From: Peptococcaceae bacterium
Lineage (GTDB): Bacteria; Bacillota; Peptococcia; DRI-13; UBA5745
Assembly (NCBI GenBank): GCA_034927285.1
Contig: JAYFQF010000011.1
Coordinates: forward strand, 23,670 to 87,669
DNA length: 64,000 nt
Reading direction: 5' to 3'
The position numbers and the translations under genes were made by a program. How positions within the stretch are numbered: position 1 is the stretch's first letter; each line of letters starts with the position of its first letter. Shown here piece after piece: positions 1-64,000 of this stretch. The notes beneath the pieces were generated by a model that was given only the letters and a program-made list of their open reading frames with translations, was not told the origin of the DNA and did not search any database.

Positions 1-20
1 GCCGCCAAATTTTCTTTCAT
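1..20 (-). CDS. 5' fragment of the next Tad-operon gene (MKENLA...), truncated by the window edge
   Basis: ATG at 20-18 preceded by AAGGAG-type RBS, directly after the TadC-like stop; only 6 codons visible. Confidence 0.5.
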
Positions 21-63
21 TTTCCTTCTCCTTTCTCTTTACCGTCTTTTCCCGGCCGGCCCA

Positions 64-978
64 TCAGGCGAAAAGCCCGCCGATCTGTTTCACGATTTCC
101 CAGCCCTTCAGCAAAAGCGATCCAACCGACAGGGCAAACAGAATCAGGTATAGCTGTTTTACCTTCTCCGGCCTGCCTTTGATCAGGGCTTCCGCCGCTT
201 CCTGACGCAAAGTCCGCAATTCTTCTCCGATATTGATCAGATAAACCTCGGCCTCCTCATAGCCGCTTTCCACCGCCAGAGATAAGGCGGAAGCCAGCCG
301 GTTTATGGCCGGCAGATCAAAAGAGGCGCTGAAGCTGGCCAGAGCCGCCCGGGAGCCCCGGGTCCGGATATCCTCCGTCAGGCCCTTCAGCGCCTGGCCC
401 ATGGCCTGGCCCGCACCGGCTGCCGCCTCCTCCAATGACGAAAGGTAATCTCTGCCGCCGGCAAAGCAAATCCGCAGGCGATCCACCACTTCCGGCACTT
501 CCCGGATTAAAAGCTGCTGCCATTGCCGGTAGCGCCGGTCCAGAGCCGTCAACTGCCGGCGGAATAAAACCGCCGTAAATATCGGATAACAAAACACCGT
601 CCACCCTCTGTCCAGCAAAACGGGCAGAGTCAGGGCCGGCAAGGCCCCGGCGGCGCAGCGGATCAGTTTCTCAGTCAGGTAGCGGCGGCTGTCTTCCGGC
701 AGCCCCATCAGTTCCAGACGGCGGTCCAGCTTCTGCCAATCGTCTTTTTGCAGATTTATCAGCCTGGCTCCTGCTTCCAGACAGTCCATGGCCCGTCGCA
801 GGCCCCGGCTGTCCAGATCCGTCAGGGTTTCTTCCTGCCCTTCCCTATCGCTTAAGGCCGCATAACCGGCCCAACGATAAGGTTCTCTTCTTTTGCGCCG
901 CTCTTTTTGCGCCAGCCAAAGCAGACCGGTAAACCAGAGGGCCCAGAAAAAGGAGATAAAAAACGATATCCCTTCCAT
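64..978 (-). CDS. TadC-like / type II secretion F-family pilus assembly membrane protein
   Basis: 304 aa, N-terminal, central and C-terminal TM segments, T2SSF-like helical region; follows TadA and TadB-like genes. Confidence 0.75.
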   Translation of the reverse strand: MEGISFFISFFWALWFTGLLWLAQKERRKRREPYRWAGYAALSDREGQEETLTDLDSRGLRRAMDCLEAGARLINLQKDDWQKLDRRLELMGLPEDSRRYLTEKLIRCAAGALPALTLPVLLDRGWTVFCYPIFTAVLFRRQLTALDRRYRQWQQLLIREVPEVVDRLRICFAGGRDYLSSLEEAAAGAGQAMGQALKGLTEDIRTRGSRAALASFSASFDLPAINRLASALSLAVESGYEEAEVYLINIGEELRTLRQEAAEALIKGRPEKVKQLYLILFALSVGSLLLKGWEIVKQIGGLFA

Positions 979-1856
979 TACAATTCCTCCACATTCAGGG
1001 AAATGTAGCTCTGTCCCTTGATCAGCACATAAAGGCTGCCGGACAGATAAGCCGCCATCAGGGCTTGTCCCGGCAAGGTGGAAAAAAATACATTTTTCCC
1101 TTCTCCTGTAGAAAAAAACGATAAGATCAGCGGAAAACTCCAGGCGGTGGCAAGTGCCAGATAAAGCTGACGCTTGCGGGCCGCGGCTTTTTGAGCGGCC
1201 AGCCGTACAGCCTGTAAATCCTGTTCCAAAGCGCCTACCGCCGTATCCAGGGCTTTTACCGCCTGGGGTGACCAGCCCTCTTTCTGAGCCTGCAGCATAG
1301 TCCGGACCACGCTGTCAAATTTCCGCAGGCCCATACGTTCCTGCCAAAGTTCCAAGGCCTCCTCCAGGCCCGAGCCCAGCCGCAGTTCTTCCAGGACCCG
1401 GCCCAAAACAGGCGCCAGCCGGTGGCCGGGCTGGACTGCCAGCTGCACCTCCATTGCCCGGATCAGGCTGCCCTGATCCGGCAGGCGGGCCACTAACTGA
1501 CGCAGGCAGTCCGCCAAGGCGGCTAAATCCTCAAGACGCTTCCGGCCGCGCCTTCGGCTGATCAAAAGTCCCGGTAAAAAAGCGGCCAAAAACCAGCCAA
1601 AAACCAGCAAAAGCAGATTTCCGGTAGCCAGGTATAACCCGGCGGCGGTGACCAGGCTTACTGCCCAGACTGCCAGGGTCTCTCTGCTGCTCCAGGCCAC
1701 GCCGTAACCGGCAGCCTTTTCCTGCAGCAACCGGTTCTGCCGTCGCCAATATCCGCCGACGGCTTTTCGTTCCCGGCGCCCTTCCGTCAGCATTAAAACG
1801 GCAGCGCAGACTGTCCACAAGGTAAACAGGGCGGCGGTGAGAAAAGAAATCAGCAT
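978..1856 (-). CDS. TadB-like / type II secretion F-family pilus assembly membrane protein
   Basis: start re-called to ATG 1856 with GGAGGAAGGAG RBS; TM segments, 'VLEELRLGSGLEEAL' T2SSF signature; overlaps TadA stop. Confidence 0.8.
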   Translation of the reverse strand: MLISFLTAALFTLWTVCAAVLMLTEGRRERKAVGGYWRRQNRLLQEKAAGYGVAWSSRETLAVWAVSLVTAAGLYLATGNLLLLVFGWFLAAFLPGLLISRRRGRKRLEDLAALADCLRQLVARLPDQGSLIRAMEVQLAVQPGHRLAPVLGRVLEELRLGSGLEEALELWQERMGLRKFDSVVRTMLQAQKEGWSPQAVKALDTAVGALEQDLQAVRLAAQKAAARKRQLYLALATAWSFPLILSFFSTGEGKNVFFSTLPGQALMAAYLSGSLYVLIKGQSYISLNVEEL

Positions 1857-3475
1857 ACTCCTTCCTCCCGTTCTCCTGCCCTCCATGGCTTTACCGGGAT
1901 ATCCGGCAGCAAACCTTTCCATGGCTCTGCCGCCTCACCCGTTCCTTCCATCGTAGCGCCGGCATTTTCCCGGTCTTGCCAGTGTCTTACCTGGTCCGGG
2001 TCTGCCAGACCGCCCAGCAGCTTCTCCGCCAGCTCCCCGGAGATACCGCCGCAGCGCCGGTGGCTTCCCGTCACTTCACCGGCGGCGTCCACTCCTTCCT
2101 GCCGAAACCGGAATATGGACCGGCACAGGGGCTTTTTCGCCTCCTCATAGCCGATCAGCTCCGCCACCTCGGTAATGATCCTGCGCCTTCCCAGCTTTTG
2201 CTGAAAAATGATCAGGTCCACGGTGGCTGCCAGCTGAGCCGCCACAATCTCATCATTATAGCCGTCTCCCGCCAATTGGACGATTCTTGTGGCCGCGTTG
2301 GCCGCCGAGCTGGCATGTATCGTAAAATAGGTACTATGCCCGGTGTTCATGCTTTCGTGGGCCTGACGACAGGATTGGGCGTCCCGCACCTCGCCGATAA
2401 TCACTTTTACCGGCCGCATTCTGAGGGATACCTTAGTCAGCCGGGCGATATCGAAACGTTTTTCCTGGTTTTCATGATCCTTGGCCTGCAAAGCCACGAT
2501 GTTGTGGTACTCCCGGTAGCCGCTGCGCCGCCGGAGCATCAGCTCCGGGGAATCTTCTATGGTAATGATCCTGGTATCCTTATCAAAATACAAGGGCATG
2601 GCCATCAGCGTGGTGGTTTTGCCTGAATTGGTGGCGCCGGCGATAATACAGTTGCAATAAGGCAGTACCTGCCGAAAAAACGCATCCATTTCGCCGCTGA
2701 TAGTTCCCATCGCCATTAAATCTTCGGGTGTTACCGCCTTCTCGGAAAACTTCCGGATGGAAGCGCAAGTCCCTTCTGCCGCCAGCCCTCCCCTGTCTGT
2801 TCCCAAAACGGCGCAGATCCGGTATTTTTCAAAAAGGCTGTCGATGTGAGGCTCATTGGCGGTCAGCACCTTTCCTCCGGCCATCAGCATTTTGTTCAGC
2901 ATCACTTCCAGATGCGCCTCGCTTTCAAACCCCAATTCCGGATGGTATTCCTCCCGGCCGTTTTTCTCCAGATAGACGTCCCTGTAGGTGTTTATATCAA
3001 TATTGGTCACCTGGGAATCGTCCAGGGCCGGCTGGATAGGGCCATAAAACAGCAATTCTTCCTGAAGTCTCCGGGTCAGCTCCCCCGGGGAGAATTCAGG
3101 CAGTCGCAGCCCTTCTGACGCAACGATCCTGGCAATACAATCCTTAAGTTTTTCCCGGCTGACCGCGTCAATCAGGGCCAAAGCCAGCCGGCTGCCTTCC
3201 TCCTGGCGCAGCCGCTCCCGAACCTGACGGGCCAAAAGGCGGAAAGCCTCACCGCCGGCGGGAGAAAACCCGGCCTTGTTTTGCCATGCCGGCGGTCCCC
3301 AGACAGGAATGCCGTTTTCATCTTCTCCTCCTGCCGGCATACCGTTTTTATCTTTCCCGTCTGAGAGCATGCCGGGGAAATGCCCTCTGCTTTGCTCTGT
3401 CTCCCGGTTCTTTTGCCGCAGTTGCCGCTCCTCTTCCTGAAAAAAATAGAGCAGCGGGTCAAAGGTTCCTTTCAT
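1850..3475 (-). CDS. cpaF: CpaF/TadA family pilus assembly ATPase
   Basis: Walker A GATNSGKTT, 'ITIEDSPEL', 'LRMRPVKVIIGEVRD', 'MNTGH...TIHA', 'YGPIQPALDD'. Confidence 0.93.
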   Translation of the reverse strand: MKGTFDPLLYFFQEEERQLRQKNRETEQSRGHFPGMLSDGKDKNGMPAGGEDENGIPVWGPPAWQNKAGFSPAGGEAFRLLARQVRERLRQEEGSRLALALIDAVSREKLKDCIARIVASEGLRLPEFSPGELTRRLQEELLFYGPIQPALDDSQVTNIDINTYRDVYLEKNGREEYHPELGFESEAHLEVMLNKMLMAGGKVLTANEPHIDSLFEKYRICAVLGTDRGGLAAEGTCASIRKFSEKAVTPEDLMAMGTISGEMDAFFRQVLPYCNCIIAGATNSGKTTTLMAMPLYFDKDTRIITIEDSPELMLRRRSGYREYHNIVALQAKDHENQEKRFDIARLTKVSLRMRPVKVIIGEVRDAQSCRQAHESMNTGHSTYFTIHASSAANAATRIVQLAGDGYNDEIVAAQLAATVDLIIFQQKLGRRRIITEVAELIGYEEAKKPLCRSIFRFRQEGVDAAGEVTGSHRRCGGISGELAEKLLGGLADPDQVRHWQDRENAGATMEGTGEAAEPWKGLLPDIPVKPWRAGEREEGVC

Positions 3476-3484
3476 TTCCTTGGC

Positions 3485-4369
3485 CTACAGCCGGACAGAG
3501 CAGCCCGCCACAGCCCTCGGGCGCCAAAAATCCCCTTCTTCCATCGGTTCCGTTCCCGGGTCTGCGGAATTTTCCAGGTCCCGGTCGCCATCGTGAAAAC
3601 CGCCGGACAGGTCCGTCCGGCAGAGAGCTTGCCTATCCCCTTCTTCAGAAATCTCAAGGTCCGCCGTCTTCTCCTCTTGCCGGGCCGTTCCAGACCAGTC
3701 CAGAGCAGCCGCCAGTTTCCTTATCTCCCAAGGCAAGGGCCTGACGCCGGATAATAGGCTCCCTTTTTTCTTTTTGCTCTGCAGCAGAGATTCCACCGGT
3801 TTCAGTTCCCCGGAAACCGCCAGAATGAATTGGTCGGCTGAATAGCCGTAGATCTTTACCAGCCGGCGCAGCGCCGCCAGGATATACGCCAGGTCTGCCG
3901 GCTCTTCCACGGGAATGATGATCTGATCCGAGATTTTCAGGGCAAAAAAGGTCATGGGACTGGTCAGCTGGCCTTGACAATCAAAAATCAGTTTGTCCAT
4001 ACCGTTTTTTTCCGCCAGGGCCTCTATTGCACCGGCAAAAGCGATCAGCGTTTCCATATTCACCCGGGAAGTAGCCGGGCAATCCGGTATGGCGTAAACG
4101 CTGGCCGGCAGCACCCAAAGTCCCGGCCTGCTCTCATTGACCAGCTGCCAGCTCAGCTCCTCTTCCCGGTCCAAAGTCAGAATGGCGGTTTCCGTATTCC
4201 TTATCCGGTCCATATGTTCCGATATGAAGCCCAGCCTCGGCAATCCCAGGCAGGGCAGCTCACAGAGCAGGGTCCTGCTTTCCTCAGCAATCCTGCAAGC
4301 CAGGGAAAAGCTCAGTTCGGATACGTTGCCGCCGGTACAGGACCAAACGGATAAAGTCTTTATTTTCAT
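3485..4369 (-). CDS. MinD/ParA/CpaE-like protein with degenerate P-loop
   Basis: 'SVWSCTGG...LA...TLLCEL', 'LIFDC', 'SDQIIIPVE' follow MinD/CpaE topology but no GKT; upstream of cpaF. Confidence 0.65.
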   Translation of the reverse strand: MKIKTLSVWSCTGGNVSELSFSLACRIAEESRTLLCELPCLGLPRLGFISEHMDRIRNTETAILTLDREEELSWQLVNESRPGLWVLPASVYAIPDCPATSRVNMETLIAFAGAIEALAEKNGMDKLIFDCQGQLTSPMTFFALKISDQIIIPVEEPADLAYILAALRRLVKIYGYSADQFILAVSGELKPVESLLQSKKKKGSLLSGVRPLPWEIRKLAAALDWSGTARQEEKTADLEISEEGDRQALCRTDLSGGFHDGDRDLENSADPGTEPMEEGDFWRPRAVAGCSVRL

Positions 4370-4401
4370 TGAAAATCTCCTTTCTTTTGCCGCCCCAATC
4401 T

Positions 4402-6132
4402 CTATCCCGTAAAGAAACGATAAAGCTCGGCGGCCAGCTCTGCCGTGGTTGCGGAGCAGCGGCCCGGCTTCCGGCGAAAAGCGGTGAGCCGGATAAACTC
4501 TTCAATCACCGCCTTGGGTACTGTCAACCAGTGAAGGTCTTTACCTGCCAGTTCCCTGTCGGCGGATTCTTTCCCCTCTTCCCCCAACAAAAACAGGCCG
4601 TTTTCCTGCCAGCGTCTGTGCAGTCCGATCATACGGTTAAAGCTGCCGGGCCAGGGCTGAGCGGCAAAAACCAGCCGCCAGCCCGGCGGCTTTATTCCTT
4701 CCGGGCTGAAAGTCCCGGGACCAAAACCAATACAAAAAATACAGGGGAAGGCTTTTTCTAACAAAGCCCACTGGAGCCATGCGGAAAAAAATCTTTCCCA
4801 GCAGCGGTCCGTCTCCTGCGGCGGCGTATGGTCATCGGGCAAAAACCAGAGCGAGCCGGGATAAGCGGCCGCGGGCTGCGGAGGATCAAAGCTTTGAGGG
4901 TCTTGGGCATAAACCGGCCCGTTAAAACAATAATCCGCAAAGTCGATTTCTTTCCCTGAAGCAAAATCCTTCAGCAACCGGTGCAGATTTCGGCGGGGAT
5001 GGCGCAGCCCCAGCGCCGTAGCCAATCGGGAGCCCGATCCCGGCAACTCCAAAACTAAGACGGGAATCCCCCGGCGGGAAAGCTCAAAAGCGCTGAGGAT
5101 AGCCGCCGCATAGATCAGCAGGCTGTCATCCTCCGAGTAAAACAGCACGGTAGCCGCCGGCCGGAATCCGTCGGAAAAAGCCAAACCGGCAAAAGCCTTT
5201 TCTTCTGAAGCGATACCGCTTTCCCGCTCCTCTGAAACAATGCCGTTTTCCCTCTCCTCTGAAGAAATGCCGTTTTCCTGCTTTCCGGAAAGGAAAAACC
5301 TCAGGAAGTTTTTTCTTTGCCCTTCTGCCTTGAAAAATCCCTCTTTGCCCGTTTTTCTTCCTGTGGGGGTTAACTCCTGATTGAAAGCCGGGGCTGCTTC
5401 TACCTGGGACGCTCCTTTCGTGTCCTCCCGGGAAGACTCTGCTCCTTCCAAGGGCGGCGTTTTACCGTCAAAGCCTGTCTTATGACAGGAAGCTCCTTTT
5501 ATTCTCCAGGCCTTTCCCTGGGGCTTAACCACTCCTTTCAGCCTGATCCGTCCTTCCATTTCCGTAAGCCAGCGCCGTCCGCGATTCAGCCAACTCTCCG
5601 TGTCCTTCTCTGCCTGCTCCGGTAAAGGCAAAGTGGCCAGATAGGCCTCCAACTCCCGGAAGCTGCGACTCTCTGTCAGAATCCTCGCCAGGCTTACCTC
5701 ATCCAGAAAATCCGTAAACCAGAAATCATAAAATCCTTGACCCATCAGTTCAATCAAAAGCTCAGGATCCCGGTTTTTCTCCGTGGGCAGCAAAAGCTTA
5801 ATTTTTGCTTGGCCCGCAGCCTGGCGCAGTTCCGACAGCTGTTCCAGCAGCAGCCTTTCCGGCTCTTTTTTCCAGAGAGGACAGCGGCGATAGAAGTTCA
5901 GACAATTCACCAGTAAAATTTCCGGTTTTTCTTCAACCTCCGAGGCTGCTTCCTCTCCTCTTTCCGCAGCGTGACGAAAGCTGTCGGCGGCCTGACGGAA
6001 ACTATCGGTGGCTTCGCAGATGTCCTGCCAGACCGTACCTTGGGTATATTCCTGGGGCAGAGTCAAAGCAGCCGCCGTATCGGGAGAAAAAAACACCAAA
6101 TTCACCCTTCTCTTTCCACCAATCCTTTTCAT
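4402..6132 (-). CDS. CpaE/TadZ-like protein: receiver-like N-terminus, linker, degenerate MinD-like C-terminus
   Basis: RBS AGGGAGG; 'ELLIELMGQGFYDF' receiver-like segment; 'VLVLELPGSGSRLATALG'; first gene of Tad operon. Confidence 0.55.
   Translation of the reverse strand: MKRIGGKRRVNLVFFSPDTAAALTLPQEYTQGTVWQDICEATDSFRQAADSFRHAAERGEEAASEVEEKPEILLVNCLNFYRRCPLWKKEPERLLLEQLSELRQAAGQAKIKLLLPTEKNRDPELLIELMGQGFYDFWFTDFLDEVSLARILTESRSFRELEAYLATLPLPEQAEKDTESWLNRGRRWLTEMEGRIRLKGVVKPQGKAWRIKGASCHKTGFDGKTPPLEGAESSREDTKGASQVEAAPAFNQELTPTGRKTGKEGFFKAEGQRKNFLRFFLSGKQENGISSEERENGIVSEERESGIASEEKAFAGLAFSDGFRPAATVLFYSEDDSLLIYAAAILSAFELSRRGIPVLVLELPGSGSRLATALGLRHPRRNLHRLLKDFASGKEIDFADYCFNGPVYAQDPQSFDPPQPAAAYPGSLWFLPDDHTPPQETDRCWERFFSAWLQWALLEKAFPCIFCIGFGPGTFSPEGIKPPGWRLVFAAQPWPGSFNRMIGLHRRWQENGLFLLGEEGKESADRELAGKDLHWLTVPKAVIEEFIRLTAFRRKPGRCSATTAELAAELYRFFTG
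5201..5281. repeat. 3 x 27-bp in-frame tandem repeat
   Basis: tcttctgaagcgataccgctttcccgc / tcctctgaaacaatgccgttttccctc / tcctctgaagaaatgccgttttcctgc, encoding E[NS]GI[SVA]SEE[RK]. Confidence 0.85.
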
Positions 6133-6168
6133 CCTCCCTTCTTTGACATTTTCTTGCTTTTTAAGATA

Positions 6169-6196
6169 AGTCTACCATATTTTTCCATATAGTCAA
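6169..6196 (-). promoter_or_regulatory. Putative sigma-A promoter of the Tad operon
   Basis: TTGACT-16 nt-TAGACT with TG extension, about 37 nt upstream of ATG 6132. Confidence 0.55.
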
Positions 6197-6271
6197 CCAT
6201 TAATTTCAAACATTTTCCATTTTTGATGTTTTTCAGGAAAAATGAGTAATTGATCAGAGTCAGTAAGTAAT

Positions 6272-6307
6272 AAAAAAACACCAAACCGGATTTTCATCCG
6301 GATTTGG
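6272..6307 (-). terminator. Intrinsic terminator-like hairpin
   Basis: ccaaatccgga/tccggtttgg stem followed by T7 on the minus strand. Confidence 0.55.
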
Positions 6308-6414
6308 CATTTTGAGTCTTATCGTTTAATTGGGGTGCTTTTGCCCCATGACAAGCGAGACGGCCAGGCCGCGCTGTCCAGTTCATCAGTTCAATAAGAT
6401 CTGGAGCAAAACAA

Positions 6415-6470
6415 TATAAAAAAACAGGGTATTGTATCTAAAGTAAGGTACAATACCCTGTTTTTTTATA
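6415..6470. terminator. Perfect 22-bp inverted repeat, terminator-like
   Basis: tataaaaaaacagggtattgta-N12-tacaataccctgtttttttata, downstream of the methyltransferase gene. Confidence 0.75.
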
Positions 6471-6553
6471 GAACTCTTTTAGTCGGCCATACTTGATGAG
6501 CGCCAGGCGCCAAGCAGGTCCCGTCACTTTTTTCGCGGCTGCTCTTTTTTGCC

Positions 6554-7699
6554 TTACTGCAGCCTCGGCGGCCTGGGCCCATGGAACTGAAACAGCCGGC
6601 ATTCTAAAAAGCCGTTAAAAAGCTTGGTGTTCTTTGTAGCCTGACCGCCGAATGCTTCCTCAAAGCCTTGATGAGAAGTCAAAATGTAAAAGGACCAGGT
6701 ATCCAGGGAAGCAAAGACCTGGCCCATCAGCCGGTAAAGCTCCGCCGCTTCCTTTTCCTGTCCCAGCCGCTGGCCATAAGGCGGATTGGTGATAATGGCT
6801 CCATATTTTCGGGAACTCTTAAAATCAGCCACATCCCGCCGCTGAAAGTGAATTTTTCCCTCTACCCCGGCCAGCTTGGCATGATAGCGGGCCAGGGACA
6901 GTACTTTTTCGTCAATATCGTAGCCTTCGATCCGAAGGTCGGGCTGAGGCAGGACCAGCGCTGCCGCTTCCTCCCGGGCCGCCTTCCACAAAGCCGCCGA
7001 AATTTGCGGCCAGGCTTGGCAGGCAAAACTCCGGTTGAGACCCGGCGCAATATTCATGGCCTTCAGGGCGGCTTCAATAGGGATGGTCCCCGAACCGCAG
7101 AAAGGATCCGCCAAAGGCTGATTGGGGCGCCAATTGCTCAAGGTCAACAGCACCGAAGCCAGAGTTTCTTTCAGCGGAGCCGTGGATCCCAGCTTTCGCC
7201 AGCCCCTTTTATGCAGCCCTTCACCGCTGCTGTCGATAACTACCGTGACGATATCATTGGTGATTTTAAAATCCACCGGATATACCGGCCCGGTTTCCGC
7301 AAACCAGGATACCGCGGGATATTTTCGGCGCAACCGTTCCACGATAGCCTTTTTTATGATGGATTGGCAGTCCGGAACGCTATGCAGCGTAGATTTGACA
7401 CATTTTCCATTGACCGGAAATGCCGCGTCGGCAGTAAGCCAATTTTCCCAGGGCAGCGCGGTTACGCCTTGAAATAACTCTTCAAAGGTAGCTGCCGGAA
7501 AGCTGCCGGCTTCAATTACGACCCGTTCTCCCTGGCGTACCCAAAGGTTCAGCCGGACAATATCGGCCGGGCCGCCCGAAAGCGATACTCCGCCTTTTCC
7601 CACAGTCAGCCCTTCCGTATACCCCAGACGGTTCAGTTCCCGCCGTAAAAGCCCCTCTACTCCAAAAGCCGAGGTCACGGTTATTTTTATGTCTTTCAT
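6554..7699 (-). CDS. THUMP-domain class I SAM RNA methyltransferase (RlmL/YpsC family)
   Basis: 'LHKRGWR...APLKETLA', 'DPFCGSGTIPIEAA', 'ITNPPYG'. Confidence 0.92.
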   Translation of the reverse strand: MKDIKITVTSAFGVEGLLRRELNRLGYTEGLTVGKGGVSLSGGPADIVRLNLWVRQGERVVIEAGSFPAATFEELFQGVTALPWENWLTADAAFPVNGKCVKSTLHSVPDCQSIIKKAIVERLRRKYPAVSWFAETGPVYPVDFKITNDIVTVVIDSSGEGLHKRGWRKLGSTAPLKETLASVLLTLSNWRPNQPLADPFCGSGTIPIEAALKAMNIAPGLNRSFACQAWPQISAALWKAAREEAAALVLPQPDLRIEGYDIDEKVLSLARYHAKLAGVEGKIHFQRRDVADFKSSRKYGAIITNPPYGQRLGQEKEAAELYRLMGQVFASLDTWSFYILTSHQGFEEAFGGQATKNTKLFNGFLECRLFQFHGPRPPRLQ

Positions 7700-8137
7700 C
7701 GGTTTTCTCCCATCCTGTCATTTTCCATCCGTTTCATTGGTCTATTATATCATGAATCCGCCATAGCACCATAATCCGCCAACTGCGGCTCCAATCCCTG
7801 CCCGGCTGGGAATGAGATCCCCGGCCCGGAACGAGATCTTTGACCCGCAAACGAGGTCCTTGGGCCGGAAACGGGGCCCACGGCCGGAAGCGATACACTC
7901 AGCCTAAGGGAAAACAGACAAACCAGGCAATCCAATTGCTGAGCAGCTATGTTTTCAGCAAAAATCCCACTTTTATTCTCGATTTGCTGAAATGATGCAG
8001 GAAGAATTATCAATAACAGACAGAAGATAAAATCAAGCGATAATTAATACTGATAAGTCAAAAGGCAGATACGCCAAATACTTATCCCTGATAAACCTCG
8101 AACCGGAATCACAGTTGGCCACGTGCGAAAAAACAAG

Positions 8138-8181
8138 AAAAAACAGCGTTCCAACATCCGGGAATGAAGGAAGCGCTGTTT
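8138..8181 (-). terminator. Intrinsic terminator after GNAT gene
   Basis: aaacagcg.ttcc ... ggaa.cgctgttt stem with T-run, right after the stop at 8190. Confidence 0.55.
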
Positions 8182-8189
8182 GCTGTTTA

Positions 8190-8624
8190 TCATAATTTCT
8201 TTTTATATCCCGCGTTTTCGGAAGAAAAGCCCATGGAGGAGTAGAAAGCACAGGCGTCATGGCGCAGCTTTTCCGTCACTAAGATGATCTGGCTGCAGCC
8301 GGCGGAAGCCGCTCGGTTTTCCAGTTCACGGTACAGCAGCTTGCCGACGCCCTTCCTTCTTGCTTCCTCAGCCACAATCATGTTTTCCAGCACCATGAAG
8401 GGCTTGCAGTCGCCGTACAGTTCGTAGCAGATAACCCCCATGACTGAGCCCGCCAATCGATTTTTCTCCTGATAACCCAGCAGGATATAGGAGGAATTAA
8501 GGGCCAGCTCCTGAAATTTGGCCTTCATTTTCTCCAGATCCGACTCCTCGTTCCAAAACAGTCGATAGAGCCGGGCCAGTTGCGGCAGGTCGGAGGGCTT
8601 CAATTCTCTGATCATCTTCTCCAC
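8190..8624 (-). CDS. GNAT family N-acetyltransferase
   Basis: 'ENMIVAEEARRKGVGKLL' acetyl-CoA motif, 'ACAFYSSMGF'. Confidence 0.88.
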   Translation of the reverse strand: MEKMIRELKPSDLPQLARLYRLFWNEESDLEKMKAKFQELALNSSYILLGYQEKNRLAGSVMGVICYELYGDCKPFMVLENMIVAEEARRKGVGKLLYRELENRAASAGCSQIILVTEKLRHDACAFYSSMGFSSENAGYKKKL

Positions 8625-8726
8625 CCCACTATTATTGGATTATTCATCTGCTCCAGCGTCATCAGCCAACCGCTTCCTCCCCGGCAAGGTTCAGTAAAGA
8701 GCCGGGCGATAAAGCGGGCAAACAGG

Positions 8727-10196
8727 TTATAACCGGGTCTGCCGCTCCTTGGCCTGGGCCAACCAGGACCTGGCCCGGCCAATGGCGGCCTTCACCTGCT
8801 CCGGGGCCGTAGCTCCATAATTATTGCGGGCGGCTACCACATTTTCCAATTGCAGGGCGTCATAGACTTCTTTTCCGATGAAAGCCCCGGCATCCTCGGC
8901 GCTTCTGCCCGCCTTCACTTCCTCCGGCAAAGCTTCCGCCATTTCCGCCAGACTTAAGTCTTCCAGACTGCGGCCTTCGGCCGCGCATTTGCCCACCAGG
9001 CTGCCCACCACATGATGGGCGTCCCGGAAAGCCAGGCCCCGGCCCACCAGATAATCCGCCAGGTCCGTAGCGTTGGAAAAGCCCTGGGCTGCCGACTGCC
9101 GCATCCGCTCCCGGCGGAATTTAGCCGTGGCTAAAAGCGGGGTCATCAACAGCAGGCATTTCTGCACCGTCTCCACAGTGTCAAATAAGGCCTCTTTATC
9201 TTCCTGCATATCCTTATTATAAGCCAGGGGCAGGCCCTTTAGCATAGTCAAAGTGCCTGTGAGATGGCCGAAAACCCGGCCGCTTTTGCCCCGGATCAGC
9301 TCCGCCACATCCGGATTTTTTTTCTGGGGCATGATGGATGAGCCGGTGGAATAGGCATCGTCCAGCTCCACAAAGGCAAACTGCTGGCTGGCCCAAAGGA
9401 TCACTTCCTCGCACAGCCGGGAGAGATGCACCATCACCAGGGAGGCGCAGGCTTCGAATTCCACGGCAAAGTCCCTGTCGGATACCCCGTCCAGGCTGTT
9501 TTCCGAAAGGGCGGAAAACCCTAATTCTTCCGCTACATACCGGCGGTCCAAAGGATAGGTAGTGCCGGCCAGGGCGCCGCTGCCCAAGGGCAGCACGTCC
9601 GTCCGCCGGCGGCAATCCGCCAGCCTGTCCACATCCCGCTGGAACATAGCGGTATAAGCCATCAGATGATGGCCCAGCGTAATGGGCTGGGCGATCTGCA
9701 GGTGAGTAAACCCGGGCATTACCCAGTCGGCATAACGATCCGCCAGATCCGTCAGGGTTTGGATCAAGCCCAATAATAGATCGCCGGTTTTATCGATTTC
9801 GGTTTTGAGATAAAGACGCACGTCCAAAGCCACCTGGTCGTTGCGGCTGCGGGCGGTGTGCAGCTTTTTGGCTACGGCACCGATCTTGGCAGTCAGCAAA
9901 GTTTCCACATTCATATGGATATCCTCGGCGCCGACGCTGAAGATCTGCCTGCCGGCCTGGATGTCGGACAGCACCTCCTCCAGTCCTTTGCCGATGGCAA
10001 GGCCTTCCTCCCGGCTGATAATCCCCTGCCGGGCCAGCATGGCGGCGTGGGCCTGACTGCCCCGGATATCCTGGCGGTAAAGCTTTTGGTCAAAGCCGAT
10101 GGAGGAATGGAAGTCCAGCACCAGACGGTCGGTCTCTTTGGAAAAACGGCCGCCCCAAAGATGCCGGTTTTCCTCCTTTTTTTGCTTTTCACTCAT
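8727..10196 (-). CDS. argH: Argininosuccinate lyase
   Basis: 'LWGGRF', 'HTARSRNDQV', 'GSSIMPQKKNPD', 'YNKDMQEDKE'. Confidence 0.98.
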   Translation of the reverse strand: MSEKQKKEENRHLWGGRFSKETDRLVLDFHSSIGFDQKLYRQDIRGSQAHAAMLARQGIISREEGLAIGKGLEEVLSDIQAGRQIFSVGAEDIHMNVETLLTAKIGAVAKKLHTARSRNDQVALDVRLYLKTEIDKTGDLLLGLIQTLTDLADRYADWVMPGFTHLQIAQPITLGHHLMAYTAMFQRDVDRLADCRRRTDVLPLGSGALAGTTYPLDRRYVAEELGFSALSENSLDGVSDRDFAVEFEACASLVMVHLSRLCEEVILWASQQFAFVELDDAYSTGSSIMPQKKNPDVAELIRGKSGRVFGHLTGTLTMLKGLPLAYNKDMQEDKEALFDTVETVQKCLLLMTPLLATAKFRRERMRQSAAQGFSNATDLADYLVGRGLAFRDAHHVVGSLVGKCAAEGRSLEDLSLAEMAEALPEEVKAGRSAEDAGAFIGKEVYDALQLENVVAARNNYGATAPEQVKAAIGRARSWLAQAKERQTRL

Positions 10197-10384
10197 GGCA
10201 AGTCTCCTGTCCGGCCGGCCGGGGCCGGAATAATTCTCCCCGGCAGAGCCTTGGCTTGATCAGCAAGGAAATGCGCCGGCGGCACTGCCCAGCGCATTTT
10301 CTGTCTCTTACGTCGTACTTTTATATACGGCCGCCGTACTTTTGTTTATGGCTTATGTCAGGCCATTGATCACCAGGCCATTGA

Positions 10385-11599
10385 TTACAGCAGGCCGTTT
10401 TTCTTCAGCATCAAAGCCCGCATGGTCAGAGGCAGGCCGAAAAGGTTGATGAAGCCTTCCGCGTCCTTTTGGTTATACACATGATCCTCTCCGAAGGTAG
10501 AGTAAGAGGCATTAAATAAAGAATAAGGGGACCAGGCGCCGGCGGAGCAGATATTTCCCTTGTACAGCTTCAGCCGGACTTTGCCGGTAACCGTTTCCTG
10601 GGTCTTGTCCACAAAAGCGTCCAAAGCTTCCCGCAAAGGATGGAACCATACGCCGTCATAAACCAATTCCGCATATTTCTGGGCCACTAAATCCTTATAA
10701 TGCAGGGTCTGCCGGTCTAAGGTCAGGTACTCCAGCTCGCTGTGGGCATAGTAGAGGATGGCTCCGCCGGGATTTTCGTAGACGCCCCGGGACTTCATGC
10801 CCACCAGCCGGTTTTCCAGAATATCGGTGACCCCCACGCCGTTGGCGGCGCCGATTTCATTTAAGCTGGTCAAAAGCTCCAAATTGGAAGCGGGGGTCTT
10901 GCCGTTCAGTTTTACGGGGATGCCTTTTTCAAATTCCAACTCGATATAGGTGGGCTTATCGGGGGCATCCTCCAGCCGTTTGCTGATCAAAAGGACGTCG
11001 TCTTTGGGCTCGTTGCCTGGGTCTTCCAGATCCGCCCCTTCATGGCTTAAGTGCCAGATGTTCCGGTCCATGCTGTAGGGACGCTCCTTAGTGACGGGGA
11101 CATCGATGCCCCGGGCTTTGGCGTAGTCCACTTCCTGCTCCCGGGATTTGATCTCCCAGATCCGCCAGGGAGCCACCACTTTTAAATCGGGAGCCAGGGC
11201 CTTCACGGTCAGCTCAAAACGGACCTGGTCGTTTCCTTTTCCGGTGCAGCCGTGGGCAATGGCCTCGGCCCCTTCCTTCCTGGCGATCTCCACCAGGCGT
11301 TTGGCGATAATAGGCCGGGCCATGGAAGTGCCCAAAAGGTACTTCCTTTCGTAAATCGCACCGGCCTTCAGGGTAGGATACACATAATCGGTGATGAACT
11401 CCTCCCGCAGGTCCTCGATGTACAGTTTGGCGGCGCCGGTCTTGGCCGCTTTTTCATGGAGGGGCTCCAGTTCTTCCCCCTGCCCTACATCCGCAGCCAT
11501 GGCGATCACCTGGTCATACTCGGTATTCTCCTTCAGCCAGGGAATGATGATGGAAGTATCCAGGCCGCCGGAATAGGCCAGTACAATTTTTTTCCCCAT
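10385..11599 (-). CDS. argG: Argininosuccinate synthase
   Basis: '[10 protein letters not shown]', '[14 protein letters not shown]', '[14 protein letters not shown]'. Confidence 0.98.
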
Positions 11600-11675
11600 T
11601 TTAAAATGACTCCTCTCAAATCGTTAGATTTTAAAGTTTTAAATATGCGTCTTTTTCCCAAAAAATTGCCAGACC

Positions 11676-12605
11676 TTACAGCAAAGCGGCTAAAATCGCT
11701 TTATGGGCATGCATCCGGTTTTCCGCTTCCTGAAAGACCCGGGATTGGGGGCCTTCGATTACGGCTTCCGTGATCTCCTCCTCCCGGTGGGCCGGCAGGC
11801 CGTGCAGGACGATGGCCTCCGGCTTGGCCGCTTTAAGCAGGGCTTCGTTTACCTGGTAGTCTTTCAGAGCGGCGATGCGTTTCTTCGCTTCTTTTTCCTG
11901 ACCCATGCTGGCCCAGACGTCGGTATAAAGCACATCGGCGCCGCCGGCCGCCAGCCGGGGATCGTCGGTAATGGTCAGGCTGGAACCGGGCTGCTTCATG
12001 GCTTCATATTCGTTAAGAGCCTTTTCCGGCGGTCTGTAGCCGGAAGGGCAGGCCAAAACGATTTCCATCCCTACTAAAGCGCAGGCGTGCATCAGGCTGA
12101 CGGCCACGTTGTTTCCGTCGCCGAAGTAAGCCAGGCGCTTTCCTTTCAGCTTACCAAAGGTTTCATAAACGGTCAGCATGTCCGCCAGGGCCTGAGTGGG
12201 ATGCTCATCGTCGGTAAGGCCGTTGATTACCGGCGCTTGGGAATATTCCGCCAATTGAAGCACTTCCTGATGGCTGTAGGTCCGGATCAGGATTCCTTCG
12301 GAATAGGAAGACAAAACCCGCGCCGTATCCTGGATGGGCTCGCCCCGGCCGATCTGCAGATCGTTTGCCGATAAAAACATGCCCAGCCCCCCCAAATGGT
12401 ACATAGCCACCTCAAAGGAGACCCGGGTACGGGTGGAGGCTTTCTGGAAAATCATCGCCAGGGTTTTCCCCTGTAAAAGAGGATGGGGAATACCTCGTTT
12501 TTGTTTATCCTTCAGTTCTATGGCAAGATCCAGCAGGAATTGGAATTCCTGGGCCGTGTAGTCGGTAAGGGATAGATAGTCCTTTCCTTTTAATGGACTG
12601 TTCAT
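11676..12605 (-). CDS. argF: Ornithine carbamoyltransferase
   Basis: 'STRTRVSFE', 'HPTQALAD', 'GDGNN', 'DVWASMG', 'HGLPA', 'AENRMH'. Confidence 0.97.
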   Translation of the reverse strand: MNSPLKGKDYLSLTDYTAQEFQFLLDLAIELKDKQKRGIPHPLLQGKTLAMIFQKASTRTRVSFEVAMYHLGGLGMFLSANDLQIGRGEPIQDTARVLSSYSEGILIRTYSHQEVLQLAEYSQAPVINGLTDDEHPTQALADMLTVYETFGKLKGKRLAYFGDGNNVAVSLMHACALVGMEIVLACPSGYRPPEKALNEYEAMKQPGSSLTITDDPRLAAGGADVLYTDVWASMGQEKEAKKRIAALKDYQVNEALLKAAKPEAIVLHGLPAHREEEITEAVIEGPQSRVFQEAENRMHAHKAILAALL

Positions 12606-12640
12606 GGGCGGAAATACCTCCTTCTTATTATTTCGGTTGT

Positions 12641-12746
12641 TTATAATTATACATCATTGCTAAATAATATGCAATGCTTTTCCGTTGAAAAGCTGTATTT
12701 ATTCTGAAGCTGCCTGGCAATATTCAAATCTCTTGATTTTTATGCA
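12641..12746 (-). promoter_or_regulatory. argF promoter with candidate ArgR (ARG) boxes
   Basis: TTGCAT(12674-69)-17-TATAAT(12651-46); ARG-box-like TGTATAATTATAA, TGCATATTATTTA, TGCATAAAAATCA overlap or lie upstream. Confidence 0.65.
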
Positions 12747-12830
12747 AAAAAGGGCGGTTTCTCCGGCCTTTTGTCCCGGCCTTTTGAAACCGTCCCTGGT
12801 ATAATCATCCTTTTTTACTAAGATTTACTC

Positions 12831-13568
12831 CTATTGCTGGCCTGCCAGATAGTATACAATGCCGCTGTATATGGCCCATGCTACCTTATCCTGATAGGCG
12901 GGATTCAGCAGTAGCTCTTCTTCTTTGGCATTGGATAAAAACCCCATTTCCACATTGACTGTAGGGATTTCCGCATTACGCATAATAAAGGTTTCCTGAT
13001 CCTCTTTCGGCAGTCTTCTGGTATTGCCCAGAGTTTCCCGCAGGCTTTGCTGCAGGCTTTCCGCCAGCTCCCGGCTGCCGGGGGCCTGAGGCGCGTAAAA
13101 CACCTGGGCTCCGGATGATGAGCTTTTGGGAAAAGAATTGCAGTGTATAGTCACATACATGCCGGCATCTTCTTCCTTGGCCAGGGCCAGCCGCCGGTTC
13201 AGGTCCTCCCGTTTGCGTTCCCGCAGGGTTTCCCTGTCCTCGCATAAGGCATTGTCCTGCTCCCGGGTCATCACCACATTGGCGCCGCCCTGGGCCAGAA
13301 GGCTGCGGACCTTGATGGCTACCTGGAGATTAATATCTTTTTCAAAGGAGCCGCTGACCCCTACCTTGCCCGGATCCTCGCCGCCATGGCCGGGGTCCAG
13401 GATGATGGTCCGGCCGGCAATGGCCCAGGACATGGCCGCCACGGCTTCTTCTCCCGGGATTTCCCGCCAGGCGGAAAAAGCCGACAAGCCCAAAGCGGCG
13501 CACAGCATCACCGACAGCCAAGGCAGGTATCTTTTCCTTAGTTCTTTATAGGACAGAAAAAAAAACAT
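12831..13568 (-). CDS. cwlD: N-acetylmuramoyl-L-alanine amidase, CwlD-type (spore cortex)
   Basis: N-terminal TM, 'ILDPGHGGEDPG', 'EKDINL', 'IHCN', 'GAQVFY', 'VEMGFLSN'; downstream of rpsI as in other spore formers; start re-called with GGGGAG RBS. Confidence 0.85.
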   Translation of the reverse strand: MFFFLSYKELRKRYLPWLSVMLCAALGLSAFSAWREIPGEEAVAAMSWAIAGRTIILDPGHGGEDPGKVGVSGSFEKDINLQVAIKVRSLLAQGGANVVMTREQDNALCEDRETLRERKREDLNRRLALAKEEDAGMYVTIHCNSFPKSSSSGAQVFYAPQAPGSRELAESLQQSLRETLGNTRRLPKEDQETFIMRNAEIPTVNVEMGFLSNAKEEELLLNPAYQDKVAWAIYSGIVYYLAGQQ

Positions 13569-13593
13569 TCCGCTCCCCCCTATCATCCCTAAC

Positions 13594-13622
13594 ATGATAT
13601 GGGGCAGAGCTTCCGCCTATGC
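13594..13622 (-). promoter_or_regulatory. Candidate sigma-E/sigma-G sporulation promoter of cwlD
   Basis: GCATA-16 nt-CATATCAT; B. subtilis cwlD is sigma-E/G controlled. Confidence 0.55.
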
Positions 13623-13640
13623 AAAAAGGAGGTAGAAAAA

Positions 13641-14081
13641 ATGCCGGATCTTCCACCCTGGGCAAAGGACCGGGGCAGCTTGGCCATATCGCCGGAGGGC
13701 ACGTCAGGGAGGTTTATTCTGGAAAGGTACCCCGAAGGGAAATTACCCCAGGGGGTTACTTTGGAGGATAACCGCACGGCTCACTATCTGCTGGACATCA
13801 GCATGACGCCTGTTCATGCGGAGGGCCAGCCGGAAGGCAGCCTGGTCAAAATCCACTTCTGTCACAACGCCACCGGCTTCACCAAGGAGCATATGGCGAA
13901 AATTTCGCCAAGGGAAAGGGAGGTGTTCAGGCTGGTAATTATGGGCGCAACCAATAAAAGCGCCGCCCATTACCTGGGAGTTACGGAGGGCACGGTAAAA
14001 AAACTGCTGTCAAACTGTTATCGCAAGCTGGGAATCAGTTCCCGCAGCGAGGCTCTGATCACATATTATTCTTCTCATTGA
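13641..14081 (+). CDS. LuxR-type HTH regulator with short PAS/PAC-like N-terminus
   Basis: RBS AAGGAGG; 'ISPREREVFRLVIMGATNKSAAHYLGVTEGTVKKLLSNCYRKLGISSR'. Confidence 0.8.
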   Translation: MPDLPPWAKDRGSLAISPEGTSGRFILERYPEGKLPQGVTLEDNRTAHYLLDISMTPVHAEGQPEGSLVKIHFCHNATGFTKEHMAKISPREREVFRLVIMGATNKSAAHYLGVTEGTVKKLLSNCYRKLGISSRSEALITYYSSH

Positions 14082-14215
14082 TGATTCTGACAAAATGTAA
14101 AGCAAATACTATTGAAAAAATTTCCATTTTTCCATAATATTAGAATAGTCAGAGCAGACAGCAGATGGTCTTCGACTTTTAGGAATCTTATCACCGTTGG
14201 GAGGAGAGTATCAAA

Positions 14216-14479
14216 ATGACGACCGATCCGATCGGAACAACGAAAATCACCTATCGAATGATAGAAACACAAAGCTTTGTCGAGGAGGCTGGCATGGTGA
14301 CCAGCTACGGAATCTGCTGCGAAGAATCTGCTGATCAGGATGGAGGGCCTGTCATCAGCCGTACCGTTCCCGATATTTCCACTCAGTCAGGCTTTGTTGA
14401 GGATTTGGTGGAGAAGCTGATCCGCCATGAGGCTTCGCCGGTTCATCTGATGGATATTATCGCAGATCACCTGATCTGA
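14216..14479 (+). CDS. Small conserved protein, DUF6514-like
   Basis: RBS GGAGGAG; 'SYGI...PDIST...VEDLVEKL...SPVHLMDII' pattern. Confidence 0.7.
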   Translation: MTTDPIGTTKITYRMIETQSFVEEAGMVTSYGICCEESADQDGGPVISRTVPDISTQSGFVEDLVEKLIRHEASPVHLMDIIADHLI

Positions 14480-14729
14480 TCATATAGACGTTAAGGAACG
14501 ACCGGATCCGATCAAAAGATCAGAAAAACCAAGACTGCCGGGGCAGGACGCCATACCGGGCCGCCGCCGGCAGTCTGTTTATTAATATTCTTGCCAAAGC
14601 CCGTTGCCGGTTCTCCCTCCTTGGAGCTTTTCATCTGCAGAAGGTCAGAAAACGCAAACCAGGGCCCCGCAAAATGCGGCGCATGGTTTGCGTTGCATTT
14701 TGTAGTCACATAGTGCGCAGGCATCCGCT

Positions 14730-17120
14730 TTACAATGTTTTGTTTTTTATTGCGGGCGAAACGCCGTCAGGCATTATCCGCAGGGCTCTCATGGCGTTTA
14801 AGGTCGCGATAACCGTCACCCCTACGTCTCCGAAAACAGCTTCCCACATAGTCGCGATACCCCCTGCGGCAAGGATCAGAACGATGATTTTGACACCCAT
14901 TGCAAAGAGGATATTCTGCCAGACGATTGACCTCGTTTTTCGGGCCACGCGAACCGCGGAAACGATTTTGGAAGGTTCGTCTGTCATCAACACCACATCG
15001 GCAGCTTCGATGGCGGCATCGGAACCTAATGCACCCATGGCGATCCCGATATCGGCTCTTGCCAATACGGGCGCGTCATTGATGCCGTCGCCGACAAATA
15101 CCAGTTTGCCTTTACCCTTTCGGTTTTTGTCCATCTGTTCCAGCTTTTCGACCTTTTGATGAGGAAGAAGCTCCGAATAAACGATGTCCAAACCGATTTC
15201 CCGGGCAATGGCTTCACCGACGGCTTTGCTGTCCCCGGTAAGCATCGCTGTCTGGCCCACGCCTAATTTCTTCAACTCAAGAATGGCCTTTTTGCTATCC
15301 GGCTTTAATTCATCGGAAATTACGATATGACCTGTGTACACCCCGTCAACCGCCAGATACACAACGCTTCCCAAGGCTGTTGCAGGGGTCCAGCCGATAT
15401 GCTCCGCCTCCATTAACTTATGGTTTCCGGCCAGCACGGGCTTGCCGTCAATTTTTACACGGATTCCCATACCTGGAATTTCTTCCTGCTCCGTAAGTCT
15501 TTGCGCATCGATTTCCTGTCCATACGCCTTCTGAATGGAGAGCGCAATAGGATGGTTTGAGAAACTCTCCGTGTGTGCGGCGCAGGCCAGGAGCTCCTGT
15601 TCCGGCCAGCCGTTCGCTCCAACAACAGAGGTCACCTTAAAAATGCCTTTTGTCAGTGTTCCGGTCTTATCAAACACAATGGTATCAATATTGTTCAGCG
15701 CCTCCAGATAGTTGCTCCCCTTGATAAGAATTCCGTTTTTGGACGCCCCGCCGATACCGCCGAAGAAGCTGAGGGGAACGGATATAACTAACGCGCAGGG
15801 GCAGGACACCACCAAAAAGGCCAGCGCCCGGTAAATCCAGTCGCTGAAAACAGCCCCCGGAATCATAAGAGGCGGGATCACCGCCAGGGCAAGTGCGGAA
15901 AAGGTGACAACGGGCGTATAGTATCTTGCGAATTTCGTGATAAAGTTCTCGGTCGGCGCCTTTTTGCTGCTGGCGTTCTGGACCAAATCCAGAATCTTAG
16001 AAATTGTGGATTCACCAAATTCCTTAGAAACCTCAATGGTCAGGACCCCGCTCTTGTTAATGGAACCGGACAACACCTCGCTGCCCGGCTCCACGTCGCG
16101 GGGAAGGGATTCGCCGGTGAGCGCGGAGGTGTCCAAAGCGGAGAAGCCTTCGATAATATGACCGTCCAGCGGGACTTTTTCCCCGGGCTTTACAATGATA
16201 AAATCGCCGATGCCGACCTCCTCCGGGGAGACTTTGCGCACTTCATTTCCTGCTTTCAAGTTAGCGAAATCAGGCCGAATATCCATCAGCGCGGAGATGG
16301 ATTTGCGGGAGCGGTTGATTGCCAGCCGCTGGAACGCTTCACCCACCTGATAGAAGAGCATAACCGCCACGCCCTCCGGATATTCGCCAATGGCAAAAGC
16401 ACCGATGGTGGCGACGCTCATCAAAAAGTTTTCGTCAAACACCTGGCCTTTGGCTATGTTTTTCAGAGCCCGGAGGACGACCTCACCGCCGATCAGAAGA
16501 TAGCTGACGAAAAACACGATAGAGCCAATCGGATAGGCAAAATCAAATATCAGGCCGATAATAAACAGCGCCGCTCCAATACCAAGGCCGAGGCGATATG
16601 TCCACTTTTTTAAATTAACGGAGCTATCCGTTTCAGCGATCTTTTTATCCGTATAAGAAATTTGAATGTCGGGTTCGATATCCAGCGCAATTTGGGACGC
16701 TTGGCGTACGATGGCCGGCAGTTTTTTTCTGTCCGCCGCCTCAATGGTCAGTTTCTGTGAAACAAAATCCAAGGCGGCTGTCTTGACGCCTTCAATACGA
16801 TTGACCTGGGTTTCAATCTTTTGCGCACAACCTCCACAGCACAGCCCTAAGAGAAAAAGTGTCTTTTGCCCCGGCTGAGAGATTTCCTTTTCGTTCATAA
16901 CCACTCCAGGATCATGCCTCTTTACAATGGCTTCGGCCTGAGCGATCAGGCTGCCGGTTTTCGTATCATCTGCGATTTCCATGGCAAGGGTTTTCGCAAC
17001 AAAATCAACAGCAGCAGATGATATGCCCTCCAGTTTGCCGATATCCCGTTGAATTTTAGCGGCGCAGTTGCCGCAGCAGAGTCCTTCTAAAATAAATTCT
17101 TTTTTGATGGCCGTATCCAT
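14730..17120 (-). CDS. cadA: Cd/Zn-translocating P1B-type ATPase with two N-terminal metal-binding domains
   Basis: CCGNC and CCGGC HMA motifs, 'DENFLM', TGES, SCPC, DKTGT, HP, GDGINDAP. Confidence 0.95.
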   Translation of the reverse strand: MDTAIKKEFILEGLCCGNCAAKIQRDIGKLEGISSAAVDFVAKTLAMEIADDTKTGSLIAQAEAIVKRHDPGVVMNEKEISQPGQKTLFLLGLCCGGCAQKIETQVNRIEGVKTAALDFVSQKLTIEAADRKKLPAIVRQASQIALDIEPDIQISYTDKKIAETDSSVNLKKWTYRLGLGIGAALFIIGLIFDFAYPIGSIVFFVSYLLIGGEVVLRALKNIAKGQVFDENFLMSVATIGAFAIGEYPEGVAVMLFYQVGEAFQRLAINRSRKSISALMDIRPDFANLKAGNEVRKVSPEEVGIGDFIIVKPGEKVPLDGHIIEGFSALDTSALTGESLPRDVEPGSEVLSGSINKSGVLTIEVSKEFGESTISKILDLVQNASSKKAPTENFITKFARYYTPVVTFSALALAVIPPLMIPGAVFSDWIYRALAFLVVSCPCALVISVPLSFFGGIGGASKNGILIKGSNYLEALNNIDTIVFDKTGTLTKGIFKVTSVVGANGWPEQELLACAAHTESFSNHPIALSIQKAYGQEIDAQRLTEQEEIPGMGIRVKIDGKPVLAGNHKLMEAEHIGWTPATALGSVVYLAVDGVYTGHIVISDELKPDSKKAILELKKLGVGQTAMLTGDSKAVGEAIAREIGLDIVYSELLPHQKVEKLEQMDKNRKGKGKLVFVGDGINDAPVLARADIGIAMGALGSDAAIEAADVVLMTDEPSKIVSAVRVARKTRSIVWQNILFAMGVKIIVLILAAGGIATMWEAVFGDVGVTVIATLNAMRALRIMPDGVSPAIKNKTL

Positions 17121-17142
17121 GTTCCTATCACCGTCCTTTCTT

Positions 17143-17214
17143 TCAGGCTTCTTTTACCACGATATCCTTGTCAGGGGAGGCGGCAGGATATATTGCTTTT
17201 TGGGTTGCACTCAT
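17143..17214 (-). CDS. Putative 23-aa small ORF (MSATQKAIYPAASPDKDIVVKEA) directly upstream of cadA
   Basis: strong RBS AAAGGAG about 9 nt before ATG; stop just before the cadA RBS. Confidence 0.4.
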   Translation of the reverse strand: MSATQKAIYPAASPDKDIVVKEA

Positions 17215-17326
17215 AGTCAATTTCTCCTTTAATTTAAATATAATATCTTTATTAAATGGTTGTTTATGCATTCAACCAATTATGCAAAAAAAGCTTTATG
17301 CTTCCCAGCAGACCTCGCCAGGAGAA

Positions 17327-17695
17327 CTACTCTTCACAAACATGAATAAGCCCCTGATCGAAAATGGCTTTGACGTGCTCATCGTTAAGAGAATAGTAGA
17401 CCACGCGTCCGTCCTTCCGGTTCTTTACCAGTTTGGACTGTTTTAAAATCCGGAGCTGGTGAGAGATTGAGGATTTGGTCATGCCCAAAAGGACGGAGAT
17501 ATCACAAACGCACATCTCCGCGCTAAACAATGCGCAAAGAATTTTTACCCGGGTGGAATCACTGAAGACTTTGAACAAATCAGCCAGATCAAGGAGCGTA
17601 TCATCATCGGGCATATGTTCTCGAACGTCATTCACGACCTCTTCATGAATGATATTGCAGTCGCACCGGTCAAGATCAGGCTCATATGCGCACAT
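17327..17695 (-). CDS. ArsR/SmtB metalloregulator (CadC/SmtB-like)
   Basis: 'CDCNIIH', 'LADLFKVFSDSTRVKIL', 'EMCVCDI', 'SHQLRILK', 'DEHV...HVCE'. Confidence 0.93.
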   Translation of the reverse strand: MCAYEPDLDRCDCNIIHEEVVNDVREHMPDDDTLLDLADLFKVFSDSTRVKILCALFSAEMCVCDISVLLGMTKSSISHQLRILKQSKLVKNRKDGRVVYYSLNDEHVKAIFDQGLIHVCEE

Positions 17696-17721
17696 AGGAA
17701 GGTCCTCCCATTAGTTGAATA

Positions 17722-17769
17722 ATTGAATCACCTTTCAATCATTATATGGCGCCGCTTTATATGTGTCAA
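17722..17769 (-). promoter_or_regulatory. Consensus promoter plus ArsR/SmtB-type operator
   Basis: TTGACA(17769-64)-17-TATAAT(17746-41); palindrome ATTGAA-tcacct-TTCAAT at 17722-17739. Confidence 0.75.
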
Positions 17770-17821
17770 TAAAAATAATTATTTTATACGACTTTAGGCC
17801 GAGGCGGAAGTATCCGCGCAT

Positions 17822-17862
17822 AAAAAAGTAAAAGGCGGACGGCTTCCGCCGCCCGCCTTTAC
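17822..17862 (-). terminator. rplM-rpsI terminator
   Basis: aaaggcgggcggc/gccgtccgccttt stem then T-rich tail on minus strand. Confidence 0.75.
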
Positions 17863-17928
17863 AGGCCGGTCAAATATGTCCTTATGCGAATTAACAGAAG
17901 GATCTGCAAGGGTTTGCAGCCGCAAAAA

Positions 17929-18324
17929 CTATCTCTTTGAGAACTGGGGAGCTCTGCGGGCGCCTTTCAGGCCGTATTTCTTTCTTTCCTTCATCCGGGG
18001 GTCCCGGGTAAGGAAACCGGCTTTTTTCAGCGCAGGACGCAGTCCCGCATCGGTCTTTAACAGGGCTCTGGCCACACCCAGACGGACAGCGCCGGCCTGG
18101 CCGGTGATGCCGCCGCCCTGGACGTTGGCGATGATATCGTAACGTCCCTCGGCTTTGGTCAGCACCAAAGGCTGTTTTACCACCATTTCCAGAGTCTTTT
18201 TGCCGAAGTACTCGCCAAGGGGTCTTTTATTAATCAGGACCTTCCCTTCGCCGGGAATCAGACGAACCTGAGCCACGGAGGTTTTCCGACGGCCTGTTCC
18301 TCTGTACTGGATTGCATTAGCCAT
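17929..18324 (-). CDS. rpsI: 30S ribosomal protein S9
   Basis: '[10 protein letters not shown]', '[10 protein letters not shown]', '[14 protein letters not shown]', C-terminal 'QFSKR'. Confidence 0.99.
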
Positions 18325-18342
18325 TCTTCAAATTCCTCCTTC

Positions 18343-18777
18343 CTAAGCTCTGATTTCCCATGCTTCAGGCTTTTGGGCCTCATGGGGATGCTGGGGTCCT
18401 CTGTAAACTTTCAGCTTACGGTACATCTGATCGCCCAGCTTGTTTTTGGGCAGCATTCCTCTCACTGCTTTTTCCACGATCCTCTCGGGTTTGGTCTGCA
18501 TGAGGATGCCGTAGCTGGTCCGCTTCAAACCGCCGGGATAACGGGAGTGGGTGATCATTTCTTTTTGCTGGAGCTTCTTACCGGTAAGCTCAACCTTTTC
18601 CGCGTTAATAATGATAACGAAATCTCCGGTATCAACATGGGGCGTATAAATAGGTTTATGCTTACCCCGTAGAAGAACCGCCGCTTCAACGGCCAGGGCG
18701 CCCAGGGTCTTGCCTTCAGCATCAAGGACATACCATTTGCGCTGAACTTGGCCGGATTTTGCCATGAAGGTAGTCAC
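18343..18777 (-). CDS. rplM: 50S ribosomal protein L13
   Basis: 'RKWYVLDA', '[17 protein letters not shown]', 'AVRGMLPK', 'HPHEAQKP'; GTG start with AGGAGG. Confidence 0.99.
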
Positions 18778-18784
18778 GATATTC

Positions 18785-18845
18785 CCTCCTAAAACTTACG
18801 TCAATTATAATCACACCGGGGCTGGTGGGGATATAATTGGATAAC
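18785..18845 (-). promoter_or_regulatory. L13 leader (ribosomal protein autoregulatory RNA)
   Basis: CCCCACCAGCCCCGGUGUG in the rplM 5'UTR resembles the conserved Firmicute L13-leader core; TTGACA-18-TATACT promoter at 18881-18852. Confidence 0.7.
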
Positions 18846-18936
18846 ATACAAAGTATAATCAAAGCATCCCGGCTGTGTCAAGTCCTAAATTACATGAAAT
18901 CCAAAGAATTCACTAAGTATTTCTTCCTTATTTATA

Positions 18937-18984
18937 TTGACAGAAAAAAAATATGGTTTAAAATTATCCTATGATTGTATACAA
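18937..18984 (+). promoter_or_regulatory. Promoter plus GntR/FCD-type operator
   Basis: TTGACA-16-TAAAAT followed by palindrome TTGTATACAA (18975-18984); GntR gene lies in the operon. Confidence 0.7.
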
Positions 18985-19043
18985 GTATTCATTTCTCTCG
19001 CGTGAATATTGCATCAATATCTTAATCTTAAATAGGAGGGCTG

Positions 19044-20411
19044 ATGATGATCGAACCAAATAAAATGAGTAATCTCCTGGAGCAGGATCCTTACAAATAC
19101 TCTCTGCAGGATGTGCCGGAGCCCAATTTGTACCGGGATCTCTTCCCCTACTCGGAAGTTCCGAAAATCCCTTTCAATCACCGGCGGGTTCCCATCGGCA
19201 TGCCCAGGGAGATCTGGATTACCGACACCACCTTCCGGGACGGCCAGCAGTCCCGGGCTCCATACAGCGTCCGGCAAATCGTAGATCTGTATAAGCTGAT
19301 GGCGGAGCTGGGCGGGCCCCAGGGCAAGATCCGTCAGACGGAGTTTTTCGTCTACAGCCCCAAGGACCGGGAGGCCCTGACCAAATGTATGGAGCTGGAC
19401 TTGCGGTATCCCGAGCCCACCACCTGGATTCGGGCCACTAAGGAGGACTTCCGCCTGGTAAAGGAAATCGGCATCAAGGAAACCGGCATCTTAGTCAGCT
19501 GCTCCGATTACCATATCTTCAAAAAACTGAAAAAGACCAGGAAACAGGCCATGGAAGGCTATCTGGCGGTGGTTTCCCAGGCCTTGGAGCTGGGTATCCG
19601 GCCCCGCTGCCACCTGGAGGACATCACCCGGGCCGATTACTACGGCTTTGTGGTGCCCTTTGTCAATGAGCTGATGGAGCTTTCCCGCCAGGCCGGCATC
19701 CCGGTGAAGATCCGGGCCTGCGATACCATGGGCTACGGCATCCCCTATTCCGGCGTAGCCCTGCCCCGAAGCGTTCCCGGCATTATCTACGGCCTTCAGC
19801 ATTATTCCGACGTCCCTTCAGAGATGCTGGAATGGCACGGTCATAACGACTTTAACAAAGCGGTGATCAACGCCAGCATAGCCTGGATCTATGGCTGCTG
19901 CGCCGTAAACTGCTCCCTTCTGGGCATCGGCGAAAGGACCGGCAATATCCCCCTGGAATCCATGGTCTTCGAATACGCCTCCCTTAAGGGCACTTTAGAC
20001 GGGATGGAGCCCAGGGTCATCACCGAAATCGCCCGTTATTTCGAAAAAAATATCGGCTATGCCATCCCGCCCATGACCCCTTTTGTCGGCAAAAACTTTA
20101 ATGTTACCCGGGCCGGTATCCACGCCGACGGCCTGATGAAGGATGAAGAGATCTACAATATTTTTGACACGGCAAAGCTGCTGAACCGGCCCGCTTCGGT
20201 AGCCATCAGCGCCACCTCGGGACTGGCGGGCATCGCCTACTGGATCAACGAGCATTATGAGCTTTCCGGCAGCCGGATAGTGACCAAGAAGGATCCTTTG
20301 GTGATCCGGATCAAGGAATGGATCGACGCCCAGTACGCCGAAGGGCGGCAGACAGTCATCAGCGACAGTGAATTGGAGGCCCTGGTTTCGGCTTTTGAGC
20401 CGGAGGTATAA
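19044..20411 (+). CDS. Re-citrate synthase (DRE-TIM metallolyase family)
   Basis: 'PNLYRDLFPY', 'WITDTTFRDGQQ', 'RCHLEDITRAD', 'EWHGHNDF', 'TRAGIHADG'; no LeuA regulatory domain; next to ICDH. Confidence 0.85.
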   Translation: MMIEPNKMSNLLEQDPYKYSLQDVPEPNLYRDLFPYSEVPKIPFNHRRVPIGMPREIWITDTTFRDGQQSRAPYSVRQIVDLYKLMAELGGPQGKIRQTEFFVYSPKDREALTKCMELDLRYPEPTTWIRATKEDFRLVKEIGIKETGILVSCSDYHIFKKLKKTRKQAMEGYLAVVSQALELGIRPRCHLEDITRADYYGFVVPFVNELMELSRQAGIPVKIRACDTMGYGIPYSGVALPRSVPGIIYGLQHYSDVPSEMLEWHGHNDFNKAVINASIAWIYGCCAVNCSLLGIGERTGNIPLESMVFEYASLKGTLDGMEPRVITEIARYFEKNIGYAIPPMTPFVGKNFNVTRAGIHADGLMKDEEIYNIFDTAKLLNRPASVAISATSGLAGIAYWINEHYELSGSRIVTKKDPLVIRIKEWIDAQYAEGRQTVISDSELEALVSAFEPEV

Positions 20412-20423
20412 GGAGGCAAACAT

Positions 20424-21146
20424 ATGGTTCACCAAGGGAAGTTAAACGCCAAGGCAGCCGGCGAAAGCGTCAGTTCGCTGAGCGTCCGGGTGTTTGAGCA
20501 GCTGGAAGAAGCCATCTTAAACGGAAAAATCCTTCCGGGAGAAAACCTGATCGAATTGAAGCTCTCCCAGGAACTGGGGGTCAGCCGCACTCCGGTGCGG
20601 GAAGCCATCCGCATGCTGGAGCAAAAAAGCCTGGTCCAGATCATCCCCAACAAGGGCGCCGTGGTTTTAGGCATAGATTACAAGGATCTCCTGGACATCT
20701 ACACTATTCGTACCTATATCGAAGGTTTGGCCGCCAGATGGGCCGCGGAAAACATCACCGACCTCCAGATCAAGGAACTGCGGGAGATCATCGACCTGCA
20801 GGAGTTTTACTACATCAAGGATTATTCCCAGCAGATCAACGACCTGGATTCCCGCTTCCATGAACGCATCTATGAATACTGCAACAGCAGGACCCTTCAG
20901 CACATGCTGAAGGACCTCCACCACATGATCCAGCATTTCCGCCAGATCTCAATTTCCGCCGCCGGCCGGGCGGAAAAAGCCATCGGGGAGCACCGGGCCA
21001 TCCTGGAGGCCATCTGCAATAAAGACCCCGTCCAGGCGGAACGGCTGACGGTAGACCATATAAATAACGCGAAAGAAAACCTGATCCGCCTGCTGGAAGG
21101 CAAAGGGGAAAATTCGGTCTCCGGCCGGCAGCCGGATGAAAAATAA
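20424..21146 (+). CDS. GntR family regulator with FCD domain
   Basis: 'LGVSRTPVREAIRML', 'DSRFH', 'EHRAILEAI'. Confidence 0.92.
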   Translation: MVHQGKLNAKAAGESVSSLSVRVFEQLEEAILNGKILPGENLIELKLSQELGVSRTPVREAIRMLEQKSLVQIIPNKGAVVLGIDYKDLLDIYTIRTYIEGLAARWAAENITDLQIKELREIIDLQEFYYIKDYSQQINDLDSRFHERIYEYCNSRTLQHMLKDLHHMIQHFRQISISAAGRAEKAIGEHRAILEAICNKDPVQAERLTVDHINNAKENLIRLLEGKGENSVSGRQPDEK

Positions 21147-21166
21147 TTAGAGGAGTTGGGCAAAAT

Positions 21167-22390
21167 ATGGCGAAATTAAATGAGGTCATTACCAATAACG
21201 ATGCTTTTGATACTCTGATGGAACAATCGGAACAAATTGAGGAAGCCTGCGGGAAATTCCGCGCTCTGATGAAGGAGCAGCTGGACCGGGCGGCGGCCAT
21301 CAAGGCCCAGGGGGATTTTATCGACTATAATTCCCTGGATACCGTCACCATCGGCCTTTGCGGCGGCGACGGCATCGGCCCTGTGATTATGGCCGAAACC
21401 TGGCGCATTGCCGGCGAGCTGTTAAAAGAGGAGATCGCTTCCGGCAAGATTTGTCTGAAAGAAATCAAAGGCCTGACCTTAGAAAACCGGCAAAAGGCCG
21501 GCAAAGCCATTCCCGACGACGTGATGGCGGAGCTGAAGTCCTGCCAGGTGATCTTGAAGGGTCCTACCACTACGCCCCAAAAAGGCCAGGCCGGTCCCAA
21601 TATCGAAAGCGCCAACGTGGCTATGCGCAAAGCTTTGGACCTGTTCGCCAATCTGCGTCCCGTAAAGGTGCCGGAACTGGGTATTGACTGGACCTTTTTC
21701 CGGGAAAATACCGAGGGGGCCTACGCTGTGGGCAGCAAGGGATTCGACGTCTCCCGGGATCTGTGCGTGGATTTCACCATCGTCACCCGGGAGGGCTGCC
21801 GGCGTATCATCCAGGCCGCCTTTGATTTTGCGGAAAAAAACGGCAAGACCATGGTCACCGCCGTCACCAAGGCCAATATCATCAAAACCAGCGACGGCAG
21901 GTTCCTGGAGATTTTTCACGAGATCGGCGATAAATATCCCCAGATTGTCAAGGACGAGCGCTATATCGACATCATGACCGCCAATCTGATCAACGAACGC
22001 AACCGCTCCTCCTTCCAGGTTATGGTGCTGCCTAACCTGTACGGCGATATCCTCACCGACGAAGCCGCTCAGCTCCAGGGCGGAGTAGGCACCGCCGGTT
22101 CCGCCAATATCGGTAAGCGTTACGCCATGTTTGAAGCGATCCACGGCTCCGGGGACCGGATGGTGGCCGAAGGCCGGGCTGCTTACGCCAATCCCGCCTC
22201 CATTCTGCGGGCTTTGGCTATGCTTTTATCCCATATCGGCCGCCAGGATAAAGCCGGCGTCCTGGATAAAGCTTTGGATATCTGCCTTATCGAAGAAAAA
22301 AAAGTAGTGGTCACCGGTCATCCCGACGGCGCCTCCTGCCGTCAGTTTGGTGACTACCTGCTGAAGACCATAAAAACCGCCGCCAGATAA
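21167..22390 (+). CDS. Isocitrate/isopropylmalate dehydrogenase family, probably isocitrate dehydrogenase
   Basis: 'GDGIGP', 'LKGPTTTP', 'SANVAMRK', 'RENTEG', 'KANI', 'NLYGDILTD', 'FEAIHGS'; follows Re-citrate synthase. Confidence 0.85.
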   Translation: MAKLNEVITNNDAFDTLMEQSEQIEEACGKFRALMKEQLDRAAAIKAQGDFIDYNSLDTVTIGLCGGDGIGPVIMAETWRIAGELLKEEIASGKICLKEIKGLTLENRQKAGKAIPDDVMAELKSCQVILKGPTTTPQKGQAGPNIESANVAMRKALDLFANLRPVKVPELGIDWTFFRENTEGAYAVGSKGFDVSRDLCVDFTIVTREGCRRIIQAAFDFAEKNGKTMVTAVTKANIIKTSDGRFLEIFHEIGDKYPQIVKDERYIDIMTANLINERNRSSFQVMVLPNLYGDILTDEAAQLQGGVGTAGSANIGKRYAMFEAIHGSGDRMVAEGRAAYANPASILRALAMLLSHIGRQDKAGVLDKALDICLIEEKKVVVTGHPDGASCRQFGDYLLKTIKTAAR

Positions 22391-22458
22391 GCGGCCGTTG
22401 CCTGCAAGCTTTGCCGGCGGCGGCACAGACCACTGCAGGCAGACAGAATTTGCCGGGC

Positions 22459-22523
22459 GGCAGCCTTCCCAAGGGAGTCTTGCCAAAGGGCAGTTTCCCT
22501 TCGGGAAGCTGCCCTCTTTTTTT
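22459..22523 (+). terminator. Tandem similar hairpins ending in an intrinsic terminator
   Basis: ggcagccttccc-aa-gggagtcttgcc then gggcagtttccc-ttc-gggaagctgccc plus T7. Confidence 0.7.
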
Positions 22524-22575
22524 CCGCCGGCAGTGCGGGGCGGCCTCCCATTAAATTCAGAAAGGACTTGAGCCG

Positions 22576-24882
22576 ATGACCGCCGAGGAAAAAAACCAAC
22601 ATCATCAGCAGGAAGCCGGTGCCTCCGGTGGAAAAAGCGATGATCTCAGCCGCAGCCAATTGGATTTCCTGCACGAAAAGGCCTACCTTGAGCAAACGAA
22701 AAGTCTTTTGCACCGTACAATGCTGGAGCTTTTCGATCTGAGGGATGCGGAAAAACAAAAGCTGGCCGAGGCCCGGGAAAGTCTGGCGGAAAACCAGCCC
22801 GCTTCCGCCGGGGATCCGGACAACCAAAACGATACCGGCCAATACCTGACGGAGCTGGAAAACCGGATGGCGGTCTTTCAGCTGTATAATGAGCGGCTGG
22901 AAAAATACAGCCGTCTGCAGGACAGTCCATATTTCGGCCGGATCGATTTTGCCGAGGAAGGCTTTGGCGCCGAGAGCTTCTACATCGGGCGGCAAAGCCT
23001 GCGGGATCCCAAAACCTATCAGATCCAGGTCTGTGACTGGCGCACGCCTCTGGCCAGCCTTTTTTACCAGTGCCTGCCCGGAGAGGCATCCTATGTTTCA
23101 CCGGCCGGCAAGATCCGGGGCCGCCTGCTGCTGAAGCGTCAATATGAGATCCGGCGGGGAGAACTGAAATACTTTTTTGATACGGACCTGCACATCAAGG
23201 ACGATATCCTGAAGACGGTATTATCCCAGCAGGCCTCTCCCAAAATGCGGGCCATCGTGGAAACCCTGCAGGAAACCCAGGACCGCCTGATCCGTAACCG
23301 GGAATCCAGACTTTTGATGATTCAGGGCTCCGCCGGTTCCGGTAAAACCAGCCTGGCCCTGCACCGGGCGGCCTACCTGATGTATCAGGAGATGAAAAAC
23401 GCCCTCTCCGCCAAAGAGATCATCATTATCTCCCCCAACCATCTTTTCACCAAATATATCGACCGGGTGCTGCCGGAGCTGGGCGAAGAAAACATCGCCA
23501 GCCTTACCTTTGAGGATGTATTTTTAGCCAACTTCTCCGGGAGCCTGCCCCTGGAAAGCCGGCGGGAGCAGCTGGACAGGCTTTTAGGGATCCGTGATCA
23601 GGAAGAGTACCTGCTGGAATGCTCGGAGATCGCCTTTAAATCCTCGGCGGAGTTTGCCCTGATCCTGCGGCGTCTGGCGGATTACTATGAACGGCGCATC
23701 AAGGAATTGCCGGAATTCTATTACCACGGCCAATACATCGCCACTTCCCGGGAACTGCGGGAGGAGCTTTTACGGGACCGGGCCGGCATCCCCCTGGCCA
23801 AACGGCTGGGGCAGATGCGAAGCCGCCTGTCGGAAAAGCTGTATAAATCCCGCAAGGCCCGGCTGCCGCAGTTGGAGGACTTTACCACCAATTATCCGGA
23901 CCATCAGCTGGAGGTCCGTTCCTTTGCCCGCCTCTTATCCATGAAGCGCTCGAAGTATTTGAACCGCACTTTGGAGAAGCTGACGGAAATCGACGCGATG
24001 GGCCTTTATCAACGCCTGTTTACGGACCGGGCCCTCTTTGACCATCTGGCCAAAGGGATACGCCTGCCGGAAAATATCGAAGATCTGCTGAAGCATTGCC
24101 GGCAAATGCCCTTAGGCTATAACGACGCCCCGGCCCTCACCTACCTCCGGGTGCTGCTGGAGGGCAGCGCCGACTATCCCCAGTTTCGTCAGGTCATGGT
24201 GGACGAGGCTCAGGATTACGGCCCCCTCCACTTCCTGCTGTTGAGAAAATGGTTTCCCCGGGCGGAATTTACCGTTTTGGGCGACGTCCAGCAAAGCCTG
24301 GCAGAGGATAAAAAGCTGGACTTCTATGAACAGGTGGCCGAAAGCCTGGGTCTTCCCGGTTCTCCCTTAGCCGTATTAAAGGAGACCTACCGCAGTACTG
24401 CGGAGATTTCCGCCTTCTGCCGCCGCCTGGCGGCAGACCCCTCCCTTTTGCTGCCTTTTGACCGCCGGGGTCCGGAACCCGCCTTGCTGCAGGCGGCGGA
24501 CCGGGCAGGCATGGTGGAGCTTTTAACGGGACAAGTAAAAGCTTATCGGGAGGAAGGACTGGGCTCCATTGCTATCATCACCAAAACCGGCGCCGAAGCC
24601 GAAGCCCTCTACCGGGATCTGGCAGGCCGGATAGCCCTGCAGTTAGTTCAGGAAGCAGATAAAGCGGATTTAAGCCGCAGCCTGCTTTTGCCGGTAGCCT
24701 TAGCCAAAGGGCTGGAATTTGACGCCGTCATCCTTTGGGACGCCGGAGCCAACGCCTATTCCTGGCCTGCCCAGCGAAACCTGCTTTATGTGGCCGTCAG
24801 CCGCGCGCTGCACCGTCTGGCCCTGATTTACCAGGGCCCCCCCACCCCTTTGCTCCGGTCAAAGCCCGCGGAAGGAAAGTAG
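22576..24882 (+). CDS. helD: HelD family RNA polymerase recycling helicase-like ATPase
   Basis: 'SPYFGRIDF', 'DWRTP', 'QGSAGSGKTSLALHR', 'YIDRVLPELGE', DEAQD, 'GDVQQ', 'KGLEFDAV', 'YVAVSRA'. Confidence 0.92.
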   Translation: MTAEEKNQHHQQEAGASGGKSDDLSRSQLDFLHEKAYLEQTKSLLHRTMLELFDLRDAEKQKLAEARESLAENQPASAGDPDNQNDTGQYLTELENRMAVFQLYNERLEKYSRLQDSPYFGRIDFAEEGFGAESFYIGRQSLRDPKTYQIQVCDWRTPLASLFYQCLPGEASYVSPAGKIRGRLLLKRQYEIRRGELKYFFDTDLHIKDDILKTVLSQQASPKMRAIVETLQETQDRLIRNRESRLLMIQGSAGSGKTSLALHRAAYLMYQEMKNALSAKEIIIISPNHLFTKYIDRVLPELGEENIASLTFEDVFLANFSGSLPLESRREQLDRLLGIRDQEEYLLECSEIAFKSSAEFALILRRLADYYERRIKELPEFYYHGQYIATSRELREELLRDRAGIPLAKRLGQMRSRLSEKLYKSRKARLPQLEDFTTNYPDHQLEVRSFARLLSMKRSKYLNRTLEKLTEIDAMGLYQRLFTDRALFDHLAKGIRLPENIEDLLKHCRQMPLGYNDAPALTYLRVLLEGSADYPQFRQVMVDEAQDYGPLHFLLLRKWFPRAEFTVLGDVQQSLAEDKKLDFYEQVAESLGLPGSPLAVLKETYRSTAEISAFCRRLAADPSLLLPFDRRGPEPALLQAADRAGMVELLTGQVKAYREEGLGSIAIITKTGAEAEALYRDLAGRIALQLVQEADKADLSRSLLLPVALAKGLEFDAVILWDAGANAYSWPAQRNLLYVAVSRALHRLALIYQGPPTPLLRSKPAEGK

Positions 24883-24930
24883 AGCCCCGGCTTATATTCC
24901 CGTACATGTCTGAAAGAAGGAGAAAGCGGC

Positions 24931-25383
24931 ATGAGTGAAGAGGCACGCCAGATCCGGACAAGCGCGTTATTCAGGCGCCTGTTCAAAACCTCAAGCCTGG
25001 AGCGGTTCATGAAAACAAACGCAGCGGCAATGCGGCTGCAGCCTTTCCACGAATACATAACGGAACTGTGTAAAAAAAGAGGCCAGGTGCCGGAGCATAT
25101 TATCCGGCGGGCGAATATCGAGCGCTCCTTCGGACACCAGCTTTTTAAAGGAACAAAAAAACCCTCCCGGGATACGGTCCTGCAATTGGCCTTCGGATTC
25201 GAAGCCGATCCGGATGCGGCTCAGGAGCTTTTAAGGCATGGGCGGATGAGTCCTTTATATCCCCGGGTAAAGCGGGACGCGGCAATCATCTATTGTCTGC
25301 ATAACCGCTTTACGATCCTGGAAACCCAAAGCGTTCTCCATGAAATGGGGCTGCCGTTGATTGGAGGTGGCCGGGGAAAATGA
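24931..25383 (+). CDS. Small XRE-like HTH protein
   Basis: RBS AAGGAG; 'IIRRANIERSFGHQLFKGTKKPSRDTVLQLAFG', 'LL...LYPRVKRDAAIIYC'; stop overlaps kinase start (ATGA). Confidence 0.75.
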   Translation: MSEEARQIRTSALFRRLFKTSSLERFMKTNAAAMRLQPFHEYITELCKKRGQVPEHIIRRANIERSFGHQLFKGTKKPSRDTVLQLAFGFEADPDAAQELLRHGRMSPLYPRVKRDAAIIYCLHNRFTILETQSVLHEMGLPLIGGGRGK

Positions 25384-26762
25384 AGGACGTCAAAGCGGCG
25401 GTAAATGACATTCTGGATTCCTGTGATAATTTGGCATATCCCCCGGGGTTCCTGGCCGGATACGATCAATTGGAGTGTCTGGCCAAAAGTCACGGCACGG
25501 AAACTTTTTTAGTAAAACAAAAAGGCAGCCAAAAGCTTTTTGTGGCAAAATGCTATGAGAAAAAACCCGATTCTTTCGTGCAGGAAAGCAGCATTTTAAG
25601 ATCCTTAGCGCACAATGGAATGCCTGCCTTTGCCGATGAGTTCCAAAATGACGAAATGGTCTGCATCATCCGCGAATATGTGGAAGGACAGCCTCTGGAC
25701 CGGTATATCGCGGAAAACCAGCTCACCAGTAAAAGGGTTATCGATATCGGCCTTCAGCTTTGCGATATCCTCATTTACCTCCACAGCCGGGAAAAGCCCG
25801 TGATCCACAGAGACATCAAACCCCAGAACATCATCGTAAAAAGTGACGGACAGATCGTTCTCATCGATTTCGACATTTCCAGGGTGTATAAAAGCGAAAA
25901 GGACACCGATACCCGGTTCCTGGGAACAAAGGAATACGCTCCGCCGGAGCAATACGGCTTTTCGCAAACGGATTGCCGCGCCGATATTTATTCCCTGGGG
26001 GTTTTGCTTCGCTTCATGCTGACGGGAAGCGAGAAAGAAAATCCCGGTCTCCGTATCGATAAACCCCTGGGGAGGATTATTAAAAAGTGTACCGCCTTTG
26101 CGCCAAGCCGGCGCTTTGAGAGCGCGGCGGCGGTGAAAAAGGCTTTGCTGGTGGCAAATCCCCAGACGCAGAGGATCCGCAGAGCCCTTTTGGTCCTTTG
26201 CTGGGCCGCGGCTATCGCTTTGTTTTCCCTGGGCGGGATCAGGTGGTATCGCGATGCGGCCCGGGATCCCTTTGCCGCAGGAACCATCCCCGCGGTTTTG
26301 ACAGATGAGGAAAGAGTGGCCGACGCCGTTTCCTATCTGAAAGACAAGTATGGCACGGATCTTTTTGACCAAAGCGGCGCCTATGGGGATATTGGCTTTA
26401 TCAAAACAGTCCTGACGGATATGTACGGATACGACAGGGAATATGTCCACGCCATGCCGGAGGAAGGGCTTCCCCATGAAAGCGAAAAGAATTTCCTTCC
26501 CTGGGGGATGGGGGATGAGCAATATATCCCCCGGGACGTTATGGTTTATGTGGCCGTCAAAATTTATTGGAAGGATAAGGTTTCCGACTATTCAAGCCTG
26601 AAAGACGACAACGGTTATTATCCCGGGGTCCGGGTGGCGGTGGCCTTTGCCGAGGAAACGGGAATACTCACCGGCGTGGGACGGCCTGAGGATATCACCA
26701 AAGGCGAAGTAGCCGTTCTCCTGGCCAACGCCGACAGAGTATACGAAGCCATGAAAGAATAA
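25380..26762 (+). CDS. Hanks-type Ser/Thr protein kinase with TM helix and SLH-like C-terminal ectodomain
   Basis: VAK, HRDIKPQN, DFD, GTKEYAPPEQYG, ADIYSLG; TM 'ALLVLCWAAAIALFSLGGI'; C-terminal 'AEETGILTG...ITKGEVAVLL'. Confidence 0.9.
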   Translation: MKDVKAAVNDILDSCDNLAYPPGFLAGYDQLECLAKSHGTETFLVKQKGSQKLFVAKCYEKKPDSFVQESSILRSLAHNGMPAFADEFQNDEMVCIIREYVEGQPLDRYIAENQLTSKRVIDIGLQLCDILIYLHSREKPVIHRDIKPQNIIVKSDGQIVLIDFDISRVYKSEKDTDTRFLGTKEYAPPEQYGFSQTDCRADIYSLGVLLRFMLTGSEKENPGLRIDKPLGRIIKKCTAFAPSRRFESAAAVKKALLVANPQTQRIRRALLVLCWAAAIALFSLGGIRWYRDAARDPFAAGTIPAVLTDEERVADAVSYLKDKYGTDLFDQSGAYGDIGFIKTVLTDMYGYDREYVHAMPEEGLPHESEKNFLPWGMGDEQYIPRDVMVYVAVKIYWKDKVSDYSSLKDDNGYYPGVRVAVAFAEETGILTGVGRPEDITKGEVAVLLANADRVYEAMKE

Positions 26763-26778
26763 AAACAAAGTTTTCTTC

Positions 26779-26806
26779 AAAGGTGGGCCGGCAGCCCACC
26801 TTTTTC
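26779..26806 (+). terminator. Intrinsic terminator after kinase
   Basis: aaaggtgggc-cggca-gcccaccttttt. Confidence 0.7.
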
Positions 26807-26831
26807 CTTTTTCTTTTTTGTAAAATGATGA

Positions 26832-26850
26832 TGTCAATGACGGTTTGACA
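26832..26850. promoter_or_regulatory. Candidate operator palindrome TGTCAA-N7-TTGACA
   Basis: between TAAAAT (-10-like, 26821-26) and the RBS of the SLH gene. Confidence 0.45.
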
Positions 26851-26874
26851 ATTGATAAAAAAGGAGAAGATGAG

Positions 26875-28152
26875 ATGAAGAAAACGGTAAAAAGCATTCT
26901 GTCCATTATTTTAATGCTGGGGCTGAACCTGATGATGATCCTGCCGGCGTATGGCGCGGATTTCAACGAGGCGGAAACCAAAGCAAAAGCGCTGAAAAAG
27001 ATAGGCTTATTTCACGGGGTATCTGTAAGCGACTTTGATCTGGACCGGGCCCCTACCCGCACGGAGGCCTTGATTATGCTGATCCGCCTCCTTGGCAAAG
27101 AAACCGAGGTTCAGCAGGGGGACTGGGCCCATTCCTTTACCGACGTGGCTTCCTGGGCGGATAAGTATGTGGCCTACGGCTGCCAAAAAGATCTTGCCCA
27201 GGGCGTTTCGTCTACAGAATTCGGCACCGGCAGCGCCGGTTCGGATATGTATCTGACTTTTATGCTGCAGGCTCTCGGTTACAGCGCTTCGGCGGGAGAC
27301 TTCAACGCGACTGCCCCGGCTGACCTGGCTGCGGCGGTGGGAATTCTGCCCGACGGCGCAGATACTTCAAATTTCCTGCGTGAGGACGCGGTGCTGGTGT
27401 CCTGGGCGGCCCTTGAGGCCCAGTTGAAGGACGGCAGCCAGAAACTGGCGGAAAAACTGACGGCACAGGGCTTATTTACAGGCCAGGATTACGCTCTGGC
27501 AGTCAAGCAGGTAAATGAACAAAAGCCCCAACCCCTTTCCGTTTCTTCCCTCCAGGCCCTTAAAACGGCTTTGGCGGATAAAACCGTGAGAACCATTTCC
27601 ATTGATTCCTTAGGGACCCCTCTGGTGGTTACGGGTGAGCTTACCATACCGGCGGGGGTCACCGTAACGGTAAACCGGGGAAATGATTTCTATATCGAAG
27701 GCTCCTTAACAAATAACGGCGCCCTTGAAATTTTAGGCGCCGATTCCTTCACCGACGATTTCATTAATTACTCCGTCATGGCCGTTCAAAAAGGCGGAAA
27801 GGTGATCAATAACGGAAGGCTTAAGCTCTGCGCATCCGTCATCGGGGATGAAGAAGACCGCGGCCCGGTGGGAGGCCAGCTCCGGGTTTTCGACGGCACC
27901 TTTGAAAACAAAGGCTCCCTTTACCTGGAAGACGGAGGGGTCAATACCCACGGCGGCATGGCCCTTGTGGCCGGCGGCGCCTTTACCAACGGGGCCACTG
28001 TGGTGATGAAAGGCTTTTTCTTCCGTATTGAAAACGGATCTTTTATCAATAATGCCGGCGCCGTGGTAATTAACGGCAGCCATATCTATACGAAAGAAAC
28101 CGGTACCTTTACCAATAACGGCACCCTCTCAGGGGCCGCGGTCAATCAATAA
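26875..28152 (+). CDS. Secreted SLH-domain surface protein with Asn/Gly-rich, probably beta-helical C-terminus
   Basis: signal peptide MKKTVK...AYGA; SLH-like 'DLDRAPTRTEALIML', 'FTDVASWADKYVAYG'; repeated xNNG motifs. Confidence 0.8.
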   Translation: MKKTVKSILSIILMLGLNLMMILPAYGADFNEAETKAKALKKIGLFHGVSVSDFDLDRAPTRTEALIMLIRLLGKETEVQQGDWAHSFTDVASWADKYVAYGCQKDLAQGVSSTEFGTGSAGSDMYLTFMLQALGYSASAGDFNATAPADLAAAVGILPDGADTSNFLREDAVLVSWAALEAQLKDGSQKLAEKLTAQGLFTGQDYALAVKQVNEQKPQPLSVSSLQALKTALADKTVRTISIDSLGTPLVVTGELTIPAGVTVTVNRGNDFYIEGSLTNNGALEILGADSFTDDFINYSVMAVQKGGKVINNGRLKLCASVIGDEEDRGPVGGQLRVFDGTFENKGSLYLEDGGVNTHGGMALVAGGAFTNGATVVMKGFFFRIENGSFINNAGAVVINGSHIYTKETGTFTNNGTLSGAAVNQ

Positions 28153-28165
28153 CCGGGCCTAAAGC

Positions 28166-29740
28166 ATGCCGCGTACCGCACAAAATCTAAAATCAGTTAT
28201 GGACTATTTCGGCATCACAAACAGAGAGCTGGCCGGGGCTCTGGGCGTGGACCCCTCTTTGGTAAGCAGGTGGCTGAATGGTCAGCGTAAACTGAAGGCC
28301 GCCAGCGGTACCATAAATGTCCTGGCCGAGTACATTCTGACCTCAAGCAGGCGCATCCATGATATCCAATGGCTGAAAACGCAGCTTGAACGGGATGAGC
28401 TGCCTGTGGATCTTTCCACCGTGTACCGCATAAAACAAAGCCTGATTCTGTGGCTGGCTTCCGACGGCGAGGATCTGCGGCGCAACCTGGGAGAAACCTC
28501 ATCCCCGCCCGAAGGGCAAAAGGGCCAAGCGGAAAAGAAACCGGCGCCTCTGTCCCATATCGCCCGGGATACGGTCAAAATCGGCTGTCTGGAGCTCGTC
28601 CTCAGTTTGGAGCCGCTGCTTTCCGGACTGCCCCGGGACGCCTCGGCAGACATCTTCCTTTCCCATGACGAAATCGGAGTGATGATCAACGAGGATTTTT
28701 CCCGCCTGCTCCTTAAGACGATTGAAGAAAAACACCTGAAGGTGCGGCTGATGATCTGCATATCGGGCAATACCCGGGCAATGTCCCGTATCATCGCCGT
28801 CTATATGCGGCCGCTGGTTTCGGGACGCCTCCGCCTTTCGGTGGTCCACGGCATGACCCATACCGTCACCAGCCAGATGCACCTGCTCATCCCCGGCAAG
28901 GCGGCCATTCTGGTCACCGAAACTCCCGGCGGCGGCGCTCCGCCGGTGGCGGCTCTTGTCGATGAAGAAAACTTTTTAAAAGAAATCCAGCTTAGTTTTG
29001 AAGAGGCTATCCGTTATGCCCAGCCTGTACTGAATATCTACGACGACGACTTTTCCCGCAATATCCTGGAGATCATCTATCAGGAATTTTGTACTCCCGG
29101 CGCTCTTGACGTGGTGAAAGACAATATCAATCCCATGTATATGGCCGCCGGCGCCTACGACCGTTTCCTGGATACACAGGGGCACAACCGGGAGGAATAC
29201 GCCTGGCGCAGCGCAGAGTTCAGGCGGTTTAAATCCGGCCTGGATGAAACTCTGAAAGGCGGCTCGGTGTTCCGGGAGATCCTTTCCATGAAGCGCCTGG
29301 CGCAGATTGCCCGGGAGGGTTTTTGCCGCATGCCGGGGCTGTATTTCATGACAAAAGGTTTCGTTCTTCTGGATGCGGAAGGCTGCGCCGCCGTTTTAAA
29401 CGGCTACATCCGTTATTTGGAAGCCGCACCGAATTTTCAGGTTCTGATCCTGGACGATATCTCAATCCTGCATGCCGAAAATTGCTGGCAGCTCAAGAAA
29501 AATCATCATCTTGCCATCAACCATTGGAGCGGCGGCCAGCCGGTAATGATCCACTCCGACCAGCTTTTGCTTCTCCGGGAATTTCAGGCTCATTTCGATT
29601 CCCTTTGGGCCCGGGGCCGCGGCTCCATCAGCAGCCGCGGCAGCGTCGTCGCCACCTTGCAGGAGGTATTGAAACAGCTGAACCAAGGCCGGGGAAAAGA
29701 GGAAAAACAGACGGGGATAAGCGCAGACGGCAGGGAATAA
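28166..29740 (+). CDS. Large XRE-HTH regulator with uncharacterised C-terminal region of about 400 aa
   Basis: 'ITNRELAGALGVDPSLVSRWLNGQRK'. Confidence 0.8.
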   Translation: MPRTAQNLKSVMDYFGITNRELAGALGVDPSLVSRWLNGQRKLKAASGTINVLAEYILTSSRRIHDIQWLKTQLERDELPVDLSTVYRIKQSLILWLASDGEDLRRNLGETSSPPEGQKGQAEKKPAPLSHIARDTVKIGCLELVLSLEPLLSGLPRDASADIFLSHDEIGVMINEDFSRLLLKTIEEKHLKVRLMICISGNTRAMSRIIAVYMRPLVSGRLRLSVVHGMTHTVTSQMHLLIPGKAAILVTETPGGGAPPVAALVDEENFLKEIQLSFEEAIRYAQPVLNIYDDDFSRNILEIIYQEFCTPGALDVVKDNINPMYMAAGAYDRFLDTQGHNREEYAWRSAEFRRFKSGLDETLKGGSVFREILSMKRLAQIAREGFCRMPGLYFMTKGFVLLDAEGCAAVLNGYIRYLEAAPNFQVLILDDISILHAENCWQLKKNHHLAINHWSGGQPVMIHSDQLLLLREFQAHFDSLWARGRGSISSRGSVVATLQEVLKQLNQGRGKEEKQTGISADGRE

Positions 29741-29794
29741 GCGGAAAAACCATTAGCCCAAGCGGATGAATTTCCCCAAGGAATATGGTATAGT

Positions 29795-29841
29795 AATGCT
29801 TAGAAAGCCCTAACTCAAGTTAGGGTTTTCTGAGCATTTTT
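29795..29841 (+). terminator. Intrinsic terminator
   Basis: aatgcttagaaagccctaact/agttagggttttctgagcatt plus T-run. Confidence 0.7.
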
Positions 29842-29975
29842 CGTTAACGGCCGTAGCCGCCCCCAGCGGCAGAAAACCCGCCGGCTTAACCCCCCCCCGG
29901 ATCAGCAGCCGGTTCATCCGGTTCGGCAGCATCCGGGATTCAGTTTTTTTCGATCCAACCACCTTACGGAAAGGA

Positions 29976-31382
29976 ATGTATCATATGCTCACTTATCTGC
30001 ATTGGCTGTACCTGCTGGTTATTGCAGCCGTGATTATTCTGATGATCCGAAAACGGGAAGTGGTCATTCCCTGCATCGCCGGTACTTTCTGCATCGGCTT
30101 TGCTTACGGCGGCGGCAGCATCATCGGCGGCGCCCAGGCGGTATTCAACGCCATGATGGCGGCCGGCGCCGATTTGTTCGATATCATGCTGGTCATCGCT
30201 TTAATGGTTTCCATGCTGAAAGCCCTGGCCGGCATGGGGGCTGATAAGATCATGATCTCTCCGGCTGCCAGATTGATTAAAAAGCCCGCCGTTGCCTATT
30301 GGATCCTGGCCTTGATCATGTATATCGCCTCCACCTTCTTTTGGCCCACCCCCGCCACCGCTTTGGTGGGTACGATCCTGATCCCCATCGCGGTGAAAGC
30401 CGGCCTGAAACCCATGGCCGCCTGCATCGCCATAAATCTGGCCGGTCACGGCATGGCTCTTTCCGGCGATTTGGTGCTGCAGGGAGCCCCTTCCATCACC
30501 GCCGGGGCTGCCGGCGTGGAAATCGGCGCCGTGCTGCGCTCCGGCTCCACCTTTGCTTTCATTACCGGCGCCGTGGCCCTGATTTTGTCCTTCATCCTGA
30601 ACCGTAAGGATATCTTCGGCGAAAAAGCTGAGGCGGCTGCCCAAAACAGGCCGGCGGAAGAGGAAAAAGCCGCTGAAGGTTCCCCCGGCTATGCCAGATT
30701 TTTTGCCGGAGCGGTGCCGGTCATTTTCCTGATCATTATCATCCGGATGATCCTGGGCAGTTACGTGGAAGGGATCGCCAAGATCTATGGCGGCGGGGCT
30801 ACCGCCTTGCTGGGGGGAACAGCCGCCCTGATCATGGTAGCCGCCACCGCGGCGGACGCCAAAAAGGACTGCCTGGAAAAGGTCGTCGGCTACCTCCGGG
30901 AAGGGCTTTTGTTTTCTATTAATATCTTTGCTCCCGTTATTCCCATCGCCGGCTTTTTTATGCTGGGCTCCCCCGGCAACGCTCCCGCCATCCTGGGGGA
31001 GGGAGCGCCGGGTCTGCTCTTTGAGCTGGGCACCGCTTTAGCCAACGCTCTGCCTTTAGGGGCCTTGCCTCTGGCCGTGGGCATTGTCCTCATCGGCGCC
31101 ATCACCGGCCTGGACGGTTCCGGCTTCTCCGGTCTGCCCCTGATCGGGGCCCTGGCCGGCTCTTTGGCTGTGCCCGCCGGCCTGGATCCGGCGATTTTGG
31201 CCGGTCTGGGGCAGACCGCCGCCATCTGGGTAGGCGGCGGCTGTTTGAGCGCCTGGTCTTTCGGCGCCGTAGCTTCTGCCGGCGTAGCCGGGGTTCCCGC
31301 TGCCGACCTGGTGCGCAAAAACCTTGTGCCGGTGATCGCCGGCCTGATTATCTCCACCCTGGCGGCAGTCCTCATGATGTAG
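29976..31382 (+). CDS. Polytopic membrane protein, putative secondary transporter (ion-transporter superfamily-like)
   Basis: about 12-13 hydrophobic helices; 'FFWPTPATAL', 'LDGSGFSGLPL' hairpin-type motifs. Confidence 0.7.
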   Translation: MYHMLTYLHWLYLLVIAAVIILMIRKREVVIPCIAGTFCIGFAYGGGSIIGGAQAVFNAMMAAGADLFDIMLVIALMVSMLKALAGMGADKIMISPAARLIKKPAVAYWILALIMYIASTFFWPTPATALVGTILIPIAVKAGLKPMAACIAINLAGHGMALSGDLVLQGAPSITAGAAGVEIGAVLRSGSTFAFITGAVALILSFILNRKDIFGEKAEAAAQNRPAEEEKAAEGSPGYARFFAGAVPVIFLIIIIRMILGSYVEGIAKIYGGGATALLGGTAALIMVAATAADAKKDCLEKVVGYLREGLLFSINIFAPVIPIAGFFMLGSPGNAPAILGEGAPGLLFELGTALANALPLGALPLAVGIVLIGAITGLDGSGFSGLPLIGALAGSLAVPAGLDPAILAGLGQTAAIWVGGGCLSAWSFGAVASAGVAGVPAADLVRKNLVPVIAGLIISTLAAVLMM

Positions 31383-31453
31383 TGTGGTTTTACCGCCTGA
31401 CATAATGCGTCCGGTCCCGGGGCAAGGATAAAATGCCGCCATCTTTTTCCAGG

Positions 31454-31499
31454 AAAATAGAACTCCTTAGAACTGCCAGATTCTAAGGAGTTCTATTTT
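31454..31499. terminator. Bidirectional terminator, perfect 19-bp inverted repeat
   Basis: aaaatagaactccttagaa-N8-ttctaaggagttctatttt between convergent genes. Confidence 0.8.
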
Positions 31500-31581
31500 T
31501 GTTGTAGCCGAAAGGTCAAACCAATCCACAATCCGCGAAACCGGCGGGCTGGACGGTATCCGTGACGAAGGGCTGCCGGAG

Positions 31582-33435
31582 TCAGCCATCAACGCGCCTT
31601 TTCGCGATTTCCTCCAGAAAGGTTCTTCCGTAACGGGAGGCCTTTACCTGGCCTACTCCCGAAACCTCTAAAAACTCCGCCATATTTCCTGGCGCCTTCG
31701 CAGCCATGTCGGCGAGACTGGCATTGGAGAAAATGATATAGGCGGGCACATTTTCCTGCCGGGCAAGCTTGAAGCGCAGCGCTTTCAGAGCCGTGAACAG
31801 GTTGTCTTCTTCCTCCATGCCGGCCGTGGCCGCCTTTTTCCCGGAAAGCTTCTCAGGAGCAGAGGTTTCCTTTATCGTCATTTCCACTTTCTCCTTGCGG
31901 AAAAGCACATTTGCGGCCTTTACCGTTAACTCCACGCCGCCATGGGCCGGGTCGGTACGCAGGTAACCCTGTGCTTCCAGAGCTTCCACCAGCTCTTTGA
32001 CCCGGGTTTTGCTCGTTCCTTTCATCAGCCCATAAGTTGTCAGCTGATCGAGGCCCAGCTCCAACACCCGCTGTTCCGCGCTTCCGCAGAGCGTGCGGAT
32101 AATTAATGTGGCCCCCACAGAGTAGCCCAGCTTATCTCTTGCACGTTTTACGCACGAAAGAATCATCTGCGCTTCCGTGGTGATATCCTTCACCGCAAAG
32201 ATCGCGCGGCAGTTCCCGCAATTCCCGCAGGACTCCTGATGGGCCTGGCCAAAATAATCCAAAATATATCCCCGCAGGCAGCGCGTGGTTTTGCAGTATC
32301 CGATCATTGCGTCCAGGCGTTCATCGTCCCTTTGCAGGACTGCCTGACGCTGCTCTTCAGTCAACTCTTCGTTTTGGCCGGAATTCTGGATAAGAAATCT
32401 GGCGGTCTGGACATCACCGGGAGAATACAGTAAAATGCAGTCCGCCTTTTCACCGTCCCGCCCGGCGCGGCCTGCCTCCTGATAGTAAGCCTCCAGGCTT
32501 TTCGGCATATTGTAATGGATCACAAAGCCGACATTGGATTTGTCGATCCCCATGCCAAAGGCGTTGGTCGCCACCATTACAGCAGAGCGGTCGTACAAAA
32601 AGTTCTCCTGGTTTTGACGGCGTTCCTCATCGGCCAGGCCGGCGTGATATCTCGTAGCCGAAATCCCGGTACCCCGCAGGGCGTCGCACACCTTCTCCAC
32701 AGCAGTTCTGGTAGCGCAGTAAACGATCCCGCATTTGTCGCGGCGCTGAGCGACCAAGGACTGAAGTGTCGCCGCCTTATTCTTGGGCCGCCCGACTTCA
32801 AAAAAGAGATTAGGCCGGTCAAATCCCGTCGTGATGCACAGCGGCGTACGCAGCTTCAATATACGCTCGATATCGCCCCGCACCTGTTCTGTCGCCGTAG
32901 CGGTATAAGCCGCCAGGACCGGCCTTTGGGGCAGCTTATCCAAGAAGTCCAAAATGCGCAGATAGCTTGGCCGGAAATCCTGTCCCCACTGTGAAATGCA
33001 ATGAGCTTCGTCGACAGCCACCAGCGATATTTTCAGACCTTGGGCAAGAGAGACGAAGCCCTCTCCGTCAAGGCGTTCCGGCGCAATGTAGATAATTTTG
33101 TATTTTCCGGCGCGTATATTGCGATAGACAATTCTCATCTGTTCCGGCGTCAGGGAACTGTTGAGAAAAGCCGCGCTGACGCCTGCATCTTTCAGCGCCA
33201 TGACCTGATCCTTCATCAAGGAAATCAGCGGTGAAACGACCAGGGTAACTCCCTCCATCAAAAGAGCAGGCAACTGATAACAGACACTTTTCCCGCCCCC
33301 GGTAGGCATGATGCCTAAGGCATCGCGCCCGCTGAGGACAGCATCAATCAGTTCCCCTTGCCCATCACGGAAAGCAGCATGACCAAAATACTGCTTCAGC
33401 ACATCATATTTATTAAGCGGCGTTTCCATCATCAT
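31582..33435 (-). CDS. recQ: ATP-dependent DNA helicase RecQ
   Basis: 'MPTGGGKS', 'DEAHCISQWGQDFRP', 'QEAGRAGRDG', Zn-binding 'CGNCGNC', RQC and HRDC domains; start re-called to ATG 33435. Confidence 0.96.
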   Translation of the reverse strand: MMMETPLNKYDVLKQYFGHAAFRDGQGELIDAVLSGRDALGIMPTGGGKSVCYQLPALLMEGVTLVVSPLISLMKDQVMALKDAGVSAAFLNSSLTPEQMRIVYRNIRAGKYKIIYIAPERLDGEGFVSLAQGLKISLVAVDEAHCISQWGQDFRPSYLRILDFLDKLPQRPVLAAYTATATEQVRGDIERILKLRTPLCITTGFDRPNLFFEVGRPKNKAATLQSLVAQRRDKCGIVYCATRTAVEKVCDALRGTGISATRYHAGLADEERRQNQENFLYDRSAVMVATNAFGMGIDKSNVGFVIHYNMPKSLEAYYQEAGRAGRDGEKADCILLYSPGDVQTARFLIQNSGQNEELTEEQRQAVLQRDDERLDAMIGYCKTTRCLRGYILDYFGQAHQESCGNCGNCRAIFAVKDITTEAQMILSCVKRARDKLGYSVGATLIIRTLCGSAEQRVLELGLDQLTTYGLMKGTSKTRVKELVEALEAQGYLRTDPAHGGVELTVKAANVLFRKEKVEMTIKETSAPEKLSGKKAATAGMEEEDNLFTALKALRFKLARQENVPAYIIFSNASLADMAAKAPGNMAEFLEVSGVGQVKASRYGRTFLEEIAKRRVDG

Positions 33436-33637
33436 TTCACTCCGGCCCCACTGATACAGATCCGCCCGTTCCTCTATATTCCCCGCGACCAACTCTAGCG
33501 TCCATCTTTAAATACTCCCTGTCAATGTATGATGTATATAGAAAATTATAAGGCTCTCAGACGAATAATACAATATCAAGGGACACAGAAGCGGGCGCGG
33601 CTCCTCCGTTCCATCGTGAAAGGGAGGAGCCGCATTT

Positions 33638-34225
33638 TTACATTGACAAAAATAACAGGCTTATTGCAAATGCCATTACAGCGGAGCCGCTGCCGGCAAT
33701 CAGTTCTTTCAATGTATGCCGTTTTAGGGCAAGCGAAGCCCAAATCGTTAAAGCGAACAGCATTGCGCAGGGTAAAATACATTTCCAGCCCATAAAATAA
33801 ACCATCGATATCAGAGGTCCCGCAATGCTGCAGGCATGACCGCTGGCACGGAGCATAAAGAACTTATTGAACACAATCAGCACAGCGACGGAAAAAAAGT
33901 AAGTCAGATAAATAAGCAGCAAGCCTCGGCTCACCTGAGCGGCAAGTCCGTAGACAACAGCGGCGGCATAGCCGGCAACGCTCAGGATAAAGGCCAGATT
34001 CCGCTGACCTTCGCGGCCTTTAGCCCTGTATGCGGGGAGGACCGCGGCAATCGGATAAGCCGCAAGCGGGATCAGCGCCAGAAAGAAAATCGACGCCAGC
34101 AGTTCCCATCGGTCTGCAAACACTGTATGCTCCGAAAAAGACAGGATGATCAGCAGCAAAAGCGCCGGAATCGGCGGCACCATAATGACGCGGATCATTT
34201 TGGCGCTTTTCTCTTTTTTAGTCAT
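33638..34225 (-). CDS. PAP2-like (lipid phosphatase superfamily) membrane protein
   Basis: multi-TM; 'RASGHA' and 'WASLALKRHTLKELIAG' resemble PAP2 C2 and C3 motifs; overlaps degV stop. Confidence 0.6.
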   Translation of the reverse strand: MTKKEKSAKMIRVIMVPPIPALLLLIILSFSEHTVFADRWELLASIFFLALIPLAAYPIAAVLPAYRAKGREGQRNLAFILSVAGYAAAVVYGLAAQVSRGLLLIYLTYFFSVAVLIVFNKFFMLRASGHACSIAGPLISMVYFMGWKCILPCAMLFALTIWASLALKRHTLKELIAGSGSAVMAFAISLLFLSM

Positions 34226-35105
34226 TCCTTTTTTCCCCCCAGAAAAAAAGAGCTACCGTGCCGGGGCCGGTATGACTGCCTATGGCAGTGCCCACGCTGT
34301 TGATTTCCACACGCCCGTCCAGTTTCGGAAATCGCGTTTCAACAAGTGCCGCGACAGCCTGTGCGTCTTCAGGGCATCCCGCGTTTGAAATGTAGCATTT
34401 GCCGTCATAATTAATGCCGTTCTGCGCATACTCCTCCATTTTATTTACAATCGCCTCAACGACTCTTTCTTTGCCTCTTATTTTAAATCGCGGAACCAGC
34501 TGCCCCTGACGGTCCATATTGAGCAGGGGGCAAATATTCAATATCGTTCCAACCCAGCCGGATGCCCTGGAAATACGGCCGCCTTTAACATAGAAAGTCA
34601 GGTCTGTGGAAAAAAACCAATGATGCACTTCAAGCTTATGGTCATTGGCCCAAATATGCAGTTTGCCGATCTCCATACCGCCGTCACGCAGATCGGCAAG
34701 CTTATCCATGAAAAGACCGTATCCGGAGGAAGCCGCCAAAGAATCCACAATATAGATTTTCCTGTCCGGATATTTTTCCAGCAAATCGGTTTTTGCGATA
34801 TTCGCGGAATTATATACGCCGGAAAGGCCGCCGGACAGGCAGACATGCAGGATGTCCAGGCCTTGCTCTAAAAACGATGTAAAATATCCAATAAATTCAC
34901 CGGCGCTCACCTGGGACGTTTTTGTTTCGGCGCCGTCGGTCATCGCCTGATAAAACTCATCAAACGGCATGGACTTTCCCAAATCGTCATTATACTGTTT
35001 CCCGTCCAGCGAATAGTGGAAGCAGATAAAGCGAATATCTCTTTCTTTGAAATGTTGTTCAGTTAAATCGGCCGTAGAACAGCAACTGAGCACATAGTTT
35101 CCCAT
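34218..35105 (-). CDS. DegV family fatty-acid-binding protein
   Basis: 'STADL', 'KTSQ', 'LSGGLSGVYNSA', 'VDSLAASSG', 'KGGRIS', 'SHTGPGT'; start re-called to ATG 35105. Confidence 0.93.
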   Translation of the reverse strand: MGNYVLSCCSTADLTEQHFKERDIRFICFHYSLDGKQYNDDLGKSMPFDEFYQAMTDGAETKTSQVSAGEFIGYFTSFLEQGLDILHVCLSGGLSGVYNSANIAKTDLLEKYPDRKIYIVDSLAASSGYGLFMDKLADLRDGGMEIGKLHIWANDHKLEVHHWFFSTDLTFYVKGGRISRASGWVGTILNICPLLNMDRQGQLVPRFKIRGKERVVEAIVNKMEEYAQNGINYDGKCYISNAGCPEDAQAVAALVETRFPKLDGRVEINSVGTAIGSHTGPGTVALFFWGEKRND

Positions 35106-35246
35106 AATTATTTTCCCCTCAACCTTCAAAATATGGATTTGCGCGGCATGAATACCGCCTATAACATTTATAGCACGATAAAACCGCAAACGCCGCCTAC
35201 GCCCCCCATAGCCCCGCTATACGGCGATGGATTGAAAATGTAGAGT

Positions 35247-35280
35247 AAAAAAAGGCGGCTCTACGATTTGTAGAGCCGCC
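35247..35280 (-). terminator. Terminator hairpin containing CTCTAC-N5-GTAGAG palindrome
   Basis: ggcggctctac-aaatc-gtagagccgcc plus T7 on minus strand. Confidence 0.7.
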
Positions 35281-35308
35281 AGAATGAAGGCGTTACCGGA
35301 AGAAAAGC

Positions 35309-35884
35309 TCAATTCTCTTTGCCGCGTATCTTAAAGCAAAGATAGATAATGACCTGGGCAGGGATTCCGAGAGAAAACAACAGCCACCAGTTATGCTGAA
35401 GAAATGACAGATATACGGTAGCGATAATGCCCCAAACGAGGGCCGAAATAATATAAAAATTGTTTCTGCGATTACCCCAAATTGAGTTCAGGACCAGCAG
35501 GACGATCAAAGATACCGGCACGGCATAAACGAACAACAGCCATTGCGCACGACCCAATATCCAAAATGCGATAAAAACCAACAGCGTAAGCGTCCAGACG
35601 CCAAGGACAGAAATTTTCGTTATGGTCAGGTAATTATTATGCTGAGGAAAAGCGGCTTTCTTTTCTTCTTCGCTGTGGTCACTCAGGAGATAATCCACGG
35701 AGACGTGAAACAACTCGCTCATTTGTTTGAGAATATAAGCGTCCGGAACTGCTTCTGCACGTTCCCATTTTGAAATGGCCTTGTCGGAATAATTTAATTT
35801 TTCCCCAAGCTCGAACTGCGTCATTCGATTGAGCGTCCGTAAGTTTATCATATTTTTTGAAACGATATATTTTAGATCTTCCAT
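35309..35884 (-). CDS. XRE-HTH regulator with four C-terminal TM helices
   Basis: 'MTQFELGEKLNYSDKAISKWERAEAVPD'; hydrophobic C-terminus. Confidence 0.88.
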   Translation of the reverse strand: MEDLKYIVSKNMINLRTLNRMTQFELGEKLNYSDKAISKWERAEAVPDAYILKQMSELFHVSVDYLLSDHSEEEKKAAFPQHNNYLTITKISVLGVWTLTLLVFIAFWILGRAQWLLFVYAVPVSLIVLLVLNSIWGNRRNNFYIISALVWGIIATVYLSFLQHNWWLLFSLGIPAQVIIYLCFKIRGKEN

Positions 35885-35993
35885 ATCGACTCCGAAGCCT
35901 TCTGAACCCGGTCGCAGCAACATTACATCAACAGTGCATTAAAGGCACGGTCCCAAATCCAACAATAATGATAACCTAAATTCAAATATTTGT

Positions 35994-37040
35994 CTATTGC
36001 ATTGTTCTTTGTCCCACCAAGTCTCTCCACTGTTGGTTTTCTTTCAGATACGCATAGGTTTCTTCATCGCGAAATCCTTTTATCAGGTCTTCTCGGATTT
36101 CGGTAAGATATTCCGCATTTATCGCCTTAAAATCCATATGCGAATAAAGAGAAGACTTTGTAAAAGCATATATACTCTCCAGGTTTGTCAGCATTCGCTC
36201 CATAATGTGAAGAGTTTTCGTCTCGTTTTTTTCCAGTGTGGCTAATTCAAGCGCGGGCGAAATCTCATGGTATTCTCCAAATTCAAAAAGGCTCGCTAAT
36301 TTCTGTATCTTATCAACCAGTATATGCGCCTTAACAAAGTCGTTTTCGTCCAACGCCAGCAGGTAGATATTATGGAAAGTCATATTTAAACTTTGGTATC
36401 CGGCATAGAGTAGTTCCTCATCTGCTTTATATGCTTCATCCTGTCTCCCTGTCTTGCTGCAGATCATAGCCTGTTTCCGCTTGCGCTCTGGATTTTCCTG
36501 AGAGAAATAGGTCAGATATTGCTCTGCCTGCTCGTATTGCTTTTTGTTCATATAGAAATAGTACAACGATTCAGCAGCGGCCTCCTTCAGTCCCTCATCG
36601 TCACTTTCCAGCACACGCTTATAGGAATCCAAGAGGTAAGCGTCATCGTTTTCTTCATCAGCAAGTCCCATCATTTGCCGTTGACCGTCAAATATCCGGG
36701 CCATCCAAAGAATCAAATAGTTACAGTTTGGATACTCCATAAGACATTGTTTCATCCACTGAAATACTTTGTCAATTGGTTCTGATTTCAGTTTTCTGTT
36801 TGCCTGCTCCACTAACCGATTTGCTTCCACAACGGAAAGTTCTTTTTCGTGAGACAACAATGTGTCCAGGGAAATATTCAACAACCTGGCGATGGGCGAT
36901 AGTAAAGAAATGTCCGGCAGGGAATAACCGTTTTCCCATTTGTTCACTGCCGGAGCAGTTACACCAAGGCGTTTTGCCACTTCCTCTTGTGTTAGATTTT
37001 TATTTTTGCGGTATTTTCTAATTACGTTACCAACTTGCAT
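35994..37040 (-). CDS. XRE-HTH regulator with TPR-like C-terminal domain
   Basis: RBS GGAGG; 'LTQEEVAKRLGVTAPAVNKWENGYSLPDI'; helical repeats. Confidence 0.88.
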   Translation of the reverse strand: MQVGNVIRKYRKNKNLTQEEVAKRLGVTAPAVNKWENGYSLPDISLLSPIARLLNISLDTLLSHEKELSVVEANRLVEQANRKLKSEPIDKVFQWMKQCLMEYPNCNYLILWMARIFDGQRQMMGLADEENDDAYLLDSYKRVLESDDEGLKEAAAESLYYFYMNKKQYEQAEQYLTYFSQENPERKRKQAMICSKTGRQDEAYKADEELLYAGYQSLNMTFHNIYLLALDENDFVKAHILVDKIQKLASLFEFGEYHEISPALELATLEKNETKTLHIMERMLTNLESIYAFTKSSLYSHMDFKAINAEYLTEIREDLIKGFRDEETYAYLKENQQWRDLVGQRTMQ

Positions 37041-37347
37041 AATCGTTCCCTCCTGCCTGCTTTCTTCCCTTAAAATATACCATGCAGGAGTTCATTGCAC
37101 AATTGAGCGGTCATTAACCAATTGGAAAATAAAATAACCGTTGCTCATGTCGCCTTCTGTTTTATTGTCAAATATCCCTATTGCCCATAAAACACTCCTT
37201 TCCAACGAGAGAGAAGGCAAAAATGCCCCCACTTCTATCAAGGAAAAAATGAGGGGCTGCACGAACTGATAAAGTTAAGATTTATTGCCTTGATTTAATT
37301 CGGTTAAACGAATACACTGTATCCATTCTTTGAAAGGATACAGCAAG

Positions 37348-37527
37348 AGGGAATATATGACTGTACAGGAAGCAGCTGAAAAATGATGTATCACAGAGCG
37401 CTGGGTTCAGAAGCTTTGTGAGGAAAATAGAATCAAGGGTATTGTTCGGTTCAGCAGAGTGTGGATGATTCCTGAAGAGGCCGTCAAGCCCATTGACGGG
37501 CGGAGAAAGGATGGTGAACATAAATGA
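37348..37527 (+). pseudogene. Excisionase-like HTH DNA-binding protein pseudogene
   Basis: (R)EYMTVQEAAEK*CITERWVQKLCEENRIKGIVRFSRVWMIPEEAVKPIDGR; TGA at 37384 where the family has Trp, and AGG where ATG is expected. Confidence 0.75.
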
Positions 37528-37560
37528 AACGAATATTCTTAGTCGAGGACGATAAGGCAA
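37524..37560 (+). pseudogene. N-terminal stub of a response regulator
   Basis: MKRIFLVEDDKA receiver start, coupled by ATGA to the HTH gene, then similarity is lost. Confidence 0.65.
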
Positions 37561-38008
37561 TGTTCATGGGATGCTGGAGCAAAACCGAAATATCCTGTTT
37601 ATTGTAAATCTGTTCACGGCTGTGTTTATCGCTATGATTTCCCTGATTGCGGTTGCCAATGTGTTCAACACGATTTCCACTAACATCAAGCTCCGCAGGC
37701 GAGAGCTTGCCATGCTCCGCTCCGTGGGGATGTCCGACCGCGATTTCAATAAGATGATGCGCTTTGAATGTGCTCTTTATGGAGCACGGACGATGCTTTG
37801 GGGCTTGCCCCTATCAGGAATCCTTTCCTGGTTGATTTACAAGGGAATGGTTGTTGGCGGCGGTGATATAGAGTTTATGTTTCCTTGGGACAGCATCGGA
37901 ATCAGTATGCTTGGCGTATTCTTTGTGGTGTTCATTACTGCGCTGTATGCCACCCGCAAGATAAAAAGCGAAAATATTATTGACGCACTTCGAGATGATA
38001 TGGCTTGA
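37559..38008 (+). pseudogene. C-terminal fragment of FtsX-like ABC transporter permease
   Basis: 'NVFNTISTNIKLRRRELAMLRSVGM...E', ends 'NIIDALR'; N-terminal part missing, no RBS. Confidence 0.8.
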
Positions 38009-38132
38009 TTCAAAATACAAAAGACTGAGGCAGCGTCCGATATTGCCTATTTAAAAAAACCCGAAGTACATATATAATAGGAATGAGTCGCTGTAACGCA
38101 GGCAAAACAGGAAAAAAAGGAGGCGGGGAATT

Positions 38133-38318
38133 ATGCCAAGGATTTACGTAGAATGGTTTCCCAGGTCAAAGGATGTGCAGGATGCTTTGGCTAAGAAGAT
38201 CACCGAGGATGTGGTGGAAATCGTCGGCGTGAAGCCGGATTCGGTGCAAATCGTGTTCAAAGAAAATCCCAAGGAAAACGTATATAAGGCCGGCGTCTCT
38301 GCAACGATTAAGTTTTAA
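38133..38318 (+). CDS. 4-oxalocrotonate tautomerase family protein
   Basis: 61 aa, catalytic Pro1, RBS AAGGAGG, 'RS...LAKKITE...V.IVFKE...G'. Confidence 0.85.
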   Translation: MPRIYVEWFPRSKDVQDALAKKITEDVVEIVGVKPDSVQIVFKENPKENVYKAGVSATIKF

Positions 38319-38381
38319 AAAGAGGCGCCTTCCAGTATATTCCCATAGGGAAAAAAGCAAACAAGCATGAATCCCTGTGAC

Positions 38382-38413
38382 AGGGCGGACGGTTTTGGCC
38401 GTCTGCCCTTCTC
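38382..38413 (+). terminator. Terminator-like hairpin
   Basis: agggcggacgg-ttttgg-ccgtctgccct. Confidence 0.55.
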
Positions 38414-38591
38414 TGTATTTTAAACGGCTTAAAGATATTTACGCCCGGCATATATTGATCAAAAGAAGGGGCGTTAAATTGACTCTGAACGTCAATGAGC
38501 TTAATGCCGCCGCTTTTTTTCTGGACGGAAAGCCCCCATCGGGAATATAATAAATACAATGTGTTTTCAGTCTTTCTTTCAGGAGTGGCTT

Positions 38592-39356
38592 ATGTCTGAT
38601 CTCCAAGCCCTGGTTTTCATCTGCGCCATGGTATTTTTGGGCGGTTTTATCGACGCCATAGCCGGCGGCGGCGGCCTGATTACGCTGCCTGCCTATCTGC
38701 TGACGGGCATCCCGGTCCATTTTGCCTATGGCGCCAATAAATTAACCGGCTCCGCCGGCACCACTTTCGCCGCCCTGAAATATTTCCGCTGCGGCGCCCT
38801 GGACCTGAAGCCCGCCTTGATTTCCGCCGCCGGCGCTTTCGCCGGCTCCGCCCTGGGGGCCAAAAGCGCCTTATACCTGGATGAACAGGTTTTAAAAAGC
38901 GCGGTATCCTTATTTTTGCCTTTTGTCGCCGTCTTTTTGATTCTGCATAAAAATAAAGGCGAGAAAAACCTTTCCGGCCAGCTGACCATGAAGCGGCGGG
39001 CCATTTTGGCCTTACTGATCGGCTTTGCCATGGGGTTTTACGACGGCATATTGGGCCCCGGCACCGGCACCTTTGCCATCATTGCCTACAACGCCCTCAT
39101 GAAGTATGACCTGAAGACGGCTTCCGGCAACGCCAAAGTGCTGAATCTGGCTTCCAATTACGCCGCCTGCTTCACCTTTATCCTGGCCGGCACCGTGGAA
39201 TACCGGCTGGCCGTGCCCGCCATGATCTTTGCCGTTGCCGGAAACCTTTTGGGCGCCTCCCTGGCCATTCGCAAAGGCAGCCGTTTCATTCGTCCGGTGA
39301 TGGTGCTGGTGATTTTTTTACTGTTGGGAAAAATGCTTTTGGACCTGTTTGTTTAA
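38592..39356 (+). CDS. TSUP (TauE/SafE) family transporter
   Basis: 'GFIDAIAGGGGLITLPA', 'GANK', 'GFYDGILGPGTGTF'; start re-called with AGGAG RBS. Confidence 0.92.
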   Translation: MSDLQALVFICAMVFLGGFIDAIAGGGGLITLPAYLLTGIPVHFAYGANKLTGSAGTTFAALKYFRCGALDLKPALISAAGAFAGSALGAKSALYLDEQVLKSAVSLFLPFVAVFLILHKNKGEKNLSGQLTMKRRAILALLIGFAMGFYDGILGPGTGTFAIIAYNALMKYDLKTASGNAKVLNLASNYAACFTFILAGTVEYRLAVPAMIFAVAGNLLGASLAIRKGSRFIRPVMVLVIFLLLGKMLLDLFV

Positions 39357-39395
39357 GCCTTTTCTTTGAAACTTGAAAATAAGGGGTTGACTGCC

Positions 39396-40349
39396 ATGGA
39401 AAATCTGGATATCGGCCGCTTTCAGGCCTGCCGTGAGAAAGTCGTCGGGAATTGTTCTCAGGTCATTCTGGGTAAGGAGGATGTCATCACTTTAGTGCTG
39501 ACCGCTTTTCTCTGCTCCGGTCACGTGCTGCTGGAAGACCTGCCCGGCACCGGTAAGACCATGCTTTTGCGCTCTTTTGCCAAAACCCTAGGGGGTAAAT
39601 TCAACCGGATCCAGTTTACGCCGGATCTTTTGCCCTCGGATCTCACCGGGATAAATTTTTATAACCAAAAGACCGGCGATTTTCAGTTCCGGCCGGGACC
39701 TTTGTTTGCCAACATCATTTTGGCTGATGAAATAAACCGGGCCACCCCCCGCACCCAGTCCAGCCTTCTGGAAGCCATGGAAGAGCGCCAGATCACCGCA
39801 GACGGAAATACCCACGTCCTGGAGGAGCCCTTCATGGTCATGGCTACCCAAAATCCCATCGAATCCTACGGCACCTTCCCCCTGCCGGAGGCCCAGGTAG
39901 ACCGCTTCTTTATGCGGCTGTCCCTGGGCTATATGGAGCGGGAGGACGAATTGGCCGTCATCAGCAGGCCCAGTACCCAGGCTGTGCTGGACAAGCTGGA
40001 AACCGTGGTGACGGCGGAAGATACCGCTTGGCTGAAGGAAAATTACTGCCAGATTACCGTCAGTAAGGATGTGGCCGGCTATATAATGGATATTGTCGAA
40101 AAAACCCGTAGTGATAAATGCTTTGCCAGCGGAGTTTCCACCCGGGGCGCCATCGCCCTTTATAAAGCCTCCCAGGTAACCGCGGCCTTTCGGGGCAGGT
40201 CTTTTGTCACCCCGGAGGATGTGCTTTTTGTGGCGCCCCATGTCCTGACCCACCGCATCCAGTCCGGCAACCTGGGCAACGCCAAAACTGCCGGGGATTA
40301 TCTGAAGGAATTGATTGCCAAGATCCCTGTGCCTTTGGAAAAGCTTTGA
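39396..40349 (+). CDS. MoxR family AAA+ ATPase
   Basis: 'EDLPGTGKT', 'RIQFTPDLLPSD', 'DEINRATPRTQSSLLEAM', 'GTFPLPEAQVDRF'. Confidence 0.95.
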   Translation: MENLDIGRFQACREKVVGNCSQVILGKEDVITLVLTAFLCSGHVLLEDLPGTGKTMLLRSFAKTLGGKFNRIQFTPDLLPSDLTGINFYNQKTGDFQFRPGPLFANIILADEINRATPRTQSSLLEAMEERQITADGNTHVLEEPFMVMATQNPIESYGTFPLPEAQVDRFFMRLSLGYMEREDELAVISRPSTQAVLDKLETVVTAEDTAWLKENYCQITVSKDVAGYIMDIVEKTRSDKCFASGVSTRGAIALYKASQVTAAFRGRSFVTPEDVLFVAPHVLTHRIQSGNLGNAKTAGDYLKELIAKIPVPLEKL

Positions 40350-40461
40350 TACATCTGCCGCTTCTTTGGCAATGCTCTGTCCCAGGCGGGTTATGCCTCG
40401 GAAGGGGAACGCGGCATAACCCGATGACTATTTCCCTCCGGACGAAAGGAGGAATTCATCC

Positions 40462-41553
40462 TTGTTGGTTTTCTTTATCCTGCTGCTGATCCTGGGTACC
40501 GCCCTGGAGCTTTCCTCCCTGCGCAGCGATTTAAGCTATATCGGCTATGACTGCAAAATTGACAAACGCTCCTGCGAGCCTGGCGAAGCCTTCCGGGTCA
40601 CCACCAGTATAACCAACCGGCGGCGGCTGCCGGTTTCTTTTCTGCGCCTGGAAGAACATCTGCCCCGGGAATTGGCGATTGTCCGGGGAGAAACTCTCGA
40701 CCTGCGGGAGGAAAAAGGCTTTCTCAATCATTGCAGTACCATTTTCTTAATGCCCCGCCAGATTTTGTCCCGTACCCTCACCGCCAGCCTGCCGGGCCGG
40801 GGGCGCTATATTTTTCGCGGCGCTGAAATCTATTCCGGAGACTTTCTCGGTTTTCGCGAATTGGGGCAAAGCTTCCGCCTGGCAGAGGAAGTGGTGGTAT
40901 TCCCCGCCGCTTCCGCTTTGCCGGAGTTAGGAAATATCCTGGGAGGTTTTCTGGGGGAAATGTCCGTCCAGCGTTTTATCCTGGAAGATCCGGTGCTGAC
41001 CCTGGGCTTCCGGGAGTATACCGGCCGGGAGCCTCAGCGGGCCATCAGCTGGCCCCAGAGTCTAAGCAAAGGCCGGCTCATGGTAAAAAACTACGACTAC
41101 ACCCAGGAAGCTTCGGTCACCGTCGTTTTGAACACTGACTACGGCCGGAAGGCGGTCAAGGACCCCCGGCTGGTAGAGGAAGCCTTCTCCCTGGCCAGAA
41201 GCGTCTGCGCTTTTCTGGAACAAAAAAAAATCAAGTACAGCTTTCTGACCAACGCTACCGCCGCCGGCAACCTGGGCTGCTGGTCTCTGCTGGCCGAGGG
41301 TCTGGGCGCCAATCATTTTTATACGATCCTGGAAGGCCTGGGCAGAGCTACCTACGATCATACGGAACCTTGCCGCAATCTCTTTTTGCGGGCGGAAAAG
41401 CGGGCGGAACAGGGACAGGCTCACGTCGTCATCACCCCTAAGGCCAGTCCAAACTTCGACGGCTATGTCCGCCGGCTGAAAGATCTCACCGGCTGCCCTG
41501 TCTGTGTATTGGCTGCCTCTCCCGAGCCGGCCGCGGAAGAAAAGGAGGCTTAG
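40462..41553 (+). CDS. DUF58 domain protein
   Basis: TTG start with AAGGAGG; 'GFREYTGREPQRAISW'; follows MoxR. Confidence 0.88.
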   Translation: MLVFFILLLILGTALELSSLRSDLSYIGYDCKIDKRSCEPGEAFRVTTSITNRRRLPVSFLRLEEHLPRELAIVRGETLDLREEKGFLNHCSTIFLMPRQILSRTLTASLPGRGRYIFRGAEIYSGDFLGFRELGQSFRLAEEVVVFPAASALPELGNILGGFLGEMSVQRFILEDPVLTLGFREYTGREPQRAISWPQSLSKGRLMVKNYDYTQEASVTVVLNTDYGRKAVKDPRLVEEAFSLARSVCAFLEQKKIKYSFLTNATAAGNLGCWSLLAEGLGANHFYTILEGLGRATYDHTEPCRNLFLRAEKRAEQGQAHVVITPKASPNFDGYVRRLKDLTGCPVCVLAASPEPAAEEKEA

Positions 41554-41554
41554 C

Positions 41555-42874
41555 ATGGATTTGGTTTTTGCCGTCAAGCTGATGACTGAGCTGGCCCTCT
41601 ATTTTTCTTTCGCCAATTTTTTTCCGGCCCTTCTTTTCAACGCCCCTCTGACCGTTGCCGCCCCCGCTCTTTTATTTGCCGGCGGTTTTCTCACCTACCT
41701 CTGTCAGCAGAAAATCCGCCGCCGGACTTCTGTCGGAGTTCTTACCAGTCCGGGAACAGTTCCCTTCTTTACATTCTTGCCTTTAATCCTGCCGGCCGGA
41801 AGCCTCTTTTTTGCTCCCAGCCTCTTGCAGTTGATCCTGCTCTTGCCTCCCTGGGCATATCTGATCCAAACTGCCTGGAATCAGAATTACGAAATCACCT
41901 ACTCAGGTCAACACGACCGTTTTTTCCTGGGCCTGAAAGTCCTGCCGCTTACCTTGGTGCCGGTATTCTTTTCCCTGCGCTTTGCGAATTTCCAGCTGTT
42001 TGAAGCACGCTGCCTGCCCTTTATCCTGCTCTATCTGCTGGGCGGGATCTTTACCCTGCGGCTGGTCCGGCACCATAAGGAGACCTTGGCCGACCCCCGT
42101 TTCAAGCTGATCCATTTTCTCACCCTTCTGCTCTTTTGCCTGTTCTGCCTGTCTTTAAGCAGTCCCCTGCTTTGGTCTTACGTAGTCGGCGGCCTGGGCT
42201 TTTTCTATGAGAAACTTCTCCAGCCGCTGATCCTGGTTTTAGCCGGAATTATCGCTCTGCCCTTTTGGGGCCTGGCCATATTGCTGCGCAAGCTGATCGG
42301 GATCCGTTCCAACCCCGGCTCTCCTTCCCCGGAGATCGAGCTGGGGCCTGATCCGGGCCTGCCCTGGCAGGCGGTGGAGCAGGCAGGCAGGCCGGCCTGG
42401 CTTAACATTCTCCTGCTGGCGGCAGCGGTTATTTTCCTGCTGACGGCTTACCTGGTCCTTAAGCGCATGGCCGGTCGTAAACTCCGGTCCGACGCTCCCT
42501 CCGGCATCGTGGAAACCCGCCGGTCTTTGGACGGCGGCCGGGGTCCCCGGGATCTGTTTCCCCCTTCCGCCGACGGTCCCGCCGTCCGGTTCTACTACCG
42601 AAAATTCCTGCGGCTATGCCAAAAGCAGGGACTGATTTTTCAGGTTCACCAGACCAGCAGGGATATCCAGGCTGCCGTGGAAAACCGGCTGCCCCAAAAG
42701 GCGCCGGAACTGGAGCGGCTGCGTCGGCTATATCTTCAGGCCCGCTATGACGAGGAGCATTTTCACGGTCAGGCAAAGGAAAGCAAGGAGCTTTACCAGT
42801 CCATCAAAAAAGGCTTCAGCGATAAAGCCGGAGCCTCCAAGGATAAAACGGATAATGGGGCCCGGCCTGTTTGA
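41555..42874 (+). CDS. Membrane protein with C-terminal DUF4129-like domain
   Basis: multi-TM; 'VRFYYRKFL...QTSRDI...LRRLYLQARY'. Confidence 0.75.
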   Translation: MDLVFAVKLMTELALYFSFANFFPALLFNAPLTVAAPALLFAGGFLTYLCQQKIRRRTSVGVLTSPGTVPFFTFLPLILPAGSLFFAPSLLQLILLLPPWAYLIQTAWNQNYEITYSGQHDRFFLGLKVLPLTLVPVFFSLRFANFQLFEARCLPFILLYLLGGIFTLRLVRHHKETLADPRFKLIHFLTLLLFCLFCLSLSSPLLWSYVVGGLGFFYEKLLQPLILVLAGIIALPFWGLAILLRKLIGIRSNPGSPSPEIELGPDPGLPWQAVEQAGRPAWLNILLLAAAVIFLLTAYLVLKRMAGRKLRSDAPSGIVETRRSLDGGRGPRDLFPPSADGPAVRFYYRKFLRLCQKQGLIFQVHQTSRDIQAAVENRLPQKAPELERLRRLYLQARYDEEHFHGQAKESKELYQSIKKGFSDKAGASKDKTDNGARPV

Positions 42875-42972
42875 GCCGGGCCTTAGTCTGCCGCCGAAAT
42901 GTAATCTTTTATCTAAAAAGTACCCTTCCCCGTATATTTACGGTTTCTTTTTCAATAACCAATTTTAATTTG

Positions 42973-44328
42973 TTAGGTTAACGATTCCTTTTCCGTACAA
43001 TTCATGTGCCGGTATTCTAAAGCAAGAAAAGTGATGGTCAGAATCAACACGAGCCCATCGGTAAGCGGGGAAGCGGCCCATACACCGACAATCCCCATAG
43101 TTTTGGGCAGCAGCAAGGTCAACGGAATGAATAAAACAAGCTGCCGCAGGAGAACCAAAACGCTTGCTTTGTTTCCTTTGCCGATCGCCTGAAAGAACGT
43201 CAGTCCCATAATCATGATGCCGAGAGCCGGAAAAATACTATACATCAATCTGAAATCACCGACACCTGACGCCACAATAGAGGCGTCTTTTATAAACAGA
43301 GATAAAACCGCTTTGGGAGTCAACTGAATCGGGAACCAAAATAGCAGCGCCAGCACGACGGCCCCCAGAATAAACACATTCGTGGTTTTCTTTACCCTGT
43401 CAAACAGCTTAGCTCCGTAATTCGTGCCTACTACAGGCTGCAGTCCCTGACTCATGCCCCAGAGCGGAATAAAGGAAAACGCCTGTATGCGGAGCGCCGC
43501 GCCCATCAGAATAATTTGAGTATCACTGCCATAAGCGGCGGCGGTATTATACAGAATCGTTTGTTGCACCATGGACATAACCTGCATCAGCATGGCCGAC
43601 ACACCCACGCTGAATATTTGCGGCAAAAAGGACATTTCAAGGCGAATCCGATGTATCCGCACCGTTTTACTTTTTTTTATAAAATAAACTATCGTAACCA
43701 TCGCCTGAATGATTTGCGCTGTAACAGTCGCAATTGCGGCGCCCTCTATACCACGCTCGCCCATCAGGATAATCAGGATGGGATCTAACACAATATTGAT
43801 GACGGCGCCAATTCCCATAAAAACCATTGCCTTTTTCAGGAGGCCCTCGCCGCGCATAACCATATTGGCGCTTTGCGCGAAATTAACAAACGCAGAACCC
43901 AGATAAACAATTTTTAAGTACCGCTCCGCCAAGTTCAATATCTCTCCGCCGGCTCCGCTGATAGACAATATCTGACGGGTAAAGATGACGCCAATAATAC
44001 TGACAATAAGGGAAAGCGCCAGAATAAGCACCAAAAGGTTTCCCATTATTTTATCTACCGTGTCATAATCCTTTTCCCCGATTGCCCTTGAGAGTATAGA
44101 TGCGGAACCGATACCGACAAGCGTGGCAATCCCGTTGTTGATCAAGGTAAAGGGATAGGCGACAGATACGGCCCCCATAGCGTTTTCCCCGATAAGCTGT
44201 CCCACAAACACCGCATCCATAAATGAATACAATCCCACAACGAGCATCCCGATAATTGCCGGGACGCACAGTTTTATCATGAGCCTGAAAGGCTTTTCTT
44301 TCAAAAGCTCGGCACGGACCTGACTCAC
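42973..44328 (-). CDS. MATE family efflux transporter
   Basis: 'LYSFMDAVFVG', 'INIVLDPILI...GIEGAAIAT', 'QPVVGTNYGA'. Confidence 0.93.
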   Translation of the reverse strand: MSQVRAELLKEKPFRLMIKLCVPAIIGMLVVGLYSFMDAVFVGQLIGENAMGAVSVAYPFTLINNGIATLVGIGSASILSRAIGEKDYDTVDKIMGNLLVLILALSLIVSIIGVIFTRQILSISGAGGEILNLAERYLKIVYLGSAFVNFAQSANMVMRGEGLLKKAMVFMGIGAVINIVLDPILIILMGERGIEGAAIATVTAQIIQAMVTIVYFIKKSKTVRIHRIRLEMSFLPQIFSVGVSAMLMQVMSMVQQTILYNTAAAYGSDTQIILMGAALRIQAFSFIPLWGMSQGLQPVVGTNYGAKLFDRVKKTTNVFILGAVVLALLFWFPIQLTPKAVLSLFIKDASIVASGVGDFRLMYSIFPALGIMIMGLTFFQAIGKGNKASVLVLLRQLVLFIPLTLLLPKTMGIVGVWAASPLTDGLVLILTITFLALEYRHMNCTEKESLT

Positions 44329-44430
44329 AGATATTCCTCCCTGTTTTCAAATATTTTCTTGATTATAAGCGCTCTCAATGAAAATAGCATGCACGAAAAG
44401 GCCGGGACGGATAGACAAAAAGGAAGTTTC

Positions 44431-44478
44431 TTTACATCATGATGGAATTATGTTATTATTCAGTTAGCCATGGCTAAC
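44431..44478 (+). promoter_or_regulatory. AraC-gene promoter plus perfect 16-bp palindrome
   Basis: TTTACA-17-TATTAT with TG extension; GTTAGCCATGGCTAAC at 44463-44478. Confidence 0.65.
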
Positions 44479-44500
44479 CTTCGGAGAGGGGGAGGTCCTT

Positions 44501-45490
44501 ATGCCCTGCAAGGCGGCAGTAATCAGGAATTGCACCGATTTTTATAACTTATTGTGTATTCAATTACAGACAACGTGTATACCGATGGAGTTTGGGCAAT
44601 CTTTTTATTCGGACGATGAAGACGTGCTGCTGGACTTACACAGATTTATCTTTGCGCCTGGATTTGAACTTGCAATATGCCAATATACAGTGAAAAGAGA
44701 CTTTTCTTTCGGATGCGAACCGCATTATAACGCGGTTGAGTTTCATGCCGTCTTCTCCATGGAGACAGATAAACGTAACAAGGAGCCCAATACGCTTGTC
44801 TGGCTCTATGGCTCCGACGGAACATCGCGGCACTGCACTCTGACCTATAAAAGCGGGAAATACCTGGCGGTTGAAATGACCGTCTTACTGAAGCATTTAT
44901 CCCGCTATGTGGATATCGGTTCTCTTGCCGGGCTATGCTGCACGGAATATAAAATAGCAGACGCCGATGCACTTATCGGTTTGTTGCCCATTGTTCATCA
45001 AATAATCAATAGCTACCAAGCCGGTAATATGTTAAAGCTGTTTTATCAGGCGAAGTCTCTGGAGCTTTTATCTATTATCGTCCCCATTCTTACTGAAAAG
45101 CGCAGACTGATCTGTTCTTCCTGTAACGGCTTTTGCCAGGAAGATATTCATGCCATTATGCAGGCGAATAAAATAATTGAAGAACGCTACTGTGAAACTT
45201 TTTCAGTGAAGCAATTAGCCGCCATGGTATATATCAATATGAATAAGCTTAAGACCGGCTATAAAGAAGTTTATGGAACAACAGTTCATGAAGCTGTGAT
45301 TGCAAGAAAAATGGAGATAGCCTATCAGCTTATCACGAATAAACACGCTTCGGTAAAAGCTGCGTCATCAAGCGTCGGCTACAGTAATCAAGGCCATTTT
45401 ATAGATTTGTTCCGCAGATACTATGGCGTTACTCCGGGGAAACTATTACGCACGTCATATCCTCCCATGATGATGAGCTTTCGACGCTAA
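44501..45490 (+). CDS. AraC family transcriptional regulator
   Basis: C-terminal 'LAAMVYINMNKLKTGYKEVYGTT', 'VGYSNQGHFIDLFRRYYGVTP'. Confidence 0.9.
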   Translation: MPCKAAVIRNCTDFYNLLCIQLQTTCIPMEFGQSFYSDDEDVLLDLHRFIFAPGFELAICQYTVKRDFSFGCEPHYNAVEFHAVFSMETDKRNKEPNTLVWLYGSDGTSRHCTLTYKSGKYLAVEMTVLLKHLSRYVDIGSLAGLCCTEYKIADADALIGLLPIVHQIINSYQAGNMLKLFYQAKSLELLSIIVPILTEKRRLICSSCNGFCQEDIHAIMQANKIIEERYCETFSVKQLAAMVYINMNKLKTGYKEVYGTTVHEAVIARKMEIAYQLITNKHASVKAASSSVGYSNQGHFIDLFRRYYGVTPGKLLRTSYPPMMMSFRR

Positions 45491-45557
45491 AGAAAAGCCG
45501 CCTGAAAGCCTTGAAAGCGGGGTTTAAAGCGAGATTGCGTGAACACAGCGCTCCATG

Positions 45558-45584
45558 CACATAAAGGCTCCTTCCGCATATGAT
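45558..45584 (+). promoter_or_regulatory. Candidate sigma-K promoter
   Basis: CACA-15 nt-CATATGAT upstream of collagen-like gene. Confidence 0.5.
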
Positions 45585-45635
45585 GTAGTGCACACTGTTT
45601 TCGATGGCCGAAGTTCAATGGAGGAATGAACTCAA

Positions 45636-46703
45636 ATGGGGCAAAACGCGCTTCAAATCACATTAAACTCTACCGCTCCAATCGCTACGGGAGCAAAGGT
45701 GTTCTTTAATACAACCAAATACCTTTCCGGCAGCATCAGTTACAGCGAGGCCACCGCTGATATTACTATAATGGAAACCGGAAGATATATCGTGAACTGG
45801 TGGATGGCAACGCAATCCTCCTCCGCCGCCGGGGCGGCTTTTGCGATCTCGTCTTCGCAGGGGGATTTGCTGGAGGGGAATTCGCCGACAAAAACCGGTG
45901 AAGTGTATGGGGGCGGCATCATTGATGTGCCGGACGTCCCCTTTACATTATCCTTAATAAATGTCGGCACGGGAATGATGTATTTATCTGGTCAGGTTCC
46001 TTTACAGGGAGCCTTGGTAGTTACACAGGACAATGCAAGCGGCGAAACCGGACCCACGGGACCGACGGGACCACAAGGCGAAACCGGGCCCACCGGCCCC
46101 CAAGGAGAAACAGGCGAGGCAGGCACAATGGCAGACACCGCAGGCTGTTTTGCCATCAGGCAGCTGGCCAATTTGCTTGGGCAGATAGCGCTGCTGTATC
46201 CCAGTACTACGACGACCCTTTTTGTGGATCAGCTGGCTACATTGTCCGGAGTAGCTATTGGGGTATATACCGCTCCCGGCGGAAATGCTCCGGGGCTGCT
46301 GATCATCCAGAGCGGATCGGATTACGGCTATGTATCTTTAAGCAGGATCGCTGCCATATATCTTGGCGACGGATCGGTATACGACCCCAGCATCACCTAT
46401 CTGACTCCACCCGAGCCTTATTCTCCCGGTTGCGATACAGACTATATTCTTGCCGTGCAGTCATCAATGTCGGTGGGAGACCAGCTCTCCTTCGGCGCCG
46501 CCACAAACACTACCGGAAGCGGTGAGGTCTATATCAATGAGCCGGGGATAATGGTTCTTAGCGACGGGTTGGGCAATACCCCTGTGTTTATCTTCACCCC
46601 GCAGATAAGGTATATGGTTAAGGATTCATTGCCGTCGTCTAAAGCTTCGGCTGAAACAGAAAAGGGCAAAAAAGTCACGAAGGTCACAATACAAAATAGT
46701 TGA
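45636..46703 (+). CDS. Collagen-like spore-surface (exosporium-type) protein
   Basis: central GETGPTGPTGPQGETGPTGPQGETGEAG triplets between two globular domains; no signal peptide; RBS GGAGG. Confidence 0.7.
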   Translation: MGQNALQITLNSTAPIATGAKVFFNTTKYLSGSISYSEATADITIMETGRYIVNWWMATQSSSAAGAAFAISSSQGDLLEGNSPTKTGEVYGGGIIDVPDVPFTLSLINVGTGMMYLSGQVPLQGALVVTQDNASGETGPTGPTGPQGETGPTGPQGETGEAGTMADTAGCFAIRQLANLLGQIALLYPSTTTTLFVDQLATLSGVAIGVYTAPGGNAPGLLIIQSGSDYGYVSLSRIAAIYLGDGSVYDPSITYLTPPEPYSPGCDTDYILAVQSSMSVGDQLSFGAATNTTGSGEVYINEPGIMVLSDGLGNTPVFIFTPQIRYMVKDSLPSSKASAETEKGKKVTKVTIQNS

Positions 46704-46768
46704 GCTTGCTTTTGTTACGGCTATTGCTTAGCCGCTTCCCGGGTTTGCTTTGAACACTCGTCCCATTG

Positions 46769-46799
46769 AAAAGACCGCCGATTTTTTCGGCGGTCTTCT
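46769..46799. terminator. Terminator between convergent genes
   Basis: aagaccgccga-ttttt-tcggcggtctt. Confidence 0.7.
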
Positions 46800-46870
46800 G
46801 CTTTGTCTGTATTCATGGGGGATTCCAGGCGGCTGACTGATCCCCGCTAACTGAATTTATTACTTTTCAG

Positions 46871-48148
46871 TCATTTTTTACCCAACTGAAGTAATTTTTG
46901 GTTTTTCCGATAGAAGGTGGTAATGTAAACCGGCAGGACGGCGTAGCAGCCCATGCACAGGATGATAAAGAGATTATAGTTTCCCGTGGCGTCATAGACG
47001 TAACCCACCGCTCCCGTGCCGAAAGCGCTGATGGCCGAGGTGGCCATGGAGCATAGGGGCAGCACCCGGCGGTAGCTCTCTCCGGTATAGAAATCCCTCA
47101 CGATCATCGGTACGGCCACCGCCGTCAGGGACATACAAACGCCGAAGAATAATGCCCCCACGTAGAGGATACTTTCTCTGCCCCCGGAGCTGAAAATAGC
47201 TCCCAGGCCCAACAGCGCCACAACTGCCCCGGCGCTGACGCTCTTATAAGTGCTGAGCTTATCCCCCAGCCAGCCCAGAACCAGCTTGCCGCCGATGTTT
47301 CCCACCATGCAGCAAGAACCCATGAGGGCGCCCACGGCGGTTGAAAGTCCAAGAGATACGGAGAACTGAGCAAAGTGGACATTGAAGATAATGGGAACGG
47401 AGATTAAGGAGGTACAGAGGAGCAGCTTGACAAACTGCCCCATTTGAACGCCTTGCTCCTCCTCTGCCGCCGGCTCATTTGCCGCTTTCGCGGTTCCCGC
47501 CCCGTAGGGCTCCATTCCCAAATCGGCGGGTCGGTTGTGGAGGTGAAAAAGGGTAAAGGGCAGCAGCATCACCAGGCTGAGCCCCGCGATGGCGGCGGAG
47601 GCTGCCCGCCAGCCTATATGCTCGATCATGAAGTTGCCCAACGGAGCCATGACCGCGCCGCCGATTCCTGAAAAGGCCATGGCGATTCCTACGGAGAAAG
47701 CGGCCTTGGCATGGAACCACTCGCTGAGGATGATGGGGGACATGACCATGAAGAAGAAGGACCCGCAAAAGCCCCGCACAACAGCGCTGATATACCACTG
47801 CCAAAGCTGGGTAAACAGGGCCGAGGTCCCAAGGGAAAGGGCACACAGAACAATGCACAGGGTGATGAGAAAGCGCGGGGGATATTTGGGGATCAGCCGC
47901 CCCGCCAGGGGCAGAGCCGCCATCGTGGTCAGGTTGCCGATGGTCAGACTGACGCTGTATTCAGTGGTGGAAAAGCCCATTTCGGCGCAGGTCCAGGGCA
48001 TGAAAATGCCGATGGAGTTGGAGTAGATGCCGCAGCCCGCGAATTGAACTACGCAGCAGGCGGCCAGAACCCACCATGCGTAATGTACGCCCTTACGGCA
48101 AGAGGATATTTGCTTTTGTTCCAAGGCTTCGTCCGTGCTCCTTTCCAC
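46871..48148 (-). CDS. MFS transporter (OFA/monocarboxylate-like)
   Basis: 12 TM; 'YAWWVL', 'AGRLIPKYPPR', 'IEHIGWR', 'PADLGMEPYG', 'GWLGDK'; start uncertain. Confidence 0.88.
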   Translation of the reverse strand: MERSTDEALEQKQISSCRKGVHYAWWVLAACCVVQFAGCGIYSNSIGIFMPWTCAEMGFSTTEYSVSLTIGNLTTMAALPLAGRLIPKYPPRFLITLCIVLCALSLGTSALFTQLWQWYISAVVRGFCGSFFFMVMSPIILSEWFHAKAAFSVGIAMAFSGIGGAVMAPLGNFMIEHIGWRAASAAIAGLSLVMLLPFTLFHLHNRPADLGMEPYGAGTAKAANEPAAEEEQGVQMGQFVKLLLCTSLISVPIIFNVHFAQFSVSLGLSTAVGALMGSCCMVGNIGGKLVLGWLGDKLSTYKSVSAGAVVALLGLGAIFSSGGRESILYVGALFFGVCMSLTAVAVPMIVRDFYTGESYRRVLPLCSMATSAISAFGTGAVGYVYDATGNYNLFIILCMGCYAVLPVYITTFYRKNQKLLQLGKK

Positions 48149-48171
48149 CGGGTTATGAAGCGGAGTGTATA

Positions 48172-49404
48172 TTACTTCCAGAAGATGTTGCCGGGCATGA
48201 TCGTGAAGGACTCATGACCATCGGCGGTGATGACATGAGTATCCTCCAGGTTGAAGCCGCCCTTGACGGGAGCGTTGCCGGCAGCCGAGTAAGGGGTCTC
48301 CAGGCAGACCACCATGTCGGGTTTCAGGACATAATCGGTGCCGGGGGCGATGGTCGGGTATTCCTCGGGGCCGGAGCCGCTGCCGATGGAGTGGCCCATG
48401 TGACCTCTGGGATATTTGGGGATCAGCCGGCTCTTCTCCACTTCTTCACGGATGGCCTTGTAGATTTCCTTCATCGGCACGCCGGGCTTGAGCATGCTGA
48501 CGCCCAGGCGGTTGGCCTTATACAGGGTCTCGTAGACTTCGAGAACCTGATCGGAGGCGGTGCCGCCCACGGCAAAGGTGCGGGCGATATCGCTCCAATA
48601 GCCGAGATACTGGAAGCCGACGTCGAATTTAATGACGTCGCCGGCCCGGAGGATGTAACCGCGGGGCATACCGCACAGGCCGAAATAGGGGCCTGCGGCG
48701 GGGATGAAGCTGCTGCCGCGGGAGGCAGTACCGTGTTCCAGGTTCAGCTTGCCGGCGTGATAGGTGAACATGGCGTCCAGCTTCCAGGCGGGCATGCCGG
48801 GCTTGATGTCCTCAATCATGGCGTTCCATGCCTTGTCAGCCTCCTGGGCCGCCAGACGGAGCATATCAATCTCCCACCGGCACTTCACCACGCGGCAATT
48901 ACGGGTAACGGTGGAACCGTCCACCACCATGCCCTGGGGCAGGGCGGCGGTGAGGGTGGTATAGAAGTGGTGCCCAACGCTTCCCATCTCGATCCCCACC
49001 TTGCCGTCCATCGGGGTGTGCTTAATGAGATCCCGCGTTATGTGGACAATGGCATCGGGGTCCATGACGTCGCCCTTGTCCCGGCGGGATTCCTCACTGC
49101 CATCGTCAATGAAGACCCAGGACATAAACTCACGCACGTCTACATTCTGGGTGGAGGCATCGGCATCGGCGCTCTCCAGTGTGCTGATGATGAGATGGAC
49201 GTCGCCCTCGGCGGGAACCACAGCAGCGCTGCTGCCCACCAGGGGCATATAACCGGTGGCGTAGAACACGTTGCAGGGGGTCTGGAGGATCAGATAGCCC
49301 AGGCCCTGCTCCTTCATTTCAGCCTGGATCTTATGGCAGAACCACTTTTGGTCGCGCTTAGCCAACATAGGGTGCAGGCACTTTTCCAGCTTATTTCGCA
49401 TCAC
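48172..49404 (-). CDS. M24 (Xaa-Pro peptidase/creatinase fold) metallohydrolase
   Basis: 'RVVKCRWEI', metal ligands in 'KFDVG', 'SDIARTF', 'GHSIG', 'LETP', 'LEDT'. Confidence 0.9.
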   Translation of the reverse strand: MMRNKLEKCLHPMLAKRDQKWFCHKIQAEMKEQGLGYLILQTPCNVFYATGYMPLVGSSAAVVPAEGDVHLIISTLESADADASTQNVDVREFMSWVFIDDGSEESRRDKGDVMDPDAIVHITRDLIKHTPMDGKVGIEMGSVGHHFYTTLTAALPQGMVVDGSTVTRNCRVVKCRWEIDMLRLAAQEADKAWNAMIEDIKPGMPAWKLDAMFTYHAGKLNLEHGTASRGSSFIPAAGPYFGLCGMPRGYILRAGDVIKFDVGFQYLGYWSDIARTFAVGGTASDQVLEVYETLYKANRLGVSMLKPGVPMKEIYKAIREEVEKSRLIPKYPRGHMGHSIGSGSGPEEYPTIAPGTDYVLKPDMVVCLETPYSAAGNAPVKGGFNLEDTHVITADGHESFTIMPGNIFWK

Positions 49405-49506
49405 AAAAGACTCCTTTTCTGTGTGGTGTGGGCCTCAGCGCCCCGGCCCTTGATGGTCTGGAGCGCTGAGCCGCGGGAGGTATAATGGGGAGGATGAAAA
49501 ACTTTT

Positions 49507-50832
49507 TTACTCTTCGATTTTGGCGGCCACGCGCTTGGCGCCGGAGGCCATCAGCTTATCACCGAAGCCAAAACAAATGATAAGGGCGACGATGAAGTAC
49601 ACAGCCACAAAGATGGCGGCCAGCTTGGTGAAGTTCAGGACGTTCAGCACAACAAAGATACCGATCAGAGCGGTACAGAAAGCGCAGAACACCACGCGGG
49701 AGGCAGATGAGGAAAAATATCCGGACAGCTTGGATTCCTTCCAGCCATCAGGATCACCCTCAGGCAGCTTCAGGAAACCCCAGATAGGGATGAGCATGGG
49801 GATCAGGGTCACGGCGGAAGCCAGGCTCACCAACTGACCGATGTTCAGACCAAACAGATTGGGGATCAGAGCCATCAGCCAGAACAGAACCATCAGAACC
49901 CAGGGGATACCATGGTTGTTGCGCTTACCCATAAACTCCGGCAGCCAGCCCTCGTCCACGCCGCGGATGATGGAACTCCAGTAGCGCTGATAATTGGAGT
50001 TGATGGTGGTGATGATAGCCAGCAGAGCGCCGCCGATGACGAAGATCAGGTAGCCATTGCCGGGATAAATGATCTGAGCCTGAACGGTCATGGGCTTGCC
50101 GGCGATCTCGGCGATGGGGGCCACGCCGGAGCCGACGAAGGCGACCAGGCCAAAGGCCAGGAAGGCACAGAAGAAGGTGATGATGGTCATGCGGGGGATA
50201 TTGCGCTTGGGGTTCTCGATCTGGGGGCCGAAGTTCACCAAAATGGTGCAGCCGCCCACGCCGAAGAGCACGGAGGCACAGGCGTCAAAGATGCCGCGGA
50301 CACCGCCGTATAACAGGTTCTCGCTGCTGAAGAGCTGACCCAGGTCGCACTTGGGCAGGCCCAGGATAATAAAGGACAGCAGCACGGCCAGCAGCACGGC
50401 TGTGGTAATGTTCTGGACCTTGGCGGAAGTCTTCAGTTCCAGCAGGTTCAGCAGGAAGAACACAGTGACGATGATACAGGCCGCCGCTTTGGTGCTGATA
50501 CCGGTGAAGATACTGCTCACGTAAGTGCCAAAAGCAACGCCCATATAAGCCTGGGCAAAGGCGGCGAAGATCTGGCAGTAAAGCCAGAAGCCCGCAGTCT
50601 TCTTACTGACCCAGGAAGTCATGACATAGGCCGGACTCATGACAGGATGAACGGTGGCGAAGAACATAGTAGGCAGGTTGGCCACGAACATGACGAAGAA
50701 GGCGATCAGATAGGCGATGATCACGCCGCTGCCGGCCATGCCGATAGCCACCCCGGTGTTAGTGATAATACCGGCGCCAATGGTGGCGCCCATTGCCATA
50801 AAGAATAAGTCTTTGCCGTTGAGCTTTTTCAC
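49507..50832 (-). CDS. APC family amino acid permease
   Basis: 'MGATIGAGI', 'IENPKRNIPR', 12 TM; GTG start with AAGGAG. Confidence 0.9.
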   Translation of the reverse strand: MKKLNGKDLFFMAMGATIGAGIITNTGVAIGMAGSGVIIAYLIAFFVMFVANLPTMFFATVHPVMSPAYVMTSWVSKKTAGFWLYCQIFAAFAQAYMGVAFGTYVSSIFTGISTKAAACIIVTVFFLLNLLELKTSAKVQNITTAVLLAVLLSFIILGLPKCDLGQLFSSENLLYGGVRGIFDACASVLFGVGGCTILVNFGPQIENPKRNIPRMTIITFFCAFLAFGLVAFVGSGVAPIAEIAGKPMTVQAQIIYPGNGYLIFVIGGALLAIITTINSNYQRYWSSIIRGVDEGWLPEFMGKRNNHGIPWVLMVLFWLMALIPNLFGLNIGQLVSLASAVTLIPMLIPIWGFLKLPEGDPDGWKESKLSGYFSSSASRVVFCAFCTALIGIFVVLNVLNFTKLAAIFVAVYFIVALIICFGFGDKLMASGAKRVAAKIEE

Positions 50833-50945
50833 AAATTCTCCTTCTTTCTCTCAAAATTTGCTTCTCTGCTTATTGCGCTTAACCGGGCCCGTCAAACATA
50901 AGCCATAAGCGATTGAAATTGGAAGTGGATAAGGAGCGCACCATG

Positions 50946-51494
50946 CTATCCCAGGCTTTCCAATACCTCCTGAAGGGAGGCGGCAGAAGGAAGATCATTT
51001 CCCAGGACGCCGTAATGAACCATCGCCGCGCAACCGCTGCGGTTAAAGAGAAATAATGCCGGGAGACGCAGAGGGTCGCCGGTGTCCGTGCCGTGAACAA
51101 AACCCGCGTCATAGGCGTTTTTAATACACGCCATGGTACTGTCATCTCCTAACTGCTCCCTGTTCGGGGAACTTCCCACGCCGTAGCGTGTATAGAGAGT
51201 GCCTGCTGAATCGCAGATCACCTCGTAAGGGATTTTTTTCGGAGAAAGTACCGAGGAGGCGCCGGCTGCGCTGGCGTTAACTACGATGAGAACTTGCGTG
51301 TCGGCGCGGCGAAACAACTCCTGCGCCCCGATCAGCTCTTGGATGTATGCCTGGGTCAGAACGCAGGCCGCGTCGCGAAGAAAAAATATAGCCGTTTTCT
51401 TTCTGTCAGTTAAATCTCTTAACGATATTTCGCTTCCACTTAAGGGATGAACGAGAGCGTCTATCAGAGGTGAGCCCACCGTAAGCTTCCGCAA
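50946..51494 (-). CDS. AhpC/TSA-like (peroxiredoxin-like) protein with CxxT motif
   Basis: 'FFLRDAACVLTQ', 'YEVICDS...LY..YGV', 'HG...GDPLRLPALF'; start re-called to TTG 51494 after AAGGGGG. Confidence 0.7.
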   Translation of the reverse strand: MRKLTVGSPLIDALVHPLSGSEISLRDLTDRKKTAIFFLRDAACVLTQAYIQELIGAQELFRRADTQVLIVVNASAAGASSVLSPKKIPYEVICDSAGTLYTRYGVGSSPNREQLGDDSTMACIKNAYDAGFVHGTDTGDPLRLPALFLFNRSGCAAMVHYGVLGNDLPSAASLQEVLESLG

Positions 51495-51560
51495 ATAAAT
51501 CAATCCCCCTTTGCAGGCGCCACTCATCTCGCGAAAGAAGAGTGCCGCCAAATTCTTGCC

Positions 51561-51614
51561 TATTGTTAATTCAATTAACAATATTGTTATATCATGACTT
51601 CTTATGCCTGTCAA
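51561..51614 (-). promoter_or_regulatory. Promoter plus operator 1
   Basis: TTGACA-17-TATAAC with TG extension; palindrome TATTGTTAAT-tca-ATTAACAATA at 51561-51583. Confidence 0.75.
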
Positions 51615-51746
51615 TAGCCTTTTGGGTGAAAATTCCGAGAACAATATTTTAGCCTCGAAGCTTTGTTTTATTGTATATTTTTTATTTAAAAGCATTGATT
51701 TAATGCGGATTTACAGTAATCTTTTTCTTGAAACCACAAAAAGACA

Positions 51747-51808
51747 TTGACTTCCGTTAACGAGCAATGCTATCATAAGTTTATGCAAATTGTTAATCTG
51801 ATTAACAA
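51747..51808 (+). promoter_or_regulatory. Promoter plus operator 2
   Basis: TTGACT-18-TATCAT with TG extension; palindrome TTGTTAAT-ctg-ATTAACAA at 51790-51808. Confidence 0.75.
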
Positions 51809-51856
51809 AAGTAACGAGACGCCTATTTAATCTTTGGAATGAAACGGAAGATGATT

Positions 51857-53041
51857 ATGAAAAAATATGATTTCGAAACTGTGATTTCCCGCAAGGGCAC
51901 CGGAAGCCTTAAGTGGAAAGAGATGGAACCCTATAACTGCTCCGAGGACATTATCCCCTTCTCTGTGGCGGACATGGAACTGAAGAATATGCCTGAGGTA
52001 GTGGAAGGCCTGAAGGCTTTTCTGGATACCAGCATCCTGGGTTACTCCAACCCGACCGCCGGGTATAAGGATGCCGTGTGCGCCTGGCTGAAGCGCCGTC
52101 ACAACTGGATGATCTCCCCTGAGTGGATCGTGGACACCCCCGGCGTCATCAACGCCTTTTTCACGGCGGTAAAAGCCTTTACCGAGCCCGGCGACGGCGT
52201 TTTGCTGACCACTCCGGTCTACTATCCCATGTATATGGCCGTCGAGCGCAACGGGCGGAAGATCGTTTCCTCCCCCCTCATCAACGACAACGGCATCTAT
52301 CGCATCGACTTTGAGGATTTCGAGGCCAAAGCTAAGGATCCGAAGGTCAGGCTGTTCATCCTGTGCAGCCCCCACAACCCCTCCTCCCGGGTCTGGACCC
52401 GGGAAGAACTGGCGCGCCTGGGCCGGATCTGTATCGATAACGGTGTGGTCATTTGCAGTGATGAGATCCACAACGACCTGATCATGCCTGGCTACGAACA
52501 CACGGTCTTCGGTTCCATCAGCCAAGAGTTTGCCCAGCACTCCCTGATCTGCACCGCTCCCAGTAAGACCTTCAATCTGGCCGGACTTCAGACCTCCAAT
52601 ATTATTATCCCCAACGAAGAGCTGCGCAAGAGTTTTTTTACCGAGATGCTGAAGCATGAGGGCAACCCCAAGTGCAATATTCTGGGTCTGGAGGGCTGCC
52701 GCCTGGCCTACACCTACGGTGATGAGTGGCTGGAGCAGGCTCTGTCCATCATCGACGCCAACCGCAAGCTGGTGGTGGATTTCCTGGCCGGTGAGTTCCC
52801 GGCGGTGAAGGTGACGCCTTTGGAGGGTACCTATTTACTGTGGATGGACTTCCGGCCCCTGGGCATCGAGGCCAGGGAACTGGCCCGCATCCTGCGGGAG
52901 GAAGCTCACCTGTTCTTCGATGACGGTTTTATTTTCGGCCAGCAGGGTACCGGATTTGAGCGCTGGAACCTAGCCTGTCCCACGTCCTACATCGCCCCCG
53001 CGCTGGAGCGACTGAAAAGCTCTCTTAAAAAGCATATTTGA
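51857..53041 (+). CDS. MalY/PatB family PLP-dependent C-S (cystathionine beta) lyase
   Basis: 'RKGTGSLKW', 'VADM', 'LCSPHNP', 'DEIH', 'APSKTFNLAG', 'EGTYLLW'. Confidence 0.92.
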   Translation: MKKYDFETVISRKGTGSLKWKEMEPYNCSEDIIPFSVADMELKNMPEVVEGLKAFLDTSILGYSNPTAGYKDAVCAWLKRRHNWMISPEWIVDTPGVINAFFTAVKAFTEPGDGVLLTTPVYYPMYMAVERNGRKIVSSPLINDNGIYRIDFEDFEAKAKDPKVRLFILCSPHNPSSRVWTREELARLGRICIDNGVVICSDEIHNDLIMPGYEHTVFGSISQEFAQHSLICTAPSKTFNLAGLQTSNIIIPNEELRKSFFTEMLKHEGNPKCNILGLEGCRLAYTYGDEWLEQALSIIDANRKLVVDFLAGEFPAVKVTPLEGTYLLWMDFRPLGIEARELARILREEAHLFFDDGFIFGQQGTGFERWNLACPTSYIAPALERLKSSLKKHI

Positions 53042-53106
53042 TAAGGGCCCTGCGCCTGCCCGCCGGTCTCCGGCAAGCCCAATCCTGCACTGAGTCCGTT
53101 TTCGAA

Positions 53107-53150
53107 ACAAAAAGTGGGGGACCGCTTCTTTGCGGTCCCCCACTTTTTGT
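53107..53150. terminator. Bidirectional terminator
   Basis: acaaaaagtgggggaccgc-N6-gcggtcccccactttttgt. Confidence 0.85.
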
Positions 53151-53157
53151 ACTTTTG

Positions 53158-53736
53158 TCAGCTTTTTGTGCCGCCGGTTTTTTCTCCGGTGTAGTCAAAA
53201 CCGGGATTGCCGTCCTCATCGACGAAGTAACCCTTCTGCATGACCTTGATCTGGTAATCCAGTACTTTGAAATAGGCGTCGATCTCCTCGGCGGTACAGT
53301 AACCCAGCATCTCATTGATGAGGGCGCTGGTCTGCATAGCGTCATAGCGTCTGTGCAGCTCGCAGAGCTGGTGACCCTTCTCCGTAGCAAAGAGGGCTCG
53401 TTCCTTCTTGTTGCCGTCGATGAACTCCTTGGTGATATACCCGCTCTCTTCCAACCGCTGGACGATGACACAGATAGCGCTGCGGGTGCGGCACCAGTTC
53501 CGGGCAAGCTCCACACTCAACATACCGGGGTTTTCATCGATATCCTTCAGGATGTGGGCGTCCAGCATCTTGATCTGCTCACCGTTGCCATAGTCGCGCT
53601 GTTCGGTGATGGTTCTGTGTAACAGGGCAGAAAAGCGGAACTTTAAATTTCCTTTGTAGTCCAACTGCTTCAGAATGGAACTCACATCGCTGCTCTCGTT
53701 GATTGTTTTTTCCCGGAATCTATCCTTTTCCTTCAC
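53158..53736 (-). CDS. MarR family transcriptional regulator
   Basis: 'RDYGNGE...HILKDIDENPG...ELARNWCRTRSAI...LEESGYI...ATEKG'; GTG start with GGAGG. Confidence 0.85.
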   Translation of the reverse strand: MKEKDRFREKTINESSDVSSILKQLDYKGNLKFRFSALLHRTITEQRDYGNGEQIKMLDAHILKDIDENPGMLSVELARNWCRTRSAICVIVQRLEESGYITKEFIDGNKKERALFATEKGHQLCELHRRYDAMQTSALINEMLGYCTAEEIDAYFKVLDYQIKVMQKGYFVDEDGNPGFDYTGEKTGGTKS

Positions 53737-53992
53737 GTATAAGCCTCCAAAGCATTTTAGAAACAAGAAATTTTAATGCTTAAGCCATCTTTTGTATTAA
53801 AGCATATTTTGTTCGAAAATGCAACAATTAATCCGCCTGTTTCTTCGGCACTTAAGAAAACCGCCGTTTCCCGGCCGGGGAACAGCGGTCTTTTATCAGC
53901 TACTATTCTTTTTCCTCTTTTCCCTATAGCCGAGCCTTTAACAGCCGCCGCACCGGATATGCCCGGCAGCCAAAAAGGCAATCGCTCAGCCC

Positions 53993-54577
53993 TCAGGATA
54001 CCTTTACCGGCTTTTCTTTTTCCTTGTCGATCAGCCGCTGCATATAAGCGATCACCTGGGGAGCGGCGATCAGAAACCAGGAGGCAAACTTCTGAGGTCT
54101 CTGGCTTAGGGCCACCACCAGATGGTCCATATCCACCCAGGACAATTCCTGGATTTCGTCGGGGTCCGGCAGCCAGTCCTTGGCTTCACCGTCGTAATTT
54201 CCCACCAACACATGATCCAGTTCGTATTCCGACAGACCATGATCAAAAACATTGCGATAAACAAAGGTGAAAAGCTCCATCAGCTGGCAGCGGATGCCGG
54301 TTTCCTCATAAAGCCGCCGGTGAGCCGCCTGCAGAAGCTCTTCCTCCGGCCGGGGATGGGAGCAGCAGGTGTTGGCCCATAGGCCGCTGCTGTGGTATTT
54401 GCCGGGGGCGCGCTTCTGCAAAAGCAGCCGGCGGCCCGGAACGTCCACCAGGAAAACGGAGAACGCACGGTGCAAAAGGCCGTCCCGGTGCACGGAAAGC
54501 TTGTCCAGCGTACCTACGGGACGATCAAAAATATCCACCAAAATCAGACTGTCTTTGCTGTTGTCCATCTGCTCCAT
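53993..54577 (-). CDS. idi: Isopentenyl-diphosphate delta-isomerase, type 1
   Basis: 'LHRAFSVF', 'LLQKRA..KY', 'WANTCCSHP', 'EYELDHV', Nudix fold. Confidence 0.92.
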   Translation of the reverse strand: MEQMDNSKDSLILVDIFDRPVGTLDKLSVHRDGLLHRAFSVFLVDVPGRRLLLQKRAPGKYHSSGLWANTCCSHPRPEEELLQAAHRRLYEETGIRCQLMELFTFVYRNVFDHGLSEYELDHVLVGNYDGEAKDWLPDPDEIQELSWVDMDHLVVALSQRPQKFASWFLIAAPQVIAYMQRLIDKEKEKPVKVS

Positions 54578-54605
54578 CCCTCCTTTGAAATTTCCGGTGA
54601 AGCCT

Positions 54606-55847
54606 CTACCATTTCAGCAGAGTAATGCCGCCCTGGCGCAAGGCTTTCAGGATTTGCTCCCCATGCTCAAAACCCTGCGTCTCGATCAGCACCGAGACGC
54701 TGACGGTACTGATGGGCAGATCCGCCCGGTTACGGTCATGGATCACATTGATAACGTTGCCCTTTTCCTTGGCGATGATATCCAGGTAACGCCGCAGGCT
54801 TCCGGGCTTATCGCCGATGGCGGCGGTGACCTCCCGGTAACGGCCGTTCTTCAGCATACCGCGCTGGATAATCTGAGCCACGAAATTTACGTCCACATTG
54901 CCGCCGCTGACAATGCAGGCGAGCTTCCGGCCCTGGGTAGGCACTTTCTGATAAAGGGCTGCCGCCACGGAAGCGGCGCCGGCTCCTTCAGTGACCACTT
55001 TTACCCGCTCTAAAAGCATCAAAATGGTACCGGCCACCTCTTCGTCGTCCACCTTCACCATACCGTCCAGATATTTATCCAGGATGGCGCCGGTGATTTT
55101 TCCGGGGTGCTTGACCTGGATACCGTCGGCAATGGTATGCCCCCGATTGGCCGCCTCGACCCCGATAACCTTTACCTTAGGATTAAGGGATTTTACGGCC
55201 AATGATACGCCGGCGGCCAGACCGCCGCCGCCCACCGGTACCAAGACGGTATCCAGCTCGCTCATCTGTTCCATAATTTCCAGGCCGATGGTGCCCTGTC
55301 CGGCGATGACGTAGGGATCGTCGTAGGCGTGAAGGAACAGGGTCCCCTGCTCTTTCTGCAGCTCCATGGCCCGCCGCCAGGCCTCGTCATAATTGGCGCC
55401 GGACAGCACCACTTCGGCGCCGTAGCCTCTGGTGGCCATGATCTTGGAAATCGGCGCTCCTTCCGGCATCACAATGGTGGACTTAATCCCGGCCCGGGTA
55501 GCCGCCAGGGCCACGCCCTGAGCATGGTTGCCGGCAGAGGCGGCAATCACCCCTTTTATGTCGGAATCCCCGGCCAGAGCCAGGATCCGGTTGCTGGCGC
55601 CCCGTACTTTAAAGGAGCCGGTCTTCTGCATATTTTCCAGCTTGAGAAACACCTCGCCGCCGGTGATCTCGTCCAAAGAGCGGGACCGGCTTAAGGAAGT
55701 CTTATGGACCAGGCCGGCAAGTCTGTCCTTGGCCTGCCAGATATCCTTCAGCTCTACCGCTGTGCCGCCGGCCTCTGTGACCTCGGCCGCTTTTTTGATA
55801 TCCGCCGCAGTTTGGGCGGCAGCCTCCGCTGTATCATTTTTTTTCAT
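54606..55847 (-). CDS. ilvA: Threonine ammonia-lyase with C-terminal ACT domain
   Basis: 'LKLENMQKTGSFKVRGA', 'SAGNHAQG', 'VGGGGL', 'SGGN', 'DKPGSL'; start uncertain. Confidence 0.88.
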   Translation of the reverse strand: MKKNDTAEAAAQTAADIKKAAEVTEAGGTAVELKDIWQAKDRLAGLVHKTSLSRSRSLDEITGGEVFLKLENMQKTGSFKVRGASNRILALAGDSDIKGVIAASAGNHAQGVALAATRAGIKSTIVMPEGAPISKIMATRGYGAEVVLSGANYDEAWRRAMELQKEQGTLFLHAYDDPYVIAGQGTIGLEIMEQMSELDTVLVPVGGGGLAAGVSLAVKSLNPKVKVIGVEAANRGHTIADGIQVKHPGKITGAILDKYLDGMVKVDDEEVAGTILMLLERVKVVTEGAGAASVAAALYQKVPTQGRKLACIVSGGNVDVNFVAQIIQRGMLKNGRYREVTAAIGDKPGSLRRYLDIIAKEKGNVINVIHDRNRADLPISTVSVSVLIETQGFEHGEQILKALRQGGITLLKW

Positions 55848-55863
55848 GTCGCTCTGCACTTCC

Positions 55864-56499
55864 TTAATTTTCAATGCCCAAACGGGCTTCCAGTCCTAAA
55901 TCATGATAATAGTGCTTGATTTCCTTCATCTCGGTGACCAGATCGGCCTTGCGGATCAGCTCTTCCGGCGCCCCCCGACCGGTCAGCACCACTTCCACAG
56001 CCGGGTTGCGGGAATCCAGGACCGCTTCCAGGTCCGGCCACTTCACCAGATTAAAGAATAAAGCTACGTTGATTTCATCCAGCACCACAAGGTCATATTC
56101 CCCGCCGGCCAGCACCTGCCGGGCCCGTTCCAGCCCCCGTTCCACCAAAGCCCGGTATTCGGCCGGCGGATTTCCCGGCGGAAAAATCACCACGCTTTCG
56201 CCGAATTTTGCTATATCCTCTTCGCTCATGGTACCTTCCGGAGCGATAAAAAACGGCTTCCCCACGGTTTCCAGGGTAAGCTTGTCCCCAAAGACCGCCA
56301 GAGACTTGTGTTCACTATACCCTTTGGCTTTCAGAAACTGTAAAAACATTACCTTCTTTCCGGCGCCCACTGCCCGGACCGCCAGTCCGATGGCGGCGGT
56401 GGTCTTTCCTTTGCCGTTTCCGGTATATACCTGGATCATCCCTTGGGACGTCCCGCTCTTTTGGAGGTCTGCCGCGCAGGCCTTGTCGGCTTCTTTCAT
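55864..56499 (-). CDS. cobO: Cob(I)yrinic acid a,c-diamide adenosyltransferase (CobO/BtuR)
   Basis: 'YTGNGKGKTTAA', 'QFLK', 'VLDEIN', 'LTGR', 'ADLVTEM...KH', 'GIE'. Confidence 0.92.
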   Translation of the reverse strand: MKEADKACAADLQKSGTSQGMIQVYTGNGKGKTTAAIGLAVRAVGAGKKVMFLQFLKAKGYSEHKSLAVFGDKLTLETVGKPFFIAPEGTMSEEDIAKFGESVVIFPPGNPPAEYRALVERGLERARQVLAGGEYDLVVLDEINVALFFNLVKWPDLEAVLDSRNPAVEVVLTGRGAPEELIRKADLVTEMKEIKHYYHDLGLEARLGIEN

Positions 56500-57086
56500 G
56501 GATTTATCCCTCCTTGCCTGGTATCAAGTTGATCTTCTTCCCGGGCCGGGGCGGTTTCCCGCTCCTTGACCCTGCGAACCTGTTCCAGCTGGGCGGCGTT
56601 TTCCCGATACTGCCGGGCCAGGGCAAAACACTGATGGGCCGGAGAGAGTTTCTTTTGCCTCTGCAGGTGACGGCCCAGTTGTTCATAAGTCAAGGCCAGA
56701 TTATAATGGGCCTCGTAAGATTCCGGCTCCAGCATCACGGCTGCCTGCAGCATCCAGACCGCCTCTCCAAAATCAAAGCGGCTGGCCAGATCCGTGCCCT
56801 CGAGCAAAAGCTGACGAGCCAGGTTAGGATCATACATGGACAGCCATACGCTGTACAGCGGCGCCAGGGGATCGTCCGGCTGATGCCCCAACACGGTAAC
56901 CATGGCGCCGGCCACCGCCGTCATCTTCTGCCGCCCCTCCAGGCCTTGATTTTCAGCATTTTTAAAAACGGGATAGGCCGGCAGCATGGGTGAATCCTCC
57001 ATTCGTTCCCCTTCCGGCTGGACCCAGGGGATATAGGTGATTAATTCCCGCCAGCCGGAGTCCCAGGGAAGATATGCAGCTGCCAA
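56496..57086 (-). CDS. TPR-containing hypothetical protein
   Basis: 'EAVWMLQAAVMLEPESYEAHYNLALTY' TPR; stop overlaps cobO start (ATGA). Confidence 0.7.
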   Translation of the reverse strand: MAAAYLPWDSGWRELITYIPWVQPEGERMEDSPMLPAYPVFKNAENQGLEGRQKMTAVAGAMVTVLGHQPDDPLAPLYSVWLSMYDPNLARQLLLEGTDLASRFDFGEAVWMLQAAVMLEPESYEAHYNLALTYEQLGRHLQRQKKLSPAHQCFALARQYRENAAQLEQVRRVKERETAPAREEDQLDTRQGGINP

Positions 57087-57411
57087 AAGGTTCCCTTCTT
57101 TCCTCTTTGTTTAATAAACTAATTCCTTTAATCCAGCTTAAATTCTACCATAAAAAGCAAAACCCTGCTTAGCCAATGGTTTTAAATTGTGATGTTCAAA
57201 TTGAAAAGCGTCTATTTTACTTACTTTTTTTAACCGGCGCTCTGTCATATTATCTATACTTGACGGCTGCGGCATACATTTGACACATATTACTTTAAAA
57301 TAACAGTATACTGTGCACATAACCATAAAGACAGACCTTCCGCGCTGACGGTAACACCTCGATGTAATGTAAAAAACTTGATATAACAGTTGAAATAGTG
57401 CAATGTATAGT

Positions 57412-57497
57412 CAAGAGGATAACCTTAGACAGTTAGCCTTTCTCGAAAATTATCATTCTCAAGAAATAACCGCCCTGCCAGGCGGTTATTTCCTTTC
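57412..57497 (+). ncRNA. Putative type I antitoxin RNA
   Basis: TATAGT -10 at 57406-11, terminator gaaataaccgcc-N6-ggcggttatttc; convergent with and overlapping the toxin 3' end; ends approximate. Confidence 0.55.
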
Positions 57498-57500
57498 ACT

Positions 57501-57563
57501 TCACAATAAGTCAGCAAAAGCAATTAGCATAGTGCAAAACAGATACAACTCTGAATGATTCAT
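57501..57563 (-). CDS. Putative type I (holin-like) toxin peptide MNHSELYLFCTMLIAFADLL; frame continues *SERK* to TAA at 57486
   Basis: own promoter, RBS GGGAGG in a hairpin, hydrophobic 20-aa ORF, AAATAACCGCC terminator at the second stop. Confidence 0.65.
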   Translation of the reverse strand: MNHSELYLFCTMLIAFADLL

Positions 57564-57623
57564 CCTGCCACCTCCCGTTATGGGAAGTGCTAACCGCCTT
57601 AGATATCCTCTTGGCCATTGAAT

Positions 57624-57652
57624 ATTTTACCATAAATCGAACAGTCGATCAA
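57624..57652 (-). promoter_or_regulatory. Sigma-A promoter of the toxin mRNA
   Basis: TTGATC-17-TAAAAT with TG extension. Confidence 0.7.
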
Positions 57653-57812
57653 TAAAGGAGCCGCCAGGAATGATCCCGGCGGCTTTTGAGGTCTGCCTTC
57701 CATTAATTATTTGTCTGTCGATATTCTGCTGCCAATCTGGCAGCCACAGACAGGATTATTTGAGAAGCAGCGACAGAGTACCGCTGCCGATGGCAGGACT
57801 TTGGAAAACCGC

Positions 57813-58997
57813 TCAGTCCCCCAATGCCTGCTTAATATCCGCAATCAGGTCTTCCACATTTTCAAGCCCCACCGACATACGGATCATGCCGTCCGTGATT
57901 CCAGCCGCTTCGCGGTCTGCCTTCGGGATCATGGTGTGCGTCATAGCGGCAGCCTGCTCGACAAGAGTGATCGGGTCGCCAAGGCTGACCGCAATCTTGG
58001 CAAGCTTCAGTTTATTTATGAATTCCTGCCCTGCCTCAAGACCGCCCACTACATCGAAGGTCACCATTCCACCGCCGCCCCGCATCTGCTTCTTGGCAAT
58101 GGCATACTGAGTATTGGACTCGAGGAACGGATAACGCACAATGGAAATTTTATCGGAATTATTGAGGAACTCCGCAATCTTTGCCGCATTTTCATTATGG
58201 CGCCGCATTCTAAGCTCCAGCGTTTTCAGACCGCGCGCAACCAGGTAAGCAGCATTTGGAGAGAGAACTGCGCCTAGATGCATAAGAGAACCGAAACGAA
58301 CCTCATCGGCATACTCAAGATCATTGCAAATCACGACTCCGCCCAGCGTATCGCCATGCCCATTGATGTATTTAGTCATACTGTGAATAACAATATCTAC
58401 GCCAAAATCGATAGGATTCGTGTTAATAGGCGATGCGAAGGTGTTATCCACAGCAACTTTGATTCCATGGCGCTTTGCAATTTTGCAGACTTCCTCAATA
58501 TCTGCCATTACCAAGGTCGGATTTGCCGGAGTCTCCAGGTAAATAAGCTTGGTGTTCGGCTTGATCTTGGACTCCAGCTCTTCCATGTGCAACGGGTCAA
58601 AGTCGTCGTACTCGATGCCGAACTTTGGGAAGTACTTGGTCGTGACCTCTTCCGTTCCGGAATATTTGGCCTTTACAAAGATTGCATGATCGCCATTGCT
58701 CAGCAGAGCAAGCAGTGCGCCGGTAACGGCAGCCATGCCAGAGGCAAAGGTCACGGCATACTTGCCGTGCTCCAGTTGAGCCAATTTTTCTTCCAGAACC
58801 GTATTGGTCGGGTTGTGCAGACGGGTGTATGCGTTTGTCGTATGGAGATCGCCAAATGCTTCTGCAGCCGCAAATGTGGTCTCATATTCAAATGTCGAAG
58901 TCTGATAAATGGGAGGGACAACTGCGCCGAACTGTTCTTTCGGTTCGCCCGCATGGATGCTGATGGTGGCGTTCCCTTGCAAAGTGTTTTCTGACAT
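57813..58997 (-). CDS. Trans-sulfuration family PLP enzyme (methionine/cystathionine gamma-lyase-like)
   Basis: 'PPIYQTSTF', 'YTRLHNPT', 'SGMAA', 'ETPANP', 'DNTF', 'HSMTKYINGHGD', 'VSLG', 'RMSVGLE'. Confidence 0.9.
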   Translation of the reverse strand: MSENTLQGNATISIHAGEPKEQFGAVVPPIYQTSTFEYETTFAAAEAFGDLHTTNAYTRLHNPTNTVLEEKLAQLEHGKYAVTFASGMAAVTGALLALLSNGDHAIFVKAKYSGTEEVTTKYFPKFGIEYDDFDPLHMEELESKIKPNTKLIYLETPANPTLVMADIEEVCKIAKRHGIKVAVDNTFASPINTNPIDFGVDIVIHSMTKYINGHGDTLGGVVICNDLEYADEVRFGSLMHLGAVLSPNAAYLVARGLKTLELRMRRHNENAAKIAEFLNNSDKISIVRYPFLESNTQYAIAKKQMRGGGGMVTFDVVGGLEAGQEFINKLKLAKIAVSLGDPITLVEQAAAMTHTMIPKADREAAGITDGMIRMSVGLENVEDLIADIKQALGD

Positions 58998-59083
58998 GAT
59001 AGACGACCTCCAATATAAAAAGTAAAATCAAATTATCTTTATAATCCCAATTCTGGAAAAGGAAAAACCTCAATCAAATTTGC

Positions 59084-60403
59084 TCAAATTGCGGTAGGCT
59101 CCGTATCCTTCCCGGCCTTTACGCCATAGATGACTATCCCTGCAACAAATCCGGCAACAGCAGGTGCTATCCAGCCGAAACCGGCGGAATAGAATGGCAG
59201 AATGCCCAGCGCAGCAGAAACCGGGGGCAGGTTTGCTCCGTATGCAAGTATCGTATCCAGCACAGAATAAATCACGACGAGAACCACACTTCCTTTGTAT
59301 GCGCCGTCGTTCGGCACATACTTTTTGAAAAACCCCAGCAGCGAAAGCACGATGCACAGAGGATAGATTAAGCCAAACAGAGGCAGCGCAACGCTGACGA
59401 TGGTATCCAGGCCAACGGAGGCGACAAGCAGAGAAACCAGAACGTTGGAACAGAGAAAAATAATATATTTGACTTTTCCGCCGGTCAGGTCTTCAAAAAA
59501 ATCAGCGACAGCCGTCAGCTGGCCGATTGCTGTGGTGAGGCAGGCCAGGACAACGGCGATGGCAAAGGGAACCATTGCAAAGCTCCCTCCGATATCCTTA
59601 ATGATGGCAACCAGCAGAGTCGCATTGCCGATTTCCGGCGAATACTTACTCCCTGCCGTAGCTCCCAGATAAAGAAGGCCGCCATAAATTACAAACAGAC
59701 AGATAAATGCTATCAAGCAGGCCTTCAGCGCAATCTTTCTGGTCTCTTTGCCTGGCTGATAACCGTGACTGTGGATTTGTTCCATGAAAACCGCCGCCAT
59801 CAGGAAAGAAACGACAACGTCTCCGGTCTGATATCCCTGCAGGAAGGCAAAGGTAAAGTTATTGCCCACAGTCGATATCTGAGGAGTTCCCATCGGATTG
59901 AAAATACCGACAACAACAAGGATAAAAAGAATAATGACCATCACAGGGGTTAGGATTTTGCCAACCTTGTCCAGTGCTCCAATTTTGGTACGCGCAAACA
60001 AAAATGCGATCAAGAAATAGATCACGATGGATACGAAGTAAGGGGCGGAACTCCAGGCACCCTGCAGGCCAAGCTCGATGGCAACCGCGGCCGTTCTGGG
60101 GATGGACACAACTACACACAGCAGCATGGAAATGGTCAGAAGAACTTTATCAAGGTTCTTGAATGCGTGATCAGTGATGCTCTTGACTGACTCGCCGGCC
60201 TTGGCAATGGCGAACAAAGAGAATAGCGGCAGAAAAATTCCGGAAATTGCAAGTCCTGCCAAGCCGGCCGGATAGCCGGTTCCGTTCTGGATGCCGATCA
60301 TTGGCGGAAAGACCAGGTTGCCTGCGCCAAAGTAGGTCGCAAAGAATGCCAAGCCAATAAATAAAAACGCCCAGTTTCTCGTTATTTTCTCCATAACACT
60401 CAC
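59084..60403 (-). CDS. brnQ: BrnQ/LIVCS family amino acid:cation symporter
   Basis: 'FATYFGAGNLVFPP', 'IPRTA', 'VGKILTP', 'GYQTGD', 'LACLTTAIG'. Confidence 0.88.
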   Translation of the reverse strand: MSVMEKITRNWAFLFIGLAFFATYFGAGNLVFPPMIGIQNGTGYPAGLAGLAISGIFLPLFSLFAIAKAGESVKSITDHAFKNLDKVLLTISMLLCVVVSIPRTAAVAIELGLQGAWSSAPYFVSIVIYFLIAFLFARTKIGALDKVGKILTPVMVIILFILVVVGIFNPMGTPQISTVGNNFTFAFLQGYQTGDVVVSFLMAAVFMEQIHSHGYQPGKETRKIALKACLIAFICLFVIYGGLLYLGATAGSKYSPEIGNATLLVAIIKDIGGSFAMVPFAIAVVLACLTTAIGQLTAVADFFEDLTGGKVKYIIFLCSNVLVSLLVASVGLDTIVSVALPLFGLIYPLCIVLSLLGFFKKYVPNDGAYKGSVVLVVIYSVLDTILAYGANLPPVSAALGILPFYSAGFGWIAPAVAGFVAGIVIYGVKAGKDTEPTAI

Positions 60404-61344
60404 CTCATCAGTATTTTTCTATCCTGTTCCATCTCCCGGACAGCTTCCTTCAGAAGTTCTACATATCGTTTTCCTAACGGGCTGATTTCTTTGTCCTTTG
60501 TTGACAACCAACCTACACAAATATCGGGACTGTCCTTGAACGCAACGCTGGAGAAGCGATCCCGCATATTTTCTCCAAGCAGTCCTGTTCCGATGTCGTA
60601 TGCCTGAGAATTTTCAATCAATTCTTTGCTTGCATAAAGATCGCTGATCAGCAAAGTTTTTTTAGGGAAAATTTGGGGGAGGAATACTTCCTCCATCAAA
60701 AAATTGGGGGTTGATTCATCTTGCGTATAAACAATGCATGGGTAGGGTTCCAGATCCTTGGCGGTCACCTCCTTATTTTTTGCCAGAGGATGATCCTTCG
60801 CCAGAAAAATGTGTGCCTTCATTTGAATAAGCGGGTGAAATTCCAAGCCATAACTGTCGAAAAGTCTTTGAAAGCTATGCTTCTTCTCACAGTTCTCCAA
60901 GATCACGCCGATCTCGCTTTTCCGGTTTGAAACAGATTTAAAAACATCGACTGTGCGCTCATAATGCAGGCTGAAACAATAACTATCTGTTGAAATCTCT
61001 TTCAGCAAATTGCTGAAAGCCCTGGAGGCAAAGGTATAATGCTGAGAGCTTACAGAAAATTTCATGTCGACTTTCCATTTAGCAGAAAAGTTCTCCTCAA
61101 TGAATTCGACATTGGCCAATACCTCATTGAAGTGCTGTATAATTCGTTTCCCATCTTCGGTAAGAACAGAACGGTTTCCCAACTGGTCAAAAATACGGAT
61201 GCCAAGCTCACCTTCAAGCATCTTTATTTGCTTGCTGATATTTGGCTGGGTCACATACAGGGTTTCTGCGGCACTTCTAATAGAACCATTTTTGACGATC
61301 TCGGACACATAGCGCATTTGCTGCAGAGTCATCTTCATTGCCAT
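60400..61344 (-). CDS. LysR regulator, CmbR/MtaR-like
   Basis: 'AAETLYVTQPNISKQIKMLEGELG', 'FSVSSQHYTFA'; stop overlaps brnQ start (GTGA). Confidence 0.9.
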   Translation of the reverse strand: MAMKMTLQQMRYVSEIVKNGSIRSAAETLYVTQPNISKQIKMLEGELGIRIFDQLGNRSVLTEDGKRIIQHFNEVLANVEFIEENFSAKWKVDMKFSVSSQHYTFASRAFSNLLKEISTDSYCFSLHYERTVDVFKSVSNRKSEIGVILENCEKKHSFQRLFDSYGLEFHPLIQMKAHIFLAKDHPLAKNKEVTAKDLEPYPCIVYTQDESTPNFLMEEVFLPQIFPKKTLLISDLYASKELIENSQAYDIGTGLLGENMRDRFSSVAFKDSPDICVGWLSTKDKEISPLGKRYVELLKEAVREMEQDRKILMR

Positions 61345-61837
61345 CCCTCCTCTTTATTGATTCTGCAATTGTGTTCGTCGACTAAAAAGCGCAGCGCCTG
61401 ATTGGCATCGATTAGGGAGGATTTGTTGTATTTTTTAGCGGAAATATTCTGTATGATATTTTGATTTAAAATCCCTATCTCGCAGCTAGTTTTTCTATAA
61501 TTATTATATAGATTACAGGAATATATGTAAATTCACACTTATTTATCGCCTTTGATAACTTCTTGGTAAAATTTTATAAAATCATTACCGCGCACGGCGT
61601 TACGCAATGATTTCACACACTTGATATGCACCGTCCAAATCGTTAAATTCCGCAGCAGGTTAATATGGCATAATCCGCCCGCCCGTTATACCGGCTTGTC
61701 CGGCTTATCCACCCAACATTCCCTATCTTCCTGAAGGTATCTGCATTTTCTTTTGTTTTTCCTTGCCTTTCCGTGATAAAATAGGTAAACTGATAGTCAG
61801 AACAGGTTTTATCATTTTAAGAAATGAGGGAGTGCCC

Positions 61838-62692
61838 ATGCACAATATTCGTTTAGTCACCGACAGTACAGCGGATCTGCCGAAATGGTTTGCAGATGAA
61901 AATAAAGTTTCCATCATCCCTTTACACATCACCTTTCCTGACGGCAGAACCTTTCTTGACGGTGTGACGGTTACTCCCCGTGAGTATAACGAATTGTTGC
62001 GCGGCATCGGCAATGAACTCCCGAAAACTTCCACCCCCACCAAAGAAGATTTCCAGAATGTCTACCGGTCTATCCTGCAGGAAGACCCCGGCTGTCAGAT
62101 CATCTCCATCCACCTTTCTTCCCATTTGAGCAGCACCGTCAGCGTGGCGGAGACCGCCGCCAGGGAAATCAGCCCGGAAATCTACGTATTCGACAGTAAA
62201 AATATCAGCTTCGGTATGGGGCTGCAGCTTTTTGAAGCGGTAAAAGTAATCCAAGAAGGAGCCGACGTTAACCAGGTCCTGAAACACCTGCGGGATGTGT
62301 CCAGTCATACCGAAACGATGTTCTGTCTGGATACCCTGGAAAACCTTTATAAAGGCGGACGGATCGGCCGGGTCACCGCTTTTATCGGCTCCGTACTGAA
62401 CATTAAACCCATCATCCATGTAAAAGACGGCGTCTACGAGCCTTTTGAAAAGGTCCGCAGCCAAAAGCAATCCATCCAGAAGATGATCGACCAGGCGGCC
62501 AAGCTTTTAAACGGCAAGGTACCGGCCCAGATAGCCGTTATCCACGGAGACTGCCTGGAAATGGCCGAAGCTCTGAAAGAAAAGGCGGAAGCCGCCTTCG
62601 GCCGGGCCCTGACCACCTTCGGAGACACTACGCCGGTAGTCATCACTCATTCCGGCCTGGGGACTTTAGGCCTTACCGTCTGCTATTTATAG
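61838..62692 (+). CDS. DegV family fatty-acid-binding protein
   Basis: 'VTDSTADL', 'PKTS', 'HLSSHLSST', 'KGGRIG', 'HSG'; start re-called to ATG 61838. Confidence 0.93.
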   Translation: MHNIRLVTDSTADLPKWFADENKVSIIPLHITFPDGRTFLDGVTVTPREYNELLRGIGNELPKTSTPTKEDFQNVYRSILQEDPGCQIISIHLSSHLSSTVSVAETAAREISPEIYVFDSKNISFGMGLQLFEAVKVIQEGADVNQVLKHLRDVSSHTETMFCLDTLENLYKGGRIGRVTAFIGSVLNIKPIIHVKDGVYEPFEKVRSQKQSIQKMIDQAAKLLNGKVPAQIAVIHGDCLEMAEALKEKAEAAFGRALTTFGDTTPVVITHSGLGTLGLTVCYL

Positions 62693-62748
62693 GACCGGCG
62701 GGGCCCTTCCCCTTTGTTTTTTCCGGGAAGCTCCGGCCTTTCCGATCT

Positions 62749-62784
62749 AAAAAAAACGCGATCCCCAGAGGGGACCGCGTTTTT
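62749..62784. terminator. Bidirectional terminator
   Basis: aaaaacgcgatcccc/ggggaccgcgttttt between convergent genes. Confidence 0.75.
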
Positions 62785-62859
62785 CGTTTATTCAGGCCAG
62801 CCGGTTCAGACCGCCAGACAGTCTGATTTTCAGTCATTCAGGCCTTCAGCCGAAGAGTT

Positions 62860-64000
62860 TCAGTCTTCATGAATGGAACTGCCGCCGATAAATTCCCGCA
62901 GAATTGAATTCAGAGGAACCGCCTCGTCGCCGATCTCCGGAAAATAGGCCAGCATGTCTAAAAGCCGCTGAGCGTCGGCATATTCCGGGATAAGGGGGCT
63001 TACCTCCCGCAGCAAAGGCTCCGCATACTTCTTGAACACACCGGTCTCATAGACTAAAGCGGTATTAAACATGGCGTCGGCCTCCTCCTGATAGGGAAAG
63101 ATGTTTCGCTCCTCTCCCCGGCGCACCGAAGGCCAATGGATCAGGGTATCCTCCGCCGAGCGTCCCCGGTACTGAGAATCCCGCACCAGACGCCGCAGCA
63201 GCCGGGCGTCACTGGTGGCCACCCGGTTATAACTGTCGATATCCACCTGCACCATGGAGCTGATGTAGATTTTAAATTTCATGGCCCGGCCCACGGCGGG
63301 GGTCAAAGCCTCATTCAACGCGTGAATTCCTTCCACGATGATGGGATGGCCCGGTTCCACCCGCACCTTCCGGCTGTTATCCATCCGGAGACCCTGGCGG
63401 AAATCAAAGATGGGCGCCATGACCTGCCGACCTTCCACCAGGCTTTCCAGATGCCGGTTAAACAGCTCCACATCAATAGCCCGCAGGGATTCAAAATCAT
63501 AGGAACCGTCGGCATCCTTTGGGGTATCCTCCCGGTTCACAAAATAATCGTCGGTGGAAAGCGTCACCGGCCGCAGCCCCAGCACCCGCAGCTGGGTAGC
63601 CAGCCGGTAGCAGAAGGTGGTCTTGCCGGAGGAAGAAGGCCCCGCGATCAATACAAGCCGCAGCCGGTCCCGGTCGGCATAGATCTGATCCGCCAGATTA
63701 ACCAGATATTTTTCCTGCAGCGCCTCGGAAACATGGATCAGATCCCGCACCGCGGCGGGCCCTTTAGATACGGCCCGGGTAAGCCCCGCGACGTTATAAA
63801 CGTTTAATATCTTGGTCCATTCCTTACTCTCGGTCAGCACGCCGGCCAATTTCGGCACTTCCGCCAAAGGGGCCAGGGTACGGGGGGTTTGCCGGGTGGG
63901 ATAGCAAAGCAAAAAGCCTTTCTCATAAGGCAAAAGACCAAAGGTATGCAAACAGCCGGCACTGGGGGCCAGGGAATGGAAGGAATGAAAGATCTGCCCC
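62860..64000 (-). CDS. Nucleoside (uridine) kinase family protein, 5' part outside window
   Basis: 'LIAGPSSSGKTTF', 'DDYF', 'EGIHALN', 'RLLRRLVRD', 'WPSVRRGE..NIFP'. Confidence 0.88.
   Translation of the reverse strand, partial: GQIFHSFHSLAPSAGCLHTFGLLPYEKGFLLCYPTRQTPRTLAPLAEVPKLAGVLTESKEWTKILNVYNVAGLTRAVSKGPAAVRDLIHVSEALQEKYLVNLADQIYADRDRLRLVLIAGPSSSGKTTFCYRLATQLRVLGLRPVTLSTDDYFVNREDTPKDADGSYDFESLRAIDVELFNRHLESLVEGRQVMAPIFDFRQGLRMDNSRKVRVEPGHPIIVEGIHALNEALTPAVGRAMKFKIYISSMVQVDIDSYNRVATSDARLLRRLVRDSQYRGRSAEDTLIHWPSVRRGEERNIFPYQEEADAMFNTALVYETGVFKKYAEPLLREVSPLIPEYADAQRLLDMLAYFPEIGDEAVPLNSILREFIGGSSIHED

Follow-up and report, generated by a model that had tools for sequence, protein, structure and literature searches.

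Transmembrane Hanks-type kinases that are encoded together with one regulator, as at the locus analysed here, are described for PknS-EcfK of Xanthomonas citri and PknT-EcfP of Vibrio parahaemolyticus, both of the ECF43 group, in which phosphorylation activates a regulator bearing a Thr conserved throughout its family (PMC13147305). In Mycobacterium tuberculosis, Thr phosphorylation by the Hanks kinase PknH stimulates EmbR, a regulator of cell-envelope genes; the same source describes Gram-positive Hanks kinases as few and pleiotropic (PMC4601284). Membrane Hanks kinases of Bacillota also include the PASTA kinases PrkC/PknB and CD2148 of C. difficile (PMC8262956, PMC9674922). CD2148 was considered as a described example of the present system and set aside: the passages on it in these two papers name no neighbouring regulator or HTH partner. 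Among transcriptional regulators, TrmB and TrmBL2 (PDB 5bpd, 2f5t, 3qph) join a DNA-binding domain to a non-catalytic PLD-fold effector domain, a composition shared by the large XRE protein discussed below. No description of the kinase-HTH family or of its layout was found in a literature search that was not aimed at the related Listeria locus, for which one may exist.

The four-gene locus and its proteins

The locus lies in the window, that is, the whole stretch of 64,000 nucleotides analysed. It consists of four co-oriented genes on the plus strand, as the sequence-only reading had stated: a small Cro/C1-type HTH protein of 150 aa (24931-25383), a membrane Hanks-type Ser/Thr kinase of 460 aa (25380-26762), a secreted SLH protein of 425 aa starting at an ATG behind AAGGAG (26875-28152), and a large XRE regulator of 524 aa (28166-29740). 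The ATGA overlap that couples the first two genes and the 13-nt gap between the last two (28152 to 28166) are likewise as reported. A 20-bp hairpin with a T-run at 29795-29838 (plus strand, z -7.3) is a likely terminator closing the SLH-XRE transcript, and Rfam gave 0 matches across the window. The absence of an adjacent PP2C phosphatase also holds: one query found none in the window region or at 56 XRE loci, and the sole PP2C that it found in the genome lies beside PrkC on C33. The expected co-occurrence of the four families is found as well. Among the 44 XRE loci with at least 6 kb of upstream sequence, HTH and kinase genes lie within 10 kb in 26, and all four families are present in 13. The four genes are conserved together, but the system is modular. 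Each module (kinase-HTH, SLH-XRE) also occurs alone, the surrounding genes vary, with many LRR, zinc-ribbon and repeat proteins among their products, and different loci carry different kinase ectodomains (SLH-like or LRR) and different surface cargo, both of them exchangeable within the switch proposed below. The core of the system is the membrane Hanks kinase plus the 150-aa HTH protein, which belongs to an unnamed Bacillota family.

The kinase (Pkinase match, E 2e-33) consists of a kinase domain, one hydrophobic helix at about residues 268-288, as previously claimed, and an ectodomain at residues 292-460. The reported lack of PASTA repeats is borne out by the absence of a match and by an NF033483 score of 114.6 bits against a cut-off of 450. 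The beta3 Lys, the HRDxKxxN motif, the DFx Asp, an APE-like Glu and the alphaF Asp are all present; K57, H143-R144-D145, K147, N150, D163, E190 and D202 are kept in 60/60 kinases, as are T178 and T183 of the activation segment. The GxGxxG loop is reduced to a single Gly (G39, 58/60), and the DFG glycine is replaced, DFD being found in 58/60 (alignment A2); the 30 cassette kinases comprise 18 with DFD, 11 with DFG and one with DFE. Only 35/60 have Glu in the alphaC Glu column, where the studied kinase has Glu69. DYD kinases are described as carrying the DYD motif, a frequent beta3 Lys-to-Arg change and no alphaC Glu (PMC12599244). Measured against that description, the studied kinase differs by its DFD motif, its retained beta3 Lys and Glu69, and it may belong to one of the 42 families of the Atlas of bacterial STKs.

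The ectodomain had been called SLH-like. That label stands on weaker evidence because no Pfam SLH match is listed, SLH being absent among the 25 listed of the 32 Pfam families matched by 60 homologues; the Atlas places the ectodomain at 0.92 to a cluster with 36% SLH members (147/256 features), and in a search of four sequences its profile picked out one SLH protein confirmed by Pfam (E 6e-8). The suggestion that the kinase senses through the SLH protein is not supported as a general rule: among the 30 cassette kinases the ectodomain is LRR in 21, 7 of which nonetheless adjoin the SLH gene. A pairing of ectodomain and neighbouring SLH protein by shared ancestry was also considered, and hhalign (0.4%) did not support it.

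The secreted protein has a signal peptide, a divergent SLH region and, at the C-terminus, a repeat domain that weakly matches families of beta-helix adhesins. The protein itself (P0003) has no SLH match at E 0.1; SLH after the signal peptide is found through its homologues, 15/15 of those scanned matching PF00395, 6 of them at or above the cut-off, and a comparison with PDB 6cwc gave E 0.016. That its gene is the output of the switch, as was proposed earlier, is likely, and its promoter spacer is conserved.

For the small protein, the HTH assignment is only partly secured: the Pfam HTH match reaches only E 0.09 (HTH_31), and Atlas clusters with 14-32% HTH members score 0.95-0.97. A PDB sequence search found no real or solved relative (C.AhdI, E 0.18), and Pfam and NCBIfam yielded neither a curated family nor a sigma match. 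The family is nevertheless large: counting macro-domain fusions, 1,634 clusters (50% identity) belong to it at E up to 1e-10, and members are present in 75/399 sampled Clostridia genomes, 52/399 at E <=1e-12. Its Thr10, encoded at 24958-24960 (plus strand), is the predicted phospho-acceptor on the strength of column conservation. It is invariant in 22/22 sequences and is Thr in 58/60 rows of another alignment; in a third count, 127/133 aligned rows covering the column have Thr and only 2 have Ser.

The kinase is tied to one specific HTH protein, the small one, by gene proximity and by fusions. In the 399-genome sample, a kinase lies within 1.5 kb, often divergently, at 21/29 top small-HTH loci; none is seen within that distance at the other 8, some of them on short contigs. 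The two domains are fused in both orders, HTH-kinase (P0296) and kinase-HTH (L094/P0378). The same HTH is also fused to a macro domain; these fusions lack the Thr segment, because their match begins only at profile position 41-42, and the near-invariant Arg115 is absent in two that were inspected. The earlier proposal that the kinase acts on one of the HTH proteins therefore needs refining: genetically its partner is the small HTH, and instead of being alternatives the two HTH proteins are assigned to two boxes of one promoter.

Beyond the Clostridia, across which the pair and both DNA boxes recur, a related kinase-HTH pair is carried by Listeria innocua and L. monocytogenes. The Listeria locus comprises genes for a kinase, a small HTH in divergent orientation and a lipoprotein (DUF5067 in L. 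innocua); CTATGC-N5-GCATAG immediately follows the stop codon of the kinase. A second, imperfect site lies ahead of the HTH gene; it failed the two-mismatch scan, which was itself at chance level (2 matches against 1.17 expected). The candidate locus tag lmo0618 is not mentioned in the Listeria paper and the review examined.

The large XRE protein combines a Cro/C1 HTH with two PLD/TrmB-fold domains. HTH_3 is matched by 62/66 members (E up to 1), and the N-terminus superposes on C.EcoT38IS (Z 8.0, rmsd 2.5, 76 residues) as a Cro/C1 HTH. Matches to TrmB/TrmBL2 reach Z 13.6 (rmsd 3.2, 147 residues) and Z 12.5 (rmsd 3.1, 132 residues); the fold is well tested for domain 1, while domain 2 is assigned only via two-domain PLD matches. 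The catalytic motif HxKxxxxD occurs in 0/54 members; domain 2 has a W-H-x-K string with an invariant K444 in many members, the His being Gln in the studied protein. The PLD fold gives no ligand, because PLD nucleases score the same Z. The PDB sequence search produced no real relative of this protein, only weak HigA matches. An XRE-DUF5753 (WhiJ-like) identity, with a DUF397 partner, was considered for the large XRE; DUF5753 is absent among the 25 listed of the 39 Pfam families matched by XRE members.

The promoter between the kinase and surface-protein genes

The spacer downstream of the kinase gene is a conserved promoter, in which Box A is followed after 21 nt by a -10 element without a -35 and then by TGTCA/TGACA repeats. 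Box A, GTG[GTA]GC-N5-GC[CAT]CAC (26783-26799), is centred near -42 and is predicted to be where the small HTH binds as an activator. It lies within a hairpin with a 10-bp stem and a T-run at 26779-26803 (plus strand, z -2.4), a probable terminator of the HTH-kinase transcript. The predicted -10 element TAAAAT lies at 26821-26826 (plus strand). Box B, TGTCA-N-TGACA with a third half-site (26832-26852), covers the predicted start site and is the predicted XRE operator; a TGTCAA-N7-TTGACA palindrome falls at 26832-26850. The terminator and the palindrome that had been described in this spacer are both present, but the hairpin also serves, probably as its main role, as an operator whose distance to the -10 element is fixed; by its place directly after the kinase stop codon it probably terminates the upstream transcript as well.

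The geometry is strict. Box A is followed by a Box B at 36 sites, counted without demanding a -10 element; among these, the spacing between the boxes is exactly 32 nt in 29, and TA...T stands at +21 from Box A in 34. Box A promoters match TTGACA at only 0-3 of 6 positions. In a prospective test, the composite promoter motif had 24 metagenome matches (19 distinct), 23 of which adjoin a gene of the system.

Each box appears to travel with one protein, and box and protein are gained and lost together. All 12 of the 12 genomes with Box A that were tested encode a close small HTH (E at most 1.4e-50). At seven XRE loci without the kinase, by contrast, Box A is missing and Box B is preceded by TTGACA-17-TAxxxT; a close small HTH is found in 0/7 of their genomes (best E 2e-29), and these TTGACA-promoter loci form one clade. 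Conversely, three loci without a close XRE, all from one genus, keep Box A without Box B. Each of these natural experiments in box gain or loss represents one lineage. Box B-like repeats also flank distant 500-aa XREs, which is consistent with Box B travelling with the 524-aa XRE. Two genomes of unstated completeness (G151, G318) keep Box B though no XRE was found; a further locus without Box B (G363) is uninformative because its contig ends inside the SLH gene. At L030, the XRE is present, but both promoter types are absent and the genome has no stand-alone HTH; the locus looks decayed.

Box A seems, in addition, to covary with the recognition helix of the small HTH. Under helix classes defined after seeing the data, Box A lies upstream of 7/8 distant HTH genes whose helix starts IE[KR][ST] and of 0/21 others, and 3/3 genes with an [AS]EIY helix have a TATGC version. 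At G484, a Box A site adjoins HTH genes with another recognition helix, and neither box variant occurs within 350 nt of 18/29 small-HTH genes. A simple S/T/N versus I/V helix code was tried and failed. Genome-wide, the Box A signal lies only in its position: across 401 genomes the pattern and its reversed control are equally frequent (37 versus 37), and 15/37 matches fall within 2.5 kb of a small-HTH gene.

A predicted switch and competing accounts

From these elements we infer DNA binding by both regulators, opposite roles for them and a direction of phosphorylation. The membrane kinase would phosphorylate the small HTH on Thr10; in this form the protein would occupy Box A near -42 and switch on the promoter, which has no -35. 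This promoter would drive the surface-protein gene and the XRE gene. The large XRE would bind Box B over the start site and repress the same promoter, a negative feedback since the promoter also drives its gene, and its two PLD/TrmB-fold domains would provide a second, ligand-dependent input. On the comparative evidence, we consider it reasonably probable that the kinase-activated small HTH turns the Box A promoter on through Thr10 phosphorylation while XRE represses it via Box B.

A rather unlikely account, though one with some weight, retains this DNA logic and changes the kinase link to inhibitory phosphorylation, another residue, or membrane sequestering with little catalysis. The direction of phosphorylation is unreadable from sequence, some small-HTH loci have no nearby kinase, and the glycine loop is degenerate and the motif DFD in a kinase whose DYD relatives are described as often pseudokinases (PMC12599244). 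Thr10 could also be a structural helix cap; the strict Thr at this position, rather than Ser, Asp or Asn, would fit a kinase site better. The invariance of the catalytic Lys, HRD, DFx Asp and two activation-segment Thr speaks for catalysis, and promoters without a -35 need an inducible activator.

It is improbable that the kinase pathway acts on the large XRE, by phosphorylation or with the small protein as an anti-repressor, leaving Box A secondary. At L107 the XRE gene directly precedes an unrelated FHA-kinase gene, at L044 another kinase is nearby, and the XRE has many conserved Ser/Thr; most of these, however, are retained in kinase-less clades. Kinase-HTH-Box A units occur in many genomes without XRE (small HTH in 52/399, close XRE in 2/399), and XRE plus Box B exist without the kinase-HTH pair. 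We give still less credence to the idea that the kinase-HTH and SLH-XRE modules are unrelated neighbours in an inherited cassette, with Box A an ordinary terminator. Its stem covaries, G-U pairs included, as expected of a terminator, most cassette copies have a T-run, and each module is found by itself; but the 21-nt distance to the -10 is fixed, some copies before HTH and surface genes have no T-run or have unpaired halves, Box A promoters persist at loci whose kinase-HTH pair is inverted or encoded at another place in the genome (L034, L040, L041, L047, L066 and L020, the last from Lutispora saccharofermentans m25, a cultured bacterium with the XRE form), and TTGACA replaces Box A in loci lacking the pair. 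We consider a role as a conflict or anti-phage kinase system (Stk2, PD-T4-6 or MADS type) very improbable despite PADLOC kinase matches down to E 4.5e-39 and the variable neighbourhoods, since these matches cover the generic kinase core only (MAD6, 94.6 bits against a cut-off of 460), the other three proteins match no PADLOC model, no full-length match to Stk2, PD-T4-6, MADS or BREX PglW systems with partner genes was found, this kinase carries both a TM helix and an ectodomain, and the promoter motif has 0 matches in viral contigs, even if the regulated surface proteins may serve in phage or predator defence.

Relation to known systems

The preferred reading, a kinase-activated small HTH gated by XRE, can be tested at each step, because it specifies the predicted site of phosphorylation, the promoter with its two operators, and the genes controlled. 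The related pair in Listeria offers a tractable host, and with the large XRE comes a tandem PLD-fold sensor, so far uncharacterised, that has a predicted operator.

The locus shares with ECF43 pairs a co-encoded kinase and a family-conserved Thr in the regulator. It differs in that the partner is a 150-aa Cro/C1-type HTH protein, predicted to work with the housekeeping sigma factor and not an ECF sigma factor, in that a second repressor would gate the promoter, and in that it belongs to Bacillota and not, as in the account of ECF43, to Proteobacteria (PMC13147305). EmbR is described as a SARP with OmpR-type DNA-binding, BTA and FHA domains and as a substrate of several kinases (PMC4601284), whereas the small HTH has none of these domains, HTH_31 at E 0.09 being its only match. 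Unlike PrkC/PknB, the studied kinase has neither PASTA repeats nor an adjacent phosphatase, and the genome encodes its own PrkC-PP2C pair. CD2148 lacks the GT/S motif that the studied kinase keeps (PMC8262956, PMC9674922). In contrast to TrmB, the XRE has an N-terminus matching Cro/C1 repressors and not a winged HTH, its PLD-fold domains are in tandem, and identity is 11-13%.

At class II activator-dependent promoters, the site of a dimeric activator, such as CRP at -41.5, overlaps a -35 region without the -35 consensus. Box A, centred near -42, likewise overlaps the -35 region of a promoter without that consensus, but the activator fold differs and Box A is probably a terminator hairpin as well. 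The chances are about even that the small HTH represents an undescribed, large "response regulator" class for Hanks kinases of Bacillota. Dedicated kinase-activator pairs with exchangeable ectodomains, a Thr switch and a helix-to-operator code would then govern surface proteins in a range from Clostridia to Listeria, and in Listeria would account for a little-studied non-PASTA kinase; in the present subfamily, the tandem-PLD-fold XRE would make the pair part of a two-input gate with an activator site that is also the upstream terminator. Widespread dedicated kinase-regulator pairs of this kind, if real, would change the few-and-pleiotropic picture for Bacillota.

The locus and its small HTH-kinase pair

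The four-gene locus (24931-29740) encodes a small HTH protein (150 aa), a membrane Hanks kinase, a secreted SLH protein and a large XRE regulator (524 aa). The sequence bears out the sequence-only reading on the four ORFs, with their ATGA overlap and 13-nt gap, and on the TM helix, hairpin and palindrome. The cluster begins 48 nt behind helD (NCBIfam, above cut-off), a gap in which no separate promoter for the small HTH gene was seen, and ends in a 20-bp hairpin (29795-29838). Upstream (19044-24882), homocitrate/isopropylmalate-synthase-like, GntR and isocitrate-dehydrogenase-like genes, all below cut-off, run in one orientation with helD. Downstream lie a 468-aa hydrophobic membrane protein (29976-31382), without a match in Pfam or NCBIfam, and a convergent recQ. 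The source genome (2.97 Mb, 98% complete) carries one copy of each of the four genes, PrkC with its PP2C on contig C33, and, outside the window on C45, a third kinase (1,164-aa open frame) whose C-terminus is rich in repeats.

At E <=1e-8, 75 of 399 Clostridia genomes gave a match to the small HTH (52 at 1e-12; weak matches are mostly macro-domain fusions), whereas the close XRE family was found in 2 of these 399. Among phylum genomes, 13 of 301 have the small HTH, and its profile matched 1,634 clusters at E <=1e-10. A kinase, frequently divergent, lies within 1.5 kb in 21 of the 29 best new loci, PP2C adjoins in one of these 29, and HTH-kinase fusions occur in both orders. Judged from sequence, kinase and small HTH form a pair. 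In the variable N-terminus of the small HTH, Thr10 is the sole strongly conserved residue, being Thr in 127 of 133 rows and Ser in two, and the catalytic residues and two activation-segment Thr are intact in 60/60 kinase homologues, which lack the GxGxxG loop and carry a DFD motif. We infer that the kinase phosphorylates Thr10. The small HTH module is duplicated in tandem in several proteins (P0281, P0287, P0289, P0290, P0309, P0310, P0352), which suggests that it acts as a dimer. In two ~340-aa macro-domain proteins (L071:799-1830, followed by a vWA-like gene named by eye, and L075:1498-3048), the module forms the C-terminal part and the Thr segment is missing. At another locus, L222:14129-15718, the kinase has a tandem-repeat insertion within its catalytic domain and the upstream small HTH gene is apparently frameshifted.

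A related pair occurs in Listeria innocua and L. monocytogenes, where a kinase (profile E 1e-55; DFD; C-terminal hydrophobic segments) stands divergent from a small HTH that retains the Thr (E 1e-40). The palindrome CTATGC-N5-GCATAG follows the kinase stop and precedes a DUF5067 lipoprotein gene, with an imperfect -10 candidate 22 nt away. These genes are presumably lmo0617-lmo0619. The unit, with its TATGC-type palindrome after the kinase, stands at L266:1640-3938 and L267:1660-3938, in Listeria records listed as plasmids. The three "plasmid" records look chromosomal, being 0.4-2.9 Mb in size and typed non-mobilizable.

Exchangeable sensors and cargo

An alignment of 66 XRE homologues yielded 56 loci in GTDB genomes, nearly all from Clostridia-like Bacillota and one from Leptolinea. 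Among the 44 whose upstream DNA reaches 6 kb or more (12 shorter ones were omitted), small HTH and kinase lie within 10 kb in 26, an SLH gene is found in 15, and all four families occur together in 13 (counted from the table), or in 6 when the window-type ectodomain is also required. The HTH-kinase linkage survives inversion of the pair (L033, L038, L047). Nine of 30 cassette kinases have the SLH-like ectodomain of the window and 21 have LRR; on a quick tree of the kinase domains, this label switches two or more times. SLH-type kinases have an SLH gene in 9/9 cases and an LRR neighbour in 0/9, and LRR kinases have an LRR neighbour in 11/21 and an SLH gene in 7/21. A scan of 95 of 170 selected ORFs showed further neighbours to encode LRR, WG, Ig-like and zinc-ribbon proteins, besides unknown ones. 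This variation makes sensor and cargo exchangeable between loci, so that the four-gene system proposed from sequence holds as a set of co-occurring families but not as a fixed set, being one version among several.

Other neighbours were also noted. Four of 26 cassettes (L022, L023, L028, L029; two more regex matches were discarded as spurious) have a ~60-aa excisionase-like ORF immediately before the small HTH gene, and none was seen in the window. A 729-aa radical SAM/SPASM protein with two SAM domains (L221:9058-11247; TIGR04083 above cut-off) is encoded in a run with Cys-rich small genes under a Box A/Box B promoter, and similar ORFs occur at L032, L043 and L045.

Promoter boxes and their putative regulators

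DNA alignment of the loci revealed two conserved boxes after the kinase gene. Box A (26783-26799 in the window), GTG[GTA]GC-N5-GC[CAT]CAC, is followed by 21 nt, TAxxxT and Box B (26832-26852), TGTCA-N-TGACA with a third half-site. Spacing between the boxes is exactly 32 nt in 29 of 36 sites and TA...T stands at +21 from Box A in 34 of 36, with no -10 required, although the matrix behind the spacing count was trained on 26 of those loci. These promoters lack a -35 consensus. In class II promoters, a palindrome with its centre near -42 serves an activator, and repeats that cover +1 serve a repressor. By this analogy, Box A and Box B, near -42 and over +1, may be read as activator and repressor sites. 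Box A is the same stretch as the stem of the terminator proposed between the gene pairs. It probably doubles as one, because the stem covaries, including G-U pairs (88% of cells paired), and a T-run follows in most cassette copies; the terminator claim is thus retained, but for an element that also belongs to a conserved promoter. Copies before HTH or surface genes elsewhere have no T-run, several with unpaired halves.

Outside the training loci, genome G779 holds an HTH, an LRR kinase, two Box A/Box B promoters and an XRE. The composite motif occurs once in the window, in none of 100 shuffles and in no viral contig searched. Searched with the motif alone, metagenomes gave 24 matches, of which 19 are distinct and 2 repeat earlier loci exactly; 23 of the 24 adjoin a system gene. 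Where 3 kb of downstream DNA was available, 9 of 12 matches had an XRE, and where 2.5 kb of upstream DNA was available, 12 of 15 had an HTH.

The pairing of proteins with boxes can be followed where one partner is lost. Seven XRE loci without the kinase pair, which form one clade and hence a single event, have TTGACA, 17 nt, TAxxxT and Box B in the absence of Box A; their genomes hold no close small HTH (0/7), whereas 12/12 tested Box A genomes do (35 of 57 handles covered). Conversely, G704 (two loci; 98% complete) and G537 (97%), one lineage in their loss of Box B, keep HTH, kinase, Box A, -10 and SLH gene, with only a distant XRE (E 1e-4). Box A without Box B lies upstream of 7/8 distant HTH genes with the helix IE[KR][ST] and 0/21 others, and its TATGC variant at 3/3 [AS]EIY genes, in classes defined after inspection and including kin loci. 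Against this pairing, neither form is present at 18/29 HTH genes. A scan of 401 genomes with the Box A pattern returned 37 matches, no excess over the reversed control (37); a small-HTH gene is no more than 2.5 kb away from 15 of them (one being the training locus), which stand ahead of the small HTH itself or of secreted proteins and lipoproteins. Several of the 13 distant 500-aa XREs have Box B-like repeats at their flanks; counting against the Box B-XRE pairing, G151 and G318 keep Box B and no XRE was found there. Some Box A/small-HTH units (L200, L201, L202, L194, L079) adjoin a radical SAM gene pair and a NusG-like gene, named by eye.

In the alignment-built XRE model (pLDDT 86), a disordered linker joins a Cro/C1 HTH to two alpha/beta domains. 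A fold search matched two-domain PLD enzymes, and domain 1 matched TrmBL2, NucT, FAM83B and TrmB (Z 12.5-13.6); the HxKxxxxD motif is present in 0/54 members. From the model, the protein is read as a putative ligand-sensing, TrmB-like regulator. A wider family of ~500-aa XRE regulators (L108-L119, L004), with similar recognition helices and TGTCA/TGACA repeats, adjoins metabolic or surface genes. At L107:3-3105, the gene for a divergent member of the XRE family directly precedes that of an unrelated FHA kinase, and no clear Box B is present.

Proposed mechanism and comparison with known systems

The system is real and conserved, and is a new form of dedicated kinase-regulator pairing. In the most likely scheme, a surface cue would dimerise or activate the kinase, which would phosphorylate Thr10 of the small HTH; this protein, judging from the position of Box A, would then bind there and recruit polymerase. 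The XRE on Box B would block the start until its own ligand frees it, repressing its own operon, and the output would be a wall-anchored protein. We consider this full mechanism somewhat better than evenly balanced.

No description of the small-HTH family was found in a literature search that covered few subscription papers and had the Listeria locus outside its scope. The window kinase is not PrkC-like, and its likeness to the DYD kinases, as presented in parts of PMC12599244 and bioRxiv 10.1101/2025.01.12.632604, is loose; the supplements of the latter may classify it. For C. difficile CD2148, the portions consulted of PMC9674922 and PMC8262956 name no HTH partner. Going by the sections consulted, the system would work like PknS-EcfK and PknT-EcfP (PMC13147305) and like PknH-EmbR (PMC4601284), while being a member of none of them.
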